NCBI GenBank assembly: GCA_016839745.1
Contig: JAEOTS010000175.1
Location: forward strand, 1 to 43,704
DNA from: Promethearchaeota archaeon
Lineage (GTDB): Archaea > Asgardarchaeota > Lokiarchaeia > Sigyniarchaeales > SOKP01
Reading direction: 5' to 3'
DNA length: 43,704 nt
The translations under genes were made by a program, and so were the position numbers. Below the pieces are notes generated by a model that was not told where the DNA came from, searched no databases, and worked only from the letters and a program-made list of their open reading frames with translations. Positions 1 through 43,704 of the stretch are shown piece after piece; within the stretch, counting starts at the first letter, position 1; the number at the start of each line of letters is the position of its first letter.

Positions 1-21
1 AATTCCTAATGCTTTTCCCAT
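1..21 (-). CDS. 5' end of a CDS running off the window (MGKALGI...)
   Basis: ATG at 21-19 on the minus strand, preceded by an SD-like GAGGGTG; the frame is open to the window edge. Confidence 0.5.
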
Positions 22-109
22 TTTAAACACCCTCTAAATTTAAAAACAATAAAAAAAATTTTTATTTAAATATTTTTTCCATTAAAAAGGAAAAATGAAA
101 ATTGTTTGC

Positions 110-598
110 CTAATATCTCGTTCTTGAAGCCTGAATTCGTAACTTCGCTTTGGTTTGTTCCTTAGAGTCTTGCAAAATATCGTATCGAGTTTTAGAAGGA
201 AGAACTATTTCATACATTTCTTCTGCAATTGTGGAGTCCTTCTTTAGATGATCTTGTTCTCTCAATATTATTTTTACTCTTTCTACAGCCTCAGCTCCTG
301 CTTTTACTGTTTTAAATTGGCTCCATATGTTCATATCGGCCTTAGATGTAAAGTTTTGATTCCTTTGAAGCTTTATAGTACCTTTATTTGGGAATCTCGA
401 CTTAAAAACTTTAGGACCGTCCGCTTTGAAATAGAATTCGCCGCGCCATCCCATTATATCGTAATCTTTTAGAGTTTTTAAGCTCATTAAGTCAATACTA
501 ATAAGATAACGTTCTTTTTCTTCTCCAACTTGGTCTTGTTCAAAACTCTGGTCCTTAGCGTATGTTTTTTTACCTTTTGCGTAATATCTTCTAGACAT
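110..598 (-). CDS. hypothetical protein, probable C2-like beta-sandwich domain
   Basis: 162 aa; GTGAT SD; pattern ISIDLMSLKTLKDYDIMG-GEFYF...VKIILREQDHLKKDSTIAE resembles C2 strands and Ca-binding loops. Confidence 0.6.
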   Translation of the reverse strand: MSRRYYAKGKKTYAKDQSFEQDQVGEEKERYLISIDLMSLKTLKDYDIMGWRGEFYFKADGPKVFKSRFPNKGTIKLQRNQNFTSKADMNIWSQFKTVKAGAEAVERVKIILREQDHLKKDSTIAEEMYEIVLPSKTRYDILQDSKEQTKAKLRIQASRTRY

Positions 599-824
599 TG
601 TAGATCACTTTTACAATATTAAATTATTTGAGATTTTGATTTTAAATCTAATAGAGGTTAAGATTTTATATTTCTTTATTAGTTAAATAATCTGATAATA
701 ATGGAATAATAATTAAGGGCTTAGAACATTAGAACTATCTTTTCTCTTATGAAATCCGAAATTTTAATTAGTTAACCAAGATAATGTTAAAATTATACAG
801 AAAAAGTTTTTAGGAGATAATAAA

Positions 825-1472
825 TTGACTCACGAGCAATTTTATAAGGAAATTTCTGATGCTATTGTAAATTTAGAAAAGGAAAAAGCCATTGAACTAG
901 CAAATAGGGCTGTAAACGAAAATATGAATTTACTGGAAGTAATTGAAAAAGGATATGGAGATGGAATCCGAAGAATTGGAGATTTATGGGAAGAAGGAGA
1001 ATTTTTTCTACCCGAATTAATGCTTGGTGGTACAATTATGCAAGAATCCATGGACATTCTCTTACCAAAGTTAAAAAATAGTGGGGAAAGGATAAGTTCA
1101 GGAGCTGTAGTGATAGCGACAATAGAAGGAGATATTCATTCGATAGGAAAGACTATTGTGGGTACAATGTTAAGCGCAAATGGTTTTGAAGTTTATGACT
1201 TAGGCGCTGACGTACCTGTTGAGAAAATCATTGATACTGCTATTGAAAAGAAAGCTGATGTGATTGGAGTTTCTGCCTTACTTACTACCACCATGTTTGG
1301 TCAAAAAAAAATAGTTGATATTTTAGAAAAAAAAGGGATAAGAAATAAATTTAAAGTTATCATTGGAGGAGCTCCCGTTAATCAATCATGGACTGAAGAA
1401 TGTAAAGCAGATGGGTTCGCTGGTAGCGCTGTAGAGGCTGTCAAATTAGTTAAAGAATTATTGAATAAATGA
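825..1472 (+). CDS. methyltransferase cognate corrinoid (B12-binding) protein, MttC/MtbC-like
   Basis: N-terminal cap domain (GDLWEEGEFFLPEL), DxHxxG motif (GDIHSIGK), SALLTTT, IIGGAPV; GGAGA SD before the TTG start. Confidence 0.93.
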   Translation: MTHEQFYKEISDAIVNLEKEKAIELANRAVNENMNLLEVIEKGYGDGIRRIGDLWEEGEFFLPELMLGGTIMQESMDILLPKLKNSGERISSGAVVIATIEGDIHSIGKTIVGTMLSANGFEVYDLGADVPVEKIIDTAIEKKADVIGVSALLTTTMFGQKKIVDILEKKGIRNKFKVIIGGAPVNQSWTEECKADGFAGSAVEAVKLVKELLNK

Positions 1473-1497
1473 AAATCAATTAATAGGGGTAAAAATT

Positions 1498-2379
1498 ATG
1501 TTATTTCACGATTGGTTAAAAAATGATTCCAAAATCGTATTATTTGACGGAGGAATGGGATCAGAAATATTCAAACGTGGTATTAAGCCCGGGAAGCTTC
1601 CTGATACGCTTAATATCGAAAAACCCGATGTCATCTATGAGATTCACAAAGCATATTATGATGTAGGAGCAGACATGTGCCAGTCTAACACATTTGGAGC
1701 AAGCTATTTAAACTTACAAACCTACAAAGTGGAAAATCAAATTGAAGAAATAAATAAACGGGCATTAGAAATCATCAAAAAAGCTTGTCCTCCCAATCAT
1801 TTAATTGTAGCTGATATTGGTCCGTCTGGTCAATTTCGACCTCCCGTAGGTAAAGCCACACCAGAGCATTGGGTATCGAGCTTCACAAAACAAGCAAGTA
1901 TTTTAGAAAATGGAGTAGACCTCTGGCATATTGAAACAATGTCCGATATTGAAGAAATGGTGGCTGCAATAGAAGCGATAAGGAGTATTTCAACAAAACC
2001 GATAATTAGTTCTATGACTTATAAACAAACTAAGAGAGGATTTTTTACTATAATGGGTGACTCATTGGAAAAATGCGTGCAGATACAAGAAAACGCAAAT
2101 GTCGATGTAATTGGTGCTAACTGTACACTAGGTTCTGATGAGATGGTACATTTAATAAAAGAACTAAAAAACCTTACTGATAGACCGATTTCTGCAAAAC
2201 CAAACGCTGGGCAACCAAGAATCGATAGTAATAGTAGAGCACATTATGACCAACCCATTAAGGATTTTGTGAGTGATATTCGCGAAATAATTCAATTGGG
2301 TGCTAAAGTCGTCGGGGGATGCTGTGGAACATCTCCAGATACGATACGCGAAATTAGAAAAGTAATTGATTCATTATAG
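1498..2379 (+). CDS. homocysteine S-methyltransferase family protein (stand-alone MetH Hcy-binding domain)
   Basis: FDGGMGS, HKAYYDVGAD, IETMSD, GANC, PNAGQP and GGCCGT Zn-binding cysteines. Confidence 0.92.
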   Translation: MLFHDWLKNDSKIVLFDGGMGSEIFKRGIKPGKLPDTLNIEKPDVIYEIHKAYYDVGADMCQSNTFGASYLNLQTYKVENQIEEINKRALEIIKKACPPNHLIVADIGPSGQFRPPVGKATPEHWVSSFTKQASILENGVDLWHIETMSDIEEMVAAIEAIRSISTKPIISSMTYKQTKRGFFTIMGDSLEKCVQIQENANVDVIGANCTLGSDEMVHLIKELKNLTDRPISAKPNAGQPRIDSNSRAHYDQPIKDFVSDIREIIQLGAKVVGGCCGTSPDTIREIRKVIDSL

Positions 2380-2395
2380 AAATTAATAGTAGAGT

Positions 2396-3832
2396 GTGAA
2401 CACAATAATGGGAATATTAAGACCGAAAGTACAGGTATTAGATGAAGAACATAAAAATAAGATATATAACGAGGCTAAATACATATTAGAAAATTTGGGT
2501 ATCTTTTTAGAAAATGAAGATGCTGTAGAGTTGTTTAAAAACGAGGGAATTACTCATGAAGGCTCACGATATTTCATTCCTTTCGATTTAGTAGAAAAGT
2601 GTCTCAAAACAGTTCCAAACGAAATTAAATTATTTGATAGAGAAGGAAAAGAACATATCACTCTGGCAGCGGATAATGTTCACTTCGATCCTGGTTCTGC
2701 AGCAATTTTGTACTTTGACGAAACTACGGGAGAAATTAGAAACGCAGTTAAGGAAGACTTTGTGAGATTTTCTAAAGTGGTTGAGCATCTAAAATACATA
2801 GAAGCTCAAAGTACTGCCTTGATTTATCAAGATGTGCCGAAAGAAGCCCAAGATTGGCATAGATTAGCTACAGCTTTAATAAATTGCTATAAACCAGTTG
2901 TGACAGGAACATTTCGTAAAGAAAGTTTTTCAATAATGAAGGAATTATTGCTGAGTTGTAGACTCTCTGAAGACGATTTAGCGAGGAAACCATTAGCAAT
3001 TTTTGATGCTTGCCCTAGTCCTCCCTTAAAATGGTCGGATCTCACTACTCAGTCCCTTATAGATGCTGCAGTGAGTATGATCCCCTCTGAGTTCGTTTCT
3101 ATGCCGTTAGCAGGGGCCAGCGCTCCAATGAGTTTAATAGGTTCGATAACTCAGCATTGTTCTGAATGTCTAGCAGGAGTTGTAATTGGACAGTTAGCAA
3201 AAACAGGCGCTCCCTTGATATGGGGAGGCTCACCAGCAATTTTAGATATGAAGCAAGGAACCACTCCAATGGGAGCAATTGAAACCATGATGATTAATTT
3301 AGGAGATGTAGAGATGGGCAAATTTCTAAAAATGCCCACTCATGCTTATATGGGTTTAAGCGATTCTAAAGTTCCAGACGCTCAATCTGGCTTCGAAGCA
3401 GGCATGGGTGCTCTTTTAGCAGGGCTTGCGGGAGTTAACATGGTTTCGGGAGCTGGCATGCTAGATTTTGAATCCACCCAAAGCATTGAAAAATTAATAA
3501 TAGATAACGAGATAGCAGGAATGGTAAAAAGACTTATAAGAGGTGTAGAAGATTACGGGACGCCTTTTGCGTCTGATATCATTAAGGATTATGATAATAA
3601 AGAAGAATTGCTTTCACATCCCTCAACATTAAAATTATTCAGAAAAGAGCTTTTTATGACTGGTCCAGTAATAGATCGCATGTCTCGAGACATGTGGAAG
3701 GAGTCAGGTGCGAAATCTGCTCGAAAAAGAGCAAAGGAGCAAGCGTCGAAATTGATAGATAAAAGTCCTCTAAGACCTATTGATGATAATCTAGCTAAAG
3801 AATTAGAAGCCGTTTCTTTAAAATTTCTATAA
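2396..3832 (+). CDS. trimethylamine methyltransferase (MttB) superfamily, non-pyrrolysine member (start may be ATG at 2408)
   Basis: SPPLKW, GASAPMSLIG, GAPLIWG, SDSKVPDAQSGFE, GAGMLD, LIIDNEI; no in-frame TAG. Confidence 0.9.
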   Translation: MNTIMGILRPKVQVLDEEHKNKIYNEAKYILENLGIFLENEDAVELFKNEGITHEGSRYFIPFDLVEKCLKTVPNEIKLFDREGKEHITLAADNVHFDPGSAAILYFDETTGEIRNAVKEDFVRFSKVVEHLKYIEAQSTALIYQDVPKEAQDWHRLATALINCYKPVVTGTFRKESFSIMKELLLSCRLSEDDLARKPLAIFDACPSPPLKWSDLTTQSLIDAAVSMIPSEFVSMPLAGASAPMSLIGSITQHCSECLAGVVIGQLAKTGAPLIWGGSPAILDMKQGTTPMGAIETMMINLGDVEMGKFLKMPTHAYMGLSDSKVPDAQSGFEAGMGALLAGLAGVNMVSGAGMLDFESTQSIEKLIIDNEIAGMVKRLIRGVEDYGTPFASDIIKDYDNKEELLSHPSTLKLFRKELFMTGPVIDRMSRDMWKESGAKSARKRAKEQASKLIDKSPLRPIDDNLAKELEAVSLKFL

Positions 3833-3859
3833 TAATATTTATTGTTTTCTTTTTTTAAA

Positions 3860-4567
3860 TTATAGAAGTTTATCCAATAATTTAGATATTTCCTCACAAT
3901 ATATTTGTGCTCCTTTACTATTAAGGTGTCCTCCATCAATAGTCAAACTGAGATTTCTTCTACTACTTATTTTATCAGCCCATCTCGATTTTTTAGACCT
4001 GAAATAATCAATCATAAGGTTTATTGGATTATCCATAAGGTAACTACTTGAACTACTATTTATTATAATATCGTCAAAGCTTGAACTAACATCAACAATA
4101 TTGGTATTATATTTATCTCCAACTCTCTTTATTTGCTCGTTAATTAGTCGTCTATTTTGATTTAGCTGAGAATTATAAATTTCTCCTATGCAACTTAAAG
4201 TCGTTATTACTATTTTAGCGTTAGTTAGGGATGTTATGGTTTTTAACCTTTGCTCGAGTAAATTGCCCATCTCTGACACAGGAGTTACCTGTTTTATACT
4301 CATAAAAGGCCATCTTTGTTTAATGTGTGGTAAGAGAAGATCGTTAATACCAGCTTCAATTACTAAAAGATCATATTTGTGTTTATCTTTCTCTAGAATC
4401 TTTATAAGGCGTTTGGTGACCTCTTGTAGCGTTTCTCCACCTTTTCCTTTATTATGGCAAATAGAATCAGGAAATCTACGTTTGATCAGATCTACAAAAT
4501 TTATACCTAATTTTCCTTCAGTTAAACTATCTCCAATAAAAAGCAATTGATATCTCATAAAAATCAA
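3860..4567 (-). CDS. SGNH/GDSL hydrolase (lipase/esterase)
   Basis: IGDSLTEG, NKGKGG, AGIND and DGGH catalytic blocks. Confidence 0.9.
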   Translation of the reverse strand: MIFMRYQLLFIGDSLTEGKLGINFVDLIKRRFPDSICHNKGKGGETLQEVTKRLIKILEKDKHKYDLLVIEAGINDLLLPHIKQRWPFMSIKQVTPVSEMGNLLEQRLKTITSLTNAKIVITTLSCIGEIYNSQLNQNRRLINEQIKRVGDKYNTNIVDVSSSFDDIIINSSSSSYLMDNPINLMIDYFRSKKSRWADKISSRRNLSLTIDGGHLNSKGAQIYCEEISKLLDKLL

Positions 4568-4656
4568 TATTCTTTACTATTCTTTTATAATTTTTGGTCT
4601 ATAAGTACATTTTTAGAAAAGGTTTGAGATAAAATAGAATATATTCCAAATTTTTA

Positions 4657-5583
4657 TTATTTATAATTTATTATTAACACAGCGATTAAAACAATAAAAC
4701 CTCCCATAAGGTTCCATATTAGTATAATCTCAGCTCTATTCAAAAGTATCGAAAAGATTAAAGTTAAAAAAGGTTCTACATATAAGAATGAGGCTCCTTT
4801 TGAAGATTTAAGTTCCTTTTGGGATTTTTGCCAAATAAAATAACCAATTATATAACAACCAACACCTAAATATAGGCCAGTTATTAAAACAACGACATTA
4901 GCTAAATTTTGGATAAAAATTAGTAGTTCGTTATTTATTAAAACGAAGATAAACAATTCCACTGTTCCAAGATAAGCTATATATTTGAGTGTAATTAAAT
5001 TAGATTTCTCTTTGGATATCTTTTTTGTAACAATTGTATACACCGCCCATAACAAAGGTGTTATAAGAGCGTATATATACCCTAAGAAATTAGGTGTTTT
5101 AGGAGTAAGTGTTCCTAAATCGCCCCCCGTCACTAATAAAAAACCTCCAATTGTAGCAATACCAAATCCTATTAGTTTGATACTTGTTAATTTTTCTTTA
5201 AAAAAAAATAAAGCTAAGATAGTGATTAATACGGGAGATAATAAGCACACAAATAAAGCCGGTAGAGAAGGTCCGATTAGATCAATAGCAGAATATTGAA
5301 TAGCGAAGAAAAGCGTAAGCCCGCAAAAACTAGCAATAATAATGTACATCCATTCCCTTTTAGAGTAAAGAACTTTTTCTTTTTTTTCTTCTAATTTATT
5401 ATATTGTATTTTTCGATTTATGAGTAAGTATATATCAACTATAATAAACACTAATGAGACTATAACAAATCTAGTCAACGCAAGAGACATTGGTGGCATA
5501 AATTCCACTACAATATCTACAAGAACAAATGAAAAACTCCAGATAAATACCATGAATACTAGTAACGCGTAAATTATCAGCAT
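4657..5583 (-). CDS. DMT/EamA family transporter
   Basis: about 10 hydrophobic segments in two EamA repeats (IWSFSF...LTRF; WAVYTIVTK; LYVEP). Confidence 0.88.
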   Translation of the reverse strand: MLIIYALLVFMVFIWSFSFVLVDIVVEFMPPMSLALTRFVIVSLVFIIVDIYLLINRKIQYNKLEEKKEKVLYSKREWMYIIIASFCGLTLFFAIQYSAIDLIGPSLPALFVCLLSPVLITILALFFFKEKLTSIKLIGFGIATIGGFLLVTGGDLGTLTPKTPNFLGYIYALITPLLWAVYTIVTKKISKEKSNLITLKYIAYLGTVELFIFVLINNELLIFIQNLANVVVLITGLYLGVGCYIIGYFIWQKSQKELKSSKGASFLYVEPFLTLIFSILLNRAEIILIWNLMGGFIVLIAVLIINYK

Positions 5584-5678
5584 TTTATCAAGATAGTTTA
5601 ATCAATATTTTATATTTGCTTTATTTTATTATATTATTAAATTAAGAGCCATAATTATTTTTTTTTAATAAAGAAGTC

Positions 5679-6275
5679 TTGAAGGATATTATATTTTCCA
5701 TTAATCTGGGTTTGATAGGAACTGAAGATTCGAAGTTAGAGATATTTATAGATTATCTGAAAGAAATGGCATTAAAATACTCCTCAAAAAACTTAATATA
5801 TGAATTTTTTCTTCAATATGAGGGCATTCCTATAAAATTGAGAATTGCAATTGCCAATGAATTTGAAGATCTAATCCATAAAAACGAGTATTTTAAGCAT
5901 TTTGATGCAATAATAATAGCGGTGAATCTTTACAATATTAATTCGATTTCTAACTATTCAATTCAAAGTTTTTCAGATTTTCGAAATTTTTTTAACTTCA
6001 ATGGCATATCCGTTTTAGTTGGTGTAGATACTTTTTTAGTTTTTCAAAAAGAACCTCCAAATAAGAGAAACATAACAGAATTTAACTTAATCCAAAAAAC
6101 CAAAGAACTTGAATTTCTTTATTGCTTAAAAATTCAAGATAAAAAGAAAGACCTTACCGATCTATTCAACAAAGTTTTAAATTACATCAACTTAAAATTG
6201 AAATTTTTAAACCCTGAATTGTTTAAACGAGCAAAATCAAATGGAGAGGAATCTAATGGACGAGGATCTCTCTAA
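5679..6275 (+). CDS. degenerate Ras/Rab-like small GTPase fold protein (pseudo-GTPase)
   Basis: segments align by eye with Rab (INLGLIG; IKLRIA; YFKHFDAIIIAVNL; VLVG; LTDLF) but the G1/G3/G4/G5 motifs are missing. Confidence 0.6.
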   Translation: MKDIIFSINLGLIGTEDSKLEIFIDYLKEMALKYSSKNLIYEFFLQYEGIPIKLRIAIANEFEDLIHKNEYFKHFDAIIIAVNLYNINSISNYSIQSFSDFRNFFNFNGISVLVGVDTFLVFQKEPPNKRNITEFNLIQKTKELEFLYCLKIQDKKKDLTDLFNKVLNYINLKLKFLNPELFKRAKSNGEESNGRGSL

Positions 6276-6353
6276 AAATATCAAATCATTTAGACCAAAC
6301 CTGCATAAAAGTAAGATAGTTTATTTTTCTAAGAAGATTTTATTAGCAAAGAC

Positions 6354-6361
6354 TTTATAAT
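6354..6361 (+). promoter_or_regulatory. candidate TATA box for the 6417 gene
   Basis: TTTATAAT preceded by purine-rich GCAAAGAC (BRE-like), about 55 nt before the ATG; AT-rich context makes this weak. Confidence 0.35.
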
Positions 6362-6416
6362 ATTATCAAACAAAAAGATTATATTAAAAATTCCTTCTTT
6401 TTAGAGTTGAAATACT

Positions 6417-6605
6417 ATGGAAGAAGATAAGATCCTTACAATTGAGAAAACAGAAGGTCGTCGCCGTTGTCCATCATGCGGTGAGGAAAATAAAAATATG
6501 ATTCATGAGTCTACTGATAAAAATCGAATAATCAGTGATTATCCACGTGTATATGGAAAAAAATATCGCTGTGGACAATGTGGACAAGAATGGAAAGAAA
6601 ATTAG
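6417..6605 (+). CDS. small zinc-ribbon protein
   Basis: 62 aa, CPSC...CGQCGQEW; followed by a T-tract. Confidence 0.8.
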   Translation: MEEDKILTIEKTEGRRRCPSCGEENKNMIHESTDKNRIISDYPRVYGKKYRCGQCGQEWKEN

Positions 6606-6821
6606 ATAAAATTCCACTCTATTTTTTTATTTTTCCAATTAGGCAACGGACTTTTCTTAAAAAATGATAGTTGTATGAATTATTTTCATCTACTATCGTA
6701 CTAGTTTAAATCACAATTAAATAAGAAAACTACAATTAATAATAATAACAATAAAAAAATTCGATAAAAATAAATTATTGAATGAAAGGATAACCTCTAA
6801 CAAAACAAATGTGATTATACT

Positions 6822-7544
6822 ATGGTTTATTTTCAACTAACACCTGGTCGATTCTTAACCGTTTATATAGCCCAAGGCGTGATTCTAGCGGTTTTTCTTT
6901 ACTTGGCTATCAGAATCTTGCTAAGAGATCGAAAACGATTAAATATAATGTTCGCAGGACTTTATATATCCCCTGCAATTGGAGTTCTTATAAATTTTAT
7001 ATATGCACCCTTAACCGATGTATCTATTGTACTACTCCTTAACTTTTTCACTAACTTTGGGGCGATCTATGCCCCAATTTTTGTTGTAGTTTTTGACCTA
7101 ATTCTCTTAAAATCTGAAAAAATAATATCTACGAGCAAACAATTAGCAATTCTTATCGCTTACGGTATTGTTGTACTTTGCATGGGAATTTTCCTGCTAA
7201 TTCCTGGTTTTGGTGTAACTATTGGACCTCCCAATTGGACCCCTGTCTGGAGCTTCCCAATCTTTGTTTATGTTGTACTTGTTTTAACATGTTGTGCTAC
7301 TATACCAGCGCTTTACTTCTCAATTAAGATTTATCAGAAGTTTGAGGATGAAATTTTAAAGAAAAAGTGGAAGTTCTTCATATATGGGTTTATAGCGCTT
7401 ATGACATTTATGTATTTAATCTTTATTTCTAATACATTAGACAACGCAACTTTCAGATTGGTCTTAGCAGGGACAGGTATAATATTAGCTATTTTAGGCG
7501 GTTTATTAATGTATTACGGAGTTGGGCGCCAAATAGAAAAATAA
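6822..7544 (+). CDS. stand-alone 7TM membrane protein (HisKA_7TM-like or GPCR-like topology)
   Basis: about 7 hydrophobic helices, basic loop KKKWKFF before TM6; GTGAT SD; probable paralogue at 23359. Confidence 0.75.
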   Translation: MVYFQLTPGRFLTVYIAQGVILAVFLYLAIRILLRDRKRLNIMFAGLYISPAIGVLINFIYAPLTDVSIVLLLNFFTNFGAIYAPIFVVVFDLILLKSEKIISTSKQLAILIAYGIVVLCMGIFLLIPGFGVTIGPPNWTPVWSFPIFVYVVLVLTCCATIPALYFSIKIYQKFEDEILKKKWKFFIYGFIALMTFMYLIFISNTLDNATFRLVLAGTGIILAILGGLLMYYGVGRQIEK

Positions 7545-7556
7545 TTTTTAAAACAA

Positions 7557-7570
7557 TTTTTTCTTTTTTT
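7557..7570 (+). terminator. archaeal oligo-T terminator
   Basis: TTTTTTCTTTTTTT 12 nt after the stop codon. Confidence 0.5.
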
Positions 7571-7709
7571 AATGATATAAAATTTTATCTGTTAGAATTA
7601 CCATTATTTATTATAATATCACAATTTTAAAATAATTGAAGGTTAAAATTCATTTTAATCCATTCAAGAAGTAATATTTGTCAATCTCAAGCAAAATTTA
7701 AAGCTTCAA

Positions 7710-8066
7710 GTGTTTCTAATGTCGAACGAGCTCGAACGGGTTAGTGGAATTGGACCTATAGCTGCCACTAATTTGAATAAAGCGGGAGTTAAAACCATTG
7801 AAGAGATCGCAGAGGCTAAACCAGAAGAATTAGCTTGGATAAAGGGAATTGGTATAATCTCTGCGAAAAAAATAATTGAGAATGCAAATAATTTACTAAA
7901 ATTAGAAAAAAATATCCAGCTAGTTCTTAATTCAATAAAGGAAAGTTTTGTGAAAAATTGTCCTAAATGCGGTGGAGGTATGAAGAATAAATATATTATT
8001 CTCGGACCTGAAAGACGATTAAAGGTAAAACAATGCATAGTATGTAAGTTTTACTTACCTGAATAA
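7710..8066 (+). CDS. helix-hairpin-helix (RadA N-terminal-like) plus Zn-ribbon protein (start probably ATG 7719)
   Basis: two HhH motifs VSGIGP and IKGIGI; C-terminal CPKC...CIVC. Confidence 0.8.
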   Translation: MFLMSNELERVSGIGPIAATNLNKAGVKTIEEIAEAKPEELAWIKGIGIISAKKIIENANNLLKLEKNIQLVLNSIKESFVKNCPKCGGGMKNKYIILGPERRLKVKQCIVCKFYLPE

Positions 8067-8092
8067 AAAATTTTTCATAAAAATGTTATAGA

Positions 8093-9058
8093 TCAAACCG
8101 TTATGTTAACGTTGAAAAGCAAAAAATAAGCAGATAAATAAAGTATAATAAATAAAACTCCCGCTTTTTTGTCCATTTTCTGCCTTATTGCGATGGTAAC
8201 AATAACAATAATACTAGCGAAAAGCGTATATAACACTGTTGGAACCGCTAATCCTGCTGTGACAGCTTGAGGGAAGAAGACTTGACCGATGCCAATAGAT
8301 AATGTAGAATCTACAATACAGGAACCAACAATATCCCCAATAGCTATAGAATGGTGACCACATCTGAGCGCGTTTATATCAACTACGAGCTCTGGAAGGG
8401 ATGTGCCGATAGCAAGAACGAAGAAACTAATAATATATTCGTGAATGTGTATAGCTTGTGATATAAAAATTACCGATTGTACTATCATAAATGAGCTAAT
8501 AGTCACGCCACCAAAACCAAGTACAGCAATTAACAAATGGAATCTTTTTTTCTTAGTTGGTTGCGTCGTTTCTATCAATTCTACTCTATGCATTATACTC
8601 TCTTTATTCGCGTTAAATATTAACCAAAAATAAATAACTAGACTGAAAACCATAAAAATTGCATTTAGGCGAGTGATATATCCTTTCTCAACAATTGTAA
8701 ATATCACAATAAGAGATAAAACTTCACAAGAACCTAGAATTATTATGTCTCTTCTACGAATATGAAATGCGCCGCAAACTATTGGCAAGATTCCGAAGAT
8801 TAACGTGAGTTGGGTAAGATCTGAACCTACAGAATCTCCTACATCAATATCTCCGTGACCTAAAGAACACGAGATAATTGAATTAAATATTTCAGAAATA
8901 TCCGTACCTATAGATACTAAAGTAACTCCGATTATTAGCGGTGATATTCCTAAAGCTGTAGCGAGCAGTGCCGAGTGCTTTACGGCATATTTACTCGAAA
9001 AGATTATAAGAGCAATTCCGCCTATAAGCATTAAAATAGCTAAGATTAGATCGATCAT
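8093..9058 (-). CDS. sodium/calcium antiporter, CaCA family (YrbG-like)
   Basis: two alpha-repeats SIGTDISE...GDSVGS and AIGTSLPE...GDIVGS. Confidence 0.9.
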   Translation of the reverse strand: MIDLILAILMLIGGIALIIFSSKYAVKHSALLATALGISPLIIGVTLVSIGTDISEIFNSIISCSLGHGDIDVGDSVGSDLTQLTLIFGILPIVCGAFHIRRRDIIILGSCEVLSLIVIFTIVEKGYITRLNAIFMVFSLVIYFWLIFNANKESIMHRVELIETTQPTKKKRFHLLIAVLGFGGVTISSFMIVQSVIFISQAIHIHEYIISFFVLAIGTSLPELVVDINALRCGHHSIAIGDIVGSCIVDSTLSIGIGQVFFPQAVTAGLAVPTVLYTLFASIIVIVTIAIRQKMDKKAGVLFIILYLSAYFLLFNVNITV

Positions 9059-9232
9059 TAAATTATTTCCTCTTTAAAAATTCCTAATTACGAAGCTACA
9101 CCCTAATTTGAATTTATCAAATATTCTTAAATAAGATAAATGATCTTACTTTAGGTTGGTTAAGAATAATTATTCGAATTAGTACTCCATACTTCTATCG
9201 AATAGAAAACTATTTAAATTTTGCTAAAGATG

Positions 9233-9916
9233 TCAAAAATTATAATATTTGCCAATATCTTCGAAATTGTACTTCGCATAAGTCCAAGTTCGTGCTTTAT
9301 GGATGTAAGTTGTGTACTGCTTCCATGTCCATTTCATCTTTGCTTGGGATTGATATATTTTTAACCACTCTTGCAAAATATATGCATTTTCCTCATTTAT
9401 TGTGTATTGGAATTGATTATCTTTAGAGTCTTCATGAAATCTTCCACGGGAAATCTCAAAATAAACAAAATATTCAATATCAGTTAGATTTAATTCTTGA
9501 GCAGCACTTACTGCAATATTATATGTAGCTTGATGGTCTACATGATCGTTATTGGTGCTTGGTAAAAAAAGTCTATTTGCATCTTTAATCAAAGGTATAG
9601 CTTTTTTGATCCCTTCATTCACATACTTATGACTATCAGCATCGTGGAAATAAAATAGATGCAAATTTTCCAGAGGGAGTCCCAAGAATTCAATTGATTT
9701 TTTAGCTTCGTCAATTCTCATCTCAGCAACATCATCTTCTGTCATTGAAGCAACATCTGCCGTAAATATGTCATGCCCTGATCTATAACAAGCCCGTCCG
9801 TCTGTTACAGTTACAACATGAATATCGTGCACTCCCTCTGCTATCCATTCTAATAGAATAGGCCCGGGTCCGAATAACAAATCGTCTGGATGAGGTTCAA
9901 AAATAACTATCTTCAT
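9233..9916 (-). CDS. PIG-L/LmbE family N-acetyl deacetylase
   Basis: EPHPDD, VTDG, RxxE, DHVDH, YQSQ. Confidence 0.9.
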   Translation of the reverse strand: MKIVIFEPHPDDLLFGPGPILLEWIAEGVHDIHVVTVTDGRACYRSGHDIFTADVASMTEDDVAEMRIDEAKKSIEFLGLPLENLHLFYFHDADSHKYVNEGIKKAIPLIKDANRLFLPSTNNDHVDHQATYNIAVSAAQELNLTDIEYFVYFEISRGRFHEDSKDNQFQYTINEENAYILQEWLKIYQSQAKMKWTWKQYTTYIHKARTWTYAKYNFEDIGKYYNF

Positions 9917-10011
9917 TTTTTTAAAGTCTTATATAATAGATTGACTAATTATACATTAAAAAATACAAAAAATTTTTGTTTTTCTAATAAGAATAAACGA
10001 AGTGAAATAAT

Positions 10012-11451
10012 ATGGCAGTACAGAAAGAAAAAGAATCACGCGAGAATTCAATTCCAATAATGATCAGTTATGGTGCGTATCAAACCTTTTCACAGTGGAT
10101 TACAGGTGCTTTTGGCCTTTATGTTTTCTTCTTTTATGAAGTGGAAATAGGTTTAAATGTTGGAATTGCAGCAATTGCTCTTACTATTTATTCGATATGG
10201 AACGCGGTGAACGATCCTCTAATTGGGTATCTAATGGAGCGGATTAATATGCCTTGGGAAAAAAGATGGGGTAAGAGGTTTCCTTGGGTTTTCCTAGGGG
10301 CAATTCCTTGGCTTTTTTCATATCTAGCGATTTTTTTCGTTCCATTGACTTGGCATCCTGTGAATGACCAATGGTTAATATTTACCTGGTTTTTACTTAC
10401 CCTCATTCTTTATGACACCCTATTTACTCTCTGGAATGTAAATGCCACGGCACAATATCCTGATAAATTTAAGGGTAGCTCTGAACGCAGACTAGCTACT
10501 GGTATAGGAACATTGATGGGAATGATAGGAATTGCTGTAGGCTCGATCGTTCCTCCAATGTTTATAGATACAGGATTTCCTGAGACTTATCGTATTATGG
10601 CTTGGGCTGGTGTTGGGATAGGATTAATTCTGTTTTTTTTTATGTTACCGGGTACGAGAGAAAATCCAAAAATGAGAGCTAGATACCAAGAATATAAGGA
10701 AGTCGCAAGAGATTTAGACCATGAACCATTCTTTAAAACAGCTAAAAAGGCTATTACAGATCGGCGTTTCATGATAAAAGTAATTTATTTCTTTGGATAT
10801 CAAGGTGCAGTTGCGTTACTCTCGGCATCCGGACCCTATATGATAACTTATGTAATTCAAGGAGATGCAGGTACTTTAGGAATTTTGATGGCTTTTATGC
10901 TAATAGGTGCTCTTGTTTCTATGCCAATTTGGACTATCATAGGACAAAAGGTAAATAACAACAAAAGAATGAGCTTGGTAGCTGGAATCGTAATGGTTCT
11001 AACCTTTTTACCGATGTTTTTCGTAAATGATTTTCTATTTTTTATGATCGCGCTGTTTTTATTTGGGATCGGTCTTGGAGGGCAATGGTTTATGGATCCT
11101 CCGACAATGGGGGATGTTCTTGATGATGTGGCTATAAGATCAGGAAAAAGAGAAGCTGCAATATATTATGGATATCAGGCTTTTTTTATTAGGCTAAGTG
11201 GCTCATTTCAAGCGTTGATTTTTGCTCTAGTTCACATATTGACAGGTTTTCCAGCAGGAGTAACGAGTTATGTAGAATTACAGGCTCAAAGCCCAACACC
11301 CGATCTCGCTTTATTAGGAATTCGGGTTCACGCGGCTCTTATTCCCGCTATCTTAGTACTTATTACAATTTTCATCTTTTGGAAATGGTACGATTTAACA
11401 CCGGAAATAGTTGCAGCAAATAAAGAAAAATTAAAAGAACTAGGCTTATAA
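10012..11451 (+). CDS. GPH family (MFS_2, Na+/melibiose-like) glycoside transporter
   Basis: WNAVNDPLIGY, RWGKRFPW, SGKREAAIYYG; about 12 TM helices. Confidence 0.9.
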   Translation: MAVQKEKESRENSIPIMISYGAYQTFSQWITGAFGLYVFFFYEVEIGLNVGIAAIALTIYSIWNAVNDPLIGYLMERINMPWEKRWGKRFPWVFLGAIPWLFSYLAIFFVPLTWHPVNDQWLIFTWFLLTLILYDTLFTLWNVNATAQYPDKFKGSSERRLATGIGTLMGMIGIAVGSIVPPMFIDTGFPETYRIMAWAGVGIGLILFFFMLPGTRENPKMRARYQEYKEVARDLDHEPFFKTAKKAITDRRFMIKVIYFFGYQGAVALLSASGPYMITYVIQGDAGTLGILMAFMLIGALVSMPIWTIIGQKVNNNKRMSLVAGIVMVLTFLPMFFVNDFLFFMIALFLFGIGLGGQWFMDPPTMGDVLDDVAIRSGKREAAIYYGYQAFFIRLSGSFQALIFALVHILTGFPAGVTSYVELQAQSPTPDLALLGIRVHAALIPAILVLITIFIFWKWYDLTPEIVAANKEKLKELGL

Positions 11452-11469
11452 TTAATTAAATTATATCAA

Positions 11470-11485
11470 TTTTTTTTTCTTTTTT
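11470..11485 (+). terminator. oligo-T terminator after the GPH transporter
   Basis: T9-C-T6 run between convergent genes. Confidence 0.5.
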
Positions 11486-11518
11486 ATTGTATTTTTCAGT
11501 GTAATAATTGAGATTTAT

Positions 11519-13042
11519 TTAAATTTCTTTTAACAACTTTAAAATTCCACTTCGTGTTCCTGCAACTACACCTGCAACTCCACCACCGGATTCACTTTGT
11601 GCTCCAATATACCACAAACCCTCGATTGGAGTATGATGAGAGGGACTTTGCTGATTCATTATTGGAGCCAATCCTCCAAAACTGTGTCGTTCAACAAAGA
11701 TACGAGATTTAAAATCAAGAGGAGTCATAATCACTTCTGTTGTAGAATGTTCCCTAAGACCAGGAATTATTTTCTCAGCTTCGATGAGCAGTTTATCAGC
11801 GAGTTCTTCCCTACGTGAATTCCAGTCTCCCTTAATAAGTTTATAGGGGGCGATAGTGTAAACGGTAACAGCATGATGACCAGATGGAGCCATTTCAGGT
11901 GAATGCTTTGAAGGAACATATATCAAAAATCCTTGTTTTCCCTCGTGAAAATCGCCCGACCTACAACGATTAACTGCTCCTTCAATGTCGTATGTACCAT
12001 AGTAGTAGCACAGGGCTGCACGCTGGTGGGGAGTTGGATCAAAATCTATACCTAAATGTACCATTAATACGGACTCCATGTGAACTAAATTTTGGACATT
12101 AGTTATAAATTCTGAAGGTAAGTTTTCCTTTCCTACTAAACTAAAGAAAGTTTTATGTGCTCCGCCACTCGCAATTACTACATCTGCTTGTAATTCCTCT
12201 CCGTTCTTTATTTTAATTCCAACAGCTCTATTGTTTTCAATCAATATTTTTTCAACTAAGCTATCTGTGAGAATTTTTCCGCCGTTTTCTTTGATATAAC
12301 TTGCGAATGCGTTTACTAATTGCTCACATCCATTCTTTATATAGTGATATACAGGCAATTTTCCACCTTTAATATCAAGAGGAATGCGCTTATCAAATGC
12401 GGTCTCAACATTCGAAACGGGTACTCCTAACCCCGGGAACTCACTTGGTTTTACGACGAAATCAGCAAGGATCCCCATAAAAACTGCTTTTAATTTTGGT
12501 TCGTTAAAGAAAGAATCCATTATATCGGCAGCACTTTTATCCATAAATTTCTTTACCCTCAGGAATTTAGGAAAAATCTTTAATTTCAACCAAATAGCTT
12601 CCAAACCTTTTACCCATTCTAATCGATTGCTAATAGCCATAAGTGTCATTACTTGATCATAGTAGCGATAATATCTGTCCAATCCCTCACTTTCTGATGG
12701 AAATAATTCTTTAAAGTATTCTCTTCGCCAATACTTTCCTTTATATTCTTTTGGTCTCCATATCGCAAAATCAGGAAGCACTTGGCCACGATCCTCTTGA
12801 ATAGCACTTATTTTATCAGAGATTCCTAATTCAGCTAAGATTTTTCCAAGCTTTTCGTGAGGAGCTAAGCCTTCTAACAAAAGAGGTCCAATATCCCAAG
12901 AATATCCATCCTTATGAATTGTGGTAGTTACACCTCCAATTTCTGAATATTGTTCGTAAATTGTTACATCATGACCTTCACGACACATATAAGCAGCAGC
13001 AGTAAGTCCGGCTAAGCCGGAACCAATAACAACGACTTTCAT
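11519..13042 (-). CDS. phytoene desaturase-like FAD-dependent oxidoreductase (CrtI/RetSat family)
   Basis: VIGSGLAGL Rossmann motif, YSWDIGP, APSGHH, TPLDF, TPIEGLWYIG...GGGV. Confidence 0.88.
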   Translation of the reverse strand: MKVVVIGSGLAGLTAAAYMCREGHDVTIYEQYSEIGGVTTTIHKDGYSWDIGPLLLEGLAPHEKLGKILAELGISDKISAIQEDRGQVLPDFAIWRPKEYKGKYWRREYFKELFPSESEGLDRYYRYYDQVMTLMAISNRLEWVKGLEAIWLKLKIFPKFLRVKKFMDKSAADIMDSFFNEPKLKAVFMGILADFVVKPSEFPGLGVPVSNVETAFDKRIPLDIKGGKLPVYHYIKNGCEQLVNAFASYIKENGGKILTDSLVEKILIENNRAVGIKIKNGEELQADVVIASGGAHKTFFSLVGKENLPSEFITNVQNLVHMESVLMVHLGIDFDPTPHQRAALCYYYGTYDIEGAVNRCRSGDFHEGKQGFLIYVPSKHSPEMAPSGHHAVTVYTIAPYKLIKGDWNSRREELADKLLIEAEKIIPGLREHSTTEVIMTPLDFKSRIFVERHSFGGLAPIMNQQSPSHHTPIEGLWYIGAQSESGGGVAGVVAGTRSGILKLLKEI

Positions 13043-13105
13043 AATTTTAAATCTCCAATTTTTTTACTATTCAAAAAAGTTTAAAGAAATTAAAATATTT
13101 TTAAA

Positions 13106-13792
13106 TTGAATACGAAAAATTTAACCACAAGTCGGTTAGTAATGGATGTTATTAAAGAATTAGGGAAATTGAGATTAGTTCCCGTAGCTGTAATAGAAGA
13201 AAGAAAAAGGGCTATTCCTTTAGGAAAGGTTTTACTGGAGGTAGGCTTACCAATTGTTGAGGTAACATTTCGAACCGAAGAAGCTGCAAAATCTATAGCT
13301 TTACTAAAAAGGGAATTTCCAGAAATGTTAATAGGTGCTGGAACGATCCTCAAAATCGAGCAAGTAAAAGCTGCTGTTGAAGCGGGCTCTCAGTTTATTG
13401 TTACTCCCGGATTTAATCCAACAATAGTTGATTATTGCATAGCTCATGATATTAATATAATCCCAGGTCTTAATAATCCTTCTTTAATTGAATGGGGATT
13501 AGAGAGAGGGCTTGATTTTTTCAAATTTTTTCCAGCAGTTCTCTCAGGAGGGATTAGAATGCTTAAGTCATTTTCTGGACCTTATCCGGCAGCGAAATTT
13601 ATGCCAACCGGTGGAATTAATTATGATAATTTAATAGAATTTCTTAAATTAAAAAATGTTATCGCGGTGGGGGGAAGTTGGCTTGTAAAAAAAGATTTAA
13701 TTTCCATGGGAAAATTTGATGAGATCAAATCATTAACAGAAAGAGCAATGACTCTAATAAAATCGGAAATACATAATAAGGAGCATATATAA
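13106..13792 (+). CDS. eda: KDPG/KHG aldolase (start probably ATG 13142)
   Basis: EVTFRT, IGAGT, FIVTPG, FKFFPA (Schiff-base Lys), FMPTGGI, GGSW. Confidence 0.92.
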   Translation: MNTKNLTTSRLVMDVIKELGKLRLVPVAVIEERKRAIPLGKVLLEVGLPIVEVTFRTEEAAKSIALLKREFPEMLIGAGTILKIEQVKAAVEAGSQFIVTPGFNPTIVDYCIAHDINIIPGLNNPSLIEWGLERGLDFFKFFPAVLSGGIRMLKSFSGPYPAAKFMPTGGINYDNLIEFLKLKNVIAVGGSWLVKKDLISMGKFDEIKSLTERAMTLIKSEIHNKEHI

Positions 13793-13811
13793 GCCCCCAT
13801 TTTAAAAAATT

Positions 13812-14846
13812 TCACCAGCGCCAGTAAATATCTTCTGCGTGTCCTAACATATTTTCAATTTTGAGTTTTTCCCCGTTATCTAGAAGGACTTCTCCAGAAT
13901 ACAATCCATGAAGCAACGAAGAATTTAAATAGATTAATCCAAAATTGAGTTTTTCTCTATGTGGAATAATTGGATCTAAAGTCATCTTAAACCTATCATC
14001 GTTGCTTGTAAACTTCCAAGGTTTAGCTGGATCTCTATTCTCGTGATGAAACTCTACTTCATCAATTTTATGTGCTTTACCATCATAAAAGATGATATTT
14101 TCAGTATGAGTAGATAAATCTCCGAAACCGTAACCAATATTGAAGGCGAGAGGAACACCATCAACAAGCCCGCAAGCTGAACCCCATAACCAATGAGTCT
14201 TATAGGGCCATATTCCTCGACCCCAATCCATGAGTCCAAACGATGTTTCTGGTTCAAAAGAGTATGATTTATCTCCAATAATAAGTGAGCCTTCCGCAGG
14301 CATGTAATTAACCTTATGGTTATAATAGAATAACCTTGGATCTTCTTTATAGCCCGTTACAACTACGGTATTATCAGCTTTAGGATCGTCCTGTAAAACA
14401 ATACTACCTTTTAACCCTTTGTCTTGAAACGAGGGATCTTCAATGGTTAGGACTCTTGTATTATTCTGCCTTGAGATTGTTGCTTTAAATTTTTCAGTAG
14501 GAAACTCAATTTCACTATCTTCTAACGAATTCAAAGGGAGTACCTTTGATTTAGTAAAGAATTTAAACAAACCCTTTCCATCGCGTTCTTTTTTTTCAAA
14601 ATCTAACCAAATATAACTCATTTGGGTTAAATATCCAATGTCGCCTATCGTTAACTGAAATCCGAAGTCCTTATTTAAAACCGAAAAATGATCCCATTCT
14701 TTTATACGAGACCAACCTTTTCCAATTTTATCTTTATTGTAGTTCAGTATAGGTTTTCTTGCCCATCCTCTTTGAACGAGAGAGCCGTCATCATTAAATA
14801 AATTAGACGATTCTGTTATTTCATTTTGACTTCCCAAGTTATTCAC
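13812..14846 (-). CDS. DUF2804 family protein (start probably TTG 14837 behind AGGTGA)
   Basis: RGWAR, RIKEWD, FYYNHK, MDWGRGIWPY.THWLW, TEN...DGKAHK, GHAE. Confidence 0.8.
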   Translation of the reverse strand: MNNLGSQNEITESSNLFNDDGSLVQRGWARKPILNYNKDKIGKGWSRIKEWDHFSVLNKDFGFQLTIGDIGYLTQMSYIWLDFEKKERDGKGLFKFFTKSKVLPLNSLEDSEIEFPTEKFKATISRQNNTRVLTIEDPSFQDKGLKGSIVLQDDPKADNTVVVTGYKEDPRLFYYNHKVNYMPAEGSLIIGDKSYSFEPETSFGLMDWGRGIWPYKTHWLWGSACGLVDGVPLAFNIGYGFGDLSTHTENIIFYDGKAHKIDEVEFHHENRDPAKPWKFTSNDDRFKMTLDPIIPHREKLNFGLIYLNSSLLHGLYSGEVLLDNGEKLKIENMLGHAEDIYWRW

Positions 14847-14855
14847 CTAAGTCTA

Positions 14856-16253
14856 TTATGCAATTTTCTGGCAAATGTTATCTATTTTTTGAACTGTCTC
14901 ATCAATAATCTCGTCAGAATGGAGAATACACATGTAAAATCGACTGCCTGCAACAGAAATTATCTCTTGATCTACTAAAGCTGCTCCCATATGTTCCATA
15001 AACTTTTTCCTTAATGGAAGTTGCCCTACTTGGTCAGGAATATCAAAACTCAATCCAAATAAGCACGAGGTATGAAAATGAACTGTACCGCCTAAATTGT
15101 ACGAAAACCATGGTAACTCGTATTTTTCGAACACTTTATTTAATCCATTTGCTAAGCGCGTTCCTGCTTTTCCAGCTTTCTCTGTTGCGCCAGTTTCTTC
15201 AACTAGTTTAATGGCATTATACGCCGCCGCACAAGTTAAAGGATTCGCTGCTAATGTTCCCCCGCTGTAAGCTCTTTTTCCACCACCCACTCCCGCAGCG
15301 CAATATTTCATAATTTCTTCTTTACCTCCAATAGCAGCAGCGGAGGGATATCCATGTCCGACAATTTTACCAAATACCGATAAATCCGGTTCATAACCGT
15401 AGTAAGCTTGACCACCACCCATATGCAATCTAAAAGCACACACAACTTCGTCGGAAATCAGAAGAGTTTTATTTTCATGGCACAGTTCTTCCACTTCTTT
15501 ATTAAATCCAGGTTTAACTGGGTTAGCTCCCGATTCACCCCCCATTGGCTCAATTATAACGGCAGCAACTTTTCTTTTTTCCTTAAACATTTGTCGTAGT
15601 GTTTCAATATCGTTTGGAGGACATGAATCGGTATATTTAAACACATTCTTAGGAATTCCATGTGACTCTAACAGCTTTGTTCCAGGTACGTGCATATCGT
15701 AGACCAATTGATCTGACCATCCATGGTAACTACCCCCCATTTTTATTATCCATTTACGATTTGTTGCAACTCTGGCAATTCTTATAGCAAGCATATCTGC
15801 CTCTGTTCCAGTTTGAAGCCACCTTATAATTTCACAAGAAGGGAAATGTTTTTGAAGTTGCTCTGCGGCAAGGTATTCGTATTCGTTAGTGATTCCATGA
15901 CAAGGTCCAATTTCTCGAATAACTTCGATAATCTTTTCTGTCAGAACTGGATGATTATGTCCAAGAATAATTGGTCCCCCGTCCATTAGATAATCTGTTA
16001 GAACAACATCATCTATGGTTTCCATATAGCAATCAAAAACTCGCTTGCTTTCTAAGGGAAAAGGATAGTTAAAAGCGAGGTTATGTTCTACTCCTCCCGG
16101 TATGATCTTCCTAGCTCTTTCAAAAGCTATTTTAGATTTAACATGGTTCTTTTCGTATCTTTCAAGGATCGCCTTTAATTCTTCGGGCTTGAACTTACTT
16201 ATAGGCAAATCCACAATATTTTTAATTTTAGCTATTTTTTCCTCATAATCCAT
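14856..16253 (-). CDS. class III PLP aminotransferase, glutamate-1-semialdehyde aminomutase-like
   Basis: IPGGVEH, GPIILGH, GTEA, YHGWSD, DEV, FGKIVGHG (PLP Lys), GTLAANP; AGGTGA SD. Confidence 0.88.
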   Translation of the reverse strand: MDYEEKIAKIKNIVDLPISKFKPEELKAILERYEKNHVKSKIAFERARKIIPGGVEHNLAFNYPFPLESKRVFDCYMETIDDVVLTDYLMDGGPIILGHNHPVLTEKIIEVIREIGPCHGITNEYEYLAAEQLQKHFPSCEIIRWLQTGTEADMLAIRIARVATNRKWIIKMGGSYHGWSDQLVYDMHVPGTKLLESHGIPKNVFKYTDSCPPNDIETLRQMFKEKRKVAAVIIEPMGGESGANPVKPGFNKEVEELCHENKTLLISDEVVCAFRLHMGGGQAYYGYEPDLSVFGKIVGHGYPSAAAIGGKEEIMKYCAAGVGGGKRAYSGGTLAANPLTCAAAYNAIKLVEETGATEKAGKAGTRLANGLNKVFEKYELPWFSYNLGGTVHFHTSCLFGLSFDIPDQVGQLPLRKKFMEHMGAALVDQEIISVAGSRFYMCILHSDEIIDETVQKIDNICQKIA

Positions 16254-16377
16254 TAAAAATCATCACCTAATACCATAATTTCCTTAATTTAGTATAAGAA
16301 GCAATACTAATTAACTTAATGAGAAAAGCTATCGATCAATAGATAAATTTCTCATAGGCTCAGCTTAATCTTTTTAT

Positions 16378-16391
16378 AATATAAACTTTTT
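16378..16391 (-). promoter_or_regulatory. candidate BRE-TATA for the aminotransferase-DUF2804 operon
   Basis: minus strand AAAAAGTTTATATT; about 125 nt from the ATG, so uncertain. Confidence 0.3.
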
Positions 16392-16413
16392 ATAAAAAAA
16401 TTTGATTGAAATG

Positions 16414-18678
16414 CTATTTGATAGGTTTAATCAATTTAAATTCAATTAACGATTCTAATGCGTTGATAATTTCATCTTCGTTTTTATCTGTTTCCCTTTC
16501 AAGGATATCCATCAATTTAAAATGGCTTTTCTCCTTTAAAATCGAAAACACGGTGTTCATAATCTGGAATTCAAATTTGGAAAGGTTCAATTTCTTCTTA
16601 TACTTTAAAATCTCTGATTCTTGAATATTGACTTTAAATGGATCTTTGTAATAAATATCAAAATACTCATAGATTAAGGGTCGTAGGATTTCATCCATGC
16701 TACTAAGATCGTTGTTCGAATTCTTTAATCTATCTGATATCTTTAAATATAGTGCAAAACTAAAATGAACCAGAATTTCCTTTAAGCGTTTAGAAGATTT
16801 GGACTTTAAAATGAGAACCATCCGTAATTCTTCCACATCCAAAACAAGACAGTAAAATTGCTTTAAATCTAGTTCTACAACTTTATGAAAATCAATTTTA
16901 TCTTTGGATTTCTTCATTTTTTCTTCCTTTTTATTAGTTCTCGTCATTTCTTCGCCAATAATCGACACAGCTTGGATAAATCCTGAAAATAGCGTTTTCT
17001 TTCCTTTCATAATTGAAGAATAACTATGAGAATATAAAGGAAGTCCACTAGGCTTATGCATAGCTATAATTGCTTGTAGATTTCTTATGTCTTTGAATTT
17101 TTGGGTCCTTAGTACTAAATAAGATTTCTTTCTCTGCTGCCGTGGTAATATAACATATGATCTCACGCTTAAAACTCCTAATATGCCAATAATCACGAAT
17201 AATACGGTTATAAACAACCATAATAACAATACTGATATATCTCCCTCAGGAATAAATTCGATATATGAGATTTCAAGAAACACGTCATCAATAGAAATGT
17301 TTATGATTTCATTAAAAATAAATTCATCCCCAAGATAGAGTTGAATTTTTATAGAAACATTTTCTTCTTTTGAAATTAAGGAAATGATATCATAACCCCC
17401 TAATTTTGCTTCTTGATATAAACCAGTAATGTTTGTATCAATTAACTTATCTGGGTCTAAAATCTTAATATTATTTACCATAATTCTTATATCAGAATTA
17501 GAAGATAATGAGGAAGGCCAGAATTTATCAATTTTGTATTTGAAATTAAGCTTTGCTCCTATAATATCAATTTGATAATCGCTCAAATCTTCGATTTTAT
17601 TCCCAATTTGACTCCACGATAATGAAGTAAATTTATCGATCTTTTTCTCGTATATAAATGTAAGGTTTATCGATTTTATAGTTAAAATCTGCCACCAGTC
17701 GCTATCCTGAGGAAAATTATCCTCGCACCAAATTCTCATACCAATAGTTAATGTGAAATTACGGTTATCTGAATTAAGCACTGAGGTTAAAAATATGATT
17801 AAATCCTCTTCAGAGATCGAGATCAATTCAGTATCGCTTAGGTCAGGTATTTCCGGACTGGAATCCTGACCTAATTCAAAAGTTTGATAATGAGCGATTT
17901 CATAATTTTTACTTCTTTCTAAATCCGAAATTTTAACATAGAACCTTGTATAATCTCCAGAAGAATACTCGTCACAAATATCATTGGCCGTTTCTATACC
18001 GTCAGAATAATCAGGAGGATCAGCAGAAAAGGTTTCAACACTTCCGTTAACTATTGCAGATATTTGTGCTGATGTAATTATATAGTCAGACACATCAACA
18101 GGCATAGTTAAATTTTTGTTCCAATTTATTGCCACTGATTGATCTGGACCTTCATTCCAATAATGGGAGACACAGGCACCATTTGAATCAAACCAATACC
18201 AATCAGGGAAAGATGGAAACTCCGGGTTTAGAGTATGATTCCAATCAGAAGCAAGAGGCGGATCAGCAATAAAAGAAAAGGTATTCTGAGCTCCCATTAC
18301 ATTAAAATTGGCGACACCTTGATTTATAGTGGCGTTCACATCCGTTTCATCTCCTTCAACACTGCAATTCCAACAACCTATAGGGGAATCAAACGAGGGG
18401 TCTTCTAATATTTGCGTTGTATAATAATTTTCACTTTGAGTGTGTAAAGTTGATATTTCTTCTCCTTGTGATTCTGGAAATTGAATTGAATTTAAGAAAA
18501 TACTCATTAAGAAAATAACTATTAATATGAAACCTACTCTCTTTATCTTTTTTAAGTTTGAAATTAACTCTACACCTTTGCAATAAATCTGAAAAATCGA
18601 TACCTTAACCCTTATCTGGACAAAAAAATGATAATACCTAAAATATTTATATTTAAGCATTTTTAACAGTTTTATCAA
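16414..18678 (-). CDS. single-pass membrane protein: signal/anchor, acidic extracellular beta-rich region, TM, cytoplasmic longin-like and winged-helix domains (true start probably 18564)
   Basis: KKIKRVGFILIVIFL signal; TM LLLWLFITVLFVIIGILGVL; AIIAMHKPSGLPLYS...LFSGFIQAV longin/roadblock-like signature; C-terminal EIINALESLIEFKLI wHTH-like. Confidence 0.7.
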   Translation of the reverse strand: MIKLLKMLKYKYFRYYHFFVQIRVKVSIFQIYCKGVELISNLKKIKRVGFILIVIFLMSIFLNSIQFPESQGEEISTLHTQSENYYTTQILEDPSFDSPIGCWNCSVEGDETDVNATINQGVANFNVMGAQNTFSFIADPPLASDWNHTLNPEFPSFPDWYWFDSNGACVSHYWNEGPDQSVAINWNKNLTMPVDVSDYIITSAQISAIVNGSVETFSADPPDYSDGIETANDICDEYSSGDYTRFYVKISDLERSKNYEIAHYQTFELGQDSSPEIPDLSDTELISISEEDLIIFLTSVLNSDNRNFTLTIGMRIWCEDNFPQDSDWWQILTIKSINLTFIYEKKIDKFTSLSWSQIGNKIEDLSDYQIDIIGAKLNFKYKIDKFWPSSLSSNSDIRIMVNNIKILDPDKLIDTNITGLYQEAKLGGYDIISLISKEENVSIKIQLYLGDEFIFNEIINISIDDVFLEISYIEFIPEGDISVLLLWLFITVLFVIIGILGVLSVRSYVILPRQQRKKSYLVLRTQKFKDIRNLQAIIAMHKPSGLPLYSHSYSSIMKGKKTLFSGFIQAVSIIGEEMTRTNKKEEKMKKSKDKIDFHKVVELDLKQFYCLVLDVEELRMVLILKSKSSKRLKEILVHFSFALYLKISDRLKNSNNDLSSMDEILRPLIYEYFDIYYKDPFKVNIQESEILKYKKKLNLSKFEFQIMNTVFSILKEKSHFKLMDILERETDKNEDEIINALESLIEFKLIKPIK

Positions 18679-18737
18679 TCATCTGAAATCCATTGTTCAA
18701 ATAATCTTTATTTACATTAACAACATTAATATTAAAT

Positions 18738-20363
18738 ATGTTAGACTCAGAAAAAAAATATATACTTGCGATAGATCATGGCACGGGGGGACCTAAGACC
18801 GCTATCGTCTCAACCCATGGTGAAGTTGTTGATTGGGCGTTTCAAGAAGTTCCTTTACACGTAGAAAAGGGAGGTGGCGTTGAGCAAGACCCAAATGATT
18901 GGTGGAACGCAATTATTAAAACATCTAAAAAAGTTATAGATAGTGGACAAGTCTCAGTTAAAGATATTGTAGGCGTTTCCAATACGAGTCAATGGAGTGG
19001 TACAATCCCATTAGATAAGAATGGAAATCATTTAATGAATGCGATAATTTGGATGGATACGCGAGGAGCTCCTTATATTAAAGATGTTTATAAAGGTTTA
19101 ATAAAATTCTCTGGAATGAATATACTAAAAGCGTTAAAATGGGTAAAGAGAACTGGTGCTGCTCCTGGCTTAAGCGGTAAAGATCCAATAGCACATATGT
19201 TATTGATAAAACACGAATATCCTGAAATTTTTGAAAAAACTTATATGTTTTTGGAACCCCAAGATTATATAAATCTAAAGTTAACTGGCAAGTTTGCTTC
19301 TTCTTACACAACTATAGGAGCACATTGGTTAACAGATATAAGAAAGATCAATAACATAAAGTATTCTAAAAAGCTAATTAAAATGTGCAAATTAGATCAG
19401 AATAAATTACCCTCTGAATTAGTAAATTCTACTGACATTCTTGGGCAAATAACAAACGAAGTTGCTAACGAATTAGGATTGGAAAAGAATGTTAAAGTTA
19501 TAGCAGGAGCTCCTGATCTTGCAACCGCTGCAATTGGATCGGGTGCCGTTAAAAACTACGATACACATATTTATATTGGCACGAGTGACTGGGTAATTTG
19601 TCACGTACCCTTTAAAAAAACAGATATTTTCCATGGCATTGGAACAATTTTATCTGGAATCCCTGGTAGATATTTTGCAATTAATGAACAAGAAATTGCT
19701 GGCGGAGCATTATCATTTTTAAGGGATAAAATTTTATATCATAAAGATGAATTGCTAAGAGAAGAAGCTGTACCAGATGTCTATAAAATTTTCGATAGAA
19801 TGGTAGAAAATGTACCTGCTGGTTCAAATAATCTTATTTTTACCCCTTGGCTTATTGGAGAAAGATCACCTGTTGACGATCACACAATTAGAGGCGGAAT
19901 TTATAACCTTTCTTTAGAGATGTCAAGAGAGCATTTGATTAGAGCTATATTTGAAGGAGTTGCGTATAATATAAAATGGTTGTTTATTTATCTTGAGAAA
20001 TTAATCCAAAAATGGAAAATAAAAGATACTCCAGGAATGTCGAAAAAAGACATTGTTATACCAGAAGTGAGGATGATCGGTGGAGGAGCTAATAGTAAAA
20101 TTTGGTGTCAAATTTTTGCGGATGTTCTCAACAGAACTGTCAATCAAGTTAAAGATCCCATTCAAGCAAATGCTCGTGGAGCTGCTTTTATCGCTTCAGT
20201 GGGACTGGGCTACCTTACCTGGGATCAAATTCCTGATTTAATCCAGTACTCCAATATCTTCACGCCTAATCCCGAAAATAGAGCGATTTACGATAAGCTT
20301 TTTAGTGAATTCACAAACATCTATAAAATCATGAAAAAAACATATAAACGCTTAAATGAATAA
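18738..20363 (+). CDS. FGGY family carbohydrate kinase (xylulokinase-like)
   Basis: LAIDHGTGGPK, EQDPNDWW, IIWMDTR, GTSDW, PWLIGERSP, RAIFEGVAY, GGGA. Confidence 0.92.
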   Translation: MLDSEKKYILAIDHGTGGPKTAIVSTHGEVVDWAFQEVPLHVEKGGGVEQDPNDWWNAIIKTSKKVIDSGQVSVKDIVGVSNTSQWSGTIPLDKNGNHLMNAIIWMDTRGAPYIKDVYKGLIKFSGMNILKALKWVKRTGAAPGLSGKDPIAHMLLIKHEYPEIFEKTYMFLEPQDYINLKLTGKFASSYTTIGAHWLTDIRKINNIKYSKKLIKMCKLDQNKLPSELVNSTDILGQITNEVANELGLEKNVKVIAGAPDLATAAIGSGAVKNYDTHIYIGTSDWVICHVPFKKTDIFHGIGTILSGIPGRYFAINEQEIAGGALSFLRDKILYHKDELLREEAVPDVYKIFDRMVENVPAGSNNLIFTPWLIGERSPVDDHTIRGGIYNLSLEMSREHLIRAIFEGVAYNIKWLFIYLEKLIQKWKIKDTPGMSKKDIVIPEVRMIGGGANSKIWCQIFADVLNRTVNQVKDPIQANARGAAFIASVGLGYLTWDQIPDLIQYSNIFTPNPENRAIYDKLFSEFTNIYKIMKKTYKRLNE

Positions 20364-20385
20364 ATATAAAAAAAAATTAAAAAAA
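20364..20385 (-). terminator. oligo-T terminator (minus strand) between the convergent kinase and ligase genes
   Basis: A9 and A7 runs on + strand directly after the ligase stop. Confidence 0.45.
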
Positions 20386-22245
20386 TTATCCTTTTATTTC
20401 TTTTCCACTTTTCATTTTATCGATATCTTTTTCTTGAAGTTCTCTACGTTGTACTTTTCCAGTCATACTTACGGGAAGCTTCCTAACAACTTCAATCAGT
20501 CGTGGACTTTTCCACTTCGCCATGTTTTCTAAGCACCAGTTTTTAATATCCTCGATTTCAATATTTTTCCCTACTTTATATCCCTGCTTAAGAGTTATCC
20601 ACGCTTTAACTTTTTCTCCAGTTTGATCATCTGGTAAACCAGCAACTGCAACCTCATCAATCGCAGGATGATTTCCCATGAGTTCTTCAACTTCCTTCGG
20701 GAATACAGAATGGCCAGAGACCTTAATCAGAGATTTTTTACGATCTCGTATTTCCACCCAACCATGGTCATCCATAAAGCCAATATCACCAGTAAGAAGC
20801 CAACGTTTTCCACCCCAGAATTTTAAGTTATCTTCTTGTTCTTTTTGTTCTCCTAAATAGCCTAACATAATATGTGGACCTGCACAACATATTTCTCCTG
20901 TGTTTTCAACTCCAAATCCTCCAAGTTCTTTAGTTCCGTCACATATAGGTCCTGCTTCAAAGTTGTCGGAGGGAAATATTGCCCAATCTGCGCCTGGTAT
21001 CGGTAATCCCAACTTTCCAGCTTTTGTTGGGCCCCAGAAGGGAGCTATACTTTGCATTGGAGAGGTTTCCGTTAATCCATATCCTGAACGTATCGAACAA
21101 AATATCTCCTCAAATGGATCTTTTACATAGGAGTGTAGTGGTCCCGCTCCTTGTGTAGCATATCTCAATTTTTCCCAAAAATCGTATTTTTTCTTAAATT
21201 CTTCCACTCCCATTTCGTGTATGAAATCAGTAAGTCTTTTAAATAACATTTCAACTCCAGTATACATTATTCCTTCAGGAGCATCAAGTTTATTTATAGT
21301 TTCGCATAAAACATCATCTGTAGGAGGCTTTGGAAATAATAACATGACCATTCCTAACCCAAGGGCGGCATTCATTACACAGGTTAGCCCAAAACTATGG
21401 AAAAATGGTATAGATCCAATAGTTATCATCCCTGCTTTCAATTTTGTCCAATCCTTTGCCATATTTAAGTTTGCACTTAAATTTGAATGTGAAAGTCTTG
21501 CAACCTTCGGTAATCCTGTAGTCCCCCCAGTCATTAAATAGACAGCAGGATCTGTCCATGGGTTAATTTCTACTTTTATCTCCTTTGGCTCTGTTTCTTT
21601 AATAATCTTTTGCATCCAGTAAACTTTATAATGCTCAGTTTCATCAGGGATCTTACCTTTTGCACTAGGAATACCTAGTTTTTCAATAATAGCCTCATCA
21701 GCAGTGAGAAAATCAACAAAATTAGATGGAATTAAAAATTTCACACTACTTTTCGGTAAAATTGTATTCGGACCAGCTATGTATAACATATCCATTAACA
21801 CTAATACTTTCGCTTTTGTCATTGTTAAAGAATGCAAAAGTTCCATCGGTTTGTACGTAGGATTAATACCTTGTGCAATGGCACCTATATATTGACATCC
21901 CATATAAGCAACAACGAAATTTATAGAGTTGGGGAGATCTATTGCAACAACATCTCCTTTTCTAATTCCTAATGTATCATAGAGAAATGTACCAAATCTC
22001 CTTGCGTAATCAAAGAGAGTTTTAAGTTTTACACGTTCTATATATGGTCCATAGGCGAAAATGCATGAATCTTGATCCCACGTTTCGTATGTGTTAGCAG
22101 CATCTATGAAATAGTCCCATAATGGTAGGATTTTGACGTCTTCTACATCCTTTAGCTGGTGTGGTACCCCTTCTGGCCAATATCCTCCAGTGAACCATAC
22201 TTTATTCTCATCTACAAGAAACTCTTGATCACTTATACTTCTCAT
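20386..22245 (-). CDS. long-chain fatty acid--CoA ligase (AMP-binding)
   Basis: MTGGTTGLPK, GYGLTE, TGDIG, DRKK.LIK.SG, TGKVQR. Confidence 0.93.
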   Translation of the reverse strand: MRSISDQEFLVDENKVWFTGGYWPEGVPHQLKDVEDVKILPLWDYFIDAANTYETWDQDSCIFAYGPYIERVKLKTLFDYARRFGTFLYDTLGIRKGDVVAIDLPNSINFVVAYMGCQYIGAIAQGINPTYKPMELLHSLTMTKAKVLVLMDMLYIAGPNTILPKSSVKFLIPSNFVDFLTADEAIIEKLGIPSAKGKIPDETEHYKVYWMQKIIKETEPKEIKVEINPWTDPAVYLMTGGTTGLPKVARLSHSNLSANLNMAKDWTKLKAGMITIGSIPFFHSFGLTCVMNAALGLGMVMLLFPKPPTDDVLCETINKLDAPEGIMYTGVEMLFKRLTDFIHEMGVEEFKKKYDFWEKLRYATQGAGPLHSYVKDPFEEIFCSIRSGYGLTETSPMQSIAPFWGPTKAGKLGLPIPGADWAIFPSDNFEAGPICDGTKELGGFGVENTGEICCAGPHIMLGYLGEQKEQEDNLKFWGGKRWLLTGDIGFMDDHGWVEIRDRKKSLIKVSGHSVFPKEVEELMGNHPAIDEVAVAGLPDDQTGEKVKAWITLKQGYKVGKNIEIEDIKNWCLENMAKWKSPRLIEVVRKLPVSMTGKVQRRELQEKDIDKMKSGKEIKG

Positions 22246-22386
22246 TTTTTATCCTCTAATTGTGGTTTTTTAAAATTATACTAGTAAAATTTTCTAATAT
22301 TATAATATTTTTGATATACTATACTATAATAATTTAACTTGATTTCAATTAAGGACAACATCAGTGTCTTACTTGTTTGATAACAT

Positions 22387-23244
22387 ATGGGATTTAAAGA
22401 TAAGCTTAAGGACGCGTTGGTAGGAATCCTAACTAATGAAGAATTATCAGTTCTTCCGCGAGGATTTCAAACCATTAGTGATGTGGTAATAATAAAACTA
22501 AATTCTATATTGCTGGGGAAAAAAAATTTAATTGCAGAAAAATACTTAGAATTATTACCTAGCATTAAATCCGTTTATTTGAACTCGGGAAGGGTAAAAG
22601 GTAAATTTAGAACTCCGGAAAAGATAGAATATTTAGTTGGTGTAGAAGATTCCGTTGTGAAACATAAAGAGCATGGAGTGATCTATAAATTTGATTTTAC
22701 TAAAATAATGTTTAGTATGGGAAATCTAAGTGAAAGGAAATTTCTGGCTACTTTAGTAGAAGACGGAGAAACAATAGTAGATATGTTTGCTGGTATCGGT
22801 TATTTCTCCTTACCTATAGCAAAACACTCAAAACCTAAAAAGATATATAGTATAGAGTTGAATCCGGAATCCTTTAAATTTCTGAATGAGAACATAAAGC
22901 TTAATCATTTTAAGGATATAATTACTCCAATAAAAGGAGATAGTAAGATTGAAGTAACAAACTTGAGTAAATCAGGAGTTAAAGCTGATCGTGTTATTAT
23001 GGGAGTATTTCCCGCCCCAAAAGACTTTATTGAAGAAGCGTTAACGCTAGCTAAAGTTGAAGGTACAATTTACCATTATGAGGGAATTGTTGACAAAGAA
23101 AAATATTTAGTTTTGTTTGATGAGTTTAAAGAAATCGCTGAAAAAAGTGATTTTAGATGCAATTTGTTAGCAAAGAGGTTTGTAAAAAGTTACGGTCCTG
23201 GTTTATACCATACTGTTTTTGATATAAAAGTATATAAAAAATGA
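22387..23244 (+). CDS. taw2: tRNA(Phe) 4-demethylwyosine aminocarboxypropyltransferase (Trm5/Tyw2 family)
   Basis: HKEHGV.Y, KIMFSMGN, DMFAGIGYFSLPIA, ELNP, ADRVIMG, VKSYGPG. Confidence 0.78.
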   Translation: MGFKDKLKDALVGILTNEELSVLPRGFQTISDVVIIKLNSILLGKKNLIAEKYLELLPSIKSVYLNSGRVKGKFRTPEKIEYLVGVEDSVVKHKEHGVIYKFDFTKIMFSMGNLSERKFLATLVEDGETIVDMFAGIGYFSLPIAKHSKPKKIYSIELNPESFKFLNENIKLNHFKDIITPIKGDSKIEVTNLSKSGVKADRVIMGVFPAPKDFIEEALTLAKVEGTIYHYEGIVDKEKYLVLFDEFKEIAEKSDFRCNLLAKRFVKSYGPGLYHTVFDIKVYKK

Positions 23245-23358
23245 TTTCAAAAATTATCTGCAATTTTAGATAGAAATAAATTTAAATTACTAAAATTGTG
23301 TTATGTAAGTAATTATAATATCTAATTTGAGAACTCGCTGAATCTAAAGGCAGAGAAT

Positions 23359-24138
23359 ATGTATTTTCAAAGTTTAAGTGAATTAGCAAAAATTTCAGGT
23401 TTAACCGCTCTAATTTCCGTAACAATAAGTTCCTTTTTAGGTTTAATTGTTTTGATAAAATATTTTAAAACTAGGCAGTTTTTAATACTTAACTTCTTTT
23501 TATGTATCATTTTTACATCATCTCCTTGGTATCCAAGTGGATTGGGATACTTATTTTGGATTATCACTGGAGAGGTTCTAATTTATCAAGGGTATGTCCT
23601 TATTGGCACCGTAGCAATACCCATTGCTATTATAGCTTGGCTAAATGTATATTTGTCAACATTGAATCCAAAAATAAAGAAACCAGTACTAATCATATAT
23701 GGAATACTATCGATTTTCTTTGAGGTATATTTATTTTATTTTCTCATATTTGCTCCTGGAGCACCTGTTGATTCATTATTAGGAGTTATACCTGATCCGA
23801 ATAATCCTATGGATATAGATTATAAGGGATTTGTATTGATATTTTTAGGTTTGAGTATTTTGACTGCTTGCATAACAGGATTTCATTTTGCTGCAAAATC
23901 TATGAATAAAGAAGAACATCCCGAGATAAGATGGAAAGGAAGGTTTCTTCTGGTTGCTTTTTTACTTTTTGGAATCTCTGCTATATCTGATGCTATAGTT
24001 GAAATGAATCCCTTTTTATTAGTTTTAATGAGAGGTATCTTAGTGGTAGCTAATATTTTCTTCTATCTCGGATTTATCCTTCCAAAATGGAGTAAAAAAC
24101 TCCTCAAAATTAAAGAAGATTCACTGCTAACTAATTGA
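23359..24138 (+). CDS. stand-alone 7TM membrane protein (probable paralogue of 6822)
   Basis: about 7 TM helices; IRWKGRFLLVAF before TM6; FYLGFILP at the end of TM7. Confidence 0.75.
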   Translation: MYFQSLSELAKISGLTALISVTISSFLGLIVLIKYFKTRQFLILNFFLCIIFTSSPWYPSGLGYLFWIITGEVLIYQGYVLIGTVAIPIAIIAWLNVYLSTLNPKIKKPVLIIYGILSIFFEVYLFYFLIFAPGAPVDSLLGVIPDPNNPMDIDYKGFVLIFLGLSILTACITGFHFAAKSMNKEEHPEIRWKGRFLLVAFLLFGISAISDAIVEMNPFLLVLMRGILVVANIFFYLGFILPKWSKKLLKIKEDSLLTN

Positions 24139-24143
24139 AGTTA

Positions 24144-25601
24144 TTACCGGGGTTCTTCTTGTTGCTTATTAATTAACGAGGATGCTCTCTTTTTCATAGC
24201 TTCATTTATTTCTATGTAATCTTTTTTAGCGGTAAAGAAAAGCGGAACCCATAGACAAGTAGAGAATATTCCAAATATTAGAAAGGACCAAAAAATTGTC
24301 GCAGAAAAACTACCAGTTAATGTTACGACGAAACCACCTATAATTGCGCCTAAGGCTCGTCCGATGGAATCAATAAAAGCCCCAACTGCGACCATAGTTC
24401 CTCGATTCTCTGGGAAATTGACATCAATTAGAGAAGAATAATAGTTAGGACCAATTCCCATCGTGAAAGCGAGGCCTACACCTAAAAATGAACAATAGAC
24501 TAACCAAAAAATCCAAAACCCAATTTCATTAACCAGTAACGTCCCAAAAAAGAAAGTAGAGTTTGAAACATTAGGTGTCATCGCAAATCCAAATAAAAAG
24601 AAGGGCAAATTCAAAATAGAACAAATAACAGCTATTTTCACCCTACCAGAAAGATCTCCACGCTGAACTCTTTTATCTCCTAAATGTGCGAGCCAAAATT
24701 GGCCAATTATTAATCCTAAGATTATAATAAAAAGAAACAAAATAATTACTTTGATATCTATAACACTAACACCAATTTCAAGCTGAATGTAAGGGAATAT
24801 GTAAGCTAATACTAAACCAGAAGCAATCACATCAAAAAAATTAAATATCAAGAAGAAGTTTGATTTTCTTTTAAAAATGAATTTTAAATCTGATAATTTA
24901 ATCTTGTAGGAATACTGAATTTTCTCGTCTGAAAAAACTTCTTCTAATTGTTTTTCTTTTGCTGCTCTTTTAGGCTCTACGGTAACGAAATAATTAAGGA
25001 CTGTTAATAAGAGAGCAACGATACCAAGATAAAAATACGGTAAACGCCAAGTATAGAGTATATTGGGATAAGTCAGGGCAATAAAGTCGATTTTTTCAGA
25101 GATAGTATCAAAAACTAAAGCTTCGAAATCTATTTCATTAAACGCTAACGCAATTACTCCTGCTACCAATGATCCAATATTTGTTATCAATCCCCAAAAT
25201 GCGAAAGATTTTGAACGCGAATCGGAGGAGATTATGTCTGCGAAATATGAAATTACAAGTGGAGTGGTTACGCTTACGGCGATTGCTGCTACTATCCTGA
25301 CAAGCACTAATTGCCAAAATTCTTCCACAAATATATGCAGTATAGCCGTTAATGACCACAATACCCCAGCAAGCATCAAAATCTTTTTTCTCTCTATCCT
25401 ATCGGTTAAATATCCGAATATTAAAATTGAGATACCATTTACAATCGTATAAATGCTTATGATAATTCCTAGAGCGTCAAAATATATACCCAAATCAGCC
25501 GCGATTAGTACCTCATTAGGCAGAAACAAACCACTGTCCATTGTAATGATTAGAATTAACGTCAAAAAGAAAAATAACGAAACCAACTTTCTTTTCTTCA
25601 T
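24144..25601 (-). CDS. MFS transporter
   Basis: motif A GYLTDRIERK; DVNFPENRG; about 12 TM helices. Confidence 0.9.
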   Translation of the reverse strand: MKKRKLVSLFFFLTLILIITMDSGLFLPNEVLIAADLGIYFDALGIIISIYTIVNGISILIFGYLTDRIERKKILMLAGVLWSLTAILHIFVEEFWQLVLVRIVAAIAVSVTTPLVISYFADIISSDSRSKSFAFWGLITNIGSLVAGVIALAFNEIDFEALVFDTISEKIDFIALTYPNILYTWRLPYFYLGIVALLLTVLNYFVTVEPKRAAKEKQLEEVFSDEKIQYSYKIKLSDLKFIFKRKSNFFLIFNFFDVIASGLVLAYIFPYIQLEIGVSVIDIKVIILFLFIIILGLIIGQFWLAHLGDKRVQRGDLSGRVKIAVICSILNLPFFLFGFAMTPNVSNSTFFFGTLLVNEIGFWIFWLVYCSFLGVGLAFTMGIGPNYYSSLIDVNFPENRGTMVAVGAFIDSIGRALGAIIGGFVVTLTGSFSATIFWSFLIFGIFSTCLWVPLFFTAKKDYIEINEAMKKRASSLINKQQEEPR

Positions 25602-25770
25602 ATTTAAGATCCACTTTTAATAATTTGTAAAATTAATTTTATTTCGTCGTAATCTTATAAGAAGGTTGCTTTTTTTCGAAGAGATACTTTTAAATGTATA
25701 AGTATCAAAACTAGTAAATACTAAATTTATTTTTATAAAAAAGTAAAGTAAATTGAGGATATGGTGAAAA

Positions 25771-26859
25771 ATGTCCGAAGAAAAAATTGAAGTAGAAGCA
25801 GAAGGAAAAAAAAGATTACATGTGCGTTACGAGTGGTTAGATCAATTTCGAGGATTAATTATAATTTTCCTTATCATTTCAGTGATAACTTGGCCATTAT
25901 CCGGGGAATTTCCAACTACAGTTGCTCCGATAGGTCCTCCTCTTTTAAACCATGGATTCCAATATTACGATGGGAATCCCGCCTTAATCACTATAATTGA
26001 TATAGGTCAACAAATTTTTATGTTCGTTTTAGGATTTGTAGCGTATATAGCTTTTACTAGTAGGAAAGAAAAAAAAGGGGTTGGAGCTGCGTGGAAGCAT
26101 GGATTAATACGTGTAGCTATTTTATATGGATTAGCTTTCTTAGACGATGGGTTAATAGGAGGCTTACTTTTTGGTGATGGTATTCCTTGGGATGAAGTGT
26201 TATGGTATGGCACTTTAGCTAATTTAGCAATCGGTACTTTTGCTGCTTATCTGTTCACATATTTAATTCCTAAAAGCCCTGATAAGAGATTATATGTATG
26301 CATTGGAATAATGGTTATTCACGCAATTTTATATGCAACTCCTATATTTGAACACAAAGGATTTGGTGGTGGCACAATTCCTTTCCCATTTAATTCGTTG
26401 AACCACGCCGCTATTGCCATTGCGGCGACCTGTTTCTCTCAATGGTATAAAATGGATCCGAATGAACCTAACATTGGTTTTAAAAAGAGAATTCTACCTG
26501 TGGCAACGATTTTTATAATTTTATTCTATTGTTTGGATTGGATTCAGCCTGCAGAACACCACGATGCGACAACTTCCCTTGCGTTCCTCGCAATTGCGGC
26601 CTCTGGTTTTTTAATAGCGGTTTTCTATGGTTTTGAGAAAATGAAGTTTAAAGTTCCAGTACTATCAGAGATGGGCAAAAACATGCTTCTCTTGTTTATA
26701 CTGGCTTTTATATTCGATGTTGCTATAGGTCTTTTTGAAACAGAGATTCGTATGGCAAATCCATTAATAATCATGCTTTTAATAGGAGTGTTGCCAATAG
26801 CAATTGAAGCGGGTATCGCTATGCTGTTAGCAAAGTGGGATATAAAGATTAAAATCTAA
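25771..26859 (+). CDS. heparan-alpha-glucosaminide N-acetyltransferase-like (HGSNAT/NagX) membrane acyltransferase
   Basis: RYEWLDQFRGL, LNHG, ITIIDIGQQIFMFVLG correspond to the R..lD.fRG / H / T.aD..fp.F.f..G family pattern. Confidence 0.7.
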   Translation: MSEEKIEVEAEGKKRLHVRYEWLDQFRGLIIIFLIISVITWPLSGEFPTTVAPIGPPLLNHGFQYYDGNPALITIIDIGQQIFMFVLGFVAYIAFTSRKEKKGVGAAWKHGLIRVAILYGLAFLDDGLIGGLLFGDGIPWDEVLWYGTLANLAIGTFAAYLFTYLIPKSPDKRLYVCIGIMVIHAILYATPIFEHKGFGGGTIPFPFNSLNHAAIAIAATCFSQWYKMDPNEPNIGFKKRILPVATIFIILFYCLDWIQPAEHHDATTSLAFLAIAASGFLIAVFYGFEKMKFKVPVLSEMGKNMLLLFILAFIFDVAIGLFETEIRMANPLIIMLLIGVLPIAIEAGIAMLLAKWDIKIKI

Positions 26860-27025
26860 ATCTTTTTTTTTAATCATATTTATACGATTTTTTTTCATAA
26901 AACGACTATATCACATAATTTTTTAATAGGGCCAATTGAGTGAAGAAGTAAGAAATATACTGTAAATATATAAAAGTAGAAAATATTATATTTTTGGATA
27001 CAATTACAATTAGGAAGAATTACTT

Positions 27026-28291
27026 ATGAAAAACGATATCACTGTAGGTCTAGACTATAGTCATAATAATATGCTAACTTTAGAGGCTTCAAGTTACGCT
27101 GATTTTACTCAATTTCTATTTACTTCTGCTTATAAGTTGGGAAAAATTGAAGCGGGATTCCATTCTTTAGAAAAAGTGAAGAATTACAACGCTATTATTA
27201 TGTCAATACCTAAAAATATCAACTTAGCACCGAAAGAAATAGCAGTTTTAGAAGAATACGTAAGAACAGGTGGCAGTTTACTCATTATAGGTTCTCAGGG
27301 CGGGCAACATAATAATAGAACGAATATTAACGAATTAACGAGGAAGTTTGGATTCGAATTCATAGCAGATGAAATTAACGATTCGGTTAATTACATTAAC
27401 TTACAGAAAAGACCTCTGTTAGCCGACTTTAAACCGCATTACATAACTCAAAATGTAAAAAAAATAGTTTTATCAAGCGCTTGTTCATTAGGGACGATAA
27501 AGCTTACAGCAGCGCAAGAAAAGAATATAAAAGTCGAAGTTCTTGTGAGGGGGGGGTTAAACTGTTGGAGAAGACGATTCGATGACAAGGATTGGATCGA
27601 AGAAGATTGCCCCAAGGTTCCATTACTCCTTACTTCCGAGTATTATAATGGTCAAGTAGTGTCGTTTGGAACACTTTCGATATTTTCGTCTCTTGGGAGA
27701 GAATACGGATTTTCTGCTTTTGATAATGATATTATTATAGCAAATATCTTAAGATGGCTTACTTTAGATGTTGCCGCTGAGGGAAAGGTAATAACAATTG
27801 AGATACAAAGAGATTTATTCCACTGGGCAGATTCTCTTCTAAAAAGAAAAAAATGGGAAAATTTTTCTGATGTACTTAATGTTGGTTTGAAGTATTTTAA
27901 AGATAATTATAAGGCGATTATGAAAGAATTAGAAAGCAAACAAGTGGAAAGATACCAAATAACACCGGGACCTAAAAAAGTCGTGAAAGAAAAAGAAGAA
28001 GAGAAAGTAATCGATTTAATTCCTAAAAGGAAAGTAGAAGACCTAGATGACATTATAAGTGCTATCGAAGATATCTCGGGAGAAAAATACGAGCGTACTC
28101 TTTCTGGAAATGAAGAAGATGAAATTCAACAAGAAGAACGTGAGTTTATTGGAAAACTACCAGAAGATCTGAATACATTAACAGTAAAAGAATTAAAAAG
28201 TTTTTGTACTAAGAATGACATTAATCTGCCGCCGAATTCTCGAAAAAAAGACATAATAAAAATAATTTTGTATGTATTAGGCTCAGACTAA
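27026..28291 (+). CDS. GIFT (GldG/IFT52-like) domain protein with ribbon-helix-helix and C-terminal HEH/SAP-like domain
   Basis: LDYSHN, YVRTGGSLLIIGSQGG...TNINEL...FG, GQVVSFG...DN...NILRWL; TIEIQRDL...NFSDVL (RHH); LNTLTVKELKSFC...RKKDII (HEH). Confidence 0.7.
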   Translation: MKNDITVGLDYSHNNMLTLEASSYADFTQFLFTSAYKLGKIEAGFHSLEKVKNYNAIIMSIPKNINLAPKEIAVLEEYVRTGGSLLIIGSQGGQHNNRTNINELTRKFGFEFIADEINDSVNYINLQKRPLLADFKPHYITQNVKKIVLSSACSLGTIKLTAAQEKNIKVEVLVRGGLNCWRRRFDDKDWIEEDCPKVPLLLTSEYYNGQVVSFGTLSIFSSLGREYGFSAFDNDIIIANILRWLTLDVAAEGKVITIEIQRDLFHWADSLLKRKKWENFSDVLNVGLKYFKDNYKAIMKELESKQVERYQITPGPKKVVKEKEEEKVIDLIPKRKVEDLDDIISAIEDISGEKYERTLSGNEEDEIQQEEREFIGKLPEDLNTLTVKELKSFCTKNDINLPPNSRKKDIIKIILYVLGSD

Positions 28292-28392
28292 TTAAATACG
28301 TTTTAGGAAATGATTAACTAATTATACTTAACCTAAAACTAAAAATAGAATGCTTCTTTTTTCAAAACTAAGTATCTTGTTTTTATTTAATT

Positions 28393-29796
28393 ATGAATCG
28401 ATTCTTATTTGTGTTAGGTTCAAACTGGCAGTTATCTTTAGCCGAACTTGATAATTTTTTGAAGAATTCGCAAATTAGAGGGCGAATTACAGATTACTCC
28501 GCGAATATCGCGATAGTTGAGTTTGATGATCTACATAAAAATAAATACTACATCAATGATTTAATGGAGCTTCAATATTTATTAGGAGGGTGCCAAAAAA
28601 TTGCCGAAATTTACGATTTTGTGGATATTCAAACAACCTTTAACGCATTCCCACTAAAAGTTGAGAAGTTTAAACTAATTGAAACTAAGAGAAGAGAAAT
28701 TCTTAAGGTTATAAACGATATCCTTCCAAGAATATTTCCAAAAATTAAAAACGAAAGTATTTTTTTTGCGGTTTCAATTTATCCTAATCTTTATGACGAT
28801 ACATATTACTCAGATGTATTAGTAAAACACTTTCTTCCCTTCTTGAATAAAGAAATAATGGCGCTTTTAAATGAAATAGGTGCTAAAAAATCGCTCTATT
28901 ATAGGTATCCTGAGGAAAACATCAAATCGGGTAATTTAAATCCTATCTTCCCGCATAATGTTATAAAATACGGATTATTCAATAAAGATCGCGCTGAAGT
29001 AATATTTGGTTTCACAGAAGAGGGGTTTTATATAGCAAGGACGATTACTTGTGATGACCCTAATTTTAAAAAGAAAACAGACGAGGAAAGACCTTTTAAA
29101 GAGTTCAAAAGTGCTATATCACCAAAATTAGCACTTATTATGTTAAATTTCTTGAATTTATTTGAAGAAAGAGAAAAGAAAAAAATTCTAGATCCGTTCG
29201 TAGGAAATGGCACCATTTTATTATTTGCGTTAATTGAAGACTTCCAAATATATGGTTCTGATATTGACGATGTAAAAGTCAAGAAAACGCTACGCAATCT
29301 TAACTGGTTACTAAACGAACTTGAAGAACCTATTCCCTATATGCTAAATGAGAATATTAGACAAGCAAATATCAATAAACTATCTTCTATTTTTGATAAA
29401 GAACAGTTTGACGGAATTACGACTGAGCCGGAATTAGGCCCTTTTTACAATCAAAAGCCCTACTACACTGAAATAAAAAAATTAATTGATTCAAAATTAA
29501 AACCGATATTTGAAGCTACTTTTCGAGAAGCTTATAAGGTTTTAAAACCAAAAGCTAGAATCAGTATTGTTGCACCGATTTTCAGTACAGTTGATGGCGG
29601 TGATCTCACGCTTAACATAGAGGAACTCGCCAGAAAAAATAATTTTACCCTTATACCTTTACTTGATTTGAATAGAATCGCTAATAAATCGAATCAAAAA
29701 CTCCAGTTTCAGCGAAAACATGTGAAAGCTATGCTTGATGCTAAAAAAGGACAAATAGTAAAAAGAAAAATCTTTGTTTTTGAAAAAGAGAATTAA
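28393..29796 (+). CDS. tRNA (guanine-10 N2) methyltransferase-like, Trm11/TrmG10 (THUMP plus Rossmann)
   Basis: LSLAEL, ISPKLALIMLN, ILDPFVGNGTIL, YGSDI, ITTEPELG (DPPY-equivalent). Confidence 0.75.
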   Translation: MNRFLFVLGSNWQLSLAELDNFLKNSQIRGRITDYSANIAIVEFDDLHKNKYYINDLMELQYLLGGCQKIAEIYDFVDIQTTFNAFPLKVEKFKLIETKRREILKVINDILPRIFPKIKNESIFFAVSIYPNLYDDTYYSDVLVKHFLPFLNKEIMALLNEIGAKKSLYYRYPEENIKSGNLNPIFPHNVIKYGLFNKDRAEVIFGFTEEGFYIARTITCDDPNFKKKTDEERPFKEFKSAISPKLALIMLNFLNLFEEREKKKILDPFVGNGTILLFALIEDFQIYGSDIDDVKVKKTLRNLNWLLNELEEPIPYMLNENIRQANINKLSSIFDKEQFDGITTEPELGPFYNQKPYYTEIKKLIDSKLKPIFEATFREAYKVLKPKARISIVAPIFSTVDGGDLTLNIEELARKNNFTLIPLLDLNRIANKSNQKLQFQRKHVKAMLDAKKGQIVKRKIFVFEKEN

Positions 29797-29808
29797 TTCG
29801 GAAAAACC

Positions 29809-30477
29809 ATGAATTACAAAGAGATCTTAGATACAATTAATGGAGCAATCGAAGGCGAAGCACATTTAGATCAGTTAGCACGAAAAAAGCAAGATCCATT
29901 TAAAATTCTGATTTCTACGATTTTATCAGCTAGAACGAGAGATTCAAACACAGAAGAAGCAACTAAAACGCTTTTTGCTAAGTATAACACTCCAGAACTT
30001 ATCGCTAATGCTGAGGTAGAGGAGTTAGAAAAATTAATTTTTAAGTCAGGATTTTACAGGGTAAAAGCAGTTAGAATTAAAGAAGTTTCTCAAATAATAA
30101 ATGATGAATACGATAGTGTCGTGCCTGACGATTTTGAAGATTTAATCTCTTTACCTGGCGTTGGAGCAAAAACGGCAAATTGTGTTTTAGTTTACGCTTT
30201 TAAAATTCCTGCAATACCTGTAGATACGCATGTGCATAGAATCCCTAATAGATTAGGGTGGATTAAGACGAAAAAACCGGAAGAAACCGAAAAGGAATTA
30301 AAAAAAATCATTCCCAAGGATCAGTGGATTCGTGTAAACAGGTTGTTTGTAAGATTTGGTCAAGAAATTTGTCTTCCAAATCGTCCCAAATGCGATCTGT
30401 GCCCGATAAATACCATATGTGAAAAAGATTTCTCAATGGAATTAGCCCTAAGAAATAAAAAAAAGAAGAAGAACTAG
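29809..30477 (+). CDS. nth: endonuclease III
   Basis: LISTILSART, HhH LPGVGAKTA, VDTHVHR, C-x6-C-x2-C-x5-C Fe-S motif. Confidence 0.95.
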   Translation: MNYKEILDTINGAIEGEAHLDQLARKKQDPFKILISTILSARTRDSNTEEATKTLFAKYNTPELIANAEVEELEKLIFKSGFYRVKAVRIKEVSQIINDEYDSVVPDDFEDLISLPGVGAKTANCVLVYAFKIPAIPVDTHVHRIPNRLGWIKTKKPEETEKELKKIIPKDQWIRVNRLFVRFGQEICLPNRPKCDLCPINTICEKDFSMELALRNKKKKKN

Positions 30478-31058
30478 TATTGATTTCTTACAACGGATTT
30501 TTTGTTTCTCTTAAAAAGGTATCCAATTATTAGTCCAGCTACTAAGCCAAAAATATGAGCAAAATAGTTAACTCCAGGAGTAAAGGAAGAAAATACAAAA
30601 TAGAAGATATAAATCAAACCAATAAATATTAATGGAGTGTCTCGTTGTACAATTAAGATTGAGAATGCTGCCCCAATTAATCCAAAGATTGCACCAGATG
30701 CACCAAGGCTTATTGTGTAAAAAGGTAATAATAACATTGAGAAAAAACTCCCAACTAATCCTGATACAAAGTAAATTATAATATATTGGTATTTAGAATA
30801 GCTGAGCTCAACATAAGCTCCAAAAATCAAAAGTGATACCATGTTCGAGAAGAGGTGAAGAGCGTCCCCATGTAGGAACATTGAAGTAAAAAGGCGCCAT
30901 ATCTCTAAATCATTTATGATTTTGGAATTAATTTGGACTAAAAGATAAAATACTTCATCGAAACCAAATGAAAATAATAAGTATAAAAGCGTGTTGATAG
31001 AAATCAGAAATATTGTTATCCTTGCTTCTTTAATATTTGACGCGTCTAAAATAAACAT
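30474..31058 (-). CDS. rhomboid intramembrane serine protease
   Basis: WRLFTSMFLH, HLFSNM, GASGAIFG (catalytic Ser), AHIFG (catalytic His). Confidence 0.93.
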   Translation of the reverse strand: MFILDASNIKEARITIFLISINTLLYLLFSFGFDEVFYLLVQINSKIINDLEIWRLFTSMFLHGDALHLFSNMVSLLIFGAYVELSYSKYQYIIIYFVSGLVGSFFSMLLLPFYTISLGASGAIFGLIGAAFSILIVQRDTPLIFIGLIYIFYFVFSSFTPGVNYFAHIFGLVAGLIIGYLFKRNKKSVVRNQY

Positions 31059-31158
31059 AAAAGTATCACAATTTATATGTGACGGAATTAGTATTTTATA
31101 ATATTTTAATATAAAAAGGTATAATAAGTATAAAATTTATCATTATTTTGTTGATACT

Positions 31159-32280
31159 ATGGAAAATCGGCGTTTGTTTCGGTCTAAAATTCAGCTGTTA
31201 TTTTCGCTCCATTTTAATGGCTATTTGAAAGATATAAGGTTATTTAAGGCTTTTTTAGATGTTCCTCTAAAAGATTTTATACCAAATGAAATACAAGCCC
31301 AAGTTAGAATTTACGACGACGCTCCGGTTTTATTTTACTTAGATAAAGAGAACCCTGCATCGCTTAGGACAATTTCTGCCCCCCATATGATTTCAGTTAT
31401 GCTACAAGAATTAATCTTAAACGATAGCGACGATTTACTTATTTTAGGAGCTAAAAGTGGATATATTGCCGTTCTAGCTCATAAATTAGCTCCAAAAGGC
31501 AAGATTGTAATTTTAGAAGCTAATTCGAAAATAGCGAAAATTACCGCAGAAAATTTAAACAATCAAAATTTAAACGGGGAAATAGAAGTCATAGTAAAAA
31601 ATCCGCTTGAAGGATTTCCTGAGTTAAGTCCGTGGCAAAAGATCCTCGTAACTGGCGCAATAAAGCAAGAACGAATAAATCCATTGCTAGAGCAATTAGA
31701 TTCTACAGAAGGGGTATTATTTGCCCCCATTGGAGAAAATTATTTGCAAACTTACACTCAGATCATTCGATTTGGGGATGAATTTTTTGGAAAAAAGTAC
31801 CTTCAAGTACGTTTCACACCTCTAATAACTCAAATTGAATTAGATGAATTAAAACTTATAACGGATATAGACGAACTTGAAGCTTTTACCGTTAAACATA
31901 AAAAAAACAAACCGAGGAATGCAAATCTCAAGGGAAATGTTACCATTAACTATGCTTCTAATGTTTTAGATGAAGTGAGACTAGAACCTTATTTAAAAAG
32001 CAATTTACACGAGATCAACGATGAAAGTATCTATGATGCTATTAAACAACACATGGAACAGGCAATCAATACAAAAAACAAAAAGGAAAATCGAGAATAT
32101 TTAGAAAATATCAATGCATCTCTAGAGCAAATAAAGAAGTTAATTAGTAAACTAAAGAAAGATATTAAAGAAAAGGGTATTGTTGATCCGCGATTTGTAG
32201 AGAAAAAAATTAAACTTATTGAAAAATATCAACTCGAAGTTAGTAGTGTACAAAATAAGTTAAAAAAAGATATACTCTAA
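31159..32280 (+). CDS. protein-L-isoaspartate O-methyltransferase-like protein with C-terminal coiled-coil extension
   Basis: TISAPHM, LILGAKSGY, PWQKILVTGA, LLEQL...G...PIG, VRFTPL; about 150 aa helical tail. Confidence 0.8.
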   Translation: MENRRLFRSKIQLLFSLHFNGYLKDIRLFKAFLDVPLKDFIPNEIQAQVRIYDDAPVLFYLDKENPASLRTISAPHMISVMLQELILNDSDDLLILGAKSGYIAVLAHKLAPKGKIVILEANSKIAKITAENLNNQNLNGEIEVIVKNPLEGFPELSPWQKILVTGAIKQERINPLLEQLDSTEGVLFAPIGENYLQTYTQIIRFGDEFFGKKYLQVRFTPLITQIELDELKLITDIDELEAFTVKHKKNKPRNANLKGNVTINYASNVLDEVRLEPYLKSNLHEINDESIYDAIKQHMEQAINTKNKKENREYLENINASLEQIKKLISKLKKDIKEKGIVDPRFVEKKIKLIEKYQLEVSSVQNKLKKDIL

Positions 32281-33365
32281 TAATATTTTCCATAATTTCT
32301 TGCAACATCCATAAATTTTCTAACATTTTTTAAAGGTATCTCTTTAAATATAACCGTACTTGGCCCTAGAATAAAATGCTTATTTTCTTTTAATACATTT
32401 AACAATTCCTTTACATGTAATTCGATTTGATCACTAGTTCCATATGGAAGGATGTAAGACACATCTCCAAAACCAATTAATACAAAATCTGGATATCGTT
32501 CGTTGATATAAACAGGATCACAACCTCCTTCGAATCCTTGCAATCCTCGAAATCCTGCTTTCTTAAAAGAAGAGATTAATTCTGTGGGATCTCCATCAGT
32601 ATGTATTTGAGAAATTAAATTAGCCTCTGAGATAATAGAATTGATTTTTTTGTAGTAGGGCATAAAATCTTTTTCCCACCTTTCAGGTGAGATCATTGTG
32701 TATCCCTTATATGCAACATCGTCCAATAGGGTTACAACTTTACCCCTACTTTCTGTTGCGTTTATCAATCCTAATATATTAGTTTGGGTCAAGTATGCGT
32801 AGAATTCAATTAATTCTCTATAGAGGGCTGTTCTTTTTTTGAAATGATAGCTAAAATCTATCATACCCATACTTTTCCACACACGATCGAAAATACCATC
32901 CACCATTAAAACGGGAAAGATTTTAGGCGAAATTTTCTCATATCGAGTTATTACTTTATTAATTAGCTCATGATTTTCTATGAGCTTTAAACTGGCTTTA
33001 ATCTCGTTTAAGGTGTCTAAATGTTTAATATATCCGCCCTCATAATAACTTGTATCAGGTCTGACAGCTTGTCCATCTTCTCGAATTCTAATACTTTTTC
33101 CTTCCTCATTTTCAATTTTGATGCTTTTAAATTTAAGACTACGAGGAAATGGAGCAAAAATAGAATCAAAACCTAAGATCCGAGGGATATCAAAATAGAG
33201 GTTGTTGAATATTTTCCCATGATAATCTTTTAAAATACTTCCTTTATTCATATCAATGAATTCTTCTCTGATATATTGAACATGTGTGGGAACTCTTTCA
33301 AGCTTTTTACGCTCATCATCGTCATAAACCGCTAAATAACGCTCGTAGCAATTCATATTCCACAC
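32277..33365 (-). CDS. uroporphyrinogen decarboxylase family protein (URO-D/MtaA-like TIM barrel)
   Basis: DDVAYK..MISP..W...FMPY, HTDG, G.GDVS..LP.GT, FILGPS...PLKNV. Confidence 0.82.
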   Translation of the reverse strand: MWNMNCYERYLAVYDDDERKKLERVPTHVQYIREEFIDMNKGSILKDYHGKIFNNLYFDIPRILGFDSIFAPFPRSLKFKSIKIENEEGKSIRIREDGQAVRPDTSYYEGGYIKHLDTLNEIKASLKLIENHELINKVITRYEKISPKIFPVLMVDGIFDRVWKSMGMIDFSYHFKKRTALYRELIEFYAYLTQTNILGLINATESRGKVVTLLDDVAYKGYTMISPERWEKDFMPYYKKINSIISEANLISQIHTDGDPTELISSFKKAGFRGLQGFEGGCDPVYINERYPDFVLIGFGDVSYILPYGTSDQIELHVKELLNVLKENKHFILGPSTVIFKEIPLKNVRKFMDVARNYGKYY

Positions 33366-33452
33366 AAAAATGAATTTTTACTAAAAAGATTTAAATTATT
33401 AATTATTTGAAATAGAGAATTTTTAAATAAATATTAGGATTATTTTTATGTC

Positions 33453-34307
33453 TTGATAGATCAAAATAACAAATACTTTTGGCAAGTCGTTACGCAATTT
33501 AATAATTTTATGAAATCTGCAATTGAAGGTCCAAATTGTATAAACCCTCAAATTTGTAAAGGAGATTGTTGTTCCATCAAAATTAATATTCCAAAGGTTC
33601 TTGCCAAAGAATACATTCGAAGAGGATATGCTAATATAAATGATTTTATCAGAAGTAATGTCTTTTCTTTTCAATTAAGATTTAATGAGAAAACTGGAAA
33701 ATGTTTTTTATTCGATAAGCAAATCAACGGATGCTCTATCCACAACTCTGGAATCAAACCACCTCAATGTTGGATTTATCCTACTGGTTTCTTAAATCCA
33801 GAAAATAAACAAATTAAATGCAAGAAAGTTACTGGATGGAAAATAATCGATGAGCACAAAGCAAAACAAGCTGAAAACCTCCTACAAAAATTTATATTTT
33901 TATGCAAAATTGAAGCCAAAAAAGAGTTAGATCTTATTAAAATGAGATTAAATAATTCAGATAATACGATATCGCAAAACAAATCTTATTCCCTTAAAGA
34001 AGAATTAATTAAGTTCACTCCAAGTAGTTTAGGGGGATTTAAAGATTTATGGGAACACATAAGTCCTCTCCCAGCAGAAGGTTTATCTTTGCAAATGAAA
34101 AAATTTTGTGTTCTCTATAATAAAAACTGCAAATATCTCGTAGATAATTTTATAAATTGTCCTAGTGTTTGCGAAACGATAGCAAACAAATTAGTTGAGT
34201 TTTTACAGCAAAGTTTGTTACTATATGTTAAGAAAAAGGGTGCGGATATCAAAGGTGAATATCCTTTATACAAATTATTCACATTTAAAAATTTGACCTC
34301 TTTTTGA
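33453..34307 (+). CDS. YkgJ/CxxCxxCC family cysteine-cluster protein
   Basis: CINPQICKGDCC, C..FD, GCSIH, KPPQCWIYP; extra C-terminal Cys residues. Confidence 0.75.
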   Translation: MIDQNNKYFWQVVTQFNNFMKSAIEGPNCINPQICKGDCCSIKINIPKVLAKEYIRRGYANINDFIRSNVFSFQLRFNEKTGKCFLFDKQINGCSIHNSGIKPPQCWIYPTGFLNPENKQIKCKKVTGWKIIDEHKAKQAENLLQKFIFLCKIEAKKELDLIKMRLNNSDNTISQNKSYSLKEELIKFTPSSLGGFKDLWEHISPLPAEGLSLQMKKFCVLYNKNCKYLVDNFINCPSVCETIANKLVEFLQQSLLLYVKKKGADIKGEYPLYKLFTFKNLTSF

Positions 34308-34489
34308 AAAAAATTCTTTTTTAAAGATTTTTGTCGGCGAATTAGGCTGCTATTGCCTTGAATGCAATACAAATATTCTGGTGATATTATCTGTGTATTA
34401 CTTATTTTTAAGATTAGTTTCAATATCTATCTAAATAACACTTTTATATTAGGTAAGAAATATATTTATATACAATTAAATGTGATATT

Positions 34490-34858
34490 ATGGAATTAGG
34501 AGATAAATCTTTATCGGAGTTAACCGAAAAAGTCTTTTCTGAGAAGTACAAATTTCTCGACGGTCCACAAAAATTAAAAGGGAGATCAGGAAAACTTTGG
34601 ACATTTAACGCAGTTATTAGCGATGAAAAGTACGGTAAATATGGCGTTTTTGTCCGAGATTGGAAAAGAGAAATCTCTATTACGCAATTACGTCAACTTC
34701 ATAAAGCTTGCGTTGATATTCCAGACATTGAAGGAGGAATTATGGTATGTAACATTGCAACAGATTTTTCTCGCGATTATAGTTCTCAATTTGGAATTCA
34801 GTTGCTTTCAAGAGGACACCTTGTTTCTAAGCTCCGAAATAGAGAATTCCAATTTTAA
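34490..34858 (+). CDS. Mrr-like restriction-endonuclease-fold protein, probably inactive
   Basis: KGRSGKLWTFNAV, GVFVRDW, GGIMVC, FGIQLL; catalytic D and E-x-K replaced. Confidence 0.6.
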   Translation: MELGDKSLSELTEKVFSEKYKFLDGPQKLKGRSGKLWTFNAVISDEKYGKYGVFVRDWKREISITQLRQLHKACVDIPDIEGGIMVCNIATDFSRDYSSQFGIQLLSRGHLVSKLRNREFQF

Positions 34859-34972
34859 AATTTATTATATCTTTTACACATATTCTTAAGAAAGAAAATT
34901 TATTTAACTCTCCATTCTGTATACTTAAGTGTACTATATAAGATAATTTTTAAAATTTTAAAGTGGACAAAT

Positions 34973-36157
34973 TTGCTTACTAATAGAGTAAAAGGCGTTG
35001 AGTATGCGATAAGAGAAATCGCTGCTGTTGCCCATGAAATAGCTAAAAGTGGTAAAAAGGTATACCATTTAAATATTGGAGATCCAGTTTCTTATGACTT
35101 TCCTACTCCAGAATTTATATCGGGTGCTATATTTAACGCTAGTCTAAATGGTAAAAATTATTATGTCAATTCACTCGGTATTGTTGAACTAAGAGAAGAA
35201 TTAAGCAAGTCTCTTAAAGAAAATCAAAATCTCAATATTGGAGTTGACGATATTCTCGTTACTTCTGGAGTTACTGAAGGAATTAACTTTATTGTATCAG
35301 GTTTAATAGAAAATGGTAGAGAATTGCTAATACCTGGTCCTTCTTATCCTTTATATATAAATTACACCAATTTTTACGATGGAAAGCCTGTAGAATATGA
35401 ACTTGATGAGATGCAAGATTGGGAACCTAACATTGAAGATTTGAGGAAAAAAATTACTGATAAAACACAAGCAATTTTAATTTGTTCTCCGAATAATCCC
35501 ACTGGCGTCTTGTACGGAGAACAAAAAATCAAAGAAATAATAGATTTAGCAGGAGAATATAATTTACCTATCTTATCTGATGAGATTTACGACCAAATTA
35601 CTTATGATAAGCCACATGTATGTCCTGCATCGCTAAGTAAAGATGTTCCAGTAATCGGATTAAATGGTTTTTCAAAAACTCATTTGGTAACTGGCTGGAG
35701 GCTTGGATATCTATATTATCACGATCCAGAAAATAAACTTGAAGAACTTAAGAACGGCATAGCAAAGTTAGCAAGAGCTCGTTTATCTGCTAGCTCTGTT
35801 GCTCAATTTGCCGCGGTAGAGATTTTAAAAACCCCAAGTAATCACACTGTAGATATGGTAAGGAAATTAAAAGAGCGACGAGATTATTCATATGATAGAC
35901 TTAGAAAAATTGAAGGAATTAGCTGCGTTAAGCCTAATGGGGCTTTTTACCTTTTTCCAAAATTAGATTTGAAGGAATTAGGAAAATGGAAGAATGATAA
36001 GGAATTAGTGGTAGAATTACTTAAAGAAACGGGAGTATGCACAGTTTATGGTTCTGGTTTTGGAAGTTATGGAAAAGGACACATGAGATTAACTTTCTTA
36101 CCTGAAAAGGGTATTCTTGAAACTGTATATGACCTAATAGAAGATTTTCTAAAGTAA
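34973..36157 (+). CDS. class I/II PLP aminotransferase (alanine aminotransferase-like)
   Basis: VEYAIRE, LNIGDP, SPNNPTG, SDEIYD, GFSK...GWRLG, GAFYLFP. Confidence 0.92.
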   Translation: MLTNRVKGVEYAIREIAAVAHEIAKSGKKVYHLNIGDPVSYDFPTPEFISGAIFNASLNGKNYYVNSLGIVELREELSKSLKENQNLNIGVDDILVTSGVTEGINFIVSGLIENGRELLIPGPSYPLYINYTNFYDGKPVEYELDEMQDWEPNIEDLRKKITDKTQAILICSPNNPTGVLYGEQKIKEIIDLAGEYNLPILSDEIYDQITYDKPHVCPASLSKDVPVIGLNGFSKTHLVTGWRLGYLYYHDPENKLEELKNGIAKLARARLSASSVAQFAAVEILKTPSNHTVDMVRKLKERRDYSYDRLRKIEGISCVKPNGAFYLFPKLDLKELGKWKNDKELVVELLKETGVCTVYGSGFGSYGKGHMRLTFLPEKGILETVYDLIEDFLK

Positions 36158-36281
36158 AGCTTCTCTAAATTGCTTTTAAAAACTAATAAATTACTAAAGT
36201 CCTACAAATTTAAAAAGGACAAAACCTAAATAATTTAAAAGAACAGATAATCTCCTAACCAGGGATTAATAGCATTCTTTA

Positions 36282-36289
36282 TTTATATA
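36282..36289 (+). promoter_or_regulatory. candidate TATA box of the herA-nurA-mre11-rad50 operon
   Basis: TTTATATA about 52 nt upstream of the herA start. Confidence 0.35.
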
Positions 36290-36340
36290 GATCAAATAAT
36301 TATTATATTAATTAAAAATATAACTCGATGGTATATTGCC

Positions 36341-38089
36341 GTGATTATTAGAATCAATTCTATAGAGAGCACAATTGAGGTTTTTCACGAACATTACTTA
36401 CATCTTCATGGGTTTTTAAAATTAAGCGCAGAAGATAAAAAAAATTATAAAGAATATACTATTATCGTTCAGATTCTTAACGTGCAAACAATTTCAGATT
36501 ACATCATGACGCGCCAGCAATTAAGAAATGTAGAAATAAGTGCTTATATTAAAGATTTGTTGGAAATGGAATTACAGTATATTATTCAAGGTCGTCCAAT
36601 TGTTTGTATAGAAAAAGATACGAAAACTAAGAAGGAAAAAGCAAATATTATTAACGTATTTTTCTTGATAGAAGATTTAATGGAAAAAGGAATATTAAAA
36701 CCCCATACAATGGAGGTATCCGCAGTACAAAGCGATAAAGCAGAGTATCTAAAAACTATTTTTACTCCCGATGGAATTTTTATGGGTACATTAGCTTCCG
36801 AAAGAAATGTAAATGTTTACTTTCCTTTTAAGTTTCTAAATTATCATTTTTTCATAGCAGGAGCTACAGGATCCGGAAAATCAAATTTGAACCAAGTTTT
36901 TATTGATGGATTACTTCAACATAACGCTAATGTGATTATGAATGGTAAGGGTAAAAGAGTTTCGATGTTAGCGATTGACGTACACGATGAATATGCATTA
37001 GGATGTGTGGATTATGGTATTTACAACATCTTCAACGCAGCAGAAAATAATAAAAAATTATTTGGTAAATGGTTTTACCTGTACCCTAATAAGGGAGAAC
37101 CTCCTGCCGAATTAAAGAGTATGTCAGAACCGTGTATCATAAATCTTCAAGAGATAAAACCAGAGGATTTATTTTCTACGGGTACTTTCAATGATTTACA
37201 AGTAGGTGCTGTCCATTCTGCTTATCGAGATAAAAAAGAAGATTACATTGAAAGTTTACTGGATGAGTTATATACTCCTCCTGGAAATCATAACGATAGA
37301 ACATTAGCGGCTGTACGAAGGAGATTACATTGGTTAACGTATTCTAATATGTTTCAATCGAAAGCTAGCAGTAAATTGTCTAAAATTATTAAAAAATTAG
37401 AGAAAGGGCAGTTAATCGTCTTTAATGTATCAATGATTTCTGATCTTGAACAATTTCTATTTAATAGTGTCTTAGCGAGAACTTTATTTGACATAAGAAA
37501 AGCCCTTAAATCATCCACCGATTTTACATCTTTCGAGAAAAAATTAGAACGGACATTACCAAATCCATTTTACGACACATTTAAGGTAAATTTACCAAAG
37601 TTGTATATCAAAGCGGGAAATAAAATGAAGGACCCATTAGAATTGCCTGTGGTAATCTTTACTATTGAAGAGGCTCCGAGCTTGTTAAGACCGGATATGA
37701 TGAGATATAACAATGTATTTAAAGATATTTCGCGTCAAGGAAGAAAATTCAATTTAGCTCTTGAAGTGATTTCCCAACAATATTCGCCCATTGATGACAC
37801 TATCTTATCTAATATGAATACAGTCATAAATTTACCCCTACGATCAGAAAAAGAAAAAATGGTGGCTGCTAAAACTTTAGGTGGGGGGATCCAACAATCA
37901 GATCTCGAATCTTTAACGGGAACAAGAGGGATCGGTCTAATATCGGCGATATGGTTAACTAATTTTCAAAAGTTAAGAATTCCATTGTATGATAAATATT
38001 TTAAAGACATATCAGAAAAATTCTATGAAAATTTCGCTAACATAATGAAAAAGCAAAATCCCCCTCCACCGCCAACAAGTTTGCCTTAA
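36341..38089 (+). CDS. herA: HerA bipolar DNA helicase/translocase (FtsK-HerA ATPase)
   Basis: Walker A GATGSGKS, IDVHDEY, Walker B IEEA, RQGRKF arginine finger, ISQ, ILSNMNT; operon context. Confidence 0.88.
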   Translation: MIIRINSIESTIEVFHEHYLHLHGFLKLSAEDKKNYKEYTIIVQILNVQTISDYIMTRQQLRNVEISAYIKDLLEMELQYIIQGRPIVCIEKDTKTKKEKANIINVFFLIEDLMEKGILKPHTMEVSAVQSDKAEYLKTIFTPDGIFMGTLASERNVNVYFPFKFLNYHFFIAGATGSGKSNLNQVFIDGLLQHNANVIMNGKGKRVSMLAIDVHDEYALGCVDYGIYNIFNAAENNKKLFGKWFYLYPNKGEPPAELKSMSEPCIINLQEIKPEDLFSTGTFNDLQVGAVHSAYRDKKEDYIESLLDELYTPPGNHNDRTLAAVRRRLHWLTYSNMFQSKASSKLSKIIKKLEKGQLIVFNVSMISDLEQFLFNSVLARTLFDIRKALKSSTDFTSFEKKLERTLPNPFYDTFKVNLPKLYIKAGNKMKDPLELPVVIFTIEEAPSLLRPDMMRYNNVFKDISRQGRKFNLALEVISQQYSPIDDTILSNMNTVINLPLRSEKEKMVAAKTLGGGIQQSDLESLTGTRGIGLISAIWLTNFQKLRIPLYDKYFKDISEKFYENFANIMKKQNPPPPPTSLP

Positions 38090-38140
38090 AAATTAAACCC
38101 GAGGTGTAATCGAATTTCTTTTGATTTTGAACTAATCTCA

Positions 38141-39310
38141 TTGGATGATTCACTAAAGAAGAGACAAAATACTTCACCCGATCAAATTATTAGAAGATTT
38201 AAGGAAAGTATGAAAGGGAGAATTACAAACTGGACTAAAGATGAAAAGGTTGAACTAGAAACGGATAATCTTGACGTTCCTCTGGAAAACTCTACTAAAC
38301 TTTGTATTGATATGCCGTACCAAATTATTAAAGGAGATTCAAGTGATTATTCTGATGGAGATTATAAAGTATTAGGTTTCGACGAGAGTTCATACACGAA
38401 TACAGGGACCTATGGAAAAATCGCTGCTTTCAAATTTGGAGAGTGTCAAACTACTTATAAAGACGGTAAATACAAGAAAAATATGATTATGTATAAACCA
38501 ATTTTTGCTTACATTGAAGACAATGTTCATAAACTTATCATCTACAGAGATGTAATAGAAACCTTCGTAAAAAAATTAAAAAGTGAATTCTATCATGGGA
38601 GTCTAAAATATAACATAGACGAAATAGAAGATTGGTTTGAAAATACTTACAAGAAAAAGATTGATAAGTATATTACCGACCATAATTATTATTATCCATC
38701 TTTAGGTCATGTTGTAGACAGAATTCGAACGGCAGATGAAGTTTTAAAGTCGCTCATTCGAATAAGAGACGAATCTAATTGGGGGAAAAATAAGAAAGTT
38801 GTGTTCTTAGGTGACGGAATTCATATGTTCCGGCAACACATCTTTCCTCCTGAAAGTTTTATAAAATTCTTTTATAATTTCATACAAACATACGAGATTA
38901 ATTATTACAGTTTTTCGAAAACGAGCCGTCTTAGAGATGCTCAAGGTAATTTTATTTTATTATATTGGGACGATAAAATAAAAACAAACCCTTATATTGT
39001 AGAACTACCAGAATTATCAAAATATACTAAAAGTTGGACTTATATCGTGAGATTAATTGAGGATAGCACTTCTTTACGTTTTGATATTCCTGACTATTAT
39101 GATACTAGCGACGCTAAAACGTTTATTAAGAAATTGATCCCATTTTCTCCGTTTGGTTACCCTTTAAGCTTATCCGGAGCTCACGAAGCGAGCACAATGC
39201 TTCCTGCAGAACAACATAACTTTGAGGCTCAATTTATATCCCTCCAACACGATCCTAAGACAAAAAGATTTATACAAGCACGTAGGCATAAAGTAATACC
39301 CCCGAAATAA
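38141..39310 (+). CDS. nurA: NurA 5'-3' nuclease, divergent (start possibly ATT 38114)
   Basis: VLGFDESS (DGS-like), FLGDG, SFSKTS, LRFD, GYPLSLSGAHE; lies between herA and mre11. Confidence 0.8.
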   Translation: MDDSLKKRQNTSPDQIIRRFKESMKGRITNWTKDEKVELETDNLDVPLENSTKLCIDMPYQIIKGDSSDYSDGDYKVLGFDESSYTNTGTYGKIAAFKFGECQTTYKDGKYKKNMIMYKPIFAYIEDNVHKLIIYRDVIETFVKKLKSEFYHGSLKYNIDEIEDWFENTYKKKIDKYITDHNYYYPSLGHVVDRIRTADEVLKSLIRIRDESNWGKNKKVVFLGDGIHMFRQHIFPPESFIKFFYNFIQTYEINYYSFSKTSRLRDAQGNFILLYWDDKIKTNPYIVELPELSKYTKSWTYIVRLIEDSTSLRFDIPDYYDTSDAKTFIKKLIPFSPFGYPLSLSGAHEASTMLPAEQHNFEAQFISLQHDPKTKRFIQARRHKVIPPK

Positions 39311-39330
39311 TGTTTCAAAATAAGGTGTGA

Positions 39331-40647
39331 ATGAAAATGGTAAGAATTGTACAAATGGCTGACACTCATTTAGGATATAGAGCTAGAAGAGGTACGATTA
39401 GTAAATGGGCAATCCAGAATTATTCAAGACCGTACGAACAAGAACTCTATGATACTTTCTTAAAAGTTATGGAAGATGTTTCAAAGATTAAAGATTTAGA
39501 CTTTTTAGTTCATTGTGGCGACATGTTTCATCATCCTTTTTTGTATAACTCATACCCTCCACCTGAACCGGCTAGAAGAACCTTTAAAGAAGGATTAGAA
39601 ATCTTTTTTAGGAATACTAATAATCAAGTTCCACTCATTTACATCGAAGGAAATCATGGTATTTTCAGAGGTTATGAATATACACCTTTCGAATCTCATA
39701 TTAAAGAACAAGAATTTCCGAATCTCCATTATTTTAAAGAGAGGAATTTAATTACTGCAATAAAAGAAAAAAAACCTCTTGAATTAGATTTTCCTACCAA
39801 AAAAACTCGTTTCTATTTATTTCCATATTTTGAATTTAAAGGCTTTGAAATTTATCAGCAACAATACGACAACTGGATAGAAACTCAACGACCCCCAAAG
39901 GGAGATGGATATCTTAATATAGCCATTGCTCATGGTTCTGCAGGAGATGACACCTTGCATAATAAGGTTAATAGTGATGACCTAGGTTATGATTATGTAG
40001 CGTTGGGGCATGAACATGGCTTAAAAATGTTGTCTAAAAACCATTTTTATTCTGGAAGTTTACTACCATTGAATTTTAAAGAAGTACTCGAAAAACAAGG
40101 TTATCTAATCGTAGATATTAACCCTAAAACTAAAAGCTTGAACATTGAAAAAGTGTTTACAGATGAACTGTTACAAAGAACCTTTACCATTATAACAATC
40201 AAGGTTTATCCTAACCAATCCTCGATTGATTTACGAAATAAAATAATAAATGAATTAGATTGTTATGTAAACGATAATGGATTTGATTCAAAAACTGCTG
40301 CTAGATTAAAAATTAATTTTAGTGGAGAAATAACATTTGAAAAAAACTGGCAAATAAACGAGATGATGTCCAGCATTAGAAGAGATTGCTTTTCTGAGAC
40401 TGAAAAGTATAATATATTGCAGTTATTATGGAAAATTTTAGATATTTCTGAAGATCTCGAAGACGACATCAGTGCTGGAAGAATACAAGACTATATATTA
40501 GAAAAACCAGATGCCGAGTTTAAAACATTTGTGAACGAGAAGTTAAACGAAGAACAAAGTAATTTTGATGTTGATAAATTGGCACAGATTGGAATGAGAG
40601 CTTTGAAAAAGGCGCTAAGAAACATAGAAAGAGAAAAGGAGGTATAG
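39331..40647 (+). CDS. mre11: Mre11 DNA double-strand break repair nuclease
   Basis: ADTHLG, GDMFH, GNH, AHG, YVALGHEH, YSGS. Confidence 0.92.
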   Translation: MKMVRIVQMADTHLGYRARRGTISKWAIQNYSRPYEQELYDTFLKVMEDVSKIKDLDFLVHCGDMFHHPFLYNSYPPPEPARRTFKEGLEIFFRNTNNQVPLIYIEGNHGIFRGYEYTPFESHIKEQEFPNLHYFKERNLITAIKEKKPLELDFPTKKTRFYLFPYFEFKGFEIYQQQYDNWIETQRPPKGDGYLNIAIAHGSAGDDTLHNKVNSDDLGYDYVALGHEHGLKMLSKNHFYSGSLLPLNFKEVLEKQGYLIVDINPKTKSLNIEKVFTDELLQRTFTIITIKVYPNQSSIDLRNKIINELDCYVNDNGFDSKTAARLKINFSGEITFEKNWQINEMMSSIRRDCFSETEKYNILQLLWKILDISEDLEDDISAGRIQDYILEKPDAEFKTFVNEKLNEEQSNFDVDKLAQIGMRALKKALRNIEREKEV

Positions 40648-40654
40648 TGTATCA

Positions 40655-42754
40655 ATGCAGATTACTAAGCTTGTTTTCAAAAATTTCATGGGTTATAAGC
40701 AATTAGAGCTACCAAAGACTAATGAGGAATTTCCTGAAGGATTAGTACTCATCAGCGGACAAAATTCTTATGGAAAATCAACCATTCTTGAAGGCGTACT
40801 GTTTGCTTTTTTTGGACCCAAAATCTTTAGCGGTAGAAATGCTTCCTCATTTATTACTTATGGCGAATCAAAAGCAGAAGTAACAATCTATTTCAACCTC
40901 GATAATAAAAAGTATAATATTTATCGTAAATGGGGTAGAACAGGAGGGACATTTACTAAATTATTCGAATGGGTTAAAAATGCTTATCGTGAAATCAAGA
41001 ATTTTAATATCGAAAACTTTTTTGAGATTTCTACAGAGCAAGCATTAAGTACCGTTTTTGTAAGACAGGGAGAGGTAGAAGAGCTAGCAAACAAAAAAGG
41101 TGCTGACCTAAGGGAAATGATTATTGATCTTTTTAGACTTAACATAATTGACGATGCGCTCTCTCATTTAGATCATGAATTGAAAAATGTTAAATATAAC
41201 AAAACAAAATTGGAAGAAAAAAGAGTCCCTATTGAACGAATTGAAGAAGATATCAGTAAAATTGTGCGTGAAAATATTGAACTTGAAAAACAAATAGTTG
41301 AAGATAAGGAAAAAAAAGGAAAATACATAGATAGGCTCTCGTTGCTTCCTTCCCATGATTTAATAAAGAAATTGGAAGAGCTCAACGAACAACAGAAAAT
41401 TAGTGAAGAAAAATTTCATTCTCATCAAAATTACTTTAAAACTAAGATAAAGAACACCTCGCTGAGCATAAAGGATTTTGAACCAATAGGAAATATAATC
41501 GAACAAATTAATTCCTTAGAAAAAGAAAAAAGTAAAATTATATCGGAAAAAGAACTTGTCGACAAACAACGAGAAGCTACGTCTAGAGGCTTAGGAACAA
41601 CTAGGGGACGGATCGAAGATGCCGAATCTAAAAAAAAGAAAATGGTAAAAAATTTCTCATCGAAAATGAATGATACAAATATAGCAATATGTCCTACCTG
41701 CCAAAATGAGTTAACAAAAGAGCATTATGACGAGATGGTTTTAAAGTTTAATAACGACATCAAAGTAAATCAAGAAAAAATTAAAACTATAACTAAAAGA
41801 CTTGATATGCTAAGCGCAGAAGTTGACAAAAATCAAAATAAGCTAGATACAATTAGAGATAGAATTTTAATTATGCAAGGGTTAAAGGGGGATTACGAAA
41901 ATTACCAAAAATACGAATTGAAACTAAGTAAAGATAACGAAGAACTAAATACCTTCCTCGTGAAAAACAAAGCGAAATTTCCGGACCCTAGCCCAGATAA
42001 GGTAAAACAACTTTCTATAGAAAGAGAAAAGCTTACAACTGAACTAGAAGCAATAGAAAAGGCGTTCAAAGACAAACAAGAAAGATTTGATAAAAACGAG
42101 GATGAGCTAGTAAATTTAAAAGATGAAATTACTCGAATGAAAGAACTAGATAAGTCTATAGGGGAACTTGAAATCGAAATCGATCACATAAATAAAGCAA
42201 AAGAGTTTGTGAGAAGGTTTGTAACGGAATATATGGTGGTAAAGCGATTAGTAAAAAACATTGCTTTAACAACAAATAAATACATTAAAGATTTTACCTC
42301 TGGTCAATATAGCGATTTACTTCTAGATTTATCAGGGACAAGAAAAACGGGCCTCTCGCTTAAAATTAGAGACAACTTTATTGGAGTTCATGAATCAATA
42401 GAAGTCCTCTCGGGGGGAGATAAAACTGCGTTAGGTATGGCTCTCCGGTTAGCCATATCAGAACTAATGAGCAAAATTCGACCTATAAAAGATTCTCCCA
42501 AAAAAAATCCCAAAATAGACATCTTATTATTAGATGAGCCTTTAGCCGCCCTTGATGCTACTCGGAGAGAACGGATTCTTAAGCATTTAATAAAATCCAA
42601 AACATTCTCACAAATTTTTCTTATTACACACACAGATATCCCCTCAGATATCAACACACATAAAATTTTTGTGAGAAAAGATCATTCAACAGGTATAAGC
42701 ACCGCAAATTTTAAGAGAGAAACTAAAGCAATTAATTCCTTGCTAAACCCTTAA
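40655..42754 (+). CDS. rad50: Rad50 SMC-family ATPase
   Basis: Walker A GQNSYGKS, Q-loop VRQGE, central CPTC zinc hook (41690-41701), LSGGD signature, LLDEP..ALD, ITH. Confidence 0.93.
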   Translation: MQITKLVFKNFMGYKQLELPKTNEEFPEGLVLISGQNSYGKSTILEGVLFAFFGPKIFSGRNASSFITYGESKAEVTIYFNLDNKKYNIYRKWGRTGGTFTKLFEWVKNAYREIKNFNIENFFEISTEQALSTVFVRQGEVEELANKKGADLREMIIDLFRLNIIDDALSHLDHELKNVKYNKTKLEEKRVPIERIEEDISKIVRENIELEKQIVEDKEKKGKYIDRLSLLPSHDLIKKLEELNEQQKISEEKFHSHQNYFKTKIKNTSLSIKDFEPIGNIIEQINSLEKEKSKIISEKELVDKQREATSRGLGTTRGRIEDAESKKKKMVKNFSSKMNDTNIAICPTCQNELTKEHYDEMVLKFNNDIKVNQEKIKTITKRLDMLSAEVDKNQNKLDTIRDRILIMQGLKGDYENYQKYELKLSKDNEELNTFLVKNKAKFPDPSPDKVKQLSIEREKLTTELEAIEKAFKDKQERFDKNEDELVNLKDEITRMKELDKSIGELEIEIDHINKAKEFVRRFVTEYMVVKRLVKNIALTTNKYIKDFTSGQYSDLLLDLSGTRKTGLSLKIRDNFIGVHESIEVLSGGDKTALGMALRLAISELMSKIRPIKDSPKKNPKIDILLLDEPLAALDATRRERILKHLIKSKTFSQIFLITHTDIPSDINTHKIFVRKDHSTGISTANFKRETKAINSLLNP

Positions 42755-42813
42755 CATTTTAGATTTAGTTCAAATAATAAAAAAAAGAAAGATTGAATTT
42801 TTTTTGAAATTGT

Positions 42814-43008
42814 TTATAAATCTCGTGCTTTTACTGTTTTTCGCCCATTACCTTTAGCTCGTTCGCAAGCCTTGTCAAGAATCCAAACGATCATCTCATT
42901 TAACGCTTCTCCGTCAAGGACACCTGAGCTAGTATTAAGATTGTTAGATTTAATATATTCCCGAACTTTTGATTTTACAAATAAGGGTTCTATTTTTTTC
43001 TTAGCCAT
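42814..43008 (-). CDS. short histone-fold protein (alpha3-truncated, face-to-face / bacterial-dimer type)
   Basis: 64 aa, LFVKSKVREYIK...NTS...ILDKACERAKGNGRKTVKARDL; GAGG SD. Confidence 0.85.
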   Translation of the reverse strand: MAKKKIEPLFVKSKVREYIKSNNLNTSSGVLDGEALNEMIVWILDKACERAKGNGRKTVKARDL

Positions 43009-43340
43009 TATTTTTCTTCCTCTTCTTATACTTTTATTAAGTTTTAGTAAAGTAGTAAAAAATCAGATGATAAATTGATTTTTTATTATTTAATATTATT
43101 ACAATATGAGTTTTTAAATCTTTTTACAAACCCTTAATAATTCTACCATTTCTACCATCCTTGAACTAATTCAAAAGCCTAATTATTCGTTTTAAATCTA
43201 TAATTCTGTTGGCGCGAAGTTAAGCAAAGAAAAATCTGTTGCCAATTAGAATAACCCAAGTAAAAGCTTAAAGAATAATTAAGAAAAAAAAGAGAGATTT
43301 TTTGTTTTAGCGAAGAGAAATTAAATCTTAATTTCACTAT

Positions 43341-43646
43341 TTATTTTGGTGGAGCAAGCACTATTTCAATACTTGAAACATTGTTGCTTTGTCCATTTTC
43401 TCCTTCAAGTACTTCTGTGGAGAGCCTGATGTCTTTGTATTCAGTTCCTTTTAAGAATCTGTTTCTTAAAATTTCACACACATCAACCGCGTGTGAAATA
43501 GCTCTACCTCTGGCCTTAACGGTACAATCTTCACCCTTGTTAAGGATCATCATTGTAGCCATTACGTAATTCATGGTAGGGCGTCGACCAACAAAAACAC
43601 TATTTTCTTCTTTTGACCTGTGTTTATCTTTTGTTTCTTCTGACAT
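43341..43646 (-). CDS. albA: DNA/RNA-binding protein Alba
   Basis: VFVGRRPTMNYV, VKARGRAISHAVDV, VSSIEIVL. Confidence 0.95.
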   Translation of the reverse strand: MSEETKDKHRSKEENSVFVGRRPTMNYVMATMMILNKGEDCTVKARGRAISHAVDVCEILRNRFLKGTEYKDIRLSTEVLEGENGQSNNVSSIEIVLAPPK

Positions 43647-43704
43647 GTTATTAACCTCTATGTTTTATTTTGTGTTGTTTTAATTTTGTATTTTTTGTAT
43701 ACTG

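Follow-up and report, generated by a model that had tools for sequence, protein, structure and literature searches.

Methionine synthesis is assumed to proceed via MetH, which draws on methyl-folate, via MetE or via the core-MetE families. Classical MetH holds four modules within one polypeptide, for homocysteine (Hcy), pterin, cobalamin and activation, but there are systems in which such modules occur as separate proteins. In Desulfitobacterium hafniense (MtgB/MtgC/MtgA) and Methanosarcina (MttB/MttC) a TIM barrel of the MttB superfamily is paired with a cognate corrinoid protein, the acceptor side being served by MtgA (THF) and MtbA (CoM), respectively. In Ruegeria pomeroyi (MtgBCDE) and Phaeobacter inhibens (split MetH), both aerobes, separate MttB-family (MtgB), corrinoid (MtgC) and homocysteine (MtgE) proteins are accompanied by a pterin-binding protein, MtgD, which is essential both for methionine synthesis and for the use of glycine betaine, the substrate of MtgB; carriers usually lack MetH and MetE, reactivation is of the RamA type, and marine bacteria mostly encode mtgE apart from mtgBC (Mausz et al. 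2025, PMC12478193). Indeed, the genetics of Ruegeria show that one corrinoid protein serves both the MttB-family enzyme and the Hcy module (PMC12478193). Similar in gene content is a four-gene cluster described by Williams et al. 2022 (Environ Microbiol, PMC9324843) in Ca. Electryoneota and diverse bacteria, for which it was proposed, as a hypothesis only, that an MttB-family enzyme replaces the pterin module of MetH. The logic considered below is therefore not new, having been put forward for this bacterial cluster in 2022.

The locus compared here with these systems lies in a Promethearchaeota genome, within positions 1 to 43,704 of contig JAEOTS010000175.1 (assembly GCA_016839745.1), a stretch which as a whole is referred to as the window. 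Its Asgard origin finds support in the nearest proteins in the database, which bear the names Lokiarchaeota or Promethearchaeota, and in Promethearchaeum syntrophicum MK-D1, a member of the same order. Three co-oriented genes are packed into positions 825-3832 with spacings of exactly 25 and 16 nt (Table 1); in what follows, the letters C, E, B and A stand for the genes of the corrinoid protein, the Hcy module, the MttB protein and a MetH activation-like protein. A sequence-only reading of the window had described three same-strand genes with these two gaps, encoding a corrinoid protein, a stand-alone Hcy domain with GANC and GGCC motifs and an MttB-family protein, a description which the ORF coordinates and the Pfam matches bear out, both motifs being present (IGANCTLG and VGGCCGT). 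A GGAG at 813-816 stands 8 nt before the TTG start of the corrinoid gene, and the MttB gene has an in-frame ATG at 2408 as an alternative start. Archaeal RNA polymerase terminates at oligo-T, and the oligo-T run in the 27-nt gap between the MttB gene and a convergent gene is for this reason read as the likely terminator of the operon. The GDSL hydrolase and EamA transporter genes downstream are not kept beside the cluster in other loci.

Table 1. Features of the three-gene locus (positions in the window)
Feature	Position	Strand	Basis
AT-rich intergenic region, presumed promoter	599..824	+	sequence reading
Corrinoid protein ORF, 215 aa, TTG start	825..1472	+	PF02607, PF02310
Homocysteine S-methyltransferase module of the MetH type, encoded on its own, 293 aa	1498..2379	+	PF02574
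Non-pyrrolysine MttB-superfamily methyltransferase, 478 aa, GTG start	2396..3832	+	PF06253
Oligo-T run TTGTTTTCTTTTTTT, likely archaeal terminator	3842..3856	+	sequence reading

The acceptor side of the operon is of the MetH type. The Hcy module scores 216 bits with PF02574 (S-methyl_trans, cut-off 22), over profile positions 2-282 of 283, and its best solved relative is the Hcy domain of Thermotoga maritima MetH (1Q7M, 169.5 bits), with whose cysteines the zinc ligands C209, C275 and C276 align; all three are invariant among 24 homologues. Scores against the corrinoid-independent enzymes are 53 bits (BHMT) and 48 bits (HMT), and the NCBIfam models for YitJ, BHMT and HMT all match below their cut-offs. 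The corrinoid protein consists of a B12-binding cap (PF02607, B12-binding_2, 68 bits) and a Rossmann domain (PF02310, B12-binding, 101 bits), both far over the Pfam cut-offs, and carries the His-on motif DxHxxG together with SxL and GG, the residues D103, H105, G108, S150, L152 and G181-G182 being invariant across 24 homologues. It falls just short of the NCBIfam cut-off of TIGR02370 (213.9 against 215.3 bits) and, at about 200 bits, well short of those of the MtbC and MtgC equivalog models. The Hcy module and the B12 cap and Rossmann domains are homologous to those of classical MetH, as is the activation domain in relatives, and the zinc triad and DxHxxG are kept, whereas the modules are here separate proteins, and neither a pterin nor an activation module is among them.

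The donor side is of the MttB family. The third protein matches PF06253 (MTTB) with 247 bits, far over the cut-off, and so belongs to the MttB superfamily, but on its sequence it is no TMA methyltransferase, with 355 bits to TIGR02369 (MttB proper) against a cut-off of 525. It scores 190 and 173 bits to MtgB (2QNE/9YCE) and MttB (7XCL), respectively. Methanosarcina MttB has pyrrolysine, whereas Leu321 of the window protein aligns at the pyrrolysine position of the M. barkeri enzyme; a pyrrolysine reading was rejected, there being no in-frame TAG or internal stop. The MttB proteins encoded beside Hcy modules, from Asgard archaea and in five of the six bacterial cases, form one clade (100% SH-aLRT), with the motifs F-D/T-PGSAA, PT-H/Q-xY and SGxGMxDFE, and the three other MttB paralogues of the genome fall outside this clade. 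Two of these, on contig C116, have their own corrinoid protein away from the Hcy cluster. For an MttB of C116, recoding ('3 TGA') was considered and rejected, since the flag stems from an overrun of the profile match into the gene before it, the ORF itself being intact.

In this regard the residues which contact glycine betaine in MtgB are informative, having been defined experimentally as Y97, R312, H348 and F356 (PMC13080624). None of the four is kept in the window protein, which has S101, H316, S351 and E359 in their place, in an alignment with a one-residue gap near H348/F356. Across the clade these sites are Ser, His/Gln, Ser and Glu (Val or Ile in two bacterial members), such that the Arg common to all characterised enzymes for acidic quaternary amines is His or Gln throughout, although the two MttB paralogues on C116 retain it. 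The active site specific to this clade thus speaks against acidic quaternary amines, glycine betaine included, as the methyl donor, which is probably not a betaine. The sequence-only reading had seen in the operon a modular betaine-homocysteine methyltransferase, and on these residues the betaine in that description is not upheld.

The statement that the MetH homocysteine domain is the only acceptor methyltransferase of the operon does hold, and extends to the genome, in which it is the only PF02574 gene. No match to MetE or core-MetE (PF01717) was found in the genome, nor in two overlapping draws of same-genus genomes (0/24 and 0/21, about 30 distinct genomes). A PF00809 (Pterin_bind) search of the genome gave no pterin module of the MetH or AcsE type, its only matches being DHPS (TIGR01496, over the cut-off) and a DHPS-like/DUF4346 protein. 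The check for a pterin-binding MetH domain or MetE which the sequence-only reading had proposed thus finds neither, these absences being provisional since the genome is 89% complete. The genome encodes S-adenosylhomocysteine hydrolase, which, together with the lack of any other detectable methionine synthase, implies a need for the enzyme which the triad would provide. Moreover, relatives of the same order, to which Promethearchaeum syntrophicum MK-D1 also belongs, have MTHFR and a fused Hcy-pterin-B12 MetH of 808-844 aa instead, such that the triad appears to fill the niche of MetH. By sequence, no methionine synthase other than the triad is recognisable in the genus.

The arrangement is conserved, as the sequence-only reading had proposed should be checked, throughout the genus and in several families. 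The order C-E-B is identical in every same-genus genome which carries the gene (21/24), with Hcy-module identities of 62-89%. In other genera of the family the triad is found in 15/18 genomes (g12) and 4/4 (g14), and g16 has the order B-C-E. Four further Asgard families, five with the window's own, show C-E-B, C-E-B-A or C-E-A-B. The fourth gene, A, is usual in Asgard clusters, the full four-gene set being present in families f30, f17, f8 and part of f25. Some f8 genomes contain C-E-A with no MttB inside 4 kb, from which it follows that an MttB gene need not stand next to the core. In bacteria the linkage occurs in Ignavibacteria, Acidobacteriota, Phycisphaerae and other contigs, with differing gene orders and GC contents. 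Over 24 loci from Asgard archaea and bacteria the corrinoid gene adjoins the Hcy module in 23 and the activation-like gene does so in 15, and no recurrent neighbour other than C, E, B and A, such as a transporter or an activase which might hint at the donor, was found. Among the matches listed in a contig scan, which were mostly fused bacterial MetH and give no estimate of frequency, an MttB was present at 4 of the 80 loci, and the four closest bacterial stand-alone Hcy modules listed (L073-L076) had neither a corrinoid nor an MttB neighbour.

In the Hcy-module tree the Asgard stand-alone modules branch as a clade of their own, separate from the fused MetH proteins of Promethearchaeum and its relatives, and the bacterial B-A-C-E modules do not group with the Asgard ones, which indicates that the parts of the cluster have not strictly co-evolved. 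Among Hcy homologues of intermediate length no fusion with a corrinoid or MttB domain was found; the fusions seen were Hcy-pterin, Hcy-pterin-B12, Hcy-MTHFR (YitJ type) and Hcy with unannotated tails. This Rosetta-stone search neither backs nor contradicts a link between the Hcy, corrinoid and MttB proteins.

Gene A matches the MetH activation domain in three of the four representatives scanned (31.7-38.5 bits, Pfam cut-off 25), the fourth, from f25, standing below the cut-off at 21.6 bits, and the match ties the module to MetH chemistry. The window's whole family lacks an activation-domain gene in the operon. In the window's genome PF02965 finds nothing at E<=0.1, and a tblastn search with seven Asgard and bacterial activation proteins gave nothing better than E=0.09. 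A RamA/RACo-type activase is encoded, by a single PF14574 gene (299 bits, contig C37).

With the domain identities, the catalytic motifs, the conservation of the operon, the dedicated MttB clade and the lack of a detectable alternative methionine synthase observed as above, we consider it rather probable that the triad is a split cobalamin-dependent methionine synthase which is without a pterin module and is fed by the MttB protein. Our inferences concern the direction of methyl flow, the class of donor, how the proteins would interact physically and what RamA would do. The MttB protein, as methyltransferase 1, would demethylate a small methylated compound and pass the methyl to the Co(I) of the corrinoid protein, after which the Hcy module, as methyltransferase 2, would allow a zinc-activated homocysteine thiolate to take the methyl from methyl-Co(III), giving methionine. 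Since the genome has no protein with a MetH reactivation domain, it would fall to its one RamA/RACo-type activase, from a gene outside the operon, to bring oxidised Co(II) back to the reduced state.

The resemblance to the Williams cluster is then close, in that the three core proteins are the same, an MttB-family enzyme is proposed in both to replace the MetH pterin module, and the MttB clade is common to the window and to the clusters of Ignavibacteria, Acidobacteriota and Phycisphaerae. Nevertheless, the bacterial cluster has a separate activation-domain protein, which the operon and genome of the window lack, its order is B-A-C-E rather than C-E-B, and Electryoneota MAGs also carry a full MetH, whereas the Asgard host has neither classical MetH nor MetE. 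MtgBCDE is alike in its separate MttB-family, corrinoid and homocysteine proteins, but the essential MtgD has no counterpart in or near the Asgard cluster or detected in the genome. The MtgA and MtbA systems differ in the acceptor, which here is the homocysteine module. No biochemical or genetic test of the Hcy-linked MttB clade was found in the literature searched.

The sequence-only reading went as far as a folate-independent, B12-dependent route from a methylated amine to methionine. The route is plausible from the domains, the operon and its conservation; the betaine donor is not supported, and nor is independence from folate or pterin, as two orphan MtrH homologues, with no adjacent corrinoid protein and of a family different from that of MtgD, and 13 URO-D-family genes are encoded elsewhere in the genome. 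With these genes present, methyl groups could also pass between the corrinoid protein and H4MPT, in the way that MtgC exchanges them via MtgD in Ruegeria (PMC12478193). An MtrH could indeed load the corrinoid from methyl-H4MPT, an observation which counts against the MttB-fed reading, in that MttB would then be neither the only nor perhaps the main source of methyl groups. It also speaks against this reading that some f8 genomes encode the core with no MttB close by, that the bacterial and Asgard Hcy modules do not group together, and that it would be out of the ordinary for a housekeeping methionine synthase to depend on a methylated compound from the environment.

From the orphan MtrH genes comes the alternative which survives best, although we regard it as unlikely, in which the corrinoid protein is a shared hub. 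An MtrH-type enzyme encoded elsewhere would load it from methyl-H4MPT or methyl-THF, as the housekeeping route to methionine, and the MttB protein would be mainly catabolic, passing methyl groups through MtrH to the Wood-Ljungdahl pathway, with any direct flow from MttB to homocysteine incidental. Besides the two MtrH homologues, every genome of the genus carries MTHFR-like genes, C-E-A occurs in some f8 genomes where no MttB is nearby, Asgard MttB/MtbC/MtrH sets have been interpreted as methylotrophy (PMC11291895), and in Ruegeria both methionine synthesis and the use of betaine depend on MtgC and MtgD (PMC12478193). Set against this, a pterin methyltransferase is never part of the conserved cluster, whose recurrent members are C, E, B and A alone; the linked MttB proteins make up a dedicated clade which stays beside the Hcy module across phyla, whereas the catabolic paralogues on C116 are placed elsewhere with their own corrinoid protein; and the lineage lost the fused MetH together with its pterin module.

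A distinctly less probable alternative concerns the donor. Instead of a methylamine, the MttB-clade protein would bind an intracellular C1 carrier or some other ubiquitous metabolite, such as methyl-H4MPT or a methylated cofactor, and so replace the pterin module functionally; the triad would then make methionine de novo in the ordinary manner, only its TIM-barrel donor module being unusual. We know of no member of the MttB superfamily which uses a pterin. Moreover, the window MttB shows no pterin-binding signature in Pfam or NCBIfam, and the characterised members all use methylamines or quaternary amines (PMC13080624). Finally, it is very improbable that the Hcy-type module is corrinoid-independent, in the manner of MmuM/HMT or BHMT (using S-methylmethionine, SAM or betaine directly), or methylates another thiol, with its adjacency coincidental, since, although PF02574 also includes corrinoid-independent enzymes and sub-cut-off YitJ, BHMT and HMT matches exist, the score to the MetH domain far exceeds those to BHMT and HMT (169 against 53 and 48 bits) and the corrinoid gene is adjacent in 23/24 loci, with the activation-like gene in 15/24.

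Returning to the split, MttB-fed synthase, a large part of the Asgard archaea, the window's genus included, shows no MetH, MetE or core-MetE and has instead a conserved module derived from MetH, in which an MttB-family enzyme forms the donor half. It is possible, and we propose it tentatively, that the Hcy-linked MttB clade marks a third kind of cobalamin-dependent methionine synthase, the donor of which would be neither a folate or pterin nor betaine, that it would be the sole means of homocysteine remethylation in several abundant Asgard families (the window's family, f8 and f30), and that the ATP-dependent activase RamA would replace the SAM-dependent reactivation of MetH in the window's family; if so, the SAM cycle of these archaea would hang on one methylated compound. 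Were the donor environmental, the methionine and SAM supply of sediment archaea would be tied to the availability of methylamines or osmolytes and of cobalamin; were it an intracellular carrier, the MttB superfamily would have a function beyond amine demethylation. The system is small, at three proteins and RamA, and its clade-specific active-site motifs provide a handle for picking candidate substrates.

The corrinoid protein, homocysteine S-methyltransferase (Hcy) module and MttB-family genes are co-oriented and separated by gaps of 25 and 16 nt, such that the arrangement and domain content proposed from sequence alone are borne out by the open reading frames and their Pfam matches. Against the NCBIfam models, the corrinoid protein scores 213.9 with TIGR02370 (methyltransferase cognate corrinoid proteins; cut-off 215.3), the models nearest to the Hcy module, none of which reaches its equivalog cut-off, are those for the corresponding modules of YitJ, BHMT and MetH, and the MttB-family protein lies below the cut-off of the true trimethylamine methyltransferase model (355 vs 525). 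The GANC and GGCC motifs first read in the Hcy module are indeed present, and their cysteines (C209 and C275/C276, respectively), which correspond in alignment to the zinc-binding residues of the Thermotoga MetH Hcy domain, do not vary across 24 homologues. The DxHxxG, SxL and GG motifs of the corrinoid protein are likewise invariant in the alignment of its homologues. Leu321 of the window MttB occupies the pyrrolysine position of Methanosarcina MttB, and no internal stop codon interrupts the frame.

Locations, strands and domain matches of the features discussed (window positions unless a contig is named)
Feature	Location	Strand	Domain match
Corrinoid protein gene (C)	825-1472	+	B12-binding_2 plus B12-binding (Pfam)
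Homocysteine S-methyltransferase module gene (E)	1498-2379	+	S-methyl_trans, 216 bits (Pfam)
MttB-family gene (B)	2396-3832	+	MTTB, 247 bits (Pfam)
GDSL hydrolase gene	3860-4567	-	
EamA/DMT-family transporter gene	4657-5583	-	
URO-D-family (MtaA/MtbA-like) gene	32277-33365	-	
DHPS-like protein gene	contig C106 (locus L007:967-2088)	-	pterin-binding TIM barrel, DUF4346
Second MttB cluster	contig C116:44662-51152 (locus L059:6663-13153)		

A GGAG element stands 8 nt 5' of the TTG start of the corrinoid gene, and an oligo-T run follows the stop codon of the MttB gene, immediately before a convergent gene. For the MttB gene two start codons are possible (2396-2410), GTG at 2396 and ATG at 2408; the latter is favoured because, beyond the closest species, the alignment of most orthologues begins only at residue 5. 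Just 3' of the triad, on the opposite strand, lie the GDSL hydrolase and EamA genes. An EamA gene is also found directly upstream of an Hcy-MttB pair on a GC-rich bacterial contig (L072); no homologue of the window EamA was detected adjoining the cluster in other Asgard loci.

The sequence-only reading looked to conservation of the operon across Asgard archaea, and the triad is indeed kept within the genus, the cluster recurring in further families; every genome count given here comes from a sample of incomplete MAGs. An Hcy-module orthologue (62-89% identity) occurs in 21 of 24 sampled same-genus genomes; the corrinoid gene lies directly upstream of it in all 21, and the MttB gene directly downstream wherever the contig continues. 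Among 251 sampled Asgard genomes, stand-alone Hcy modules are present in the window's family (40/54) and in the families denoted f8 (20/26), f25 (12/16) and f30 (5/5), while f17 has matches in 5 of 10, mostly inside long fused frames. Families f6, f18, f22 and f24 have clear core-MetE matches and no Hcy-module match; PF01717, the MetE/core-MetE family, is without a match in f8 and f30 and has three weak matches only in f1. No sampled genome of f10 (0/59) or f15 (0/19) encodes either an Hcy methyltransferase module or a MetE-family protein, and these organisms may be methionine auxotrophs or users of an unrecognised enzyme.

In the 20 fetched Asgard loci, where A denotes a MetH-activation-like gene, the order is C-E-B in the window's family (B-C-E in one genus), C-E-B or C-E-B-A in f25, C-E-A-B in f30 and f17, and C-E-A in f8, the MttB gene of the last being about 1.2 kb off or absent within 4 kb. 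Of four gene A representatives scanned, three match the MetH activation domain, at 31.7, 33.6 and 38.5 bits (Pfam cut-off 25), while that from f25 falls under the cut-off at 21.6 bits. In an all-against-all comparison of the ORFs of 24 loci, C, E, B and A are the only recurring gene families. Some genomes of f8 (L178, L180) and f30 (L186, L188, L189) have a second, lone copy of the stand-alone module, where neither a corrinoid nor an MttB gene lies within 4 kb; the copies of f30 form their own long-branched clade.

The assembly containing the window (3.53 Mb, 192 contigs, 5.8% contamination) is 89% complete, and it is from profile and tblastn searches of this assembly that MetE, MetH and activation genes are judged to be absent. 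The window Hcy module is its single PF02574 match, and the absence of a pterin-binding MetH domain or MetE, on which the sequence-only reading also turned, holds here, with no PF01717 match in this genome or in those sampled from the same genus (0/24 and 0/21 in two draws that overlap and together cover about 30 different genomes). The window system is the sole recognisable methionine synthase of its genus. S-adenosylhomocysteine hydrolase is encoded, and therefore homocysteine is produced and must be remethylated or disposed of. Two Pterin_bind matches were rejected as MetH/AcsE-type methyl-pterin modules, one being dihydropteroate synthase (DHPS) and the other a DHPS-like protein that carries a fused, MtrA-like DUF4346 domain. 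The latter protein (TIGR00284, 221 bits, below cut-off; weak hits to MeTr/AcsE models), whose DUF4346 domain also matches an MtrA model, is encoded next to a DUF1464 protein and could be a pterin:corrinoid methyltransferase. The MetH activation domain was found neither by profile nor by tblastn with seven activation-like proteins of related clusters. The genome does encode one RamA/RACo activase, four MttB paralogues, eleven B12-binding proteins and thirteen URO-D-family genes. Of the URO-D-family genes, twelve are outside the window and several are beside corrinoid proteins (contigs C185 and C5), which indicates that corrinoid methyltransferase systems are numerous in this genome.

A split cobalamin-dependent methionine synthase, with an MttB-family enzyme in place of the MetH pterin module, has already been hypothesised for bacteria, and the Asgard case adds one more member. 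For a four-gene cluster of Electryoneota and diverse bacteria, Williams et al. 2022 (PMC9324843) proposed a novel, corrinoid-dependent route to methionine whose methyl donor was not known, and Mausz et al. 2025 (PMC12478193) gave genetic proof of one corrinoid protein serving both an MttB-family enzyme and a split-MetH Hcy module. In full-text literature searches the Asgard cluster was nowhere described; an Asgard study (PMC11291895) interpreted MttB-like, corrinoid and MtrH genes in terms of methylotrophy, with no reference to methionine or homocysteine. What sets the window system apart is its three-gene form, which lacks an activation protein, and its place as the one recognisable methionine synthase of the genus. 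From the observed homology of the parts, their catalytic motifs and linkage, and a genome in which no alternative enzyme was recognised, we infer the direction of methyl flow and the protein-protein contacts: the MttB-clade enzyme would move a methyl group from a small methylated donor to Co(I) of the corrinoid protein, from which the Hcy module would pass it to the zinc-bound thiolate of homocysteine, giving methionine. Adventitiously oxidised Co(II) would be re-reduced by RamA, which in the window's family may stand in for the SAM-dependent activation protein that bacteria and other Asgard families retain.

The main alternative is that the corrinoid protein could be a shared hub, as in the MtgBCDE system of Ruegeria, where methionine cannot be made without the pterin methyltransferase MtgD, an enzyme that acts in either direction (PMC12478193). 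By analogy, MtgD's part could be taken, with H4MPT, by two MtrH homologues in the genome, neither of which has an adjacent corrinoid protein gene. However, a pterin methyltransferase is never in the conserved unit, whereas a dedicated MttB clade is part of it. Indeed, in a maximum-likelihood tree (small, quickly searched and midpoint-rooted, as was that of the Hcy modules), 16/16 Asgard and 5/6 bacterial Hcy-linked MttBs, that is, those encoded beside an Hcy module, form one clade with 100% SH-aLRT, to the exclusion of the genome's three other MttB paralogues and of extra paralogues from a related genome. The partner is therefore a dedicated subfamily and not any nearby MttB.

As to the donor of the split synthase, the sequence-only reading had called the system a modular betaine-homocysteine methyltransferase, for which residue-level support is missing. 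In the glycine betaine methyltransferase MtgB, mutagenesis and a ligand-bound structure established Y97 and F356 as cation-pi and R312 and H348 as carboxylate contacts, R312 being kept in all characterised members, every one of which acts on acidic quaternary amines (Picking et al. 2026, PMC13080624). In pairwise alignment to this structure, Y97, R312, H348 and F356 become S101, H316, S351 and E359 in the window MttB, the last two assignments being less certain because of a one-residue alignment gap. The Hcy-linked clade has its own motifs (F-D/T-PGSAA, PT-H/Q-xY and SGxGMxDFE), with His at the Arg position in Asgard members and Gln in 4/5 bacterial ones; the two paralogues on contig C116 retain the Arg (PSRGPG), the residue that contacts the carboxylate group in acidic quaternary amines. 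Of the four paralogues, the window protein also resembles the MtgB and MttB structures least, scoring 190 and 173 bits, respectively, where the others reach 223-250 and 195-250. From these residues, motifs and similarities, the donor of the Hcy-linked MttB is probably not an acidic quaternary amine. A second alternative is that this clade binds an intracellular carrier and not an amine. A corrinoid-independent PF02574 protein, or one with a role other than homocysteine methylation, is unlikely, since the window Hcy protein is nearer to MetH than to BHMT or HMT and, in 24 loci, the gene for the module adjoins a corrinoid gene in 23 and an activation-like gene in 15.

The closest database proteins are named Lokiarchaeota or Promethearchaeota, and Promethearchaeum syntrophicum MK-D1 belongs to the same order. 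Instead of the triad, two genera in family f2, including the one to which MK-D1 belongs, have a canonical MTHFR adjoining a fused 808-844 aa Hcy-pterin-B12 MetH; a weak activation-like protein accompanies the pair at L049-L054, L061 and L137 (genera g2 and g9, the latter including MK-D1). In the Hcy-domain tree, bacterial (Bacillota-like) MetH sequences surround the fused MetH of Promethearchaeum and its relatives, a placement suggesting that these archaea acquired it from bacteria, whereas the Asgard stand-alone modules do not derive from that MetH. Outside the family, the nearest 50%-identity cluster representatives of the Hcy module (40-46% identity) are again beside MttB genes, some on low-GC contigs that trees group with f25 and f30, others on GC-rich contigs in the orders B-C-E, EamA-E-B and B-E. 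Among the matches listed, Ignavibacteria, Acidobacteriota and Phycisphaerae genomes have the order B-A-C-E, and, because these Hcy modules branch apart from the Asgard stand-alone ones, the parts of the cluster have not strictly co-evolved. Given quick, midpoint-rooted trees, no direction of transfer is claimed.

A further tie of MttB genes to sulfur amino-acid metabolism is seen in the second MttB cluster of the genome, on contig C116, where one MttB gene and a corrinoid protein gene are divergent from genes for a PLP enzyme of Cys/Met metabolism (PF01053, 389 bits), an MFS_2 transporter and another MttB.
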